From the NCBI RefSeq assembly GCF_004010195.1, contig NC_057757.1, forward strand, positions 4,851,346 through 4,915,345: 64,000 nt of DNA. The letters are read 5' to 3'. Source of the stretch: Chiloscyllium plagiosum. Its lineage: Eukaryota. Each line of letters begins with the position of its first letter. Positions within the stretch are counted from its first letter, which is position 1. Shown here piece after piece: positions 1 through 64,000 of the stretch. Made by a program: the position numbers and the translations under genes. The notes below the pieces were generated by a model. It worked only from the letters and a program-made list of their open reading frames with translations, was not told the origin of the DNA and did not search any database.

Positions 1-804
1 GAGGAGTGTAGAGATGAGGCGGTGGGAGGAGTGTAGAGATGAGGCGGGTGGGAGGATGTAGAGGTGAGGACGATGAGGGAGTGGGAGGAGTGTAGAGGTG
101 AGGACGATGAGGCGGTGGGAGGAGTGTAGAGGTGAGGACTATGAGGGAGTGGGAGGAGTGTAGAGGTGAGGACGATGAGGGAGTGGGAGGAGTGTAGAGG
201 TGAGGACGATGAGGCGGTGGGAGGAGTGTAGAGATGAGGCGGTGGGAGGAGTGTAGAGGTGAGGACGATGAGGGAGTGGGCGGAGTGCAGAGGTGAGGAC
301 GATGAGGCGGTGGGCGGAGTGTAGAGGTGAGGACGATGAGGCGGTGGGCGGAGTGTAGAGGTGAGGACGATGAGAGAGTGGGCGTGGTGCAGAGGTGAGG
401 ACGATGAGAGAGTGGGCGGAGTGTAGAGGTGAGGACGATGAGAGAGTGGGCGGAGTGTAGAGGTGAGGACGATGAGAGAGTGGGCGGCGTGCAGAGGTGA
501 GGACGATGAGGCAGTGGGAGGAGTGTAGAGGTGAGGACGATGAGAGAGTGGGCGGAGTGTAGAGGTGAGGACGATGAGAGAGTGGGCGGCGTGCAGAGGT
601 GAGGACGATGAGAGAGTGGGCGGAGTGCAGAGGTGAGGACGATGAGAGAGTGGGCGGAGTGTAGAGGTGAGGACGATGAGGCGGTGGGCGGAGTGTAGAG
701 GTGAGGACGATGAGAGAGTGGGCGGAGTGTAGAGGTGAGGACGATGAGAGAGTGGGCGGAGTGTAGAGGTGAGGACGATGAGAGAGTGGGCGGCGTGCAG
801 AGGT
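1..804. repeat. G-rich minisatellite, ~33-34 bp unit
   Basis: Tandem copies of gaggtgaggacgatgagagagtgggcggagtgta and variants; array runs off the window start. Confidence 0.95.
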
Positions 805-1839
805 GTGAAATGTAAGGGCTGCACAAACCGTCCTGTACTCACCTTCGCTGTCTTCAAGGACACTTTTTTTTTAATGTGCCTACCTCATTGGACAACCTCA
901 TTGCATGGGCAGCCTGTACTGGCCAGTACTGGGGTTCACTTTGAACACATATCATCGAACCCACATAGTGTGGAAGCAGGATATTCAGCCTACTGAGTCC
1001 ACACTGACCCTCCAAAGAGCATCCTGCCCAGACCCACCCGTCTCACCTTATAACCCTGCAAATCCCATCGCTAATCCACCTGACCTATGCATCTTTGGAA
1101 TTGGGGAGGAAACCGGAGCAAACCCATGCAGACACGGAGAGAATATGCAAACTCCACACATACAGTCGCCTGAGCCTGGGATTGAACCTGGGTCTCTGGT
1201 GCTGTGAGACCTCTGTGCTCACCACTGTTCGCTGTGCATTATGAATTGCAATCTCTGTTTTTGTGTGTATGTTAGTATAGTGCATGTTTATCCTTTCTTT
1301 ATTCATTCAAGTGATGAGGACGTTTATTATTCATACTGAGGGCAGTTAAGAGTCAGTTATGACCGGGTGAGGATGGCAGTTCCCCTCCCTAAAGAACATT
1401 AGTGAACCAGACTGTTTTTTCCCACTATCCACAATGGATTCATGGTCATCATTAGACTTCTAACTCAAATTCCGCTATTTGCAGTGGAGGAATTTGAACC
1501 TAGGCCCTCCCCTTCGTGAACATTACCTGCGTCTTTGGAGTAACAGTCCAGCTATAATACCACTAGGCCATCATCTCCCCATCAGTGGTGCTGGAAGAGC
1601 ACAGCAATTCAGGCAGCATCCGAGGACAGGCAAAATCTGTGCTCTTCCAGCACCACTGATCCAGAATCTGGTTTCCAGCATCTGCAGTCATTGTTTTTAC
1701 ATCATCTCCCCATTACTAGTATTCCCTACCTATAGTAATTGTAGTCCATGTTTTCGTGTGCACAGTAGCTCCTTTGTAAATTAATCGTGGTCCCTGTTCA
1801 CATTGTAGTTTAAATAAGCCTTTTTTTTTGTTCTCACAG

Positions 1840-1924
1840 CAAAGAGACCCTGTGACGATGACAAGGTGCCTGACCTTAAGTCCCATCGTCAAAAGGAACT
1901 GCAGAACAGACAGACGCTGTACAG
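1840..1924 (+). CDS. ALOX12: Arachidonate lipoxygenase, exon (equivalent to exon 3)
   Basis: ttctcacag|...|gtaaca; encodes (A)KRPCDDDKVPDLKSHRQKELQNRQTLYR, the LOX 'R..EL..RQ..Y' motif that follows the PLAT domain. Confidence 0.9.
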
Positions 1925-2263
1925 GTAACAGCAATCGGTCCGTCATAGAGGCCTGTATTATCATGTCCTAATGAAAACCAGGGCGAAGATTTCTCTGCTT
2001 TGTCAACACCAATGAGTCAACTGGTGTAGAAAGATAGTGGACACGTTGACAGATCACAGTGGGGTTGTGGGGAGCGGGTTGCAGTTCAATGGGGGTGGGA
2101 TTCTTGGTGGTTGAAGCCACCACGGACGTGTTCATTTAGGGTTGGACACGAGGATGGGTGATGTGATGACCAGCCTCCCATTGCCCAGGCCTTCAGGATA
2201 ACTCAGAACAGGGGAGTAAATGTGTACAGAACACGCTGTCACGGTTTCCTTCATGTGTCCCAG

Positions 2264-2386
2264 GTGGAAGTTGTGGAAACCAGGGGTAACCAAATGCATT
2301 GAGGCTGATACAGAGACAGACCTTCACCCAGATGTCAAATTTGATGACGATAGACGTTCTGACTTCAAACACTCATTCCATGTGGC
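2264..2386 (+). CDS. ALOX12: Lipoxygenase exon 4
   Basis: cccag|...|gtgagt; WKLWKPGVTKCIEADTETDLHPDVKFDDDRRSDFKHSFHV; phase matches neighbouring exons. Confidence 0.9.
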
Positions 2387-2711
2387 GTGAGTATCACAAA
2401 ATGGCTCCCACGGATAAGAAGGTAGGAAATATAGCCATGCTAATCAAAAAGAGAGGAAGCGGAGGAGACTGAGAACATAAAGGGCCGTTCGATGGTTGGC
2501 AAACAGACTATGATAAATCAAGAGGTTGCCCAGAGGAAAGCATGCAGCATCAATTAACATTTCGGGTTGAGTTAGCCTTACTCAGAATCTGATTTCTCTC
2601 CACAGATGCTGCCAGACCTGCTGAGCTTTACCAGCGATTTTTGTTTTTGTTTCTGATTTACAGCATCTGCAGTCCTTTCAGTTGTTACCCAGCATAAGGT
2701 GTCAATTCAAC

Positions 2712-3080
2712 ATGAGATTTATAAAATCATGAGGGGCATGGATAGGATAAATAGACAAAGGCTTTTCCCTGGGGTGGGGAAATCCAGATCTAGATGGCAT
2801 AGGTTTAGGGTGAGAGGGGAAAGATATAAAAGAGACCTAAGAGGCAACTTCTTCACTCAGAGGTGCTGTGTGTATGGAATGAGCTGCCAGAGGAAGTGGT
2901 GGAGGCTAGTACAATTGCAACATTTAAAAGGCAATTGGATGGGTATATGAATAGGAAGGGTTTGAAGGGATATGGGCCGGGTGCTGGCAGGTGGGACTAG
3001 ATTGGGTTGGGATATCTAGTTGGTATGGACGGGTTGGACCGAAGGGTCTGTCTCCATGCTGTACATCGCTATGACTCTAT
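2712..3080 (+). mobile_element. HER1/CR1 LINE 3' fragment
   Basis: Encodes YKIMRGMDR...SRWHRFRVRGERYKRDLRGNFFTQR and ends in a (ctatga)-type tail. Confidence 0.9.
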
Positions 3081-3253
3081 AAATCAGTTCCCTCTTCTCA
3101 TGCAGCGTAAATTATTGTTCCCTTTGAGACTGGGTATTCTTGCCATTCTGTCCTGATAAGTGCAAGACTAAAAGCATTGACAGCACATCTCTCTCTCTGT
3201 TTCTCTTCATCAGTGTTCATGCCCAGTAAGTTAATCATTGCGCATTTGCTCAG

Positions 3254-3360
3254 TATAGGGGAACTTTTCTTGAAGAAGTTTGTGAACATGTTTGGAGACT
3301 CCTGGGACAGTCTGGAAAGCTTTCAAAGGATCTTCTGGCGAGTTAAGAGTGCAACAGGAA
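3254..3360 (+). CDS. ALOX12: Lipoxygenase exon 5
   Basis: ctcag|...|gtaagt; IGELFLKKFVNMFGDSWDSLESFQRIFWRVKSATG. Confidence 0.9.
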
Positions 3361-4135
3361 GTAAGTAATTGGGAATTTTATGGTTTAAGGCCAAGACTTG
3401 GATACTGAGAATCCTATAGACCAATACAACGAACCATAATTGGGAACTGTATTAACTAATAGGAAAAGGCTGAGCTTGGGAATTCTGTAAGATCTTTTAC
3501 AGTCCTCTCTTGGAATGCCACAGTTTTCTCCTCCGTTCTAATTCCATACTCCACACTACCTCACACACTCTTTCTCCTCCCCATTGGATTGCTAATCAGT
3601 TAAAAACAAGACTTAATTACACCCACCTCCTATCTCCCAGAGTTTCAAAACTCAAAGTCCCAATTTCTGTGGTGCTTATGTCAAAGCCATGTCGAGGTTG
3701 TACAGGACCTTGGTGAGGCCTCTTCTGGAGCACTGTGACCAGTTCTGGTCACCCAGTTTTAGGAAGGACATTGTTCAGAAGAGATTTACCAGGATGTTGC
3801 CGGGTATGGATGGGTTTGAGTTAGAAATGAGAGGCTGGAAAGTCTGGGACATTTTCACTAGAATGTAGAAGGTGGCCTTATAGGAGTTTATAAAATAATA
3901 AGTTGTACAGATAGAGTTAATGGTAGTTGCCTTTTCCCGAGGATGGAGGACTCCAAGACTAGGGGCACATTTTAAGGTGAGAGGAGAGAGATCTTAAAAA
4001 GACAGGAGAGGCAAACCTTTTACACAGACAGTGGCTCGTGTGTGGAATGAGTGGCAGTGTGCTGCATCTCGAAGGAGTCCTGAGATTTTAACAAACGTCT
4101 TTATTCCCCGCCCATCTCACTCTCTTCCTGTCCAG

Positions 4136-4305
4136 ACTTTGTGGTGAAACACTGGAAGGAGGACTGGTTTTTCGGATACCAGTTTAAGAACGGAAGCAAC
4201 CCCTGTATGATCGAGAAGTGCAGGGAGATCCCAGAGAAATTTCCGGTGACAAACGAAATGGTCTGCCAATCCCTCAGAGGCTCCACACTGGAGGAGGAAA
4301 TCAAG
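4136..4305 (+). CDS. ALOX12: Lipoxygenase exon 6
   Basis: tccag|...|gtgagc; HWKEDWFFGYQFKNGSNPCMIEKC...FPVT, a typical LOX motif. Confidence 0.95.
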
Positions 4306-4379
4306 GTGAGCAGGCCTGAATGCACACATTGACTTTTACAACGTCAACAGTGACTACAGTTCCCAGAGGCAGGCAAAAG

Positions 4380-5040
4380 ACGGAGTTAGATACAGAGTAA
4401 AGTTCCTTCTACACCATCCCCATTAAACACTCTCAGGACGGGGACAGCACAGGGTTAGATACAGAGTAAAGCTTCCTCTACACTGTCCCGATTAAACACT
4501 CCCAGGATGGAGACAGTGTAGGGTTAGATATAGAGTAAAACTCCCTCTACACTGTCCCCATCAAATTGCCGCACTACAGGGACAGCATGGGACTAGATAA
4601 AGGGTAAAGCTGCCTCTTAACTATCCCCACTAAACACGCCCAAGACAGGGACAGTACAAGGTTGGATACGGAATAAAGCTCCTCCTACACTGTCCCATCG
4701 AACACTTCCAGGGGAGGGTTAGCACAGGGTGAGATACAGCGTAAAGCTCCATCTACACTGTCCCCATTAAACACTCCCAGGACAGAGACAGCACAGGGTT
4801 GAATACAGAGTGAATCTCCCTCTATACTGTCCCTATCCCAGGACAGGGACAGGATGGGGTTAGGTACAGAGTAAAGTTCCTTTTATACTGTTCCCCCATT
4901 CCAGGACAGGGACAGGATGGGGTTAGATACGGAGTAAAGCTCCCTATAGGCTCACCCCCATCAAACACTCCAGCACACAGGGTTGGATAAAGGGCTTCCT
5001 GTACGCTGTGCCCATCTCAGGACAGGGACAGGATGGGTGG
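4380..5040. repeat. Tandem ~68-70 bp satellite-like repeat
   Basis: About 9 degenerate copies of gggttagatacagagtaaagctccctctacactgtccccatcaaacactcccaggacagggacagcac. Confidence 0.9.
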
Positions 5041-5103
5041 GTTACTTGTTTGCCTGAATTCCTAATCTGTGTCAGGATCACTAAAAACTATTGTTTCTCT
5101 CAG

Positions 5104-5247
5104 AAAGGAAACATTTACATTGTGGATTACAAGGTCTTGGATGGAGTTCCTGCCAATGTAATAAAGGGAGTCCCACAGTACATCGCAGCCCCAATTTGTC
5201 TCCTGTACCAGGATCCCGAGAACAGGCTGATGCCAATTGCTATCCAG
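5104..5247 (+). CDS. ALOX12: Lipoxygenase exon 7
   Basis: ctcag|...|gtagga; KGNIYIVDYKVLDGV...YIAAPICLLY...LMPIAIQ. Confidence 0.95.
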
Positions 5248-6671
5248 GTAGGAGGCAGCACTGGGTGGGGTTCATTATTCACCCATCTTTCTCCAGAGAA
5301 GTGTCTCCACAGATGCCACCACTCTCCCCTTCACAACGTCGCTGTTGAGGGAGAAGGGTAGAGAGAAATAAAATAACAGACTCTGAGATAATCAGACAGA
5401 AGGAGCAGAGAGAGGTACTTGGACAACAGCAAAAAGAGCAAGAGGCTGAGGTTGGAAGGTAGAGAGCGCACAGTGGAGAAAGAGAAAAACAGATAGACAG
5501 GGTAAAGGTCAGTGGGATAGAGACAGAGCTCAAGAGAGCAAGGAGCAGATAGTCAAATGAGGAGACCTAGAAGAAAAACAGAAGAGAGGAAAGAGAGATA
5601 AATTTAAGCAGAACATTTTAATTCTTTTTTGGAGTGTGGCATCACTGGCAATGTCAGCATTTGTACCCGTCTCTGCCCTTGGACTGATGGCTTGCTCAGT
5701 CATTTTAGAGTGCAGTTATGAGAAAACTACTGAAGACAGGAAAGTGTTGGAAATCACAGCAGGTCAGACAACATCTGTGCAGAGAGCTAGCTAATGCTTC
5801 GAGTCCAAACGACTCTTCATCAGAGCCATCTCGAGCCTAAACGTTAGCTTGCTCTCTCTAGTCTCTTTCTCCATGGATATCATCTGACCCTGCTGTGATT
5901 TCCAGAATTTTTTTTATCTCAGTACAGAGTCCAGCATCTGCAGTAATTTTTTCCTACTATGAGAAAACCATGTTGCTGTGGGTGTGGAGTCATTTGTAGG
6001 CCAGATGGGTAAGGAAAGGAGATTTCTTTCCCCAAAGAGGTTTAGTGAACCAGATGGGGTTTGTTCAGATTTCCAGCATCGGGATTTTTTTGGTTTTGTT
6101 TGATGTGATCACCCTCCCCTGGATCTGCATTTTAATCGTGAATTGATTTTTTTTTTAAAAGTTTAGATTTACAATTGAATTCAAAGTCAACCTTCCCTCT
6201 GAAGTGGAATGCTCCAAAGGGAAAGCTGGATCTCCAAATGACTATGCCAACTTACATTACCACTGCAACGCCATCTTCCCATTGGTCAGAATGCACAAAA
6301 GGGGCAGGGGAAGAGAGAACTTGAGCAATCCAGAATGACAGAAAAATCAGGGCGAGAAAGAAACTGGAAGAGAGAAAGTGAAAGAGATATACAATCAGAG
6401 ATGGAGGGAAAAGAGTGAGCTAGAAAGGTGTGGGGGAGAGAGAGAGACAAGCAACATGAAAGAGAGAATGAAAGAATGTGAGAAAAGACAGTAGAAGGGA
6501 CTGAAGAGAGAGACAGTACGAATTGATGGTTGGGGAAAGAGTTATATGAATCGGGAACATCAGGTGGTGTTGAGAAAGGCTCCTAATGGCCAGTTTTGGG
6601 GGGAATTGGCCATATAAACCTAGCTCAGCCTGCCACATGTCCTTATTTCTCAACCAACTCCACATTCACAG

Positions 6672-6875
6672 CTCCACCAAGTCCCAGGATGCGATAACCC
6701 AATTTTCCTGCCCACGGATCCCGAGAATGTCTGGCTCCTGGCGAAGATTTGGGTGCGGAGTTCCGAATTCCAGGTGCACCAGATAGTCTACCACCTGTGC
6801 GGGACCCACTTGCTGGGGGAGACGTTTTGCATTGCCACCCTGAGACAGCTGCCTGCCGTGCACCCCATTTTCAAG
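6672..6875 (+). CDS. ALOX12: Lipoxygenase exon 8 (two His iron ligands)
   Basis: cacag|...|gtaagg; [37 protein letters not shown]...[11 protein letters not shown]. Confidence 0.97.
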
Positions 6876-7036
6876 GTAAGGGGAAGGTGGGAGATTGCCG
6901 TGACACACTCTCTCGGTACTCGACAAAACCTTCCGTGACCAGGGATCTACTTAGGGGGACGCTCGCTGTCGGAAGCAAAGTCTGTGAGGATTAAATTGGC
7001 TTTGTGACATTATTGTCGTCTTCTCTCTGTTTTCAG

Positions 7037-7123
7037 CTCCTCACCCCACACACGAGGTACACACTGGAGATAAACACCCGGGCCAGAAGTGACCTCCTGG
7101 GCGAGGACGGTGTTATTGCCAGG
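7037..7123 (+). CDS. ALOX12: Lipoxygenase exon 9
   Basis: ttcag|...|gtgagt; LLTPHTRYTLEINTRARSDLLGEDGVIAR. Confidence 0.95.
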
Positions 7124-7894
7124 GTGAGTCATCCCTTCTCTCTCCTCCTCTTCAAAATGTGCAATGGGTCCTTCCTTTAATCTCCCTTTAATCATGCTAG
7201 CAACGATAGCAACATAAACCTTTTATTGGGCTCAACCACTTGACAGACTCAGATTAAAAACTCAACCACTGACATTGAGTGAAGCTTAGGTCAAATGTTT
7301 CTGTTGGACAGGAGAATGGCTTTTTCTCTTTGAGTGTTGGAAGGCAAGCTCAAGATCATTGTAGACCTCCAGCAATGCACACGACCCTTGCCATCTTGAC
7401 GATTCATTATGGCTTGGACGTAAGGAAACTGCTCCACAGAACACCGTGTGTTAAATTGTTATCCATGCACCTTGTCATCTTCCAACTTCAGTTTCAAGAT
7501 GATCTTATTTCTCAAAATGTTTTTCACACTCATGGGATGTGGGTGTCTGACTAGGCCAGAATTAATTGTTCATCCCTAATGACCCAGAGAGCAATTAAGA
7601 TCGACACATTGGCTGTGGGTCTGGAGTGACATGTAGGCCAGACTGGGTAAGGCCAGCAAATTTCTTTCTCTGAAGGGCATCAGTGATTCAGACGATTTTA
7701 TCAAGGGTTTTTTGAGACATTTAGGCAAGAATTGTTTTTTAAATTCAGGTTTTCAAAACTTGATTCAAATTTCACTATCTGCCACAATGGGATACAAACT
7801 CATGCCTGAGAACATTTAACCTAATGTTCTGGAGTACTAGAAATTACCATGACAACTCCACCACCATACCTCCCCGTGTTGAACGAGGCATTTA

Positions 7895-9312
7895 AGCATA
7901 GAGTCATACAGCATACAGACCCTTCGGCCCAACCAGTCCATGCCGAACGTAATCCCCAACTAAACTAGTCCCACCTGCCTCAACTTGGCCCATATCCCTC
8001 CAAACATTTCTTATTCATGTACTTATCCAAATGTCTTTAAACATTGTAACTGTACCCGCATCCACCACTTCCTCTGGAAGTTCATTCCACACATGAACCA
8101 TTCTAAAAGAAATTACACCTCATGTCTTAGAGTCATAGAGTCATACAGATGTACAGGATGGAGACAGACCCTTCGGTTCAGTCTGTCCATGCCGACCAGA
8201 TATCCCAACCTATTCTAGTCCCACCTGGCTGCACCCGGCCCGTATCCCTTCAAACCCTTCCTGTTCATATACCCAGCCAGATGCCTTTTAAATGTTGCAA
8301 TTGTACTAGCCTTCACCACTTCCTCTGGCAGCTCATTCCATACACATACCACCCTCTGCATGAAGAAGTTGCCCCTTAGGTCTCTTTTATATCTTTCCCC
8401 TCTCATCCTAAACCTATGCCCTCTAGTTCACCTTTCCGATAGGAAGGAGACCAGAATTGCACACAATATTCCAACAGAGCCCTCACCAATGTCCTGTACA
8501 GTCTTTTTAAAATCTTTTTCCTCTCACCTTAGAAATATGCCCCCTCGTCTTGAAATCCCCTACCCTAGGGAAAAGACACCTGCCATTCACCTTATCTAAA
8601 TCCCTGATGATTTTATAAACCTCCTATAAGGTCACCCCTTCAACCTCCTACGCTCCAGTGAAAAAGTGCCAGCCTATCCAGCCTTTCTCTGTAACTCAAA
8701 CCTTCATTACCTGCCAACACTGGCAAATCTATTCCGAATCCTCACCAGATTAATATGTCCTTTCTATAACAGTAGAAATAAGAACTAAACACAGTACTCT
8801 AAAAGTGGCCTCGCCAATGTCCTGTCCAACCTTAACATGATGTCCCAATTCGTATACTCAAAAAGGACTGAGTAATGAATGCAAGCGCGTGCTGAAAGCC
8901 TTCTTAACCACCCTGTCTCTATGTGACACAAATTTCAAAGAATTATGAACCTGAACCCCTGGGTCTGTCTGTTTTTCAACACTACCCAAGGGTTGAGAGT
9001 GTGGTGCTGCAGAAGCACAGCAGGTCAGGCAGCATCTGAGGAGCAGGAGAATCGACGTTTCGGGCATAAGCCCTTCCTGGTTTATAAACCCATCCAATTC
9101 ATGTACCCATTCAAATATCTTTTAAATGTTGCAATTGTACCAGCCTTCACCACTTCTTCTGGCAGCTTGTTCCATACACCCACCACCCTCTGTGTGAAAA
9201 AGTTACCTTTTTAAATCTTTCCCCTCTCACCCTAATCCTCTGCCCTCTAGTTTTGGACTACCCTACCCTGGGGCAAAGACCTTGGCTATTCACTTGGACT
9301 CTATGACTCTAT
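7895..9312 (-). mobile_element. Cluster of nested CR1/HER1 LINE 3' fragments with a Penelope pLTR piece (~8993-9078)
   Basis: Reverse strand encodes RGERYKRDLRGNFF..RVV..WNELPEEVV; catagagtcatag tails recur. Confidence 0.85.
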
Positions 9313-9461
9313 GCTCCTTGGTAACCACTGGTGTCTGAGAGCTTGCAACCCCAGTATTTTAGCGGGGTGGCAACTCCCTGTTTGGAAAGCTCTGTACCAG
9401 TGCATATAAATGCAGGAATAGGGAATCTGACACTATACCTTTGTTCATTTCTGTTCTCAAG

Positions 9462-9631
9462 GTGGTTGCCTCAGGAGGCATTGGTCAGGATGTCATTGCA
9501 CAAAAAGGGATGCAATTGTTCACCTATCAGGCCATGTGCCTGCCAGACAACCTGAAGGAACGAGGGACTGAAGGGTTAAAGGAATACTATTATCAAGAGG
9601 ATGGTCTCCAACTCTGGTTTGCAATTAATAA
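9462..9631 (+). CDS. ALOX12: Lipoxygenase exon 10
   Basis: tcaag|...|gtaagt; VVASGGIGQDVIAQKGMQLFTYQAMCLPDNLKERG...YYYQEDGLQLW. Confidence 0.95.
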
Positions 9632-11850
9632 GTAAGTTCCTGCAAAGAATCAGGGAGCTGGATTCTTTAATTTGCTTTTATTGATGGGAAGTGTATGCTG
9701 ACAAGGCTTATGTCCATAGCCCGTGAGTGGTTAGCAATGAGCTGCCTTCTTGAATTGTTGCAGCCCATGCCGTGGTGTTGATTCGCCCATAATGCCTTTG
9801 GGACAGGGCTATCAAGGGTTTTGATTCAACAACAAATAGAAATGGCCAACGTACTGCAAAGATCAGGATTGGGTGTTGCTTGGAGGGGAATGCGAAGGGG
9901 GTGGTATTCCCATGTATCCGCTGCCCTTGTCCTTCTAGATGGTCGAGATTGTGGGTTTGGAAGGTTCTGCTGAATGTGCCAAGGAGTCCATTCACAGTGG
10001 ATGGAGGATGCGGGGGTTGTGGGGGGAATGGGGCAAATAGAACGTTTCAAAGACAATTGAGTATAGGAATTGGGATGTCGTGTTGAGCTTGTACAGGATG
10101 TTGGTGAGGCCTGTTCCAGAGTACTGTGAGGAGTTTGAATCATTAGTGTATGGGGAAATAAGTAGCGTATGCTATTGTAATGATCACTCTGTTAATTAAG
10201 CATTGAAATCTGAGACTTGGATCGGAGATGCAGTTTGAAAGGATAATAACTGCCTGGTTAAAATCTTCTAGCATTGTCTATATGTGATGGAAACACATTC
10301 GCTGTGGCCTTGACGGCTTTCTGTATTAGAAGTGAATGTTGGTTATTTTGAAAAGAACTTTTGTTCTTAACCTATGCCTGTTGTCCTGTTCCATTGTAAA
10401 TACTGTGGTGTCTGGGAAACAAATGCTTTCCATTGTGTATCATGGCTCTGTGTATGATGGAGTACCAATAGTTAATGAGAAAATCGATAACTTGTTTTTA
10501 TTCTGCCTCTATATGAGCCCAAACACCTCAGTTGTCAACATAAATACGGACAGTATTGTTGTTATATGACTGAATCAGTTTCGGAAATGAGAATGGAAAA
10601 GGGGACCTGGAGAACCCAATTACAGTCCCTGTAGATCAAACAGAAGCCCTCCAAGACAATTTCAACGGAGCATGAGAGAGATCCTTTAGTGCATGTTATA
10701 TATGCTACCCACTGCTGCCGCTGTGTGTTGGTGGTGAAGGGATTTGATGCTGGTGTTGGTAGAAAGTTGCTTAATCCTGAATTACCAGAACCATACATTT
10801 ATTCCCTGACTTTAACATCGGAATGCGATCACAGGTTCTTGATAAGTGCGCATCACTGCAACTGCAATCTTGCCTCCTTCTCAGTCTTGTTAATCGTTCA
10901 TGATGTTGCATAAGGCATAGGGCCTGAAAGGGTTCATATGAAGCCTTTACATCGCTCTACATAAATGATTAACTCTGGGAGGTGCTGCTAATAATTTGTT
11001 CTATGTTGTTTATCAACTGTTTCCTTCTACAATCATTTATCATAGGTTTAGTTACTATTTATTAGGTGGTAACAATATCTCTTAATCTAGTGCTAATGTA
11101 GTCAAACTAGTCCTAACATCACGTAACCTGTTATCTTACGATTATGTCGTAAACACTTTTTTGTTCCTCCAGTACCTGCATTGTTTTGGAGGTGTATCAG
11201 AGGTTAAACCATCACCATTCAATTCTACAAAGAGCAGCTAGACTAGAATTACAAAAAGGGGAATTCTACCCATAGAAGATACTAGCTGAATCAAGTGTCA
11301 GCTGTGGGCACCTCTTACAACACAATAAATTAAGGGGAACTGATGTGTAGATAGAGGGGGGAAAAAAACTATTTCTTTTGGGTGTGGAGTCAACAGCTAG
11401 AGAACATAGCCTAAATGTTAGAGCCAAGTTTTTCAGAATATAATTCAGAAACATATTGATTATAATCTGCAGAGGCAGAAAAGAAGATAGGAGTAGTTAG
11501 ATAGTTCTTCAAACAAGCCGTCAGAAACATAATGGGTTGAGTAGGCTCCTTCTGTATCAATCACTGGTCTGATCACTGGACCTTCTTGGCTATCCTCTTG
11601 TGAAGGATATGGGGAAGAAGGGAGGAGAATCAATCACAGAGATGACCATTCAGAGAAAGGTCAGTCCTGTGAGTAGGATCGACGGAATCAATGAGGAATT
11701 CCTCCTCCAATCACAGGCTCCTGCGCCCCACCAGCAGCCAACACAGGAGAAGAAGAGAAACAACGAGCAGGCAGGACAGGAATTGGTGGCCATAAGAGGC
11801 TTGCCAAGGCAGAGGGAGGGTTTGTGGCCTTTTGCTATCACTCAAGAGGA

Positions 11851-12185
11851 ATGGTGGTTCAGTGGTTAGCACTGCTACCTCACAGCATTAGGGATCTGGG
11901 TTTGATTCCAGCCTTGTGCGACTGACTGTGTGGAGTTTGCACGTTCTCCCTGTGTCTGCGTGGGTTTCCTCCAGGTGCTCTGGTTTCCTCCCACAGTCCA
12001 AAGATGTGCAGATTAGGTGAATTGGCCATGCTAAATTGCTCATAGCATTCAGGGATGGGTAGGTTAGGTGCATTAGTCAGGGTAAATGTAGAGGCATGGG
12101 TTTGAGTAGGTTACTCTTTGGAATGTCAGTGTGGATTTGTTGGGCTGACTGGCTGTTTCCACAGTAGGGATTCCATGATTCTAGG
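11851..12185 (+). mobile_element. HE1-type V-SINE
   Basis: tRNA-like head tggttcagtggttagcact, V-domain gtgtggagtttgcacgttctccc...ggtttcctcccacagtccaaag, CR1-like tail. Confidence 0.85.
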
Positions 12186-13715
12186 AGGGATTGGGCGTGT
12201 GTTTTATTAGGGGTTTTGGTGCCTTTTTGCAGGGGATGTTGGAGTGCAGAGGAGGCAGCTGAAAGTGGCCAACTGGGGAAGGAACAGATCCCAAGATAAG
12301 ATGGGGTCATAGAATCATAGAATCCCTACAGTGTGGAAATAGGCCATTTGGCCCAACAAATGCACACCGTCCCTCCAGAGAATAACCCACCCAGACCCAT
12401 TCCCCAATGCTATTGCTCTATATTTCCCCAAAATTTGCACTTAGCCTACACATCTCGGAACACTAGGGGCAATTTAGTATGGCGGGGTTGGAAGGTAGGA
12501 AGAGGCTGCAAAGTGTAGGGTGGGGAGATGGAGGCCGAAAATGGGGAAACAGGGAGGATGCTAAGGCAGAGAGAGGCTACAAAGTGAGGGTAGAAGGGGC
12601 TGCAAGTAGGAAGAGGGAGGCTGCAATGGGTGGAGGGAGAAAGAGAGAGAGAGCCTGCAAGAAGTTGAGTGAAAGCTATCAAGAGGACAGGACAGTTAAA
12701 ACCTGTTAACAATAGAACAAGCAGCTAACCGAGCCAGGAAACCATGAAAACGCTCAGGTAATGAATGCCTTGCAATTGAATATGGAATCTCCAGTTTGAA
12801 AGTGCAAGATTCTCAGAGCTATTGTAAGGGGAAATAAGTAGTCCACGCTACTGTAATAATCACACTGTTAATTATGAATTTAAATCTGAGATTTGGCTCT
12901 GAGATGCAGTTTAAAAGAGTAGGAAATGCCTGGTTAAAATCTTCCAACATTGTGTATATGTGATAGAAACACATCTGTGCCCTCACTTGTCTATGGAAAA
13001 TGTGTTTTCTGTGTTAGAAGCGACCTTAACCTATGCCTGTGTCCTGCACCATGGCAAATACTGTGCTCTCTGGGAAACTAATGTTATCCTTGTGTACCGT
13101 GGCTCCATGTGTGATGGAGTATCAATAATGAATGTGGAAATTAATAGGTTATTCTTATTCTGTCTTTATTTGAGCCTAAACACCCCATTCATCAACATAA
13201 GTACAGACAGTATTGTTGCTGTGTGACTGAATCAGTTTCAGAAATGAGTCAGTGAGAATGGAAAAAGAGCCCCGGAAAACCAAAATACAGCCCCTGAAAA
13301 TCAGAAAGACGCCCTCCAAGAAAATTTCAAAACATTTTGCCATCCAGAAAAAGCTTATTTTGAGACCTCGTTGGCTAGTGGTACCATGTGAAGACTGGGT
13401 GCCACTTGTACAAGTAGTTAAATTCCGTGTTGAAATGGCTGAAATAACTCTGCAGATTTTTGATGTAAGGTTCATTTCCAGACGTTTTGTGACCCTACTA
13501 GGTAACATCTTCAGTGGGCCTCAGGTGAAGCAATGCTGAAAATTCCAGCTTTCTATTTATATGTTTGGGTTTCTTTGGGTAGGTGGTGTCATTTCCTGTG
13601 GTGAAGGCACTTCCAGTTCCTTTTCTCAGGGGGTGGTAGATGGGGTCTAACTCGATGTGTTTGTTGATAGAGCTCCGGTTGGAATGCCATGCTTCTAGGA
13701 ATTCTCAAAACTCGC

Positions 13716-13927
13716 TATAACTCTGCAGAGGCCAGTATCCCGTCGCCAAGTCATCCTTTGACACTGATCCAACTCCCTCAGAGCCAACTCTCAGAATAAA
13801 CGGAACCTCTGACACTCCCGTTTGTATCTGTCAGCCAGGGCTCCCTGCTTGGACCAGATTAACAGCCCCAGTCAGGGAACACTCATTCTATGAGGTCCAG
13901 CTGGCTGATCTTGTTACAATCATTACA
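13716..13927 (-). mobile_element. Possible solo LTR fragment
   Basis: Reverse strand begins TGTAATGATTGTAAC and resembles a dispersed shark repeat as recalled; not database-verified. Confidence 0.35.
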
Positions 13928-14054
13928 ATATCCATGATTGCAGGTTCCAGGAAATCTCTTGTTCACTATGGAGGGCTTGGTAGGCCCTCTATCCCTCAAA
14001 AGAGCCAACGCTGAGCAAGAGAAAACTATATTTAATACCCATTTTGATCCCCAG

Positions 14055-14176
14055 GTACGTCAAAGGCATTACAGAGCTCTACTACAAAACTGACCAGGAT
14101 GTTCTTCAGGACACCGAACTACAGGCTTGGATTAAAGATCTGGCACAGGACGGATTTCAGGAGCTTCCAGGAATTG
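14055..14176 (+). CDS. ALOX12: Lipoxygenase exon 11
   Basis: cccag|...|gtaact; YVKGITELYYKTDQDVLQDTELQAWIKDLAQDGF. Confidence 0.95.
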
Positions 14177-14817
14177 GTAACTGAAAACAACTGTTTGAGG
14201 AATAATTGGGAAGAGGATATAGAGTGAGGAAGTACAAAAGCTCCATGTGGACCAGCAGATAGCAAGATGGGGAAATAAGTAGTCTATGGTACTGAAATGA
14301 TTACTCTGTTAATAATGAATTTAAATCTGAAATTTGGATCTGAGATGCAATTTAAAAGGGTAGTAACTGTCTGGCTAAAATCTTCTAGTATTGTGTATAT
14401 GTGATAAAAACACATTCACTGTTCCCTCACGATGTCAGGAACCTGGGCTTGATTCTAGCCTCGGGCAACTGTGTGGAGTTTTCTTGTTCTCCTGGTGGGT
14501 TTCCTCCAGGTCCTCCCTGTTGCCTCCCACAGTCCAAAGACGTGCAGGTTAGGGTGGGTTGGCCGTACTGAAATTGTCTGTAGTGTTCAGGGATGTGCAG
14601 ATTGGGTGGATTAACCATATTAAATATGGGGTTGCAGGAAATGGTGGGGGGGCTGGGCTTTGATGGGATGCTCTTCAGAGGATTGGTATAGACTCAATGG
14701 GCCAAATGGCCTACTTCTGCATTGTAGAAGTGTTATGATCCTATGATCAGTCTGATTTGTAGAATAGTTAAGGTGTGGATTGTAATAGCATCTTTGTTGC
14801 AAATTTTGTTGTGTATT

Positions 14818-15140
14818 GGGGCAGCACGGTGGCTCAGTGGTTAGCACTGCTGCCTCCCGGCGCCAGGGACCCAGGTTTGATTCCAGCCTTGGGCGACTGT
14901 CTGTGTGGAGTTTGCACATTCTCCCGGTGTCTGCGTGGGTTTCCTCCAGGTGCTCCTGTTTCCTCCCATAGTCCTGTGCAGCTTTGGGTGGATTGACCAA
15001 GCTATAATGTCTAGGAAATTACAGGTTAGGTGGATTGGTTATGCTATAGTGTCTAGGGATGGGAAGGTGGTGGGATGTCTTCGGAGAGTCAGTGTGGATT
15101 TGAGGGAAAAAATGACCTGTTTCCACGTTGTAAAGATTCT
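14818..15140 (+). mobile_element. HE1-type V-SINE
   Basis: ggcagcacggtggctcagtggttagcactgctgcc head with A/B boxes and V-domain. Confidence 0.85.
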
Positions 15141-16444
15141 AATTCATTGATTTGTTTTACATTTTAAATATCTGATTTACCTCAGGACAATGCAGCAAAG
15201 ACACTAGTATAACTCTACAAGAGATTTATTTGCAGTGCTTTAAAATATCACCGCACTCTCAGAATTTCTGCACATGTTTCTCAGCTTGGGCTTCTCACAT
15301 CTTTTTAGAAGCTTTTTGTGTACATTAGCTTTGACAGGCTACACCAGGTTTAATCAGTTTAACACAATCAAAAACAGATCAATTAAACCATTGAACATTA
15401 CAGTTTTGTCAGTTCCCCAAAATCGTTAAATGTGCCCATTTAGAGTAGGTTTCCATTTTAGTCTCTAGAATATGTTCAACTGGGAGAGTTCCATAAGCAA
15501 TTCATGTGGCCAGAATATCTTAGCAAGGGGATAATTGGAAGAGAAAAATATCAGGAGAAAGTGAGGACTGCAGATGCCAGATGTCAGAGTCGAGGTTCCT
15601 GATGAAAGGCTTATGCCCGAAATGTCGATCCTGCTGCTCCTCGGATGCTGCCTGACCTGCTGTGCTTTTCCATGCACCACACTCTCAACAGAGAAAACTG
15701 TCACGTTTACTATTCCAGGTGATGCCTGTTTGTTTACGGAGTTAATTGTGGCTGAACAATCTGTGCACGGTCACCCGTTTTGCTCCTATTTTAAGAATAC
15801 TATTCAGGTGATGATGATGGAAGATGGATAAGGCGTGTGCAACCATTGGCATGTGGGAGATTTGTCCTCAGCTCTGTCGTGGGCATGGTGGATGTTTGAA
15901 TATCAGATTAAACAGGACAATTTCAAAAAGATTGACGTTGCCAAATACAGTGGAAGTTCATTATAATTTCGAAGTTGGGTTCCAAAAATTGAAACCATGT
16001 TCGAGCTGGGCTGGGTTGGAGCTGGACTGGGTTAGTTTGGGTAACTTTGTCGGCATGGATGAGTTGGGCTGAAGAGTCTGTTTCTGTGCTGTATGACCCC
16101 CTAACTCTATGGACCACCTTATAGCTGTGGTCGCCCAGTTACAGTAAGATTGAATTCTAGCTGCACCAATTAAACGTGGACCACATTGACAAGAAAACAC
16201 CTCAGTTCAAGGAGCAAAATGGAGATTTAGATAAAGATTTTCCTCCTTTGGGAGCCATGAGATCCCCTCTGCTAAAGTGAGTTCTTGCTATATGAACCTT
16301 GTTTGTAAAGGACTTCCACTGAATAATAAAAACTTCTGTTAATCTAATAATACAAGCAATCAATTCACATTTCTATAGCACCTTTAATATCTCACACTGA
16401 GGTCTTGTGGAGAAATGGGTCATGTTCCTGGTCCTCGGTAAGAA

Positions 16445-16710
16445 ACGCTGAAAATGTGTTGCTGGAAAAGCGCAGCAGGTCAGGCAGCATCCAGGGAACA
16501 GGAGAANNNNNNNNNNNNNNNNNNNNNNNNNNNNNNNNNNNNNNNNNNNNNNNNNNNNNNNNAATGAGGAAACTGGTGAAATCCGTGTTCATCCCTTGTG
16601 GTTGGAGGGTTCCTAGGCGGAAGATGAGGCGCTCTTCCTCCAACCGTCGTGTTGTTGTGGTCTGGCGATGGAGGAGTCCAAAGACCTGCATATCCTTGGT
16701 GGAGTGGGCC
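16445..16710 (-). mobile_element. Penelope-like element 3' fragment spanning an assembly gap (N 16507-16562)
   Basis: Encodes RRLEEERLIFRLGTLQPQGMNTDF, the C-terminus of a PLE GIY-YIG endonuclease, plus pLTR sequence. Confidence 0.8.
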
Positions 16711-17110
16711 TTTGCAGGTCTGTGAGAGTGTTGTCCTGAGCTGGGGGTAGGTAGAGTTGCAGGGAATGTAGGTAGCGGCACATGGCTGCAAGCGTGGAGA
16801 GGAGGATCCGGAGGGAGGTCTGTTGCTGGAGGCTTCGGGTTTGTTGTAGGTACTGGTTGTCCTGGTTGGGTCCAAGTAAGAAACATCTGGTTCAAGACTC
16901 ACAATGTGCCCACTGCCCACAGGTTGAGTGTTTAGGACTCAGTTCAACAAGCTGACAATCAATTTGAGAAATAATTCCACCAACTCCCCACAAACCCCCA
17001 AAGTGAAAAACATTGCACTTGAAGATGCAGAAAAATATATATTAAACCATCCCTTGCACCAGGAGCATCATTAAAACCAAACTTGACTCCAAGACACACA
17101 ATGAGCTATA

Positions 17111-17344
17111 AAGTTAAAAATGCCACAACACCAGGTTATAGTCCAACAGGCTTATTTGGAAGCATTAGCTTTTGGAGCGCTGCTCCTTCATCAGGAGTAC
17201 AAGATCATCACACACACTACAACCACCTGATGAAGGAGCGTCGCTCCGAAAGCTAGTGCTTCCAAATAAATCTGTTGGACTCTAACCTGGTGTTGTGGGA
17301 TTTTTAACTTGGTCCACCCCAGTCCAACACCGGCACGTCTACAT
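17111..17344. mobile_element. Palindromic Penelope pLTR insertion with hammerhead motif
   Basis: Inverted arms 17111-17195 and 17226-17310; flanking AATGAG(C/T)TATAAAG duplication; CTGATGA...GAAA core. Confidence 0.75.
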
Positions 17345-18180
17345 AATGAGTTATAAAGGAGAGGTGTTTGACAGCTTGGTCAACGAGGTGAGTCTTCAGG
17401 AACATTTTTAAGGAAGAAAGGGAGAACTGTAGACAGTGTAGTAGGGAATCACCAAGCTTAGGGACCAGGCAGCTGTAGACAGTGTAGCAGGGAATCACCA
17501 AGCTTAGGGACCAGGCAGCTGTAGACGTGGCTGCCAATAGTGAAGTGAAGCAGACCAAAATTGGAGCAGATCTTGGAGGCCTCGAAGGAAGGTAGAAAAT
17601 CATGGGGTGGGTGTTTTGAGCACAGGTCCTTCTTTGAGCACACACCAACCCATGTCTGAAGGGAAACTAAGGAAACTGCTTAATCCAGACAGTAACGTTT
17701 GGTACCGAAATGAGTGGTTGAGACAAATAGCAAAGGTATATTCAAAGGGGAGCTGGATATGTCCACAAGGGAGGGGGGAAGGGGCGGGTGTGTTGATAGC
17801 GTGGCTGACGGGAAGTTTGCAAAAAAGAGTTGGGTAAAATGACTTGCTTCCACTCTCCATGAAAGCAAATAATGTTGCAGTCCCAGAGAATAATCTTTCA
17901 TTCGATTAGAGGGTCTACCACACTTCAGGTGAAGTTGAGGCCCGCACCGCTTTCGTGGTGACCTCAGCTGGTACAAGGGAGGAACCCTGATCTGTTGGTG
18001 TTACACCAGATCATAAACCAGCCAACTGAACTAACCAGCCCCCTACCTTCCAATTGACCAAGGAAAGCAAAACAAAGGGCCTTTGCAACAGTGGCATACC
18101 TTAAGTGAAACCCTTGTGTCTCCTCTACTCTGACTTCATGTTCTGTTAGACTAATTGAACTTTTCGTGGGGTCCTTTCAG

Positions 18181-18281
18181 GAATCCTGTCGGCCCTTCGC
18201 ACCCGAGAAGAGATGTGCAAGTTCCTCACCATGGTGATCTTCACCTGCTCTGCTCAACATGCTGCAGTAAATAATGGGCAG
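18181..18281 (+). CDS. ALOX12: Lipoxygenase exon 12 (His/Asn iron ligands)
   Basis: ttcag|...|gtaagg; [21 protein letters not shown]. Confidence 0.97.
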
Positions 18282-18769
18282 GTAAGGACTCGCCGCCATC
18301 TTTGTTTCATTCAACTCTCACTGTCAAGTTGACCCAAGTGGGATGAATGTGGAGCACGTGAGTTAGGGTGTGGGTACTGACCAGGGAAGGTTGTGGGCGT
18401 GGGTAAGAATCTAGAGTTAGGTCATGTCAGTTACAGCTCACTGGGCAGCACACAAGTCTCTGTCTCACAATATTGGAATCCCTACATTACTGAAAGAGAC
18501 CATTCAGCCCATTGAGTCTGAGTCAGCCCTCCAAAGAGCATCCTAACCAATCCCCATGGCCGCCTATTTCCCATGGCTAACACACCTAGCCTGAACATCC
18601 CCGGACACTGCGTTCATTATAGCATGGCCAATCCCCCCTAACTTGCACATCTTTTGATTGTGGGAAGAAACCTGAGCACCCAGAGGAAACCCACGCAGAC
18701 ACTGGGAGAATGTACAAACTCCACACAGTCGCCCGAGGCTGGAACCGAACCACCGTGCCACCCTGTTGC

Positions 18770-19158
18770 ACACTCAAATCCCACTCTTGGGCTTGGGCCC
18801 TCTGTGTCATACTCTGGGGGAGTACAGCACTATCCAAAAGGGCTGCCTTTTAGATGACATGTTAACCCAAGGCCCCAGCTGCCTACTTGAGTGGGTAGAG
18901 AAAATCCAGTTTTGAAGGAGAACAGGGAGGTTCTCCCCGTGTACTGGGTCAACATCCATCCCACAGTCAATGTCACAAATAGACACCATTACTGTGATGC
19001 TGTGTCTGGGACCTTGCTGCACACATCTTGGATGTTGCCTTTCCTATATTGCAGCATTGGCTACTCTTCAGAACAAAATCTACTTGATTGGCTGTGGACT
19101 ACTTTCAGACATCCGGTGGCTGTGAAAAGGGATACATAAATGTACATCCTGTTCTTTA
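18770..19158 (+). mobile_element. Degenerate DeuSINE (SacSINE1-like)
   Basis: Deu-domain-like gatgacatgttaacccaaggcccc...gaaggagaacagggaggttctcccc and an L2-like tail ttgattggctgt...gtgaaaagggatacataaatg. Confidence 0.55.
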
Positions 19159-19577
19159 TTGAAAGTGGGTGAGGTCAGGTGGGATGGGAGGCAAAGAGAC
19201 GAGGGGACTTTTGCTAATGCTGTGTCCTGACGTCCTTCCTTGCTGCTGGTACAGAACCAGCGAAAGTTACAACGCAGAGGGAGGTGCTTTGGCCCATCCA
19301 GCCTGTGCTTGCTCTCTGAAAGTGGCCGACTCAGGATTCTACTTCCGAACCCGGCCAGGCATTTCATATCTGAAAAGTGTAAGAACTCTCTGAGAACTAA
19401 CCCATCTCTGTTCAAGTTAAACTGATATTCCCCTTGTTACTGATTCACCAACGTAAGGAAACAGCATTTCCACTCCTAATACCAAAATCTTTCATCATTC
19501 TGGGCAAACAAACCATATCTATTGATGCATGTACTTTTCTCTATGACCCTTGATCTTTGACCTCCTTCTCTTGGCAG

Positions 19578-19748
19578 TATGATTGGTCGTGTTGGGTACC
19601 AAACAGCCCCTGTACAATGAGACAACCTCCCCCAGTCAGAAAGGACAACATTTTGATTGAGAACCTCATGGAAACTTTGCCAGACATGAGTCAGTCCGCT
19701 GTGCAGATGGCATTCACCTGGCACCTGGGCAGACCACTTCCCAACAAG
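19578..19748 (+). CDS. ALOX12: Lipoxygenase exon 13
   Basis: ggcag|...|gtgagc; YDWSCWVPNSPCTMRQPPP...LPDMSQSAVQMAFTWHLGR, close to ALOX12-type 'WVPNAPCTMR' and 'QMAISWHL'. Confidence 0.95.
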
Positions 19749-19844
19749 GTGAGCCAGTGATCAGTCCTCTTGAAAGTGAGGTCTCTTAATGTAAACAGTC
19801 ACAGGAGTGTTGTGTGGATGTATGCTGCCTGCATCAGACAGATA

Positions 19845-20418
19845 CTCACAGACACAGACACAGACACAGACACAGACACAGACACAGACACAGACACGCA
19901 CGCGCACACGCACACGCACACGTGCACATGCACACACCCACACAGACATATACAGGTAGAGACATACACACATACAAATACTAACATTCACACATACAGA
20001 TGCTAACAGGCACACCGAAACTAACATACATGCACAGACGCACACACACACACATACTAACACACATGCAGATACTAACACACACAAAGATACACATACA
20101 GGCATACACACCATTTCATGCACACATACAAACACATTCTTACACAGACATATACAACCTTACATACACACTGATATACTCAGAGATACACACACTCACA
20201 CACATACATATACGTGCATTCTCTCACATGTACACATTCAAACACATATATTTGCTCTTACACACTCACTCACAGTCACACACACTCTCACAAATACACA
20301 CACAGTTACACAGAAATACACACTCTTTCACATAGAAACATACTAGCACACACTCTCATACGCACTCTTTGTCTCTTTCTGTCTCTCACACACACGCACA
20401 TGCTCTCTCTCACACACA
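19845..20418. repeat. (CAGACA)n / degenerate (CA)n simple repeat
   Basis: Seen directly; it produces the spurious HT/VC-rich ORFs in the track. Confidence 0.95.
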
Positions 20419-20509
20419 ATGGTTGGACAAGTGAAAGTGAAGAGGAGTTGTCTTACAAATGACTCTCGCACGATTCACATTTTTCTAAATAAAATAATAT
20501 TTATTTCAG

Positions 20510-20689
20510 ATATTACTAGGCTCTTTTGATGAGGAATACTTTACAGAGGAAACGGCCAAGCAAATCATCGCAGAGTTTCAGAAAGATCTGGCGCAGATTG
20601 AGGAGCGAATTCTGGAGCGTAACAAAGGATTGCTTCTGTCATACGAGTACCTGCAACCGTCCAACATCGAGAACAGCATCAGCATCTGA
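20510..20689 (+). CDS. ALOX12: Lipoxygenase last coding exon (C-terminal Ile ligand)
   Basis: ttcag|ILLGSFDEEYF...ERN...YEYLQPSNIENSISI-TGA; the 12 exons splice into one open frame of 1664 nt. Confidence 0.97.
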   Translation: MLLGSFDEEYFTEETAKQIIAEFQKDLAQIEERILERNKGLLLSYEYLQPSNIENSISI

Positions 20690-20989
20690 GTCTTCACTTA
20701 CAGCTCCTTTGCAATTCGACCAGGACTGATCAGAATCGAGCCACCATCAAATAGAATATTATACACCCTCGGGAGAAGGCTGGATGGAGGAATTTCACTT
20801 CCCAGCACAACCCCTCCTGCTCTGTGGGGAACTATCCTCCAGGATTGGTGTGGAATCTCCAGACATTGACAATTAATTTCCAGGACACTGCCCTATGCGA
20901 CCCTGGGGTGATATTGGTATTAAAGAAAGCTCTTGTGTTTGTCATTTTCTTTTAATACTTTACTATGCATAAAATGTTTCAAAACTTGG

Positions 20990-20995
20990 AATAAA
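20990..20995 (+). terminator. Candidate polyadenylation signal of the lipoxygenase gene
   Basis: First AATAAA after the stop codon, about 300 nt downstream. Confidence 0.55.
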
Positions 20996-21699
20996 ATGAT
21001 ACTTGACTGACAATCAAACATTGGGTAAGGAGTTCTGTTTTTGCTTTCCAACTGGCAAAGGAAGGCGGTAGATCACAGGGATGAATGCATTGCCCATAAA
21101 TCAATCCAGGAATAGAGGTAGTTGCAGTAGGCAGCGATACCAAGCACTCAGCAAAGCCTCCTAGTTTATGGTGCGAGTCTCTCTACAGAACCTGAGGGTG
21201 TTCTCTAGAATGGAAAGTGCTCGTTACCTGCAGTGGCTGTGGTGATGTGCACCTCAGGGTATTGTTGGTGGTTTTATTGTAATCTGGACATTCAGTGTCA
21301 CCTCCCCTTATCCCTTCCTTGGGTGCCAGGGAGAAGCTTGGGCTGTTTTAGTTGCAACTGAACCCACAGGCAGCAAAGTCCCTTACCTCCACTTCCCCAA
21401 GCCACCATTAACAGCCTGCCATTTACCCCCCTTTCCGTCCTCTGAATAGAATGGAATAGAAAAGCCTGTCTTGTCACAAACACTCAATGACTACAGTTTA
21501 TACGTCACCAATTACAGCACGGACTTAGTTACAAAAGTACCTAGGTGCAGATCATTTCGTTACAAGGTTTTAGACAGTACAGAAATAAAATATCCAGCAC
21601 CACAGAAATAAAAGTTCAGTATAGCAGACTACACTGGCACCTAACTTCCCATCAGTGCCTGGTCATAGCTCCACACCCCACCGGCAACACGCCATACTC

Positions 21700-22510
21700 T
21701 ACCAGGCTGTACCAGGCTGGGAGGTCACCATGCCAGGAGGCTGCTGTACCAGGTCAGAAGGTCACCATGCCACACCAGGAGACAGCTGCACCAGGCTGGG
21801 AGGTCACTACACCACACCAGGAGGCTACTGTACCTGGTTGGAAGGTCACTACACCACACCAGGAGGCTACTGTACCTGGCTGGGAGGTCACTACACCACA
21901 CCAGGAGGCTGCTGTACCTGGTTGGGAGGTCACTACACCACACCAGGAGGCTACTGTACCTGGCTGGGAGGTCACTACACCACACTAGGAGGCTGCTGTG
22001 CCAGGCTGGGAGGTAACAGCACCACACCAGGAGGCTGCTGTGCCAGACCAGGTGGTCATCATGCCCACACCAGGAGGCTGCTGTACCAGGCCGGGAGGTA
22101 ACAGCACCACACCAGGAAGCTGCTGTGCCAGACCAGGTGGTCATCATGCCCACACCAGGAGGCTGCTGTACCAGGTCAGAAGGTCACCATGCCACACCAG
22201 GAGGCTGCTGCACCAGGCTGGGAGGTCACTACACCACACCAGGAGGCTACTGTACCTGGCTGGGAGGTCACTACACCACACCAGGAGGCTGCTGTGCCAG
22301 GCTGGGAGGTAACAGCACCACACCAGGACGCTGCTGTGCCAGACCAGGTGGTCATCATGCCCACACCAGGAGGCTGCTGTACCAGGCCAGGACGTCATTA
22401 TGCCACACCAGGAGGCTGCTGTTCCAGGCCGGGAGGGTCATCATGCCACACCAGGAGGCTGCTGTACCAGGCCGGGAGGGTCATCATGTCACACCAGGAT
22501 GTCACTACAG
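21700..22510. repeat. ~42 bp minisatellite
   Basis: About 19 copies of ccaggaggct(g/a)ctgtacc(a/t)ggctgggaggtcactacaccaca and variants. Confidence 0.95.
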
Positions 22511-25500
22511 GAGGCTGGGAATTGTTTCCCAAGGCAGGGAATCGTTGCTTACTAGATGGTGGGAATTGTCACTCACTGGAAGCTGAGAATCACTTGCCGG
22601 AGGCCAGGAATCAAAGAGAGAAAAAAAATAAGAAGGAAATGAAAAAAAAACACTTAGAGGAAGAAAAAGAACAGAAGAGGAAGAACAAGTGGTGTGGAGC
22701 AGCCTCCTCTGCCGCAGCTATACTGCTGGGAGGTCGAGGACATTGGAGCCTCTGCTCAGGAGAATAGAAGGAAGAATTCTGACATGAAATTTGGAGATGG
22801 GGGAGAGGGGTGAAAGCAGGAGGGAAGGAGTGCGGCAGGAGAGGAGGATGAAGGGCAGGTTAAAAATGCCTCTCAAAGCACATCAACAAAGATTTGTATG
22901 GAGAATAGCTACTTTGGTTTGGAGGTGGTGGTCATAGAATCATGCAGCATGGAAACGGCCCTTCGGTCCAACTCATCCATGCCGACCGGGATTCCCAAAC
23001 CAAACTAGTCCCATTTGCCTGCATTTGGAAATAACAAGAAATGTGAGGTTTAGGAAACTTTGATAAATCACAGTTAGTCCGGAAGTGGAATGATATCGAC
23101 ATCGTACAGTTCACTCACAGGATCTGAGTTGCTGTGGCAACATGCAATTTTATTTGCATCTTGGGTAGAGGCTTCAATTTCTGTTCTGTCACATTGCTGA
23201 TGAGAAACCCATCCCACTCGCCATTGGCATTGTATAGAATTCCTACAGGGTGGAAACACCCTTCAGCCCAACAAGTCCACACCGACCCACTCCCCTACAC
23301 TATTATCCTATATTTATCCCTGACTAATACACCTAACCTACATATCCCTGAACACTATTTAGCACAGCTAATCTAGCTTAACCTGCACATCTTTGGAGTG
23401 TGGGATGAAACAAGAGCACCCAGAGGAAACCTAGGCAGACACGGGGAGAACGTGCAAACTCTACACAGACAGTTGCCCGAGGCTGGAACTGAACCCGGAT
23501 CCCTAGCGCTGTGAGGCAGCGATGCTAACCACTGAACCACCATGCTGCTCCATTTATGAGCTGATTGTTAAAAAAAACACATCCCTTGACCATCAGATCC
23601 TGGAATGGGACTCATTCTGTCTCAAAGGCAAGAACACTACCCATTGTGTCACAAGACATTCACTGACCAGTTATATGAAACTAAGACATTAATAAGACCA
23701 CAGTTGGAGTGCTGGGTATCATTCTAGCCACTGCATTACAGGAAGGATGTATTGGACAGTAAGAATAAAGGGTTAATTATTCAAATATTCTGACAAAAAT
23801 TCTGAGCATGTGCATAGAGAGCTTTGTCGTTGCGATTCAGCATTCAATTTCTGTGCCACCAATGCAGAGTGACTGCAGTATGTACCATGTACAAGATGCA
23901 CTGCATCAACTCACAGTAGCTCAGTGGTTAGCACTGCTAACTCACAGTGCCATGGACCTGGGTTTGATTCCAGGTGACTGTCTGTGTGGAGTTTACACAT
24001 TCTCCCCGTGTCCACGTGGGCTTCCTCTGGGTTTGTCTCACAACCCAAAGATATGCAGGTTAGGGTGGATTGGCTGTGCTAAATTTCCCAGAATGTTCAG
24101 GGATGTGTAGGTTAGGTGCATTAGTAATAGGATAGGGGAATGGGTCTGGATGGGATACACTTTGGAGGGTCAGTGCGGACTTGTTGGGCCAAATAGCCCA
24201 TTTCCACACTGTAGGGATTCTGTGATGAACTCCCCAAGACTCCTTTGACAATATTTTCAAAACCCATGACTTCTGCCAACTAGAAGGACAAAGGCAGCAG
24301 ACACACCATCACCTGCAAGTTCCCCTCCAAGCAACACACCATCCTGACTCAGAAATATGTTGGCCTCTCCTTCTGTCTGTGTGGAGTTTGCACATTCTCC
24401 CTGTGTCTGCGTGAGTTTCCTCAGGGTGCTCCCGTTTCCTCCCACAATCCAAAGATGTGCAAGTTAGATGAATTGGTCATGTTAAGTTGCCTCACAGTGT
24501 TCAGGGATATGCAGATTAGGTGCATTAGTAAATAAAGGATAATAGGGGAGAGGAATGAGTCTGGGTGGGTTACTCTTTGGAGGGTTGGTGTGGATTTGTT
24601 TGGCCGAAGAACCTGTTTCCACACTGTAGGGATTCAATGACCTTCTAAATCATTTCTGCACCCTTTCTAATGTCCGTACATCCTTTCTACAATTTGGTGC
24701 CCAGATGTAGACATAGAATTTCATTTGAGCTGAAGCCAGGACTGTGTAAAGTTAAATCTTGTAATCTTTGTTCCCTGTCATGTTTTCTGCTGCTGCATGG
24801 AACTCTGAGGTTCCCACACAGCAATGACTTCTGGAGATGGACTTCAATACATTGGTTGAGAGTGTGGTGCTGGAAAAGCACAGCCGGTCAGACAGCATCC
24901 AAGGAGCAGGAGAATCAACGTTTTGGGCAAAGGTCCTTCATCAGGAATGAGGCTCGTGAGCCTAGNNNNNNNNNNNNATCTGGGATAAGGTGGGGGGAGG
25001 GGAAATGAGGAAACTGTTGAGTATGCACAGAACTTGATTTGGAAGGTACTGTTGAAGGAGTCTTACAGAGTTGCTGTACTGCATCTTGATGGTATACATA
25101 CGACACTGTGCGTCAGTGATGGAGAGAATGTTCAGTCATAATGGTACAACTCCTTATGCACATGGTGAGTAAAAGGGCAAAGTCAGCATAATCTTACCAG
25201 ACCATAGGGCTGCTCTCTAATTTGAGAGTGACGACTGGTTGTGGCTGAATGTGAGAGTTCCCCCTGTTTCACGAGATAGGGGAGAGGTTAAGAAGGAGAG
25301 TCCTTCATGGTAACCTTAGCCTATAGAGGAATTGAACCCACTCTGTTGGCGTCACTGTGCTTTGCCAAAGGAGCGAACTGATCCACTACATGCTCAGTAG
25401 CTTTGTCAGAATGTTAGCGCTTATTATCATATTCTTAAATTTGTTCAGTTTTGTTTTGTTCTTTGTTTTGCTGTGTCTGAGTCTGTAAGGGTTAATATTT

Positions 25501-26029
25501 AATTAAGTGCAGTAAGCCCCACCCACTGTGATGATGTTACAGGGACTTGGTCTCAGTAAAGAAAGAAATTGTCTTGGATAGATTCAAGTCAGTGTATTTC
25601 TAACAGTTTGTGTCGTAACATAGGCCACGGTAACATAAATACCCGCAATAAACATACTATTGTTTCTTCAACAGACTGTTTTAATTTGGCCAAAAAATGA
25701 GTATCCTGAACCATACAAAATCACTTTGATCTTGATGCAACATACACATACAATATCCTTTCATAAGATGCAGGTGTCACTGGTCACCATTTCTTGCCTA
25801 TCCCCAGTTACCTCTTCACCTGAGTGACCTGCTAGACCATTTCAGGGCAAAAGGTCAACCACATTGATGGGCTCTGGAGTCATGCATGGGCCAAATAGGG
25901 TAAGGACACTCAGTTTGCTTTTCTTTATATTTCTTTCTTTTACCTCTCTTGTCTCATTTGTTTGCTCTTCTATTTTATTTCATTTACCACTTGGTAAAGA
26001 ACGTGGCTGTTTTGGCACGTTGGTGGCAG

Positions 26030-27360
26030 TGAGTGGACCCAGCAGAGCAGACTTAAGTAGGCCTCTTAGCATGGACTAAAGTGGCCCCAGCAGAGCAGAC
26101 TTGGATAGGCCTGTGACCATAGACTAAAGTGGGCCCAGCAGAGCAGACTCAAGTAGGCTTGTTCATGTGGATTAAAGTGGGCTCAGAGAGCCGTCTCAAG
26201 TAGGCCTGGTAGTTTGGAGTAAATTGGGCCCAGCAGAGCGGACTCAAGTAGGCCTGTTGGCGTGGAGTAATGTGGGCTCAGCAGAGTGGACTCGAGTAGG
26301 CCTGTTAGTGTGGAGTAAATTGGGCCCAGCAGAGCAGACTTGAGTAGGCCTGTTCATGTGGACTAAAGTGGCCCCAGCAGAGCAGACTCGGGTAGGCCTA
26401 TTACCGTGAACTAAAGTGGGCCCAGCAGAGCAGACTCAAGTAGTCTTGTTCATGTGGATTAAAGTGGGCTCAGAGAGCAGTCTCAAGTAAGCCTGTTAGT
26501 GTGGAGTAAATTGGGCCCAGCAGAGTGGACTCAAGTAGGCCTGTTGGTGTGGAGTAATGTGGGCTTAGCAGAGTGGACTCGAGTAGGCCTGTTCACGTGG
26601 ACTAATGTGAGCCCAGCAGAGCAGACTCGAGTAGACCTGTTCACGTGGATTAAAGTGGGCTCAGCAGAGTGGACTCGAGTAGGCCTGTTAGCGTGAACTA
26701 ATGTGGGCCCAGCAGAGCAGACTCGAGTAGGTCTGTTAGCGTGGACTAAAGTGGGTTCAGCAGAGTGGACTCGAGTAGGCCTGTTTGATTAGATTTTTTT
26801 TTAGATTACTTACAGCGTGGAAACAGGCCCTTCGGCCCAATAAGTCCACACTGACCCGCCGAAGTGCAACCCACCAAGACCCACTCCCCTACATTTACTC
26901 TTTCACCTAACACTATGGACAATTTAATATGGCCAATTCACCTAACCTGCACATTTTTGGATTGTGGGAGGAAACCGGAGCACTCGGAGGAAACCCACGC
27001 AGACACGGGGAGAATGTGCAAACTCCACACAGTCAGTCGCCTGAGGCGGGAATTGAACCTGGGCCTCTGGCGCTGTGAGGCAACAGTGCTAACCACTGTG
27101 CCACCATGTGTGGACTAATATGGGCCCAGCAGAGCAGACTCAAGTAGACCTGTTCATGTGGACTAAAGTGGACTCAGCAGAGTGGACTCGAGTAGGCCTG
27201 TTTGCGTGGACTAAAATGGAACCAGCAGAGCAGACTGGAGTAGGTCTGTTCATGTGGACTAATATGGTCCCAGCAGAGCAGACTCGAGTAGACCTGTTAG
27301 TGTGGACTAAAGTGGACCCAGCAGAGCAGACTTGAGTAGGCCCGATAGCGTGGATAAAGT
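26030..27360. repeat. 48 bp minisatellite interrupted by a SINE
   Basis: Copies of gtgggcccagcagagcagactcgagtaggcctgttcatgtggactaaa on both sides of 26786-27107. Confidence 0.95.
26786..27107 (-). mobile_element. Young HE1-type V-SINE inserted into the minisatellite
   Basis: Near-complete copy with attag-type tail at its left end and tRNA head at its right end. Confidence 0.9.
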
Positions 27361-27823
27361 GTGAACTTGTGGCAGTGGCCTTGGAAGCGAATTCCAGTGG
27401 CTTCTGCATCGTCGAGACAGCCCTAGCACTGACTGATGGCTGCTGCAGTGGAGGCAAGTTTGGGTTCTCAGCGACATCTCCTTCCAGTAGAGATTCATGG
27501 AATCGGTGGCAGAGGCAAGTTTGGACCCAATACTGGGCCCAGTGACATCAGCAGCGGCCGCATCATTGAGGTGAGGCCCGAAGTGGACTTATAGCAGCGG
27601 CAGCAGAGTCAGGTGTGGGTTGATGCAGTACCTGACAGTGTCTGCACTGGCGAGGACCAGTGAGGACTCAGTGGCAACAGTAAAGCTGAGATGATGCCGA
27701 AGAGTGACCAGTTTCCTTCCAGCAACAGTGGGGTGGCGAAGGAGACTCATGCCTGGCCACCAGTCCCATGACATAGCACTTAATAAGGAGGACGGTAAAG
27801 TTGGAGACTTCCTTTATCTCTTC

Positions 27824-27911
27824 TAAAAATCACACAACACCAAGTTATAATCCAACAGGTTTAATTGGAAGCACTAGCTTTCGGAGCGCTGCTCCTTCAT
27901 CAGATGGTTGT
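27824..27911 (-). mobile_element. 88 bp Penelope pLTR mini-insertion containing a hammerhead motif
   Basis: Perfect 12 bp TSD ctttatctcttc (27812-27823 and 27912-27923); reverse strand reads CTGATGA-A-GGAGC-agc-GCTCC-GAAA-GCTA. Confidence 0.8.
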
Positions 27912-29232
27912 CTTTATCTCTTCATTTTTCTGCCTTTTATAATTTATGTTTTGGTTTATTTTTCTGTGTTTTAAGATGGGGCTGGAGAGTGGGGGCACAA
28001 TACAACAGTTTTCACAGTATTTTGAAAGAAGATACATGTGACAAGAAATCAATAAAGCAAATATTAATTGAATTTAAATTCCATTAGCCTGTGGTGGGAT
28101 TTAAAACCGGTGCCCCCACACCATTAAACTGGGCCCTCAGGATTAGTAATTCTGCGATATTTGTTTACCACCTCCTTCACCAAAAGGGATACAGAATTGA
28201 GCTTGCAAACTCTGTCCATAACATTATTTTTCGTTGCTGCTTTCGGCTGGTTGTTCAAGTGCAGTCAGGGGATGAGTGGTTTAACAAGCGGAAAATCCCA
28301 GACCACTTTTTAGACCGAGCACAGGTCAATTTCGCACAAATCAGAGACAAGGAAACCAGAAAAAACAAACACACAAGATAGGCCCAAAATTCTGATTCAC
28401 AAGACAGGGGGCACGGTGGCTCAGTGGTTAGCACTGCTGTCTCACAGCACTAGGGACCCGGGGTTTAATTCCACATTCTCCCCGCGTCTGTGTGGGTTTC
28501 CTCTGGGTGCTCCAGTTTCCTCCCACAGTCCAAAGATGTGCCAAGCTAAATTGCCAAAAATGTTAAGGGCATTAGTAGGTTAGGTGCATTAGTCAGGGGT
28601 AAACGTAGCGGAAGGGGTCTGGGTGGGTTACTCCTCAGAGGGCTGGTTGGGCCGAAGGGCCGAAGGGCCTGTTTCCACACTGGAGGGAATCTAATCCAAT
28701 CTAAAACCTTAATGAGGATGTGTTAGATCAAATGAAATACATTAAAATGCTCATACTAGGTCAAACTAGAATTTTGATCTATAGATCAACGTTATTGTTC
28801 AAAACGTGAACAGTAACAAATATTAAAATTTGAGTAAAATATATAAAATTATTAAAAAAAATTCATAGCGTTGACCCAACACCGTTGTTTCAAAGAAACA
28901 TCACAGGACAGCTCGTTTGATCATGTGATCCAACATCGCCTCAACCACTTTGCAGACAGGGAAAGGGGCGATAAGACTCAGTTCATCAACATTTTAGAAA
29001 GAAAGGTCAGTCCGTTATTAGGTAAATTGATATAAAATTGAAATATTGAAATTTGTAGAGTTATGTTTGTGAAACATCTGCTTGTTTGTCTTTTTTTCCC
29101 CTGTGGTGTTTGTTCCATCAGTGTCCACCAACCCTATTTGTCAGTGGACGGTGCCGGGTTCGATACATTTCACAATCAGCTGGAGCTGGTAACATTTCTC
29201 TTCTGGAAGAGGCTGGACCTGGGAGCGAGGAG

Positions 29233-29310
29233 ATGGCTTCCTTACTCTGCTGTGGCCCTAAGCTGGCAGCTTGTGGAATTGTCCTCAGTATTTGGGGAGT
29301 GATTATGTTG
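29233..29310 (+). CDS. RNASEK: Ribonuclease kappa / V-ATPase subunit f, coding exon 1
   Basis: ATG...[26 protein letters not shown]|gtgagt, nearly identical to the vertebrate RNASEK N-terminus. Confidence 0.97.
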
Positions 29311-30649
29311 GTGAGTCTAAATCGTTGCCAGTACTGGGGTGGTGGTGCAGAAGGACTAAAGGGGAGCAAGGCTTCTGTCAGCTTCATCTGAAATGGGCCT
29401 GGTTTCCCCTTACTTCCATTCCTGGGACTCCCCTTGGTGAGAATCTGGTGATGGAGCTGGGGAGGGGTTTTGGTTGGTTAGGGTCAACTGTGAGAGGCTG
29501 TGTTGAAAAGCTACAGAAGGTGTGTGGGCTAGAAAAGGAAGGTAGAGAGGGTCAGAGAGAAATCAGGGAAGGAGGGAGGGAGAGAGTTGGTTTTGATACA
29601 GAGAAAATGTCGGGGTGGGAGAAAGTATAGTGAGATAAATGAGAGGAAATGGGTGAAGGGCAGAAAATATATTGAATGAGATGTGTGTGTATGAGAGGAG
29701 AGACAGTCATATACTATTACAGACAGGAGTTTGAGAGCTCAAGAGATGGGTAGAGTGTGTGGGTGCATCTTTGTTAGCTCCATTTTAAAGTTTTCATTAT
29801 CAGGTTGAACATTTTAGCTGCTCATGCTGGGTAAATCTATACCAAAGGCTTGGGCATTGCTATCCAGGTTTTTCTGGAGGTCAGTTGTAGAAATAGAATT
29901 AGATTTTACTATCAAGTGTATTCACGTGTCAGAATACAGGAGCACAGTGACAAGTATGCAAAGTTGTCATTCTGTGGTGCCATTCTTGCTTAGCACATAA
30001 ACTTGTGATGCTACCTCTTGTGATAATCTCCATTGTTAGGGCACGTTGTATCATCTACAGACAGCTGTTGCTTAGTTCTGTGCTTTCAGTTTGCTGTGTG
30101 GGGGAGGTGTTCTTGCATTGCATACTCATATTCTGTGGCTCTTTGTCAAATAGATCTAGCTTATTGTGCGTTTTTTAAAAATTGTGACGTGACCACTTTG
30201 GCAGACCCTGATGTCACGAAGAGTGATATATCAATGCAGGATTGTATCCTCTGACTACTGCTGAGATTCCTCCTCAGTCATGCTCCATTCCCGTCTTCGA
30301 TATTAGCTAAGCTGTTGGGGTTGTGGAGGATGTCATGCCAACCCGAGGCAAGGACATGTGTGGATTTAGTTGTGGAGATTGAATGGTGAACAGGAATTAT
30401 TAGTCCCAGTGTCACTTACTGATCCTGAACTGGTGTTCATCAGAGCTGGCCAGTTGAGGCCAGGTTCTGGGAACAAAACTGATGAACTAGTCTGTGCTAG
30501 ATCTCAACGTGATGTGTTCAGTCAGTAATGCCTATGTCTAACAACAATATATTCTGTTTATGACATACCTTTGACACAGGAAAATGTCTTGCTTCCTTCA
30601 CAGGAGTGTAAGCAAACAAAATGTAAATAACCAGTGTCATCCGGCACTT

Positions 30650-31175
30650 TTTTTCTGGTCTCCCTGCTGTAGGAAGGATGTTGTGAAACTTGAAAGGGTT
30701 CAGAAAAGATTTGCGAGGATGTTGGCAGGGTTGGAGAGTTTGAGCTATAGGGAGAGGCTGAATAGGCTGGGGCTGTTTTCGCTGGAGCATTAGAGGCTGA
30801 GGGGTGACCTTTATAGAGGCTTGTAAAATCATGAGGGGCATGGATAGGGTAAACAGAAGGTCTTTTCTGGGGTGGGGGGAGTCCAGAACTGGAGGTCATA
30901 GGTTTAGGGTGAGGGGGAAATGCTTAAAAGGGATTTAAGGGGCAACTTTTTCATGCAGAGGGTGGTGCGTGTATGGAATGAGCTGCCAGAGGAAGTGGTG
31001 GAGGCTGGTACAATTGCAACAATTTAAAAGGCATCTGGATGGATACATGAATAGGAAGGGTTTGGAGGGATATGGGCCGGATGCTGGCTAATGGGACTAG
31101 ATTAGGTTGGGATATCTGCTCAGCATGGATGAGTTGGACTGAAAGGTCTGTTTCTGTGCTGTATAGTTCTATGAC
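30650..31175 (+). mobile_element. HER1/CR1 LINE 3' fragment
   Basis: WSPCCRKDVVKLERVQKRFARMLAGLESLSYRERLNRLGLFSLE followed by the 3' UTR tail. Confidence 0.9.
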
Positions 31176-31664
31176 GCCATGTTCTTTCGCCAATTAGTGG
31201 TGACCTGTTCTGAAGGTAGTGGGAGGAGCATTTTGGGTCGGTTTCAAATTATGTCAAATGTATGCTTTTTTCAAAGCCCCTCCCCAGACAGGCTTTGTCT
31301 TTGTAACATTAGTTTGTGTTCTTTAATTTCTGCTCCCTCGTCGTGGCTGTATATGGTCACCAAGGAGACAGTCAACCTCCAGATGACAGGTCCTTGAGGG
31401 ATTGTGTGGATTGGACAGGCACACTGGAAGAGACAAGCAAAATCAGAAAGCTTGGCCAGACAGAAGGGGGATAGCACGTGGGCTTGAAGTTCCCTGTTTA
31501 TCCATCTTTTTGGCTAAGGTTTTCTTTAAGCTCTAAAGGCACCTGGGAGTATGGGGAGAAGGCTGCAATGTGGTATTGAGATGGAGAATTGGCCATAATC
31601 ATATTGAATGGCAAAGGGGGCTTGAAGGAGTAAGGTGATCTATTCCTGCTCCTCGTTCCTACAG

Positions 31665-32220
31665 ATTCATACAGAATGGATACAGACCCTTTGGTCCAAC
31701 CAGTCCATGCTGGCCATAATCCCAAACTAAACTAGCCCCCACCTGCCTTCTCCTGGCCTATATCCCTCCAAACATTTCTTATTCGTGTGTTTGTCCAAAT
31801 GTCTTTTGAATGTGGTAACTGTACTCGCATCCACCATTTCCCCGGAAGTTGATTCCCCACACGAACTACTGTGTATGTTTTAAAATAAATGCCCCCTCTG
31901 TCTTTTTTAAATCTTTCTCTTCTCATCTTAAAACTATGCCCCCTCGTCTTGTAATCCCCCACCCTAGGGAAAAGACACCTGCCGTTCACCTTATCTGTAT
32001 CCCTCATGACTTTATAAACTTCTTTAAGATCATCCCTCAGCCTCCTGCACTCCAGTTTTAAAGTCCCAGCCTCTTCTTATACATCAAACCCTCCAAATCC
32101 GGCTACATGTTGGTAACTTTTTTTCTGACCCTTCTATTGCTTAATTTCCTTCCTATAGCTGGGTGACAAGATCTGGTCACAGTATACCTCACCAACATCC
32201 TGTACAGCCTCAACATAATA
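31665..32220 (-). mobile_element. CR1 LINE 3' fragment
   Basis: Reverse strand encodes LFPRVGDYKTRGHSFKMRRERFKKD. Confidence 0.8.
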
Positions 32221-32504
32221 CATATCTTTCTAATCCGGGTGCTAAGCTAATCCTGACAGTTAATTCAAGGCTTACCTAGTTAGGCCTCCTTTCAACAACA
32301 GTGTCACTTTGCCACCTCAAGCCAGAAATCCCAAAGTTGAGATCAGGACCCTGAGTCAGTTTGTGGAATTATGCGGTATAGCAAGGCCGTTCAGCCTGTC
32401 AAGTTTGCATGGCTAGAAAAAGTACTCTTAATCTATCCTTGGCCCACTTTCTATTGCACATGGGCTGGAATTTGGGAGAAGTAGCTGTCACTGAGTTAGA
32501 ACCA

Positions 32505-33142
32505 CTGTGCCCACATCACTCCCCTCACCTCTGTCCAAGGCTCCAAAGGAACCTTCCACATCCGTCAGAGATTTACCTGCACTTCCACATACGTCATTTA
32601 CCGTGTCCTTTGCTCCTGTTGTGATCTCAACTACATTGGGGAGACAGGATGCCTACTCTCAGAACGTTTCAGAGAACGTCTCTGGGACACCCGCACCAAC
32701 CAACCCCACTGCCCTGTGGCTGAACACTTTAACTCCCCCTCCTACTCCCCCAAGGACATGCAGGTCCTGGGCCACCTCCGCCACCAAACCCTTACCATTC
32801 CCTGGAGGAAGAACACTTCATCTTCTGCCTTGGGACCCTCCAACCACGTGGGAACAATGTGAATTTCACCAGTTTCCTCATTTCCCCTCCCAGATCGAGC
32901 CTTCCAACTTGGCGCCACCTCCAGATGTCCAAGTTCTTTCCCACCTATCCGCTCCACCCTCCTCTCCGACCTGTCACCTTCACCCCACCTCTGTCTACCT
33001 ATCACATTCTCAGCAACTTTCCCCATCCCTCCCCATTTATCTCTCAGCCCCTGTGGCCCATAAGCCTTCTTCCTGATGAAGGGCTTATGCCTGAAACATT
33101 GATTCTCTTGCTGCTCGGATGCCGCCTGACCTGCTGTGCATG
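32505..33142 (+). mobile_element. Penelope-like element, decayed GIY-YIG domain plus pLTR
   Basis: tacattggggagacagga (YIGETG)...ERFRE...VAEHFNS; hammerhead-like core at 33073. Confidence 0.85.
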
Positions 33143-34321
33143 GTCCCTCAGTCCCCACTCTGTCTGGTCTCCCCAAAGGGGTCACAGCAATTTTTCAAAC
33201 CTCAAAATGGGATCATGGTGTGAAAATGTTTGGGGAGCTCAGCTTTGGAGTCCTTTTTTTTATTGAGAGATTTCTTCATGAGACAGCAACATCCCCCACC
33301 TGCCTAATCCCTGTATGTAAATGTTGCACCTGCTGACCAGGGAAAGAAATATTCATGTGGCGCTGTTCATTTTCCCCAAAACTGCATCTTCCATGAAGCC
33401 CATGACTGGAACATCCTGGGGTCATAAGGCAGGGAAAAGCACAACTAGAAGAGAACAAAAGTTCTTTGACAACTATGGAGGAAATTGGAATGGGCTGTGA
33501 TTTTGAGCAGGAGAGGGATTTGGACAAAGGTGTTAGAGGAGGACGATTGAGTGTGAGGAAGAATGTTTGGTTTGTTTTTTAAGCATTGAATGATAAATGA
33601 CCTGGAACTCTGTCTCCGTGTGCAAGCAGTGGTGATGCATGAGCTCAAAGGGAAATGTGATGGACACTTCAAGGTTCACTACCGTGATCCCTGCTATGGA
33701 TGGATTATCTTTTGAGTAAAGGTTAAACAGGTTGGGATTTTACTCATCGGAGTTTAGAAGAATGAGTGGTGATCTCATTGAAACATTGGATTCTTAAGAG
33801 TCTTGCCAGAGAGGATGTTTCACTCCTGGGAGAGTCTAGGACCAGAGAGCATGGTCTCCGAATAATGGGGTGCCAATTTAAGACAGTGGCAAGCAGTTTC
33901 TTCCCTGAAGATTTGAGAGTCTTTGGAACTCCTTGCCACAGAGCTGTTGGAGTGGAGTCCTTGTGTATATTGAAGGCTGAGATAGATTCTTGATCAACCG
34001 GGGAATCAAGGGTTATGGAGAAAGAGCGCGAAAGTGGACGTGAGGAACGTCAGGTCAGCCGTGATCCTATTGAATGGCAGGATAGGCTCAAGGACCCTCC
34101 AGTTCCTATATCTTTTGGTCTCAGGCAATAAAGAGGTAGGGCCAGTGATGAAAAGAGCAGGAGTACGTAAATAAATAACCTAAAGTGGGCTGGCATGGAC
34201 TCAATGGGCCAAACTGTTTGTGAGGACTCTGACTCCAGTGTTATGTGGCGTGCTCTGTGCGGTGGACGGTTAAAGGCGATGCTGTTCTGTTTTCAAACCT
34301 GTCTTCAACATCATGTTCCAG

Positions 34322-34401
34322 GTCCTGCTGGGAATCTTCTTCAACATCCACTCGGCTGTTCTGATTGAAGATGTTCCCTTAACTGAGGAGGACTTTACCA
34401 C
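34322..34401 (+). CDS. RNASEK: RNASEK coding exon 2
   Basis: tccag|VLLGIFFNIHSAVLIEDVPLTEEDFT|gtgagt. Confidence 0.97.
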
Positions 34402-37400
34402 GTGAGTGTGTGTTCAGGGGAGGGTAGCGATGAAGGGTGCAGTCGGACGGCCAGTGATCGGGTTGAACCCGGCCGCGTGTGTTCTGCTCACCAATGGATG
34501 TATAAGCTCACTATCAGCACCTTCTTGAGGCAATAAATGCCAGTGACCTCCCCATACCCCGCCCGCCCAACCTCGCCAAACATGTCTGAGAACAAATTCC
34601 AATATTTTAAAATAAAGGGGTAGAAGTTAGATATCTGTAAATAAAAATTAAGATTTTTAAGGTGCTGTATGAATCCAGCTTTCCAAGAAAGTTATTAGTA
34701 AGGATATATTGGGATAAGTGAGCTTGGTCTGAGTGCTAGAAGATCGGTATGCAAGAGTAAGCCACTTAGCCCACTGAATCTGCTGCAGCATTCATGGCTG
34801 ATCTAATAATCCATAACTCCACTTTTTTGCCTTATTCCCTTACTGAGTAAAAATGTCTATCTTAGCTTAATGGGGGCAACATGGTGGCTCATTGGTTAGC
34901 ACTGCTACCCCACAGTGCTAGGGACCCGGATTCAATTCAAGCCTCGGGCGACTGTCTATGTGGAGTTTACATGTTCTCCCCATGTCTGTGTGGGTTTCCT
35001 CCCATAGTCCGGAGATGTGCAGGTTATGGGGAAGGGACGTACTAAATTGCAGTAGTGTCCAGAGATGTGCAGGCTAGGTGGGTAGCCATGGGGAAATGTG
35101 AGATTACAAGGATAGGATGGGATGCTCTTCGAGGGTCAGTGCAGAATGGATGGACTTAAATGGCCTCTATCTGCACTGTAGGGCTTCTATGATTTTTATA
35201 ATGGCTCAACCTTGATAATAAAGAATTCTGCAGATTGACTCCCTTCCTGAGAGAAGAAATTTGTCTCCAATCTGCCCAAACTGGGCCACCCCTTACTCAG
35301 AGATTATGCCCTCTGGTCCTAGACTCTTCCACAAGGAGAAACAACTTTTCAGTATGTGTAGGTTTGTAGGACAGCCTTTCAAGGTGGAGAGGTTTAGGTA
35401 GGCCAAGGACTGAGGCAGCTAAAGGCTCAGCTGCTGATGATGGGGTGAATAAAACCATGGAGGCTCCTGATCACAACTAGAGGAGCACAGATCTCCAGGT
35501 CAGAGAAGACTGCAGAGATGGTGAGTGGGTGAGGGGTCATGGAGGGATGTGAAAAAATGGACGAGAGCATGAGAAATGAGATGTTACTTATGCTAATGCT
35601 GGTTAATGAGTTCAGTGGTCAATGGGTGAACAGGATCTTATGCAGGTAAACGGTGGTTATGGAGGACACGATGTAGGATTGCCGCTGTTGATTCTTGTTT
35701 GTGAAATTGTGTTAATTCTGAACTCAAAATGGATGAGAGGCCTGGAGAGTGTTCAATGCAAGTTTAATGGAAGGATACTGGGGTTTTGAAGTTAGATTGA
35801 TGACAGGTCCAACAGATGTAGCTTGTATTTCCTTGACTCTAGAAGATCAAGGAATGAACAAATAAAGATTTTAAACGATTAAAAATATGGCTTGTTTAAT
35901 GGAGAGGAAATATGGCATTTGATGGAGGTAGTTTAAATCAAAAAGGGCCTAACCTAATAAAAGCAAGATACAGCAGATGCTGGGAATATGATTGAAAACA
36001 CAAACAATGCTGTGAAAACTCAGTAGGTCTGGGGATTGAGAAACAGTTAACGTTGCGAGTCTAGTATGATTCTTTGTCAACATGAAATCTTAAGGTAGGA
36101 ACTTGGGTTAGAGGGTGAATGTATTTCTTTGCAGAGGATGGTATCTAGTCTGGAATGCTGTTGTCTGCCCCTAGTCTCCTAAAAAGCCATGAATGTTAGG
36201 GAAAGTTCAGCAAAGGAATGTGAAGGGAGAATGGGTAGGTGAAGTGGCTATATTTGGAAGACTGCATATAATTCTGGTCACCCTGCTCCAGGTAGGATGT
36301 TGTTAAACAAGAAAGGGTGCAGAAAAATTTTACAAGGATGAAGCCAGGACTGGAGGGGTTGAGTTAGATCGTAGAATCCCTACAGTATGGAAACAGGCCA
36401 TTTGGCCCAACAAGTCTACACTGACCCTCTGAAGAGTATCCCACCCAGACCCAGACTACTCTACATTTACCCCTGACTAATGCACTTAACCTACACACCC
36501 CTGAACACTATGGCACAATTTAGCATTCACCTAACCTGCGCACACTTTGACTGTGGGAGGAAACCAGAGTACCCGGAGTAAACCCATGCAGACACTGGGT
36601 GAATGTGAAAAATCCACAGCCTGAGGCGGGAATTGAACCCAGGTCCCTGGTGCTGAGGCAGCAGTGATAACCACTGAGCCACCGTGCCACCCTTGTATAA
36701 GGAGAGACGGGATGGGCTGGAACTTTTTTGCCCCTGGAGCATTGGAGGCTGAAGGGTGATCTTACGTCGGGTTTATAAAATCATGAGGGGCCTGGATAGG
36801 GTGAATAGTTGCGGTAATCTTCAGGTTATGAGAGTCCAAAACTAGAAGGCAGAGGTTTAAGGTGAGAAGGGAAAGATTTAAAAGGGACCTGACAGGTAGC
36901 TTTTTCTCGTGTGTGTGTGTGTGTGTGTGTGTTGAGCAGCCAGAGGACGCTGTAGAGGCTGGTACAATTACAACATTTAAAATTCATCTGGATGGGTACT
37001 TGAATGGAAAAGGTTTAGAGGCATATGGAAGAAATGCAGGCAAATGACTTTAGTTTACTTTGGGCAAAACCAGTTGGCATGAATGAATTGGATCGAATGG
37101 TCTTTTTCTGTACTCTAAGACTCTATGTATCATACCCATGACCCTATGTAAATTGGCCATGGGAGGTGGGGCAGGCTAGAGGGGCTGAATGGCCCACTTG
37201 AATTCCTGTGGTGAAGTAGTTTCACAGAAAGGGGTTAATCTCTTTGAGAATGGACACAAAGGGGCCAAATGTGTCATGGGAGGAGGGGTGGTGAGGTTTG
37301 GGGATGGAAAGAGGGGTAGTGTCGTGAAGCCATAGAACGAGGGGACATGCAATGTTTAAAATTTGAGCTCGACGTTTTGTGTCTAACCGGTTCCTTGCGG

Positions 37401-37419
37401 TTTTGTGATCCACTGGCAG

Positions 37420-37564
37420 TACTGACGCCCCACAGAGAATCTACCGAATCTATGAGCAAGTCAGCTACAACTGCTTCATTGCGGCTGGAATCTACATCGT
37501 GCTGGGAGGATTCTCCTTCTGTCAGATCCGACTTAACAAACGCAAGGAATACTTGGTGCGCTAA
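37420..37564 (+). CDS. RNASEK: RNASEK coding exon 3
   Basis: ggcag|...[47 protein letters not shown]; total CDS 303 nt (100 aa). Confidence 0.97.
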
Positions 37565-37662
37565 TCCATCTCGTTATTTATTGAAATTGTCGCCGTCCTC
37601 TCCTCTAAGCAATCATTTTAAATGTTCAAAGACATCTCTTTCCAATCAACTGTTTAAACAAA

Positions 37663-37736
37663 AATAAAATTGCACTTTGAAATTTAAATGACGTATTGCT
37701 GGTGGCGGTGGGTGGCGACTGAGATGTTTGAATAAA
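37663..37736 (+). terminator. Candidate proximal polyA signals of RNASEK
   Basis: AATAAA at 37663 and 37731; a distal AATAAA at 38976 is followed by U-rich sequence. Confidence 0.45.
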
Positions 37737-40171
37737 TGTTACAAGGTGTCTGTTTGCAAACTCTTTCTTATGGGACCCTCTTGTTGAGAGATTTTTTTTT
37801 CACCTCCCTCTGGATTCCTTCCAAGTTTTTCATTGTCCAAGATTCGTCCTAAAATGGCCAAATGCAAACCACGTCTAACCTGGTAGTATTTTGAAGTCTG
37901 GTGATGTCAAAGCTATTTTGTTGGCGGAGTGGGTGAGGTCAGGATGAGGTCTGTTGTTGAAACTGTGAAAGCATAGTTTGTCTTTCCAGACACTCTGTTC
38001 CTGTGAAGAAATGTAACCTGTTTGCTGGCAGGACTGCTGTGGCACTCTGAGTCATGGAGTTGGGGGTTAGTGGGGAGGGGAAGATTCTCCCTCAGAACTT
38101 TGGGGACGACCACCACCATTGATTCGCATTAAAGCAAAATATGGCAGATTCTTAAGTCTGAAGTTTCTAAAACAAAAACCATGAAGTTCTGGAGAAACTC
38201 CACAGGTCTGGAAGCATCAGTGGACAGAGAAACAGTCTGGTATGACTCCTCTTCAATTCCAAAGAAAAATCCTGCTGGACTCAACATTAAGTCTGTTTCT
38301 GTTGACACGTGCTTAACAGACCTGTTCTGTCTCCACAGATGCTTACCAGACCTGATGAAAACTCTCCAGTACTTTGTCATTAGTAAGTTAGATGCCTGTA
38401 GCATTCTGTAGGTGGTGTACTCTTGTTGCTTTGGAGGTCGGCCTGCTTGGAGCTGGACAAAAGCTCATAGGCTTAATCATTGCTAAATGAGACCAAGGAA
38501 ATTACCCTGGTCATCTTTCACCCCTAACTTCTGTCCTGAGGACCAAAACGAATCTTGCAAAGGAAGTGCAGGCAAAGCAAGGAGATGGACTGTGGCTTCT
38601 GTTGTCTGAGGAAAATTGTAATTTTTTTTTAAACAATTTCTAACGTTGCTGATATAGAAGAGGGAGGGGAAACATTGCTTGTCTTGCAAGTCAGTCAGTG
38701 CCAGCCATTGACTCATCCGGATTTGTTTAGTGAGTGATTTCAGGAGATTCCCGTTTCCTTTCCTTTCCAATCCCATTCGTTCATGACCAATTTTTCATAG
38801 CAGAAGTCCACAAATATTAATGGAGGACCCTGAGTCACAAGGCCCTGTCTGTTCATGAGAAACTTATTGTTTTTGTCCTTTATTTTTGGAATTATAAATT
38901 GAGTTGTTTTTTTTGTGTTGATGTAACTAATGCAGAAAACAGATGTAAATGATCCATTATTTGAAATTTTAGAACAATAAAATGGATGAAATTCAGGGCT
39001 CTTTTTGAGTTGTCTTTTTTTTTCCACTTTTCATGACTCTAAAGAAAGTCTGATTGTGTTTCATTACACAATTGTGAATCTTGGTTAGAAACAATAAAAC
39101 TGCAGAGGCTGGAATCCAAAGTAGAGGGGCAGGAGACTGGAAGAACACAGCAAGTCAGGCAGTATCAGGAGGTGCAGGAGTCGACGTTTTGGGTGTAACC
39201 CTTTGTCAAGGCTAGCGCGCCCTGAAGTTCTTCCGGCTTCCTGCCTGTCCACAATCGTGAAACTTGGCTGTAACGTAACTAAATAATGTGCCTGGCAGTT
39301 ACTTGTCAATCATCATTAATGAATACCCTCAAAAGGGACGTCGTAACCGAAAACACAAATCTCAAAAGCAACTTGGTGATTTAAATTAAAATGCCATTTT
39401 GTGGGATCATGATTACCACTGTGCAGCAAGAGCCTGTGCAGTACATGTCCTTGCCTTTGTACTTTTGGAGGCCTGAGTTCAAATCCCACCTGCAGACATG
39501 AGGTGTTATGTTGGAGGGGGAGGACATTCAGCCCACTGTGCTGCACTGGCTTGTTAAATGAGCATCATTACCTAGTGCCAATATCCTGTTTTTGCCCTCC
39601 CATATTTTTGCACGTTACTCTTTTTTACTCATTACACTAGCAGAGTCATTGGGGACATTTAAGCGACTGCTGGACGTGCACATGGAAAGCAGAGTTGAAG
39701 GGTGTGTGTAGGTTAAGTTACTATATTTTACATTAGGATTAAACCTTGGTACAACATTGTGGGCCAAAGGGCCTGTTCTGTGCTGTACTGTTCTATGTTC
39801 TTTTTAAAATCTATTGCCCTCTTGAATGCCCTCAACCTACCTCTACCTCCAGGCAGCGCATTCCACATCTTAACTACTCACTTTTCGTTAGTTTACCCTT
39901 GTTGCTTTAGTGGATCACGTCTAATCTATGTGCTCTCATTTTTGTTCCTTTTTACCAGAAGGAATAGTTTCTCCCTATCGACTTGATTCAGCCCGTTCGT
40001 GATTACGAAACCTCTATCAAATCTCTACTCTGCCTTCTCTCTAAGGAGAACAGTCCATTTCAATCTATCCTCGTGACTGAAGTTCTCATCCTTTGGGTCA
40101 TTTTAAGGGGAGGTAATGGCCTGGCGGCACTAGTACTGGCCTGTTAATTCGGAGATTAGGAGATAGTGGGG

Positions 40172-40830
40172 ACTACAGATGCTCGATTAAATCAGGGTTG
40201 ATGAAGCGTGGTGTTCAAAAAGGTACAGCAGGTCAGGCAGCATCCGAGAAGCAAGAGAGTCAATGTTTCAGGCGGGTCTCTTCAGGACTGGGGAAGGGAG
40301 GTTGGGGCTAGGGGAAAGGTAGTTGATAGGTCAGTGGGAAGGGTGGCGTGGATAGGAGGAAGGAAGATTGACAGATAGGTTAGGTCAGAAGGTCAACAGA
40401 GTTGGAGGGTTGGATCTAGGGGGGTGAGGGGGGGAGAGATTTGGAAACGCTGAATTCAATGTTCATGCCATATGGTTGTTGGCTCCTGAGGTAGAAGATG
40501 GAGTGTTCTCCAGTTTGCAGGTGGCCTTGTGTCGATGCTGGAGGTGGCCCAGAATGGACATGTCCTGAGGGGAGTGATAGGGGGAGTTGAAGTGGTTGGC
40601 CATGGGAAGGTGGGGTTGGTTGGTGCATACGGACCAGAGATGTTCCCTGAACCATTCTGAGAGTCTGCGCTTGGTCTCTCCGATGTTGAGGAGACCACAG
40701 CGAGAGCACTGGATACAGTAGAGGAGGTTGGAGGATGTGAAGAAGGGTCCTGCCCGAAACGTTGACACTCTCGCTCCTCAGATGCTGCCTGACATGCTGT
40801 GCCATTTCTAGGGCCGTGCTCCATCAACTC
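40172..40830 (-). mobile_element. Penelope-like element fragment with inverted pLTR
   Basis: Encodes YCIQCSRCGLLNIGETKRRLSEWFREHL...MANHFNS (GIY-YIG), flanked by pLTR pieces in opposite orientations. Confidence 0.85.
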
Positions 40831-41434
40831 TGTTAAGCCAGAGACCCAGATAACGTTCTGGGGACTCCGGTTTGAACCCTGCCACAGGAGATGGTGGAAT
40901 TTGAATTAGATTTTTAAAAAATCTGGATTTAAGAGTCTAATGATGACCATTATCCACTGCCAATTGCTGGGAAAAACCCATCTGGTTCACTAATGTCCTT
41001 TCGGGAAGGAAACTGTCCTCACGTGACTCCAGACCCACAGCCAATGTGGTTGACACTTAATTGCCCTTTAGGGATGGTAATAAATGCCAGCCAAGCCAGT
41101 GATGCCCTCATCCTGTGAATGAATTAAAAAAAAATACTTGTAAACTGCATCTTTATTCTCTCCAATGTGTTCGCATTCATCCGATAATATAACGCCTAGA
41201 ACATTACACAATACTCGAACTGAAGTGTGTTAAGTGTCTTGTACAAGTTCAATACCACCCCCTTGCACTATGCCTTTATTAATAGAGCAGGAGAACACTA
41301 TATCCTTTCCTTATTGCTCTCCAGAATTTCCACCTGACAGATCGCTTTTAAAGATTTGTGCACATATATCTCTGCCCAGGTCCCTCTACTCCTGCACCCC
41401 TTTAGAATTGTACCATCTATTTTATATTGTTTTC

Positions 41435-42275
41435 AGCATACCTAGGAAAGCCATACACACTGATTAGATACTCAACTACAGGAGCAATCATCCCAACACC
41501 CACAAAGGGAGCTGCATCAGGACACATTTAAATAAGCCACAACACACAGCAGCACCCAGGGAGTACGCGGAGCAGAGGAAAAACACCTATACAATGTATT
41601 CTGGAACAACGGGTACTCGATAAGTGCAGTCTGCTGATTCCTGCACAACAGACCAAAATAAGAAGACACCACACGCCCAGAGACTCTGCCATCTTGCCAT
41701 ACATTAAAGGCATCTCGGAGATGACAACCAGATTACTCCGGCCCCTAGGCATCATGGTAGCCCACAAAGCTACCCCCACACTGAAACAGCTCCTGATGAA
41801 TTTAAAGGACCCCATACCAACAACCAGCAGAACACCATATACAAAATACCCTGAACAAATATTACATTGGACAGACGGGCAGGAAACTAGCCACCAGGAT
41901 ACATGAGCACCAACTAGCCACCAAAAGATATGATCAACTATCACTAGTATCCACACACAGAGACAAAGAGGGACACTAGTTCGAGTGGGACCGTACATCC
42001 ATCCTGGGACAGGCTAAACAAAGACACGCACGGGAATTCCTAGAGGCCTGGCTTTCAAACTGGAACTCCATTAACAAACACATCGATTTGGACCCCATTT
42101 ACCAATCTCTCAGCAAAAGAACTGGAAGTGTTATCACCCACCACAACAGACCAAGACACACCAATAGCACGTGGGTCAGAACACCAGCGCTTCATCGGAG
42201 GCTCACTGATGATAGTACTGAGCATGGTGACGAAACGTCTGAGAACAAATCTCGCAGCTCAGCAAGCAAACGTAC
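41435..42275 (+). mobile_element. Penelope-like element (second family): RT C-terminus, GIY-YIG and hammerhead-bearing 3' end
   Basis: LPYIKGISEMTTRLLRPLGIMVAHK, YIGQTGRKLATRIHEHQ, REFLEAW with frameshifts; hammerhead core at 42206-42239. Confidence 0.85.
42202..42243 (+). ncRNA. Putative type-I hammerhead ribozyme (degenerate helix II)
   Basis: CTCA / CTGATGA / helix II / GAAA-CGTC / TGAG; the CTCA and TGAG arms are complementary. Confidence 0.6.
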
Positions 42276-42527
42276 AACGAGATTGCCTTCCAATGTTCAT
42301 CCAACCTGTGTAATACACAGGTAATGGAAAATATATATGTACACCAGCACTGGCAGTGCCTACTGGCCACAGAACCCAGTAATGTCTCTTCCATCGGGCA
42401 GAAAATACAGAACCTTCAACACACACACCAACAGGTTCAAGAACAGCTTCTTCCCTGCTGTTATTAGAGTGACGAATGGAGTCTCTAACTTCAATTAATG
42501 TTGATCTTGCATTGTACACTTCCTGCG

Positions 42528-42565
42528 GAATCCTGAAGAAGGGCTTATGCCCGAAACGTCGATTC
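42528..42565 (+). ncRNA. Putative minimal type-I hammerhead ribozyme
   Basis: GAATC-CTGAAGA-A-GGGC-ttat-GCCC-GAAA-CGTC-GATTC: 5 bp helix I, 4 bp helix II, intact core, GUC cleavage triplet. Confidence 0.7.
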
Positions 42566-43054
42566 TCCTGCTCCTTGGATGCTGCCTGACCTGCTGCGCT
42601 TTTCCAGTAACACATTTTCAGCTCTGATCAAACACCCTACGACCCGTATGTTCTTGTTTGCTATGACTTTCCTGTACTGCTCGCAAATCAAAACTTTTCA
42701 CTGTCTGTGTGGAGTTTGCACATTCTCCCTGTGTCTGCATGGGTTTCCTCCAGGTGCTCTGGTTTCCTGCCACAGTCCAAGGCTGAGCAGGTTAGGTGAA
42801 TTGGCCATGCTAAATTGTCCATAGTGTTCAGGGATGTGTAGGTTAGGTGCACTAGTAATAAGATAGGGGAATGGGTCTGGGTGGGATACTCTTTAGAGGG
42901 TTGGTGTGGACTTGTTGGGACAAATGGCCTGTTTCCACACTGTAGGGATTCTATGATTAGGTACATGTGACTACGATAAATCAAATCAAATCAACATCCA
43001 AAGCGTACAGTGAGCACCGAATGCTCCCTCTCCAAGGACATACAGGTGGGATGT

Positions 43055-43830
43055 GCAGGGAGAATGCGAGGACTGCAGATGCTGAACATCAGAGTTGAAG
43101 AGTGTGGTGCTGGAAATGCACAGCCGGTCAGGCAGCATCCAAGGAGCGGAAGAATCGACATTTCGGGCATAAGCCCTCAGGAATGAGGCTTGTGGGCCAA
43201 GGGAGCTGAGAGATAAATGGAAAGGAGGTGAACCTGGGGAGGTAGGCAGCTGGGAATGCGATAGGTAGATGAAGGTGAGGGTGAATGTGATAGGTTGGAG
43301 AGGAGGGTGAAGCAGATAGGTGGGAAGGAAGGTAGACAGGGAGGACCGTTCTAGAGTGTGGTGCCAATTTTGATGGTTGGGATTGGGATAAGGTGAGGGA
43401 AGGGGAAATGGGAAACAGGGGAAATAGGAAACTGGTGAAATCCACATTAATCCCATGTGGTTGGAGGGTCCCATGGTGGAAGAGGAGGTATTCTTTCTTC
43501 AGGCATTGGATGGTTAGGGTTTGGTGACGGAGGAGGCCTAGGACCTGCATGTCCTTGGCGGAGTGGGAGAGGGAGTTAAAGTGTATAGCCACATGGCGGT
43601 GGAGTTGGTTAGTGCAGGTGTCCCAGAGATGTTCTCAGAAATGATCTGCAACTTGGCGTTCCGTCTCCCCAGGGTAGAGGATACCACATGTGTACAGTGG
43701 ATAACATGTGTGGAAGGAGAGGTACATTTCTTTTGGATGTGGAAGGATCCTTTAGGGCCTTGGCTGGAGGTGAGGGGGGTGGTGTGAGCATAGGTTTTGC
43801 ACATCTTGCAGTGGCAGGGGATGTGCAGCC
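43055..43830 (-). mobile_element. Penelope-like element 3' fragment
   Basis: HFNSLSHSAKDMQVLGLL...GTLQPHGINVDF, same family as 32505-33142. Confidence 0.85.
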
Positions 43831-44084
43831 AGGAATGAGAAGCTGGCAGTGAGGTTAGGATGCCCCCTTCCGCTAATTGGTTACCTGCCAATAGCCAGGC
43901 CCATATCTAACATAATAAGATAGTGGGAACAGGTAAACATTGTCAATGAAACAAAGAGTTACTTTCTGAAGGAAAATTAAGCATAAAATGTCATTGAAAA
44001 AAATGCCAGCACTTTATAAATATTCTACAAGATAACTGAACAACTTGCCATACCAGGTTGCCAACTCTGGTTGGAGAGAATAAA

Positions 44085-44775
44085 AAAACACAGCAGATGC
44101 TGGAATCCAAAATAGACAGGCTGGAAGAACACAGCAAACTAGGCAGCATCAGGAGGTGGAGAAGTCGATGTTTCGGGTGTATTCCTTCTTTAGGACTGGG
44201 GATGGGTACAGGGGGAGCTGCAGATAAAGGGGGTGGTGGGGAGGAGGATGGTGAAGTGGGGATAGGTGAAGGCAGGTAGCAGGTACGACCTGGTTGGTCA
44301 GTGGGAGGAATGGTGGCAGGCAGCAATGGAAATGAGTTGGTGGGGCTGGAAAAGAAGTTGTGGGATGGGAGGGAGATTATTTGAAATTGGAGAATTCAAT
44401 GTTGGGTCCTTCAGGCTGTAGGCTGCCCAAGCGGGCAAGCGGAAGATGAGTCGCTGTTCCTCCATTTTACAGTTTGGTTTGTTGTGGCAATGGAGGAGAC
44501 CAAGGATGGTCATGATTTGGAGATGCCGGTGTTGGACTGGGGTGTACAAAGTTAAAAATCACACAACACCAGGTGATAGTCCAACACGCTTAATTGGAAG
44601 CACACTAGAAAGGGAATTAAAATGGGGAATCCCATCAGCCCCTGCAGGCCCAGTTGACATGCTAGGCTAAATGTGCCCTAGGTTTATGTTTGATCTCCCC
44701 AATTTAGAGAACACCACTTCTAGAGCACCTAATGCACTACACATGGTTTGAAGAGAAGCATCTGAACTCTGGTTG
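44085..44775 (-). mobile_element. Penelope-like fragment with a nested pLTR piece
   Basis: ILGLLHC...KMEEQRLIFRL on the reverse strand; gttaaaaatcacacaacaccagg insert at ~44510-44602. Confidence 0.7.
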
Positions 44776-44789
44776 CCCGTCTTCCTAAA

Positions 44790-46035
44790 TGGTTGTCAAT
44801 CACTTCCGGCCTTCAATCGATCTGTCCACGTTCTACCCCTATTGGTTTACAGAGACGTCAATCATTTCCTGAACCCGCCGTCCGTCAGCTTTTTCCCATT
44901 GGTCCATACATCTCCAGTGACGTTTAGAAACTGGATTGGTGAATGAAGGGGCGGGTCGGCTTTTTCTTGTAGATTGACATGCAGAGCCACCAACCATTCG
45001 GCGCAGAGTGCCAGTTTGACCGTTGATTGACGTGTGGACGCGCTGAGAGGGCGGGATCTAATTATTGACGGATCGCGCGGTTGGTCAATCGGTGAGGAAG
45101 AGCGAGTCCAACGGTGACGGGTCCCCAAGCAGAATAGCGGCCTCAATCTTGATCGACGTGCAGTCCAACCAATGTAGAACAGGATCGGGATGATCAGCAT
45201 CCAATGGAAATGGAATATCTTGGAAAGGGCGGGATTGACTCTCTCGCTGGATGGGGGAGGGGGTGAGAATTGATTGACATTTGCCAAGGCCAATCGAATG
45301 AGCGATGTGACAAAGCCTTCGATGAAAATGAAGCAGAATTGAAGGCGGGATTAGGAAGGGGGGCACAAACAGAAATTGGTAAACCCAGCAGGTCTCGCAG
45401 CATCTGTGTAGTGAAAAGAAGGGTTAATATTTCGGGTTCAGTGACATTTTTTTCTGAAGAAGGAATGGACGCTATTTGACTCACGTTGCCGCCCATTCGT
45501 GACTTGACCGGAGACGGTTTGTCGATCGAGGGGGGGGATTATGCGCATTGTTGATTGTCATCGGCACTGACCAATCGGAAAGGAGAATGGGACACCTCTC
45601 TCCCATGAACCAACAGGATTACGGAGGGTGGGGCCAGTATTATTGATTGACAGGATATGGACCGATCAGGATGGTAGTCTGAAGTTGCTGTCCAATGAAA
45701 CCAGGGGGAGGCAGGATTAGGGTTGCTGATTGACACCGGTCCTGTCCAACCACTGCACGTGGCCCGGAAAGCGTCCGTCCAACGGAGAGGCGGTGGTGCG
45801 GGATTGACATCCATGTGGACCAATCGGAGTGGAAACGGTGTGTTGCCGTTGGAGACGCGGGCCGTCGGTTGATGTGGGAAAGGCCGCGGTGGTGGCGGGG
45901 CCCTGGCCTGTGAAGTGAGGGGGTGCAGAGCGAGAGGGACCGGGGGTAATCGTTGGGAGAAGTGGATCAGAGGCGGCACTGGGGGAAAGTGCATCCTGGC
46001 CCTGTGCCTTCAGGGATAAGCTGTCAATCGAAGCT
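44790..46035 (+). promoter_or_regulatory. CpG-rich promoter region of C17orf49/BAP18
   Basis: The only extended non-repeat CpG-rich segment, 0.7-1.9 kb upstream of the ATG; many CCAAT, GGGCGG and GATTGAC motifs, plus CACTTCCGG at 44801. Confidence 0.75.
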
Positions 46036-46688
46036 CTGGAGTGGGTTTTGTAGGGGGAGAGGAGTGAGCCTTCCTATCTGCTTCTGTATTGCAACTTCTG
46101 TAAAACCTCAGGGGATAAAAAACATCTAAAATATTGCATTGCAAAAAGAAATTACCAGCAAACTGTTCACAAATGCCTGTTGCACGTGCATTGCATTGGG
46201 ACCACCTGCATTGACATCAGTTACCAACTCCCACCCCTCGCACACAGAGACCCAAAAAGCGAATTAAACATTTCATTTTAGTTCTGGTTTGCCCATCTTC
46301 CAGTCTGCACACAGCAAGAGGGCAATCGCTGTGCGATCCAGTTGCATCAAGTCAGACCACACGGGTCTGGGATTGTTGCAAGGGGAGCCAGGAGGGTTGG
46401 TTGGTTGGTTGGTTGTGGGGTGGGGAGGTGGTAAAGACGACCATTTCAGGTCCCCCTTTCCTTGAAAGCGGGGAATTACCTTGGATCAGGTGCTGCCAAC
46501 CTCGCCCACCTACCAGCAATCCCTGTGCTCCACGTCAGGCTATTTGGCATCGACTGGTTCAAATTTGGGCTCATCCAGGGTTCTGGAAATCAGTCAAGAG
46601 CGTTTACCCCTTCCTCTGCCAAACTTTTGGGCTTAGGAATTGTTTTTGTCCTGACTGTGGGTAGGGAGTTCGGAGGAGCACCCTCAGG

Positions 46689-46709
46689 ATGACCTCTGCA
46701 TCGACCAAG
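46689..46709 (+). CDS. C17orf49: BAP18 (chromatin complexes subunit) coding exon 1
   Basis: ATG MTSASTK|gtaagt; possible acceptor at 46663-46664. Confidence 0.92.
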
Positions 46710-48454
46710 GTAAGTGTAGTCACTTTTATTTGATAAAACTTCTCATTGTTTGCGTGGGTGCCATTGGCTGAGTGTCCTATATAGTATCCATCAGTAATTG
46801 CCCTGCAGAAGGTGTGGTGAGCCCCTTCTTGAACTGTTACACTGCCATGTGTTGTAGGTAGACCCACTTCTGTTAGGAAGGCAATTCTAGGAATTTGACC
46901 TAGTGACCCTGAAGGAATGGTGGCTCATTTCCAAGGCAGGATGGTGAGTGGTTTGGAGGGAGAATGTGCGGATACTGCTGAATGTGCTGAATCTACTGCC
47001 ATTGATCTTTTAGAATAGCAGTGGTCATGGGTTTGGAAGGTGTCTTAAGGAGGCTTGATGAATCACTGCAATATGCTGGGGCACTACAGTGGCTCAGTGG
47101 TTAGCACTGCTGCCTCACAGTGCCAGGGACCTGGGTTGGATTCCTCGAGTGAACATCAGGCAGAAGATACAGAACCTTCAACACACACACCAACAGGTTC
47201 AAGAACAGCTTCTTCCCTGCTGTTATTAGAGTGATGAATGGAGTCTCTAACTTCAATTAATGTTGATCTTGCATTGTACACTTCCTGCGGTGTAATCTAC
47301 ATTTAAAAATGCGTTGCTGGAAAAGCGCAGCAGGTCAGACAGCATCAAAAGAACAGGAGAATCGACGTTTCGGGCATTAGCCCTTCTTCAGGAATCCTGA
47401 AGAAGGGCTTATGCTCGAAACGTTGATTCTCCCTGTGTTTGTGTGAGTTTCCTCTGGGTGTTCCGGTTTCAGTCAAAAGATGTGGAGGTTAGGGTGGATT
47501 GGCCATGCTAAATTGCCCGTAGTGTCCAGGGATGGGTAGGCTAGGTGGATTAGCCATGGTAAATGTGGTGTTACGGGATATGGTGAGGGACTGGATCTGG
47601 GTGAAATGCTGCTCAGAGGGTCAATGTGAACTTGATGGGCCGAGCAACTTCCTTCTGCACTGTAGAAATTCTACCTTTGTAGATGGTCTGCATTGCTGCT
47701 GCTGAGCACTAGTCTTGGAGGGAATGAATGTTGAAAATGACGGATGGTGTGGCAAACAAATGGGTTGTTTATTTGAGATGGTGTTGAGCTTCTTGAGTGT
47801 TCTAGCAATGCTCACCCAGGCAAGTGGGGAATATTTTACCCCATTCTTGACTTGCGTCTTGTAGATGGTGGGCAGGTTCTGGAGTGTCAGTGAGTGAGTT
47901 AACACAGTAGAATTCCTAGCCTCTCAATTGAATTCTTGAATTCCTGGCTTTAGCAGCCACAGTATTTACGTGGCTGGTCCAGTTGAATATTTTTGGCAAT
48001 TCGTAATCACCAGGTTATTACTTGATAAGCATGTTGTAGCTTTTGATTGGAGGCACACTTCCAGCCTGCCATCCTATTGTAGTGATTTAGAGTTCAAAGA
48101 ATTGACGATAGTGCCCATTAAGTTGTATTTGACTTTTTGTAGCTGAGTTGATGAGAGTAGACACAAAGTGGACCCTCTCCCCTACCAACTCATCTTCTTT
48201 GCCTCCCCTCCCCCATCCCCCTCTCCCTCTTCCCTTCCTCCCACCAAGTCTCTTCCTTAACAAGCAATGGAAATAATGACTAGATGGACGTAGTCAGATT
48301 CTTAATAAGCAAGGGATAAAGAGTGTTTGGCTTAGATAGGAGTGTGGAATAATTGGATCAGCCATAGCTGAGCAGGCTCGATGGACTGATTGGCCTACAC
48401 TTGCTGCTAATTCATCTGTTCATTCAAAAGCAAGATGAAGCTTTTCTGACACGG

Positions 48455-48798
48455 ATTGATTAGATTAGATTAGATTAGATTACTTACAATGTGGAAACAG
48501 GCCCTTCGGCCCAACAAGTCCACACCGCCCCGCCGAAGCGCAATCCACCCATACCCCTACCCCTACATTTACATTTACATTTACCCCTTACCTAACACTA
48601 CGGGCAATTTAGCATGGCCAATTCACCTGACCTGCACATCTTTGGACTGTGGGAGGAAACTGGAGCACCCGGAGGAAACCCACGCAGACACGGGGAGAAC
48701 GTGCAAACTCCACACAGTCAGTCGCCTGAGGCGGGTATTGAACCCGGGTCTCTGGCGCTGTGAGGCAGCAGTGCTAACCACTGTGCCACCGTGCCGCC
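48455..48798 (-). mobile_element. Full-length young HE1-type V-SINE
   Basis: (attag)n tail, intact V-domain, head gggcggcacggtggcacagtggttagc on the reverse strand. About 20 further copies or fragments occur in the window, e.g. ~965-1235, 23235-23545, 28408-28703, 36368-36690, 52712-53028, 55770-56110, 59918-60080. Confidence 0.9.
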
Positions 48799-48844
48799 CA
48801 CAAATTGGGCCGCCCACAGGATTGCCTGGAAGGATTTGACTGTA

Positions 48845-49452
48845 GGAGTAGGGATGCCTTGCTGCAATTATAAAGGGTGTTGGTGAGGCCACACCTTGGG
48901 TATTGTGTACAGTGTTGGTCTCCTAGTCTGAGGAAGGACATTCTTGCTATTGAGGAAGTCCATTGAAGGTTCACCAGACTGATTCCCGGGATGGCAGGAC
49001 TGATATATGAAGGAAGACTGGATCAATTGAACTTGTATTCATTGGAATTTAGAAGAATTACAATTGGGATATTATAGAAATATGTAAAACCTTATTGGGA
49101 CTGCACAGGCTAGGTGTGGGAAGAATGTTCCTGATGTTGGGGGAAGTCCAGAACTGGGGGGTCACTGTGTAAAAATAAGGGGTAAGCAATTCAAGACTGA
49201 GATGAGGAAGAACATCTTCACTCAGAGGGTTGGGAACCTGTGGAATTCTCTACCAGAGAAAGCTGTTGGGGCCAGTTCTTTCGATACATTCAAGAGGGAG
49301 CTGGATGTGGCTCTTGCGGCTAAAGGGATCAAGGGGTATGGAGAGAAAGTGGGAGTGGGATACTGAGATCGTGTGATCAGCCATGGTCATACTGAATTGT
49401 GATGCAGGCTTGAAGGGCTGAATGGCCTACTCCTGGACCTATTTTCTATGTT
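48845..49452 (+). mobile_element. CR1 LINE 3' fragment (second subfamily)
   Basis: LLQLYRVLVRPHL..CVQCWSP-like sequence and an aatggcctactcct tail. Confidence 0.75.
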
Positions 49453-49639
49453 CCTAAGTGGGGCAGACAGAGAGGGAGCTCATGGCTCAGTTTAGGTGGA
49501 CTCTAACTTGAGGTTCCAGTTTGCTTGTAATTCTTGTCAAGAGTGCATCTTGCTGTGAGTCTGCAGCCTGTTGGCTTGGAGGAGAGGGATTTGCCTTGAT
49601 TCCATTTGCAGCTTACTCTCCCGCCATTTGACCTTGCAG

Positions 49640-49734
49640 GTGGGCGAGATTTTCTCGGCGGCTGGAGCTGCCTTCACCAAGCTCGGAGAGTTGACCATGC
49701 AGCTGCACCCAGTGGCGGACTCCTCACCGGCTGG
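49640..49734 (+). CDS. C17orf49: BAP18 coding exon 2
   Basis: tgcag|VGEIFSAAGAAFTKLGELTMQLHPVADSSPAG|gtaagt. Confidence 0.97.
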
Positions 49735-52700
49735 GTAAGTAGGTGGAGGCATGTTTCTCTCTTCCCCCCCCCCCCCCCCCCCCCTCCCCCACCATGGTAT
49801 ATCACCCCCTGTAAGTGTCCTCACCATTGTCCCTCTAGGACCTTGTTGTCCAGCTGGCTTGGGAATGAATACCAAGGTGGTGCCCACCCTGTGGCATGCA
49901 TCCCTTCTGTCTTTGGCAACAATTCTGTGGTATGTGCCATACATCCTTTCAGGGATGTGGCAGAGAGAGAGGCAAGTAGACATCTCGTACACTTCACCCC
50001 AGTACATGGAAGGAAGATACAGATCAGTCTTGATCAAATGTCATGATAGAGAGGGATCGAATAGTCTCCTCATATTCTGTTCAGTCTCAACAACCCGTTA
50101 CCCACTTCTGTTCCCTTCATGCATTACTTGGTGACTCTCCTAAGAAACCTAATTACAGTACGGTGGCACAGTGGCTCAGTGGTTAGCGCTGCTGCCTTAC
50201 AGTGCCAGGGACCCAGGTTCAATTTCAACCTTGTGTGACTGACTGACTGTGTGGAGTTTGCACATTCTCTCCATGTCTGTGTTGTTTCCTCCAGGTGCTC
50301 CAGTTTCCTCCCACTGTCCAAAGATGTGCAGGTTAGGGTGGATTGGCAATGCTAAACTGCCCAGAGTTTACAGGAGAAAGTGAGGACTGCAGATGTTGGA
50401 GATCAGAGTCAAAACGTATTGTGCTGTAAAAGCGCAGCTGGTCAGGCAGCATCCGCGGAGCGGGAGAATTGTGTTTCGAGCATAAGCTCTTCATCAGGAA
50501 TATGCCCATAGTATCCAGGGATATGCAGGCTAGGTGGAGTAGCCATGGGAAATGTAGGGCTACAGGGATAGGGTATGACGTTGGGTCTCGGTGGGATGCC
50601 TTTTGGAGTTTCGGTGTGGATTTGATGGGCCAAAGATCCCTGTAGGGATTCTATGATGCCATATGGTGACCGGCTGACAGGACAACTGGTGCCATTGGGA
50701 AGGTGGAAAAGAGCTTTGAAAGGTGGGAAGTGCAAACCCATGAGGCGCTGGATGATGGTGTGAATTTGGCGAGGGCTTTTCATGTGTACAATCTGGTTGA
50801 CATCTTAACACAGCGGAAGTCTCTTCTGTCAGATACACATACAGGTCAAGTAGTCCGGCCAGTGCACTTGCATACTAGCCTGTAGTTCTTCCATAGCACT
50901 GTCCAACTCACCCCTAAATGTAGATGTTAAGGAGCAGGAGGAGGCCGTTCAGCCCCTTGAGCCGATTCTGCCATTCGGTAAGCTTACTGCTGCTGATTAC
51001 TCCATGTACCTGCCGCCCCTCAGTCACCCTTCAACCCCCTCGCTCACCAAGAAAGTACCTACCTCGGCCTCAAAACTATTCTGAAAGACTCTAGTTCTAC
51101 CATTTTTGAGGAAGAGATTTCCAAAAACTCTCAATCCCCTGAAGGAAAGAATTTCTCTTCATCTCTGGTGCTCTGGATTCCTCCTCAAGAGGAAATCTCC
51201 TCTTGATTTCAGTGGGTTTCTTCCTACCTTCACTCCTACCCCCAGCACTGATGAATCGAGTTCCTAAGGGTTTAGGACCATAGGAAGTAGGCGAAAGGCC
51301 ATTTGGTCCTTCTTGTTATTCTGGAATCATAGATTCCCTACAGAGTAGAAGTAGGCCATTCAGCCCCTCAAGTCCACACTGACTCTCCGAAGAGCATCCC
51401 ATCCAGACACACCACATCCCTGTAACCCTGCACTTCCACCTCGCCTATACATCCCTGGACACTGAGTAGTTTGGAATGGCCAATTCACCCTAACCTGCAT
51501 GTTTTTGGACTGTGGGAGGAACCAGAGGAAACCCACACAGATGCTGAGAGAACGTGCAAACTCCACACAGGCAGTCACCCAAGGGTGGAATCAAATCTGT
51601 GAGACAGAAGTGTCAACCACTGAGCCATTGTGCCGCCTGGATCACATTCTATTGGGTCACAACTAATCTCCCTCAGTGCCGTTTTCACCACTACCTCCAT
51701 ATCTGTTAATGTCATTAATATCGAGAAATCTATCAGTCTCTGCCTAGATCGTAACTCTGTGACTGAACTACCTCAGCCCTCTGGTGTAGACAGTTCCAAA
51801 GATTCACCATGGCATGGTTGAAGACATTCCTCCTCTTTATCTATGTTGTGTGGCTACCAACCCAGCCCTGTGGGTTAACCATTTCTGTGCCAGCCCCTCT
51901 GCCACAAAAAAACCCTAGCTGAAGCTGCTGACACATCTTTGTTTTAAAACAAAATCCTTTTCACTCGTCTGGCATTAGCAAGTGGTTGTGATGCCATTTT
52001 TTCCCTTGCTGTTAGCTTCAAGGGCCCAGTGTTTTATTGGCTGTGCACTTTCGATCCGGCAAGATCCACAGGCCAGTGACCACAACAAACGTAGAGTCAG
52101 CACGGAAACCTATCCTGTGGCCCAACTCGTCCATGCTGACTGGATTCCTAAATTAACCTAGCCCCATTTCCCAGTATTTGGCCCATATTCCTCTAAACAC
52201 TTCCTGTTCATGTGCTCATCCAGATCCCTTTGAAATGCTGTAATTGTACCAGTCACCACCGCTTCCTCTGGCAACTCATTCCATACCTGTACCACCCTCT
52301 GCGTTGAAAAAGTTGCCCCTGAGGTCCTCTTTAAATCTTTTCCCTCACACTGTAAGCCTGTGCCCTTTAGTGTTAGGCCATTGGTAGGTCATTCAGCTTT
52401 TGAGCCTGTTCCACCATTCAGTGAGATTATCAATGATCTGTGGCCTAACACTCTATACCTGCCTTTGGCCCATAATACCTAATACCTTTGCTTAACAAAA
52501 GTTTATATTCCTCACATCTAAGATTAATCACTGGTTGAGTTAGTTGATTCTTAGTTGAATATCGGGTGGATTGAGACCACCTGTACTCCCTGAACTGCTG
52601 CTTCATCAGGTCGGTTCATTCATTTTAAATTTTATTATCAATTTGAAATCACTCATTAGATGGCCCATCAGCAAGGGAAAAGAGAAAAAATTAAACCATT

Positions 52701-53520
52701 ATGCAACTCTAAGTGGCTCAGTGGTTAGCACTGCTGCCTCACAGCACCAGAGTCCCAAGTTCGATTCCAGCCTCAGGCAACTGTCTGTGTGGAGTTTGCA
52801 CATTCCCCCACTTGTCTCTGTGGGTTTCCTCTGGGTGCTCCAGTTTCCCCCCACAGTCCAAAGATGTGCAGGTTAGGTGAATTGGCCATGCTAAATTGTC
52901 CATAGTGTTAGGTACATTAGTTGGAGGGAAATGGATCTGGGTGGGTTACTCTTCAGAGGGTTGGTGTGGACTAGTTGGGCTGAAGGGCCTGTTTCCACAC
53001 TGTAGGGAATCTAATCTCATCTAATCTACATGTCAAAAAAATCATTAAACTAAGCAGTGAAGTCATAAAAATTACAGAAACCAAATCATTGTTCCTTAGA
53101 TGTAAGGTTCAGAAAAGATTTACCAGAATGTTGTCAGGTGTGGAGGGTTAGATTATAAGGATTGGCTGGGAATTTTTCACTGGAGCGTAAGAGGTTGAGG
53201 GATGACCTTATTGAATTTTATAAAATCATGAGGGGCAGAGGTAAGATGAACAGTAGGTGTCTTTTCCCCTAGTCCCTGTTTCCGTGCCTTATACGACTCT
53301 GTGATTCTATTTGGAGAGGTTGTTTCCTGGGTGGGAGAGTCGAGGACCAGAGGGCACAGTCTCGGAATAAGAGGTCATGCATTCAAGACCGAGATGAAGG
53401 GGAATTTCTTCTCCTGGAGGGTAATGAATCTGTGGAATTCTTTACCACAAAGGGCTGTTGACGTTGGGTCACTCAGTGCATTCAAGGCCGAGATACACAG
53501 TTTTTTAATGAATTAAGGAT

Positions 53521-54951
53521 TATAGAGTCATAGTCATAGAGATGTACAGACCCTTCGGTCCAACCCGTCCATGCCGACCAGATATCCCAACCCAATCTAG
53601 TCCCACCTGCCAGCATCTGGCCCATATCCCTCCAAACCCTTCCTATTCATATACCCATCTAAATGCCTCTTAAATGTTGCAATTGTACCAGCCTCCACCA
53701 CATCCTCTGGCAGTTCATTCCATACATGTACCACCCTCTGCGTGAAAAAGGTCACTTTTATATCTTTCCCCTCTTACCCTAACCCTATGCCCTCTAATTC
53801 TGGACTCCCTGACCCCAGGGAAAAGACTTTGTCTATTTATCCTATCCATGCCCCTCATAATTTTGTAAACCTCTATAAGGTCACCCCTCAGCCTCCGACG
53901 CTCCAGGGAAAACCGCCCCAGCCTGTTCAGCCTCTCCCTGTAGCTCAAATCCTCCAACCCTGGCAACATCCTTGTAAATCTTTTCTGACCCCTTTCAAGT
54001 TTCGCAACATCTTTCTGATAGGAAGGAGACCAGAATTGCACACAATATTCCAACAGTGGCCGAACCAATGTCCTCTACAACCGCAACATGATTTCCCAAC
54101 TCCTTTATTCAGTACTCTGACCAATAAAGGAAAGCATACCAAACACCTTCTTCACTATCCTATCTACCTGTGACCCCACTTTCAAGGAGCTATGAACCTG
54201 CACTCCAAGTTCTCTTTGTTCATCAACACTCCACAGGACCTTACCATTAAGTGTATAAGTCCAGCACTGATTTGCCTTTCCAAAATGCAGCACCTCGCAT
54301 TTATCTAAATTAAACTCCATCTGCCACTTGTCAGCCCATTGGCCCATCTGGTCAAGATCCTGTTGTAATTTGAGGTAACCCTCTTCACTGTCCAGTACAC
54401 CTCCAATTTTGGTGTCATCTGCAAACTTACTAATTGTACCTCTTATGCCCACATCCAAATCATTTATGTAAATGACAAAAAGTAGAGGGCCCAGCACCGA
54501 TCCTTGTGGCACTCCACTAGTCACAGGCCTCCAGTCTGAAAAACAACTCTCCACACCACCCTCTGTCTTCTACCTTTGAGCCAGTGCTGTATCCAGATGG
54601 CTAGTTCTCCCTGTATTCCGTGAGATCTAACCTTGCTAATCAGTCTCCCATGGGGAACCTTGTCAAATGCCTTACTGAAGTCCATACAGATCACATCTAC
54701 AGCTCTGCCCTCATCAATCTTCTTTGTTACTTCAAAAAACTCAATCAAGTTTGTGAGACATGATTTCCCACGCACAAAGCCATGTTGACTATCTCGAATC
54801 AGTCCTTGTCCTTCCAAATACATGTACGTCCTGTCCCTCAGGATTCCCTCCAACAACTTGCCCACTACCGAGGTCAGGCTCTCCGGTCTATAGTTCCCTG
54901 GCTTGCCTTTACCGTCCTTCATAAACAGTGGCACCACGTTTGCCAACCTCC
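53521..54951 (-). mobile_element. 5'-truncated HER1/CR1 LINE with frameshifted reverse transcriptase
   Basis: PGNYRP.SLTSVVGKLLE, QHGF..GKSCLTNL, DFSKAFDKVPH, GVPQGSVLGPLLF, FADDTK, YCVQFWSP spread over three frames. Confidence 0.95.
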
Positions 54952-56337
54952 TGTCTATGGAGAAAAGGTAGGAAAGTGGAGCTGAGGATGATCAGATCAG
55001 ATCAGTCATGATCTTATTGAAAGATGGAGCAGACTGGATGGGCTGAAAGGCCTACTTGTGCTCCTTGTGGTCCTGAAAATTCCTAGGTATCCCAGAATTA
55101 AAGCCGTCTTTCCAGAAATCATTCTGTCCCTGAGCCAGTATGCCTCACTACGGTTCATAAAGGACGTTGCTCACGAGAGAAAATCAACATGTTCCATGAA
55201 AATGGTTGCCAGGGGAAGAAATAAGGAGTGAAAAAATATTTGCGATAATGAGAGCAAAACGGGTCAAAGAGGCAACTTGAACATAAAGCTAATGTTACCG
55301 ATTGTACACTCCTCTATCATAAAGCTAATATTACCAATTGTACACTCCCATATCATCTTCTATAATCTTTGTTTAATAAACTTGTTCCATAAAATAATTT
55401 GTCAGTTAAACTATTGGAAGTATGTCAAACGGTATCGTGCAGCGCCGTTGCACTAATGATCTAGCAGCCAAGCTTCATGCCGTGGGGACATAGGTTCAAT
55501 TCCTACTGCAACACCTAGTGAAACTTAACATTCAGTTTTCAAAATAAAGAATTGAAAGCTAATCATTGATGAAATGGTGAGTGTGAAACTACCATCAACT
55601 GTTGCAAGAACACATCTGATTCACCAATTCCCTTTATGAAAGAAAATCTTCCAACGTGCAACATTCACAGCAATGTGGTTGACTTTTAACCACTGAATGT
55701 AATGCCTGAAGAAGCCTCTCAATCGAGGGCACTTCAGGTGGTAAGCCCGTGTCCTACAAAAGAAATGGGTGGGCACGGGGGCTCAGTGGTTGGCACTGTT
55801 GCCTCACAATGCCGGGGGCCCGGATTCGATTCCAGCCTCGGGTGACTGTCTGTGTGTGGAGTTTGCACATTCCCCCCCCGTGTCTGCGTGGGTTTCCTCC
55901 GGGTGCTCCAGTTCCCTCCCACAATCCAAAGATGTGCAGGTTCGGGTGGATTGGCCGTGCTAAATGGTCCCGTGGTGTGCAGGCTGGGTTGACTAACCAT
56001 TGGAAATGCAGGGTTAGGTTAGGGGGTTGGATCAGGCTATGATGCTCTTTGGATGGTCAGTGTGGACTCGATGGACAAAGTGGCCTGCTTCCACACTGAG
56101 ATTCTATCATTCTGAGAAATGAGAAAAAGCAAGTGTAAATCTTTGTGAAAGTCTGAATGTTTCAGCTTCACTTCAGACAACAAAGTGCAAAAATCAAAGC
56201 TGATACCGCAGTGCTTGTACCTTGAATGCCGAGGTCCTGATGAGTATTCAATGATAGGAGATGCGTAAGAATGTCCTGACCCGTATCTGTCCCTCTGTCG
56301 GCATCATTAAATAGCGTCTGATTTGACCATGAATCTA

Positions 56338-56865
56338 TAGGTCTCCCTGCTGTAGGAAAGGCGTTGTTAAACCTGAAACAGTTCAGAAAAGATTTACAAG
56401 GATGTTGCCAGGATTGGAGGGTTTGAGCTATAGGGAAGAGGTTGAATAGGCTGGGGCTGTTTTCCCTGGAGCGTCAGAGGCTGAGGGGTGATCTTAGAGA
56501 GGTTTATAAAATCATGAGGGGCATGACTGGGATAAATAGACAGGTCTTTTCCCTGGGGTGGGGAAGTCCAGATCTAGAGGCAATAGGTTTAGGGTGAGAG
56601 GGGAAAGATATAAAAGGGACATAAGGGGCAACTTTTTCACGCAGAATGTGGTACCTGTATGGAATGAGCTGCCAGAGGAAGTGGTGGAGGCTGGTACAAT
56701 GACAGCATTTACAAGGCATCTGGATGGCTATTTGAATAGGAAGGGTTTGGAGGGATATTGGGCCAAATGCTGGGAGATGGGTCCCGATTATTTTAGGATA
56801 TCTGGTCGATGCGAAAAAGTCGGGCCAAAGGGCCTGTTTCCGTGCTGTACATCTCGATGACTCTT
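56338..56865 (+). mobile_element. HER1/CR1 LINE 3' fragment
   Basis: RFRVRGERYKRDIRGNFFTQNVV..WNELPEEVVEAG. Confidence 0.9.
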
Positions 56866-57130
56866 AAGATCTTTCTTTCTTGAGCAAGGATGGTCAGGGC
56901 TGTGCTGGGCAATTGGTTTACTGATGTAACACAGCAGCCTGGCACCCTCCACCCTCTGGCAGTGACCTCTCCCTCTCCCTTGGCCCAGGTTGCTCTATCA
57001 GTGCTGGCCCACTTCCCTTTCCGAGGAGTCACAGCAGCTCTCTTCACAATCCCGACTCTCCCAGTATTTTTGTTTTCCTCTCTCCATCGCTCTATCCCTC
57101 CATCTCTCTCTCTCTCTCTCTTCCCGCCAG

Positions 57131-57232
57131 TGCCAAGTGGACGGACACGGAGATTGAGATGCTGCGTTCGGCCGTGAAGCGCTTCGGAGAGGATTTAAAC
57201 AAAATCAGCACCGTCATCAAAGACCGCACCGT
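57131..57232 (+). CDS. C17orf49: BAP18 coding exon 3 (SANT domain)
   Basis: gccag|AKWTDTEIEMLRSAVKRFGEDLNKISTVIKDRTV|gtaagc. Confidence 0.97.
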
Positions 57233-60158
57233 GTAAGCGGGGGGTGGTGCGGGGAGGAAGACAGATGGGGGACTGGGTGTTCCAGGGTGGAATAACTGGG
57301 CTGACTAGGTCCCAGATTTCGGGGTGGGGGGAGGGGAGGGCGGGTGGAAGTATGATTGAGGTTGCGAATTTACAGTGTAGCTGCCGAAGTATTAAGTTGA
57401 AGGTGAAAGATTAGCAAAGGACTTTGGATTAGATTGAGAGCAGATGGTAAGTGTGATTCCGAAGCGTGGAAAGAGGTGTACCATCGGGTACAAGCTGGCT
57501 ACTGAATGAGTTGTAAAACTGAATGAGCAAAGGTGGCTGCAGTATTTACAGACTGTGTACTCTACAGCAGATTGTAAATGTTTCATAAACTCCTGAAGCA
57601 AGCTGAACGCATTTTGGAGAGAGTGCAGCAAATGGAATTGAGATTGATTTAGGTGAATGGTCAAGCATCCAAGATGGGCTCAAGGCCCTCCTGCTTGAGA
57701 GCAGTCTTGTCTGGGTGCACTTACTGGGCAACAGGGCAGATGTAAGGAGTAGTAGGAGTAAACAGCATTCTGAGAAAGGGTGACCAACAGACAGGATTGA
57801 CTGACCGGAAATCAGATCGCTGAGCTTGCATCAAAAAGAGCTTGATGATACAATCAAAGAAGACTTGCATTTAGATAGTGTTTTTTCATGACTCTGGCAT
57901 GCCTGAATGCACTTTCTTTCTTAGGGCCTTTTTTTTCCTGAAAATCCAAGGCTGAGAGGCTGACCCTATTGTGGTCTTTAAATTGTGAAAGATTTCGATA
58001 GATTAGACACAGAGGAACTTGTTAGGTAGAGCATGACAGGAGGCCAGTTACCCAGAAATCCATTGGAGAATTCATTGAATCAAAGAATCCTGACAGAGTT
58101 GATGCAGGCGATTCTGCCCATTGGGTCCACACCACCCCTCTGAAGAGCATCCTACCCAAACCCATCACCCTTTCCTATACCTGCACATCCCTGGACACTA
58201 CGGGCCAATTTAATCTGGCCAGTCTGCCTGACTTGCACGTCTTTGGACTGTGGAAAACACACCCAGAGGAAAAACACGCAGACATGGGGAGAATGTGCAA
58301 GCTCCACACAGACAGTTGCCCGAGGTTGGAGTAGCTGGTGCTGTGAGACAGCAGTGCGAACCAGTGAGGTACCCTGCTGCCCAGGTTCAGGGTAAACTTC
58401 TTCCATAGTATTAGTGAGAGAGATACCAAAGAGGAGTCATAAGTCCCGTTTTTCTTAGCTCAAGTGATCTTTATTCAGAGTTCTAGTGCCACATATGTGG
58501 GAGAAGCTGGAGAAACCCAAATCTGGCCTTCATATGCCCTCTTAATGATAGCTCAGATTGGAGGTCAGTGACACTCTGCAGTTCCCCAGTGAAATACAAC
58601 ATTTTAATAGCTTTCGAGTTACAATAATTACAAGTAACATTGACGTCCTTGTTAGCCACATCCCCCTAAGTTATACATTCAATTCAGTAAAAGCGTACGA
58701 TCAATCATCGACAACTATATGGACAGCCCTAGGTTCTCCCAGTATCTCACGATGTCTACCAGATATCTCCGTCACCTGCCTTTGGGATCTTACAATGCCT
58801 CTGACAGTTTTACTCTTTCCCAAATAATGGCCAGCTGAAGTGCCATATTTACCAATAACCTGAATTGTTGTTTTTCACTTAGAGCTATTCCAAATTCTGT
58901 ACTAACTTTAGTATGGCAGTTTAGGAAAGATAGTAACTGCTACCAATTGTTCTAAAGTCTTTACAATCAACTCGACTGTAAAGTTACTGTGACACAGCTG
59001 ACAGATTGGGAACAACCCCTCTCTCACTTCAACCTGAGAGATCAGACAACAGACCTTCTGACTTGCAACTGCAGTTTTCGCCCCCTGCTATTCACTTGCT
59101 GTAGGTGAATTTTAAACTGAAGTTTCCTTTTTAAATAAATCTTTACTATCTTCACTTCAAACACTTTCCATTACTAATTGTCTTTCCTTAAGAAAAGCAA
59201 CTTTTGGAATTCCACTAAGAAGAGTGAAATTTAACCACTTTATCAAGCCATTAAATAAAACTTGTTTAGATTCCACCAACAATGAGGAGAGAACCACATT
59301 TGTAACCTGCCTTTGCCACTCTCCCCTTGATCTTTGGATATAAAATTGTTCAAATTATCTACATCTACACTTAAGTTTCAGTTGTTTATCTTTCCCTAGT
59401 TGTGACCTCTTTTTACAAACTTTCTCCTGTGCAAATGGTTTGTTTTTTAGAGGTCATGTTGACAATATTTATTACTTTATCTTCCCTTATAATGCACCGA
59501 GCCTATTGATTATTTCCAAACATTTGCTCAAGGAATGCAGCTAACCCTTGACACTAATTTGTTGTTTGCCTTTGTGATTCGGCAGTTCCCAAAACACTTC
59601 AGAATAGGATCAGACCTCTCCTACCTCTTACTACCTATCTCTAAACCTTTCTGTCTTTCATTTTCATGTACTTGTTCAAATGTCTTTTAAATGTTGCCAC
59701 TTGTACCTGCATCTACCACTTCCTCAGGCAACTGGTTCCACAAACGAACCACTCTGCATGTAAAAGTATGTCCTCTAGGTTTGAACTCCCAATCCTGGGG
59801 AAAAGACCTTTGCTATCCACCTTATCCATGCCCCTCATGATTTTATAAACCTCCTATATGCTCAAGGCCATTGAATATTTTTAGGACAGAGGTAGATAGG
59901 TTAATAAGGCAGTTAATGGGCAGCACGGTGGCTCAGTGGTTAGCACTGCAGCCTCACAGCACCAGGGACCCAGGTTCGATTCCAGCCTCAGGCTGTCTGT
60001 GTGGAGTTTGCACATTCTCCCCGTGTCTGCGTGGGTTTCCTCCGGGTTCTCCGGTTTCCTCCCTCAGTCCAAAGATGTGGGGATGCTTGTGGCATTTGAC
60101 AAGTTGCCCACCGCCGTGTTGGTCCTAACATTTCATCCTGTGCCTCTGCCCCTCCCAG

Positions 60159-60373
60159 TGCCCAGATCAAGACCACGGTCAAACGCAAAGTCTATGAGGA
60201 CAGCAGCGTTCCCCTCCCCTCAGAGTCCCCCAAGAAAATGCAGAAGAAGGCAGTGACGGTGGGGGCAGCAGTCTCAGCGCCAACCACACCTCCAGCAGCG
60301 ACAGCAGCAGCAGCCTCTGTCGGGAACACCCCACCCACAGATCCATCGGCTGCCAAGAAGCAAAAGACATCCG
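60159..60373 (+). CDS. C17orf49: BAP18 coding exon 4
   Basis: cccag|[26 protein letters not shown]...AAKKQKTS|gtaagg. Confidence 0.95.
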
Positions 60374-61341
60374 GTAAGGTCAGGGGGTAATGTATTGTTT
60401 TGGGTCATGGACCAGAACAAAATCCCCTCAAATATATATTCAGAAGATAGCCCAGACCCTAACATTTGCATATTTTAGAGGCAAGTGCCAGGCGTTCCAT
60501 TTTGGGGTCGGTCAGATTACCAGATTTGAAGCAAAACACACATTATTCATGCTCCACAGTTAAAACACCAACAAAAGAAAGAGGATAACAACTCCATTGG
60601 GAAAACTTAATGGAACAATAGATTTATTGTGCTACCAAACAGTAACTGTTCCAATATAGTAACGTTCTGGAAACACACCTTTGACAAAAGGCAAAATCAG
60701 GACTGGATTTTCTCACGTGCAACTCCAACAGCAGGAAGAGAATCCCCAGTGTTTAGCTGTAACCATAGTCAGATTACCCATGATATTACTGAGAACTGAA
60801 TACTCTCTGCCCCTCAGAGAGGGACAAAAACAGCTTCCATTTCTTCGAGACCCCAGCAGCAACTGCTGGGAAGCTAAAACGAAAAGTTGTGGTTCTCTGG
60901 GAGCTTGGCCACAATCATCCAGGCTAACTCTATTGTTCTACATTCATTAAAAAAAAACCCGAAGTCTCTCAAGCTGTTTACAAGTTTTTATTAGACCGCT
61001 GAGAACCTCTGCCTTAAAACCTACCTTTACAAAAAAAAAGACTAAGATGCACCTGTTTAAAGCCATAATATCATCGTAGTTGTCCAGGGTGGAAGATTCA
61101 AATGTCAGTATAAGCAGACCTCAGAAATCCGAACCCATTTTGTTTTCCGAAGGGCATTGGTTTCCGCCAACCTCTATTTAAATTCTGCACTATTTTGCGT
61201 CCTCTTTTATTTCTTTTCAAAACAAAAGCTTTGAGTTTTTGAGAGTGGTTTAGCAATTCCTGTGTGGCGGTGGGTGTCACATTTTTCTATCCGTTTCTGC
61301 CCCCTACACCCCCCCTCCCCCACCCCCCGCTCCCCCAAAAG

Positions 61342-61446
61342 ACGTGACGCTCAGCGCCCTGAATGACTCGGATGTCAACAGTGACCTGGTGGACATCGAA
61401 GGACTTGGAGATGGATCGCCAGCCAAGAAGCTCAACTTCGAGCAGG
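61342..61446 (+). CDS. C17orf49: BAP18 coding exon 5
   Basis: aaag|[35 protein letters not shown]|gtacgt. Confidence 0.96.
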
Positions 61447-61514
61447 GTACGTGTTGCTCTTTGGTGGTGGGGGGAGGGGTTGCGAGATGTGGAGGGTGGG
61501 CTCTCTTTCGCAAG

Positions 61515-62190
61515 CATGCAATCTCTCACACATGCTCGCTCTCTCTCTCTCTCTCGTGTATGCACTGTCACACACGCACTCTCTCCCTCTCACGCAGGCA
61601 CTCTGTCGTACGAACGCACTCATCTTGTCGCACACATGCACCCTGCCTCACTCACTCACGCACGCTCACATGTGCGCACACACTCCATCTCACGCGTGCA
61701 CTCTGTCTCATGCACACATGCTGTCTCACTCACGCACACGCACACATGAATTCCGTCTCACAGATGAACTCCGTCTCACGCACGCTCTCTTACGTGCGCG
61801 CTCTCTCTTACGTGCGTGCTCTCTCTTACGTGCGTGCTCTCTCTTACGTGCGCTCTCTCTTACGTGCGCTCTCTCTTACGTGCGCGCTCTCTTACGTGCG
61901 CGCTCTCTCCCTCGAACGCGCTCTCTCCCTCGAACGCGCTCTCTCCCTCGAACGCGCTCGCTCCCTCGAACGCGCTCGCTCCCTCGAACGCGCTCTCTCC
62001 CTCGAACGCGCTCTCTCCCTCGAACGCGCTCGCTCGAACGCGCTCTCTCGAACGCGCTCTCTCGCTCGAACGCATGCTCGCACACTCTCTCTTTTCTCAC
62101 ACGCGCACTCTCTCTCACATATGTAGTCACTCACTCTCACATGCACGCACTCTCTGTCTCTCACGCACTCTCTGTCTCTTGCGCACGCAC
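61515..62190. repeat. CA/CT low-complexity tract with two CpG-rich 16-18 bp tandem arrays
   Basis: (tacgtgcgcgctctctct)n at ~61790-61905, then (ccctcgaacgcgctctct)n at ~61908-62070. Confidence 0.95.
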
Positions 62191-62797
62191 GTGTGATACC
62201 TTCCCAGGAGATTCTAGTTGGTTTTCTTTGCCTTTGCTGACCTGACCATCCTCTCCAGGCATCATCCTTGGACTGGTGAAAGGTATGGAGCACCATATCA
62301 CCGGAGATGGAGTTATTGGGTACAGCAAGCTACACACTAGCATAGGACTTTTAAACAGATGATGCTTTCACGGGATGTAGGCGTCACTGACAGCTCCAGT
62401 ATTTATTGCCCATCCTTCATTCCCTTCGAGAAGCTGCTGGTGAGCGGCACTTTGGACAGCTGTGATCCTCGGGCTGTCCTGGCGTTTGACCTAGTGACAG
62501 CAGAGCGGCAGTATGGTTCCAAGTCAGGATGGCATGCGGCTCAGAAGGTGGTGGCATTCCTGTGCATCTGCTCCCCAGTCCTTCCAGCTTGGGAAGATCA
62601 GCAGGTTTGAAAGGCTATGAAGAAGGAGATTTGCCAAGTTCGTTGCAAGCGTATTAATGGTGTCTGGGCATTTAATTAGTTGAGTCACGTTGTTGGGGGA
62701 GTGTTGAGGGAAATGAGCTGTGAACCCGCTTGCCCTGCTGTCGGGTAATCCCTGTTTGTTGATCTGCATTTATATATTTTATCTGTCTCTGTTTCAG

Positions 62798-62862
62798 ACA
62801 GTCTGACCCTCGATTCCAGTCTCATCATGAACAACTCGGACATCACGCTCTTGTCTCGTTGA
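62798..62862 (+). CDS. C17orf49: BAP18 last coding exon
   Basis: ttcag|DSLTLDSSLIMNNSDITLLSR-TGA; total CDS 603 nt (200 aa). Confidence 0.9.
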
Positions 62863-63116
62863 ACCTTCATCTCCTCCTCTTTCTCTGTCTCTCCTCCACC
62901 ATTCAGTGTCCCCCTGACGGTCTCTCCAGAGGTATACCGCTTCAGACCGATGCCCGCTCTCTGAGTCGTCAGGACGACAGACTCCCCGCTGTGATGCCCA
63001 TCGCCACCTGGTCATGCTGCCTGGAGAACACCGTTGGGACTTTTTAACCAGCTTTCACACCTGGCTGCTTTGAGGGATTTTGTTTTAGAAGTGTTGCAGG
63101 TATAGATGGATTTCTT

Positions 63117-63122
63117 AATAAA
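63117..63122 (+). terminator. Candidate polyA signal of BAP18
   Basis: AATAAA about 255 nt after the stop codon. Confidence 0.6.
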
Positions 63123-63429
63123 AGACAAAATACTTCACATCCCTCTGTTTCAATCTGCATAACATCATTTGCATCTGCTAATTCTATTGTTTTTCCATCT
63201 ATTTAAAGGACTGCTCCTCTGATTCCCCCTCAGTGCAGTGCAGGACTATCAACCTAGATTATGCACTTCAGTTCCTTTCAGAATTGAGTGTTTTGAAGTG
63301 AGGGTGCTGCTACCAGCCAAGCCAGACTTGAATGAGTTTCGAAGATCAATTAAGAATTTCTCATCCTATCCTACATTTCAGTCTGTCCAGCTCAGAGATT
63401 GTTACACACTGACAGGTGTCCAACTCCGT

Positions 63430-63860
63430 CTTGGGGAGATATTTGTACGGATGCTACATCTCAGTCCCCTCTCTGTCTCTCAGGGAGATATCTGTACACT
63501 GCCTCATGTCTCTCAGTCCCCTCTGTCTCTCTCAGGGAGATACCTGTATACTGCCTCATATCTCTGAGTCTGCTCTCTCTGTCAGGGAGATATCTCTACA
63601 CTGCCTCATGTCTCTCAGTTCTGTCTCTCAGTTCTGTCTCTCAGTTCTCTCTCTCAGTTCTCTCTCTCAGTTCTCTCTCTCAGTTCTCTCTCTCAGTTCT
63701 CTCTCACTCTCTCTCTCTCTCTCGGAGATATCTGTACACTGGTGTCTCTCAGTTTCCCCTCTCTCAGGGAGGTAGCTTGTGAATCAGTCCCCTCTCTTTT
63801 GGAGAGATATCTGTACACTGACTGATAACTCTCAGTCCCTTACCTGGGGATACATCTGTC
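63430..63860. repeat. Degenerate tandem repeat (ggagatatctgtacactg...tctctcagt) with an internal CT-rich array
   Basis: Recurrent unit visible directly. Confidence 0.85.
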
Positions 63861-64000
63861 CTATGACTCTGTTTTGTAGTGAGAAAGTGTGTCATTGGAT
63901 CTAAAGGAGGACCACTCTTAGAATCAGACAGACATGCAGCAGAGAAACAGACCCTTTGATCCAACTCATTGTGCTGACCAGCCATCTCAAATTAATCTGC

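What the first reader, a model, noticed from the sequence alone, without database searches (positions are those of the whole stretch)
42528..42565. Intact minimal hammerhead ribozyme motif in a Penelope pLTR fragment
Seen: GAATC / CTGAAGA / A / GGGC-ttat-GCCC / GAAA / CGTC / GATTC. This gives a perfect 5 bp helix I, the CUGANGA and GAAA core, a 4 bp helix II, and a vestigial helix III containing the palindrome ACGT before a GUC cleavage triplet. There is one extra A between the core and helix II. Known: Penelope-like retroelements carry minimal type-I hammerheads that are thought to cleave as dimers. Inference: this shark repeat family spreads self-cleaving RNA motifs that ordinary gene or repeat annotation would not report.
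Basis: partly seen in the sequence, partly recalled or inferred. Interest (0 to 1): 0.7.

Follow-up and report, generated by a model that had tools for sequence, protein, structure and literature searches.

The report
Shark Penelope hammerhead, junction-made helix
This is a real copy of the tiny hammerhead self-cutting RNA motif already known from Penelope-like jumping genes and is very abundant in this genome; its unusually perfect first stem is not the family's own sequence but likely a leftover of a fold-back junction, so it is likely an inert genomic fossil.

Summary
The motif is at the stated coordinates and far above chance (2 hits versus 0.003 expected). It is a minimal type-I hammerhead of the kind published for Penelope-like elements (PLEs); the 'extra A' is a published hallmark. 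It heads a ~100-nt stub of the 3' UTR/pLTR of a Neptune-type PLE, inserted in a LINE tail; the family is huge (94,875 and 82,387 contigs laid in two runs).

The 'perfect' helix I is locus-specific. The family reads (C)AUUC, giving 2 bp + U·U + 1 bp. A paralogue 4.8 kb away shares 137 nt of flank and shows that GGAAT is the tip of an inverted arm. Copies' 5' ends pile up at the A of ATTCC, a likely transcription start; no pile-up at the cut site was listed. The copy is solo, has no promoter or tandem partner, and relatives decay at CpGs in catalytic positions. Cleavage is untested.

This scan has noted shark PLE hammerheads and the start-site pile-up before, on other DNA (770 notes, at least 36 genomes). 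Ordinary element; one small mechanistic clue.

The parts
42527..42532 (+). 5' strand of helix I (GGAATC). Locus-specific: likely the tip of an inverted arm plus C; the family-native strand is (C)ATTC
   Evidence: T at 42530 in 33 of 38 RNA reads that reach it; 650 reads clipped at 42531 with loose consensus ending CCTCAT
42533..42540 (+). Core CUGANGA (N7 = A) plus the unpaired A between positions 9 and 10.1
   Evidence: the extra nucleotide is described as conserved in PMC4209133
42541..42552 (+). Helix II, 4 bp, loop UUAU, G10.1-C11.1 present
   Evidence: the fourth pair is C-G here, U-A at 39190-, U·G at 40756+
42553..42560 (+). GAAA core, ACGU palindrome (no monomeric helix III), GUC triplet; predicted cut 3' of 42560
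   Evidence: cut site inferred from hammerhead rules, not observed
42561..42566 (+). 3' strand of helix I (GATTCT), family-native
42529..42629 (+). Solo ~100-nt stub of a Neptune-type PLE 3' UTR/pLTR; it ends before the optional ~30-nt tail
   Evidence: loose ends behind 42629 (382 RNA reads) give the 30-nt tail consensus
42370..42528 (+). Host element: C-terminal codons and start of the 3' UTR of a LINE (Rex1/Babar-like; label recalled, no Pfam hit)
   Evidence: an X4 joint 42515->42646 skips the stub
42630..42995 (+). Rest of the LINE 3' UTR and its short-repeat tail, interrupted at about 42696-42958 by a 5'-truncated SINE copy
   Evidence: (families D10, D11, D14)
47154..47432 (+). Paralogue inside a SINE: same 137-nt LINE flank (97.8%), then ~102 nt absent at 42528, then the same GGAATCC junction and a 40-nt forward arm
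47306..47395 (-). Inverted arm: a family copy starting at ATTCC, head-to-head with the forward arm; palindrome centred on 47394, 35 of the first 38 positions paired
32506..33160 (+). Same-family copy in native context: GIY-YIG endonuclease remnant, 3' UTR, decayed hammerhead at 33073
   Evidence: tblastn E 4e-35 to P0001
43061..43822 (-). Same-family copy in native context with endonuclease remnant, core deletion and full tail

Best explanation
The motif is a minimal type-I hammerhead at the head of a solo ~100-nt stub of a very abundant Neptune-type Penelope-like retrotransposon; its perfect helix I is not the family's sequence and is likely left over from a fold-back junction, and this copy is likely inert. 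Steps: (1, shown) In the source element the hammerhead lies in the 3' UTR/pLTR behind the GIY-YIG endonuclease, with native helix I C-G, U-A, U·U, A-U. (2, shown) Short copies begin preferentially at the A of ATTCC, 4 nt before C3. (3, inferred) That A is the Pol II start of the pLTR promoter, so the hammerhead is the first ~35 nt of a capped RNA; reverse transcription started at the nearby tail runs off this end and gives ~100-135-nt stubs. (4, inferred) Copying the cap adds one C, so the cDNA ends in GGAATC; that C pairs back over a 3-nt loop and the cDNA copies itself into a head-to-head palindrome, as at 47394. (5, inferred) At 42528 the inverted arm was deleted at a GG microhomology, leaving GGAAT. 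Because ATTC occurs on both sides of the core as a direct repeat, its inverted form pairs perfectly with GATTC. (6, inferred) In active elements the ribozyme would cut 3' of GUC only as a dimer through ACGU, probably slowly and protein-assisted. This copy has no promoter or tandem partner and could cut only in trans with another family transcript.
For: Native 5' strand: 5 of 7 anchored copies have T at helix position 2.3; the 2 with A are this locus and its paralogue. T at 42530 is seen in 33 of 38 RNA reads and about 65% of contig depth that reaches it, and most reads are clipped at 42531 with a consensus ending CCTCAT. Paralogue: global alignment shows 42528 equals the 47.2-47.4 kb locus minus one ~102-nt block that holds the inverted arm; that palindrome has exactly the centre that a one-C snap-back predicts. 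5'-end hot spot: on a copy with native upstream sequence, loose ends at the A of ATTCC number 201 RNA reads (X21) and 310 contigs (X7, agreement 0.31, consensus starting CCTG, the palindrome form); all 10 opposite-strand joints shown have one side at 24942-24949, and all 6 shown have one side at 42527-42533. Both ATTCC and the sister subfamily's AGTCC fit the initiator pattern YYANWYY (recalled), with TTTAT about 31-34 nt upstream in 3 of 4 copies printed. PLE link. Selection in source elements: frequent non-CpG variants within the motif fall on N7 and loop II; helix II and helix I pairs covary in sister subfamilies. Literature: monomer inactive, dimer weak (PMC4209133); protein-assisted cleavage, not needed for insertion, internal RT start at the tail (PMC11167929); cap-derived G at 5' ends of L1/SVA insertions (PMC3287187, passages).
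Against: The direction of change between the paralogues is not settled: the inverted arm differs from 42528+ at 7 of 88 sites against 5 of 177 for the shared parts (Fisher p = 0.11), so the arm could be a later insertion into, or a template switch within, a 42528-type junction. No RNA 5' end was observed at ATTCC (table 6 empty). A G precedes ATTCC in 47396- but not in 50502-, and the X21 loose-end consensus at 24948 does not start with the G-equivalent. The depth drop past 24949 is partly an edge and mismatch effect; X11's shown rows do not include 24948. The sister copy 40283- has no clear TATA-like motif. The locus folds into helices I and II better than any other copy tested (helix I pair probability 0.47-0.58 against 0-0.15), so in vitro dimer activity is quite possible. 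ViennaRNA's best dimer pairs helix II strands, not ACGU.
Confidence: 0.7

Rival explanations
1. One reading: an intact, family-typical ribozyme; the dispersed copies are functional self-cleaving RNAs that cut host transcripts.
For: Perfect core and best-folding copy in the window. Family RNA is abundant on both strands (2757 reads in about 2% of run X21), so trans-dimers are conceivable.
Against: Helix I is not family-typical. 2 of 14 window copies keep core, helix II and GUC. CpG decay at G12, C11.1 and C17 reaches about 10-15%. No same-strand intact partner nearby: 47397+ has GUU and is locked in a -54 kcal/mol hairpin; 42206+ has lost G10.1-C11.1 and has a non-matching helix I. Published activity is low (PMC4209133).
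Confidence: 0.1
2. Same identity, but the junction arose otherwise: AATC came from a T-to-A change or filler at a plain 5'-truncation junction, and the paralogue gained its inverted arm later by a second insertion or a template switch at GGA microhomology. The ATTCC hot spot would then reflect the endonuclease's ATT preference and microhomology, not a transcription start.
For: Arm age test inconclusive (p = 0.11); the arm carries T at the position matching 42571, a common family variant (22% of X7 depth) that 42528+ lacks. The anole PLE endonuclease prefers 5'-ATT-3' (PMC11167929). Several inverted partners start at 42560-42563, also an ATT site.
Against: The ATTCC boundary also recurs in element-to-element inverted joints, where no host target is involved. 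The sister subfamily with AGTCC keeps the initiator pattern without ATT. The palindrome centre needs no extra assumption under snap-back.
Confidence: 0.17
3. The stub is a retrozyme or SINE-like unit made by ribozyme cleavage and circle copying, mobilised separately from the PLE.
For: Short units dominate; a few head-to-tail joints of about 90 nt exist (3 of 15 joint rows shown). Tandem retrozymes are reported in one chondrichthyan genome (bioRxiv 10.64898/2026.07.22.740005, passages). One window copy (1637-) starts about at the cut site.
Against: No tandem array at the locus. Those head-to-tail joints fall at the ATTCC start, not at GUC. The stub includes sequence 5' of the cut site, which a cleaved template would lack.
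Confidence: 0.03

Closest known systems
Minimal hammerheads (min-HHR) in pLTRs of metazoan PLEs, Cervera and De la Pena 2014 (PMC4209133; parts 1-2 of 4 read, 2 supplementary files searched, file 1 not searchable)
   Same: Type-I topology, CUGANGA/GAAA core, unpaired nucleotide between 9 and 10.1, G10.1-C11.1, palindromic 15.2-16.2, no helix III, in pLTRs of fish Xena/Poseidon/Neptune elements, mostly solo dispersed copies, some close pairs on opposite strands.
   Different: No shark family in the parts read or supplements searched. Helix II is 4 bp here (7-8 bp in Schistosoma). Native helix I carries a U·U mismatch; this copy's perfect helix I is junction-made.
Poseidon PLE of Anolis carolinensis and its hammerhead, Frangieh et al. 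2024 (PMC11167929; parts 1-2 of 4 read)
   Same: pLTR hammerhead, optional 30-40-nt tail from two RT start sites, no RNA-seq reads ending at the cut site.
   Different: Neptune-type linker here; no activity data here; a 5'-boundary hot spot at the hammerhead's edge is not described in the parts read.
Head-to-head inverted pLTRs with junction palindromes, Arkhipova et al. 2013 (PMC3846280, passages); Craig et al. 2021 (PMC8557442, passages)
   Same: Inverted 5'-truncated copy next to the pLTR, palindrome at the junction, TATA/Inr-like motifs in pLTRs, self-priming proposed.
   Different: The 2013 paper argues self-priming would need an antisense template; the junction here fits snap-back of first-strand cDNA at a capped sense RNA end (inferred).
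Non-LTR retrozymes (bioRxiv 10.64898/2026.07.22.740005; part 1 of 5 and passages)
   Same: Short non-coding PLE-derived units with type-I hammerheads; found in one chondrichthyan.
   Different: Defined by two or more tandem units with complete hammerheads; this copy is solo.

Membership tests
Metazoan PLE minimal hammerhead (min-HHR) | CUGANGA and GAAA core with NUH triplet, type-I order | tested here: met
Metazoan PLE minimal hammerhead (min-HHR) | Unpaired nucleotide between 9 and 10.1; G10.1-C11.1 pair | tested here: met
   A42540, G42541-C42552; the A is present in 7 of 7 anchored copies
Metazoan PLE minimal hammerhead (min-HHR) | No helix III; palindromic 15.1-16.1 segment | tested here: met
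   ACGT at 42556-59
Metazoan PLE minimal hammerhead (min-HHR) | Helix I of 4-5 bp | tested here: inconclusive
   6 bp at this locus but junction-derived; native form is 3 pairs plus U·U; sister subfamily has 4 bp AGTC/GACT
Metazoan PLE minimal hammerhead (min-HHR) | Covariation across families | tested here: met
   Helix II pair 4 C-G / U-A / U·G; helix I pair 3 G-C in 2 sister copies. Few copies, read by eye, no statistic.
Metazoan PLE minimal hammerhead (min-HHR) | Self-cleavage as a dimer | not testable with these tools
   Needs in vitro assay; one poly(A) single-cell run showed no end pile-up, a weak test
Neptune-type EN+ PLE (source element) | Motif lies in the 3' UTR/pLTR behind a C-terminal GIY-YIG endonuclease of an RT-bearing ORF | tested here: met
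   Same-family copies at 33054+, 43200- and 16506- follow remnants that match P0001/P0002/P0004 (tblastn); P0002 and P0004 carry RVT_1 and GIY-YIG matches (only P0004's GIY-YIG passes the curated cut-off)
Neptune-type EN+ PLE (source element) | CX2-5CxxC linker before the endonuclease (Neptune/Nematis) | tested here: met
   Present in P0002 and P0004; decayed form in the 43538-43906 minus frame. No RT phylogeny was run, so Neptune versus Nematis is not separated.
Neptune-type EN+ PLE (source element) | Optional 30-40-nt tail; inverted 5'-truncated neighbours | tested here: met
   2 of 8 copies printed carry the tail; head-to-head arms at 47394
Non-LTR retrozyme | Two or more tandem units each with a complete hammerhead | tested here: not met
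   No such array in 41000-48000
Rfam hammerhead families | Covariance-model match | tested here: not met

The most novel reading that the evidence does not exclude
PLE head-to-head palindromes arise when reverse transcription runs off a capped sense RNA that starts 4 nt before the hammerhead core, adds a cap-templated C and snaps back on itself; no antisense RNA template is needed. Because ATTC flanks the core as a direct repeat, such junctions repeatedly build hammerheads with a better helix I than the parent, and loss of the inverted arm, as at 42528, releases them as stronger trans-acting partners for the family's abundant transcripts.
Probability: 0.35. Interest if true: 0.55.

Novelty: new member of a known kind. 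Interest (0 to 1): 0.25.

Why it matters
As a ribozyme find it matters little: PLE minimal hammerheads in fish have been known since 2014, and this scan has logged them hundreds of times in shark genomes. It is a caution for motif hunting, since the best-looking copy owes its best feature to an insertion junction. The paired loci give one worked example of how PLE head-to-head palindromes may form and decay, an unexplained PLE hallmark, and a natural pair (GGAAUC against AUUC 5' strand) for testing whether helix I limits cleavage.

Tried and rejected
Rfam: no hammerhead match; this reflects the models' need for helix III (inference), not absence. Own-genome search: no genome held, so no genome-wide copy census or boundary count; laid contig numbers and summed depths are not copy numbers. 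Run search: no RNA holder listed; best holders carry about half of the sampled words, so none is shown to be the source individual. X22 laid 0 of 8,328,510 records: no test. No listed contig spans the 42528 junction and RNA depth just 5' of it is about 1; locus-specific transcription is neither shown nor excluded. Cleavage-site 5' ends: none among the 17 loose-end rows shown (575 hidden) or the 24 shown (496 hidden), so a minor class is not excluded. Pfam on window fragments: 9 of 11 gave nothing, one weak GIY-YIG (41806-41976, E 0.003) and one chance-level match; searches added no GIY-YIG match. Heterodimer with the motif at 42206: rejected, helix I strands do not match and G10.1-C11.1 is lost. 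Arm-age test: inconclusive. Lunse, Weinberg and Breaker 2016 (small PLE hammerheads cleave as dimers) is not held; I saw only its title and the review's passages (PMC6765202), and it may list shark motifs. Supplementary file 1 of PMC4209133 and the preprint's supplements could not be seen and may include chondrichthyan motifs. Literature searches for a shark report or the snap-back model: 2 papers, none relevant; 0; 0; most subscription journals are not covered. Earlier-notes look-ups by sequence, by place and for the junction idea returned nothing.

Full report
Observation. The 38 bases at 42528-42565 are as reported. Helix I is 5 Watson-Crick pairs plus G42527·U42566. The core CUGAAGA is followed by one unpaired A, a 4-bp helix II with G10.1-C11.1, GAAA, the palindrome ACGU and a GUC triplet ending at 42560. 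The 38-mer folds into helices I and II (-11.3 kcal/mol, z -2.28; 5 of 200 shuffles as good), while longer contexts fold no better than shuffles. A descriptor with helix I of at least 5 bp gives 2 window hits against 0.003 expected. Rfam does not detect it.

Context. The motif heads a ~100-nt stub (42529-42629) inside the 3' end of a LINE (Rex1/Babar-like, a recalled label with no Pfam support), which also holds a truncated SINE; one run has a joint that skips the stub (42515->42646). BLAST with six family queries gave 18 merged intervals in the window. Copies at 33054+, 43200- and 16506- follow endonuclease remnants matching RT plus GIY-YIG proteins with a CX4CxxC linker; the two best named hits are Chiloscyllium punctatum proteins at 66-67% identity. 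The source is thus a Neptune-type PLE by the linker criterion of Craig et al. (PMC8557442, passages); no phylogeny was run. The family is huge: 94,875 of 23.7 million contigs in run X7, 82,387 of 21.3 million in X4, and 2757 of 13.0 million RNA reads in X21, on both strands; X22 gave 0.

The perfect helix I is not the family's. Of 7 anchored copies that begin with CTGA, 5 have T at helix position 2.3; the 2 with A are this locus and its paralogue. In one search, 33 of 38 RNA reads reaching 42530 have T, about 65% of contig depth there has T in X7 and X4, and the largest RNA loose-end class (650 reads at 42531) has a consensus ending CCTCAT. Native helix I is C-G, U-A, U·U, A-U; a sister subfamily has a clean AGTC/GACT. 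A paralogue at 47154-47432 shares 137 nt of LINE flank at 97.8% and the same GGAATCC junction, but holds an extra ~102 nt, mostly an inverted family copy that starts at ATTCC. It forms a palindrome centred on 47394 with 35 of 38 positions paired. GGAAT is the tip of that inverted arm. Since ATTC lies on both sides of the core, inverting it yields a strand complementary to GATTC. In the palindrome a -54 kcal/mol hairpin abolishes helix I; at 42528 helix I pairs with probability 0.47-0.58, against 0-0.15 in the 6 other copies scored. Arm loss at 42528 is the simplest reading, but arm gain at 47.3 kb is not excluded (7 of 88 against 5 of 177 differences, p = 0.11). Either way the 5' strand is local, not inherited.

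Where copies begin. Laid on a copy with native upstream sequence, loose ends at the A of ATTCC number 201 reads in X21 and 310 contigs in X7 (agreement 0.31; consensus starting CCTG, the palindrome form); X8 has 23 contigs one base away; X11's shown rows lack it. All 10 opposite-strand joints shown have one side within 24942-24949, and all 6 within 42527-42533, while the other side varies. Depth falls about 4-fold (X7) and 3-fold (X21) across that point, partly through edge effects. No loose-end row at the cut site is among those shown (most rows are hidden), and no RNA start or end pile-up was found, in a poly(A) single-cell library ill-suited to the test. The A fits the initiator pattern YYANWYY (recalled) in both subfamilies, with TTTAT about 31-34 nt upstream in 3 of 4 copies. 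PLE pLTR promoters are known (PMC2377424, passages and section 15; PMC3846280, passages). The 3' ends fall into tail-less and tailed classes (2 of 8 tailed), as in the anole PLE, where RT starts internally at the tail (PMC11167929).

Mechanism. Shown: anatomy, family, native helix I, boundary hot spot, paralogue structure. The cDNA then ends GGAATC, the C pairs back over AAT, and extension gives exactly the 47394 junction. Deleting the left arm at GG gives 42528. The cap-G evidence here is mixed: G precedes ATTCC in 47396- and in the X7 consensus, not in 50502- or the X21 consensus.

Function. Published metazoan minimal hammerheads show no monomer activity and low dimer activity (PMC4209133); the anole one needs protein and is dispensable for insertion in vitro (PMC11167929). 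This copy lacks promoter and tandem partner. Selection appears to act on source elements only: frequent non-CpG variants in the motif fall on N7 and loop II, while CpG transitions hit C11.1, G12, the palindrome and C17 at about 10-15% of contig depth (40 of 81 rows shown), and 2 of 14 window copies keep core, helix II and GUC. I judge it most likely inert in vivo and possibly active as a dimer in vitro.

Novelty. It is a new member of a kind known since 2014. I found no shark-specific report, but Lunse et al. 2016 and some supplements were unavailable, and a 2026 preprint reports retrozymes in one chondrichthyan. This scan holds 770 notes on the theme in at least 36 genomes, several proposing the same start-site reading; they are unreviewed leads, not support. 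The junction origin of helix I and the snap-back reading did not appear. Interest 0.25.

Noticed in passing
window 42201-42244 (+): A second, different minimal hammerhead (6-bp helix II type, 4-bp helix I CTCA/TGAG, GUC) 330 nt upstream, at the end of a PLE endonuclease remnant (about 41430-42300; weak GIY-YIG at 41806-41976). Helix II is decayed and G10.1-C11.1 is lost. A relative lies at 13514-.
   Followed up: partly
window 17194 (-), 17227 (+), 27903 (-): Third hammerhead family: CUGAUGA, extra A, 5-bp helix II, AGCU palindrome, CUA triplet, 3-bp helix I; 17194-/17227+ are head-to-head.
   Followed up: no
window 33054-33090 (+): The native sequence just upstream of the hammerhead resembles the reverse complement of its 5' half and folds onto it. 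It may be an old fold-back fixed in the element or a hairpin that silences the hammerhead in the 3' pLTR copy of the RNA.
   Followed up: partly
window 47078-47680 (+): The paralogue sits inside a SINE, replacing about 20 nt and rejoining it at an ATTCTCC microhomology; it looks like a templated insertion copied from 4.8 kb away.
   Followed up: partly
window 24858-24948, joints: A few contigs (X11, X8) join the tail-less 3' end to the ATTCC start head-to-tail: about 90-nt tandem units that would supply dimer partners.
   Followed up: no
window 42560-42563 joined to 42531: Inverted joints whose arm starts at about the cut site would give a forward hammerhead with a long perfect helix I; whether they record cleavage or ATTC microhomology is open.
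   Followed up: no
window 1585-1637 (-), 2595 (+): Copies that begin at or just after the predicted cut position, in inverted junctions.
   Followed up: no
window 4-912, 4350-4956, 21728-22478, 25925-27406, 61500-62200: Minisatellite arrays with periods of 34, 69, 42, 48 and about 18 nt; assembly N gaps next to PLE copies near 16507 and 24966.
   Followed up: no
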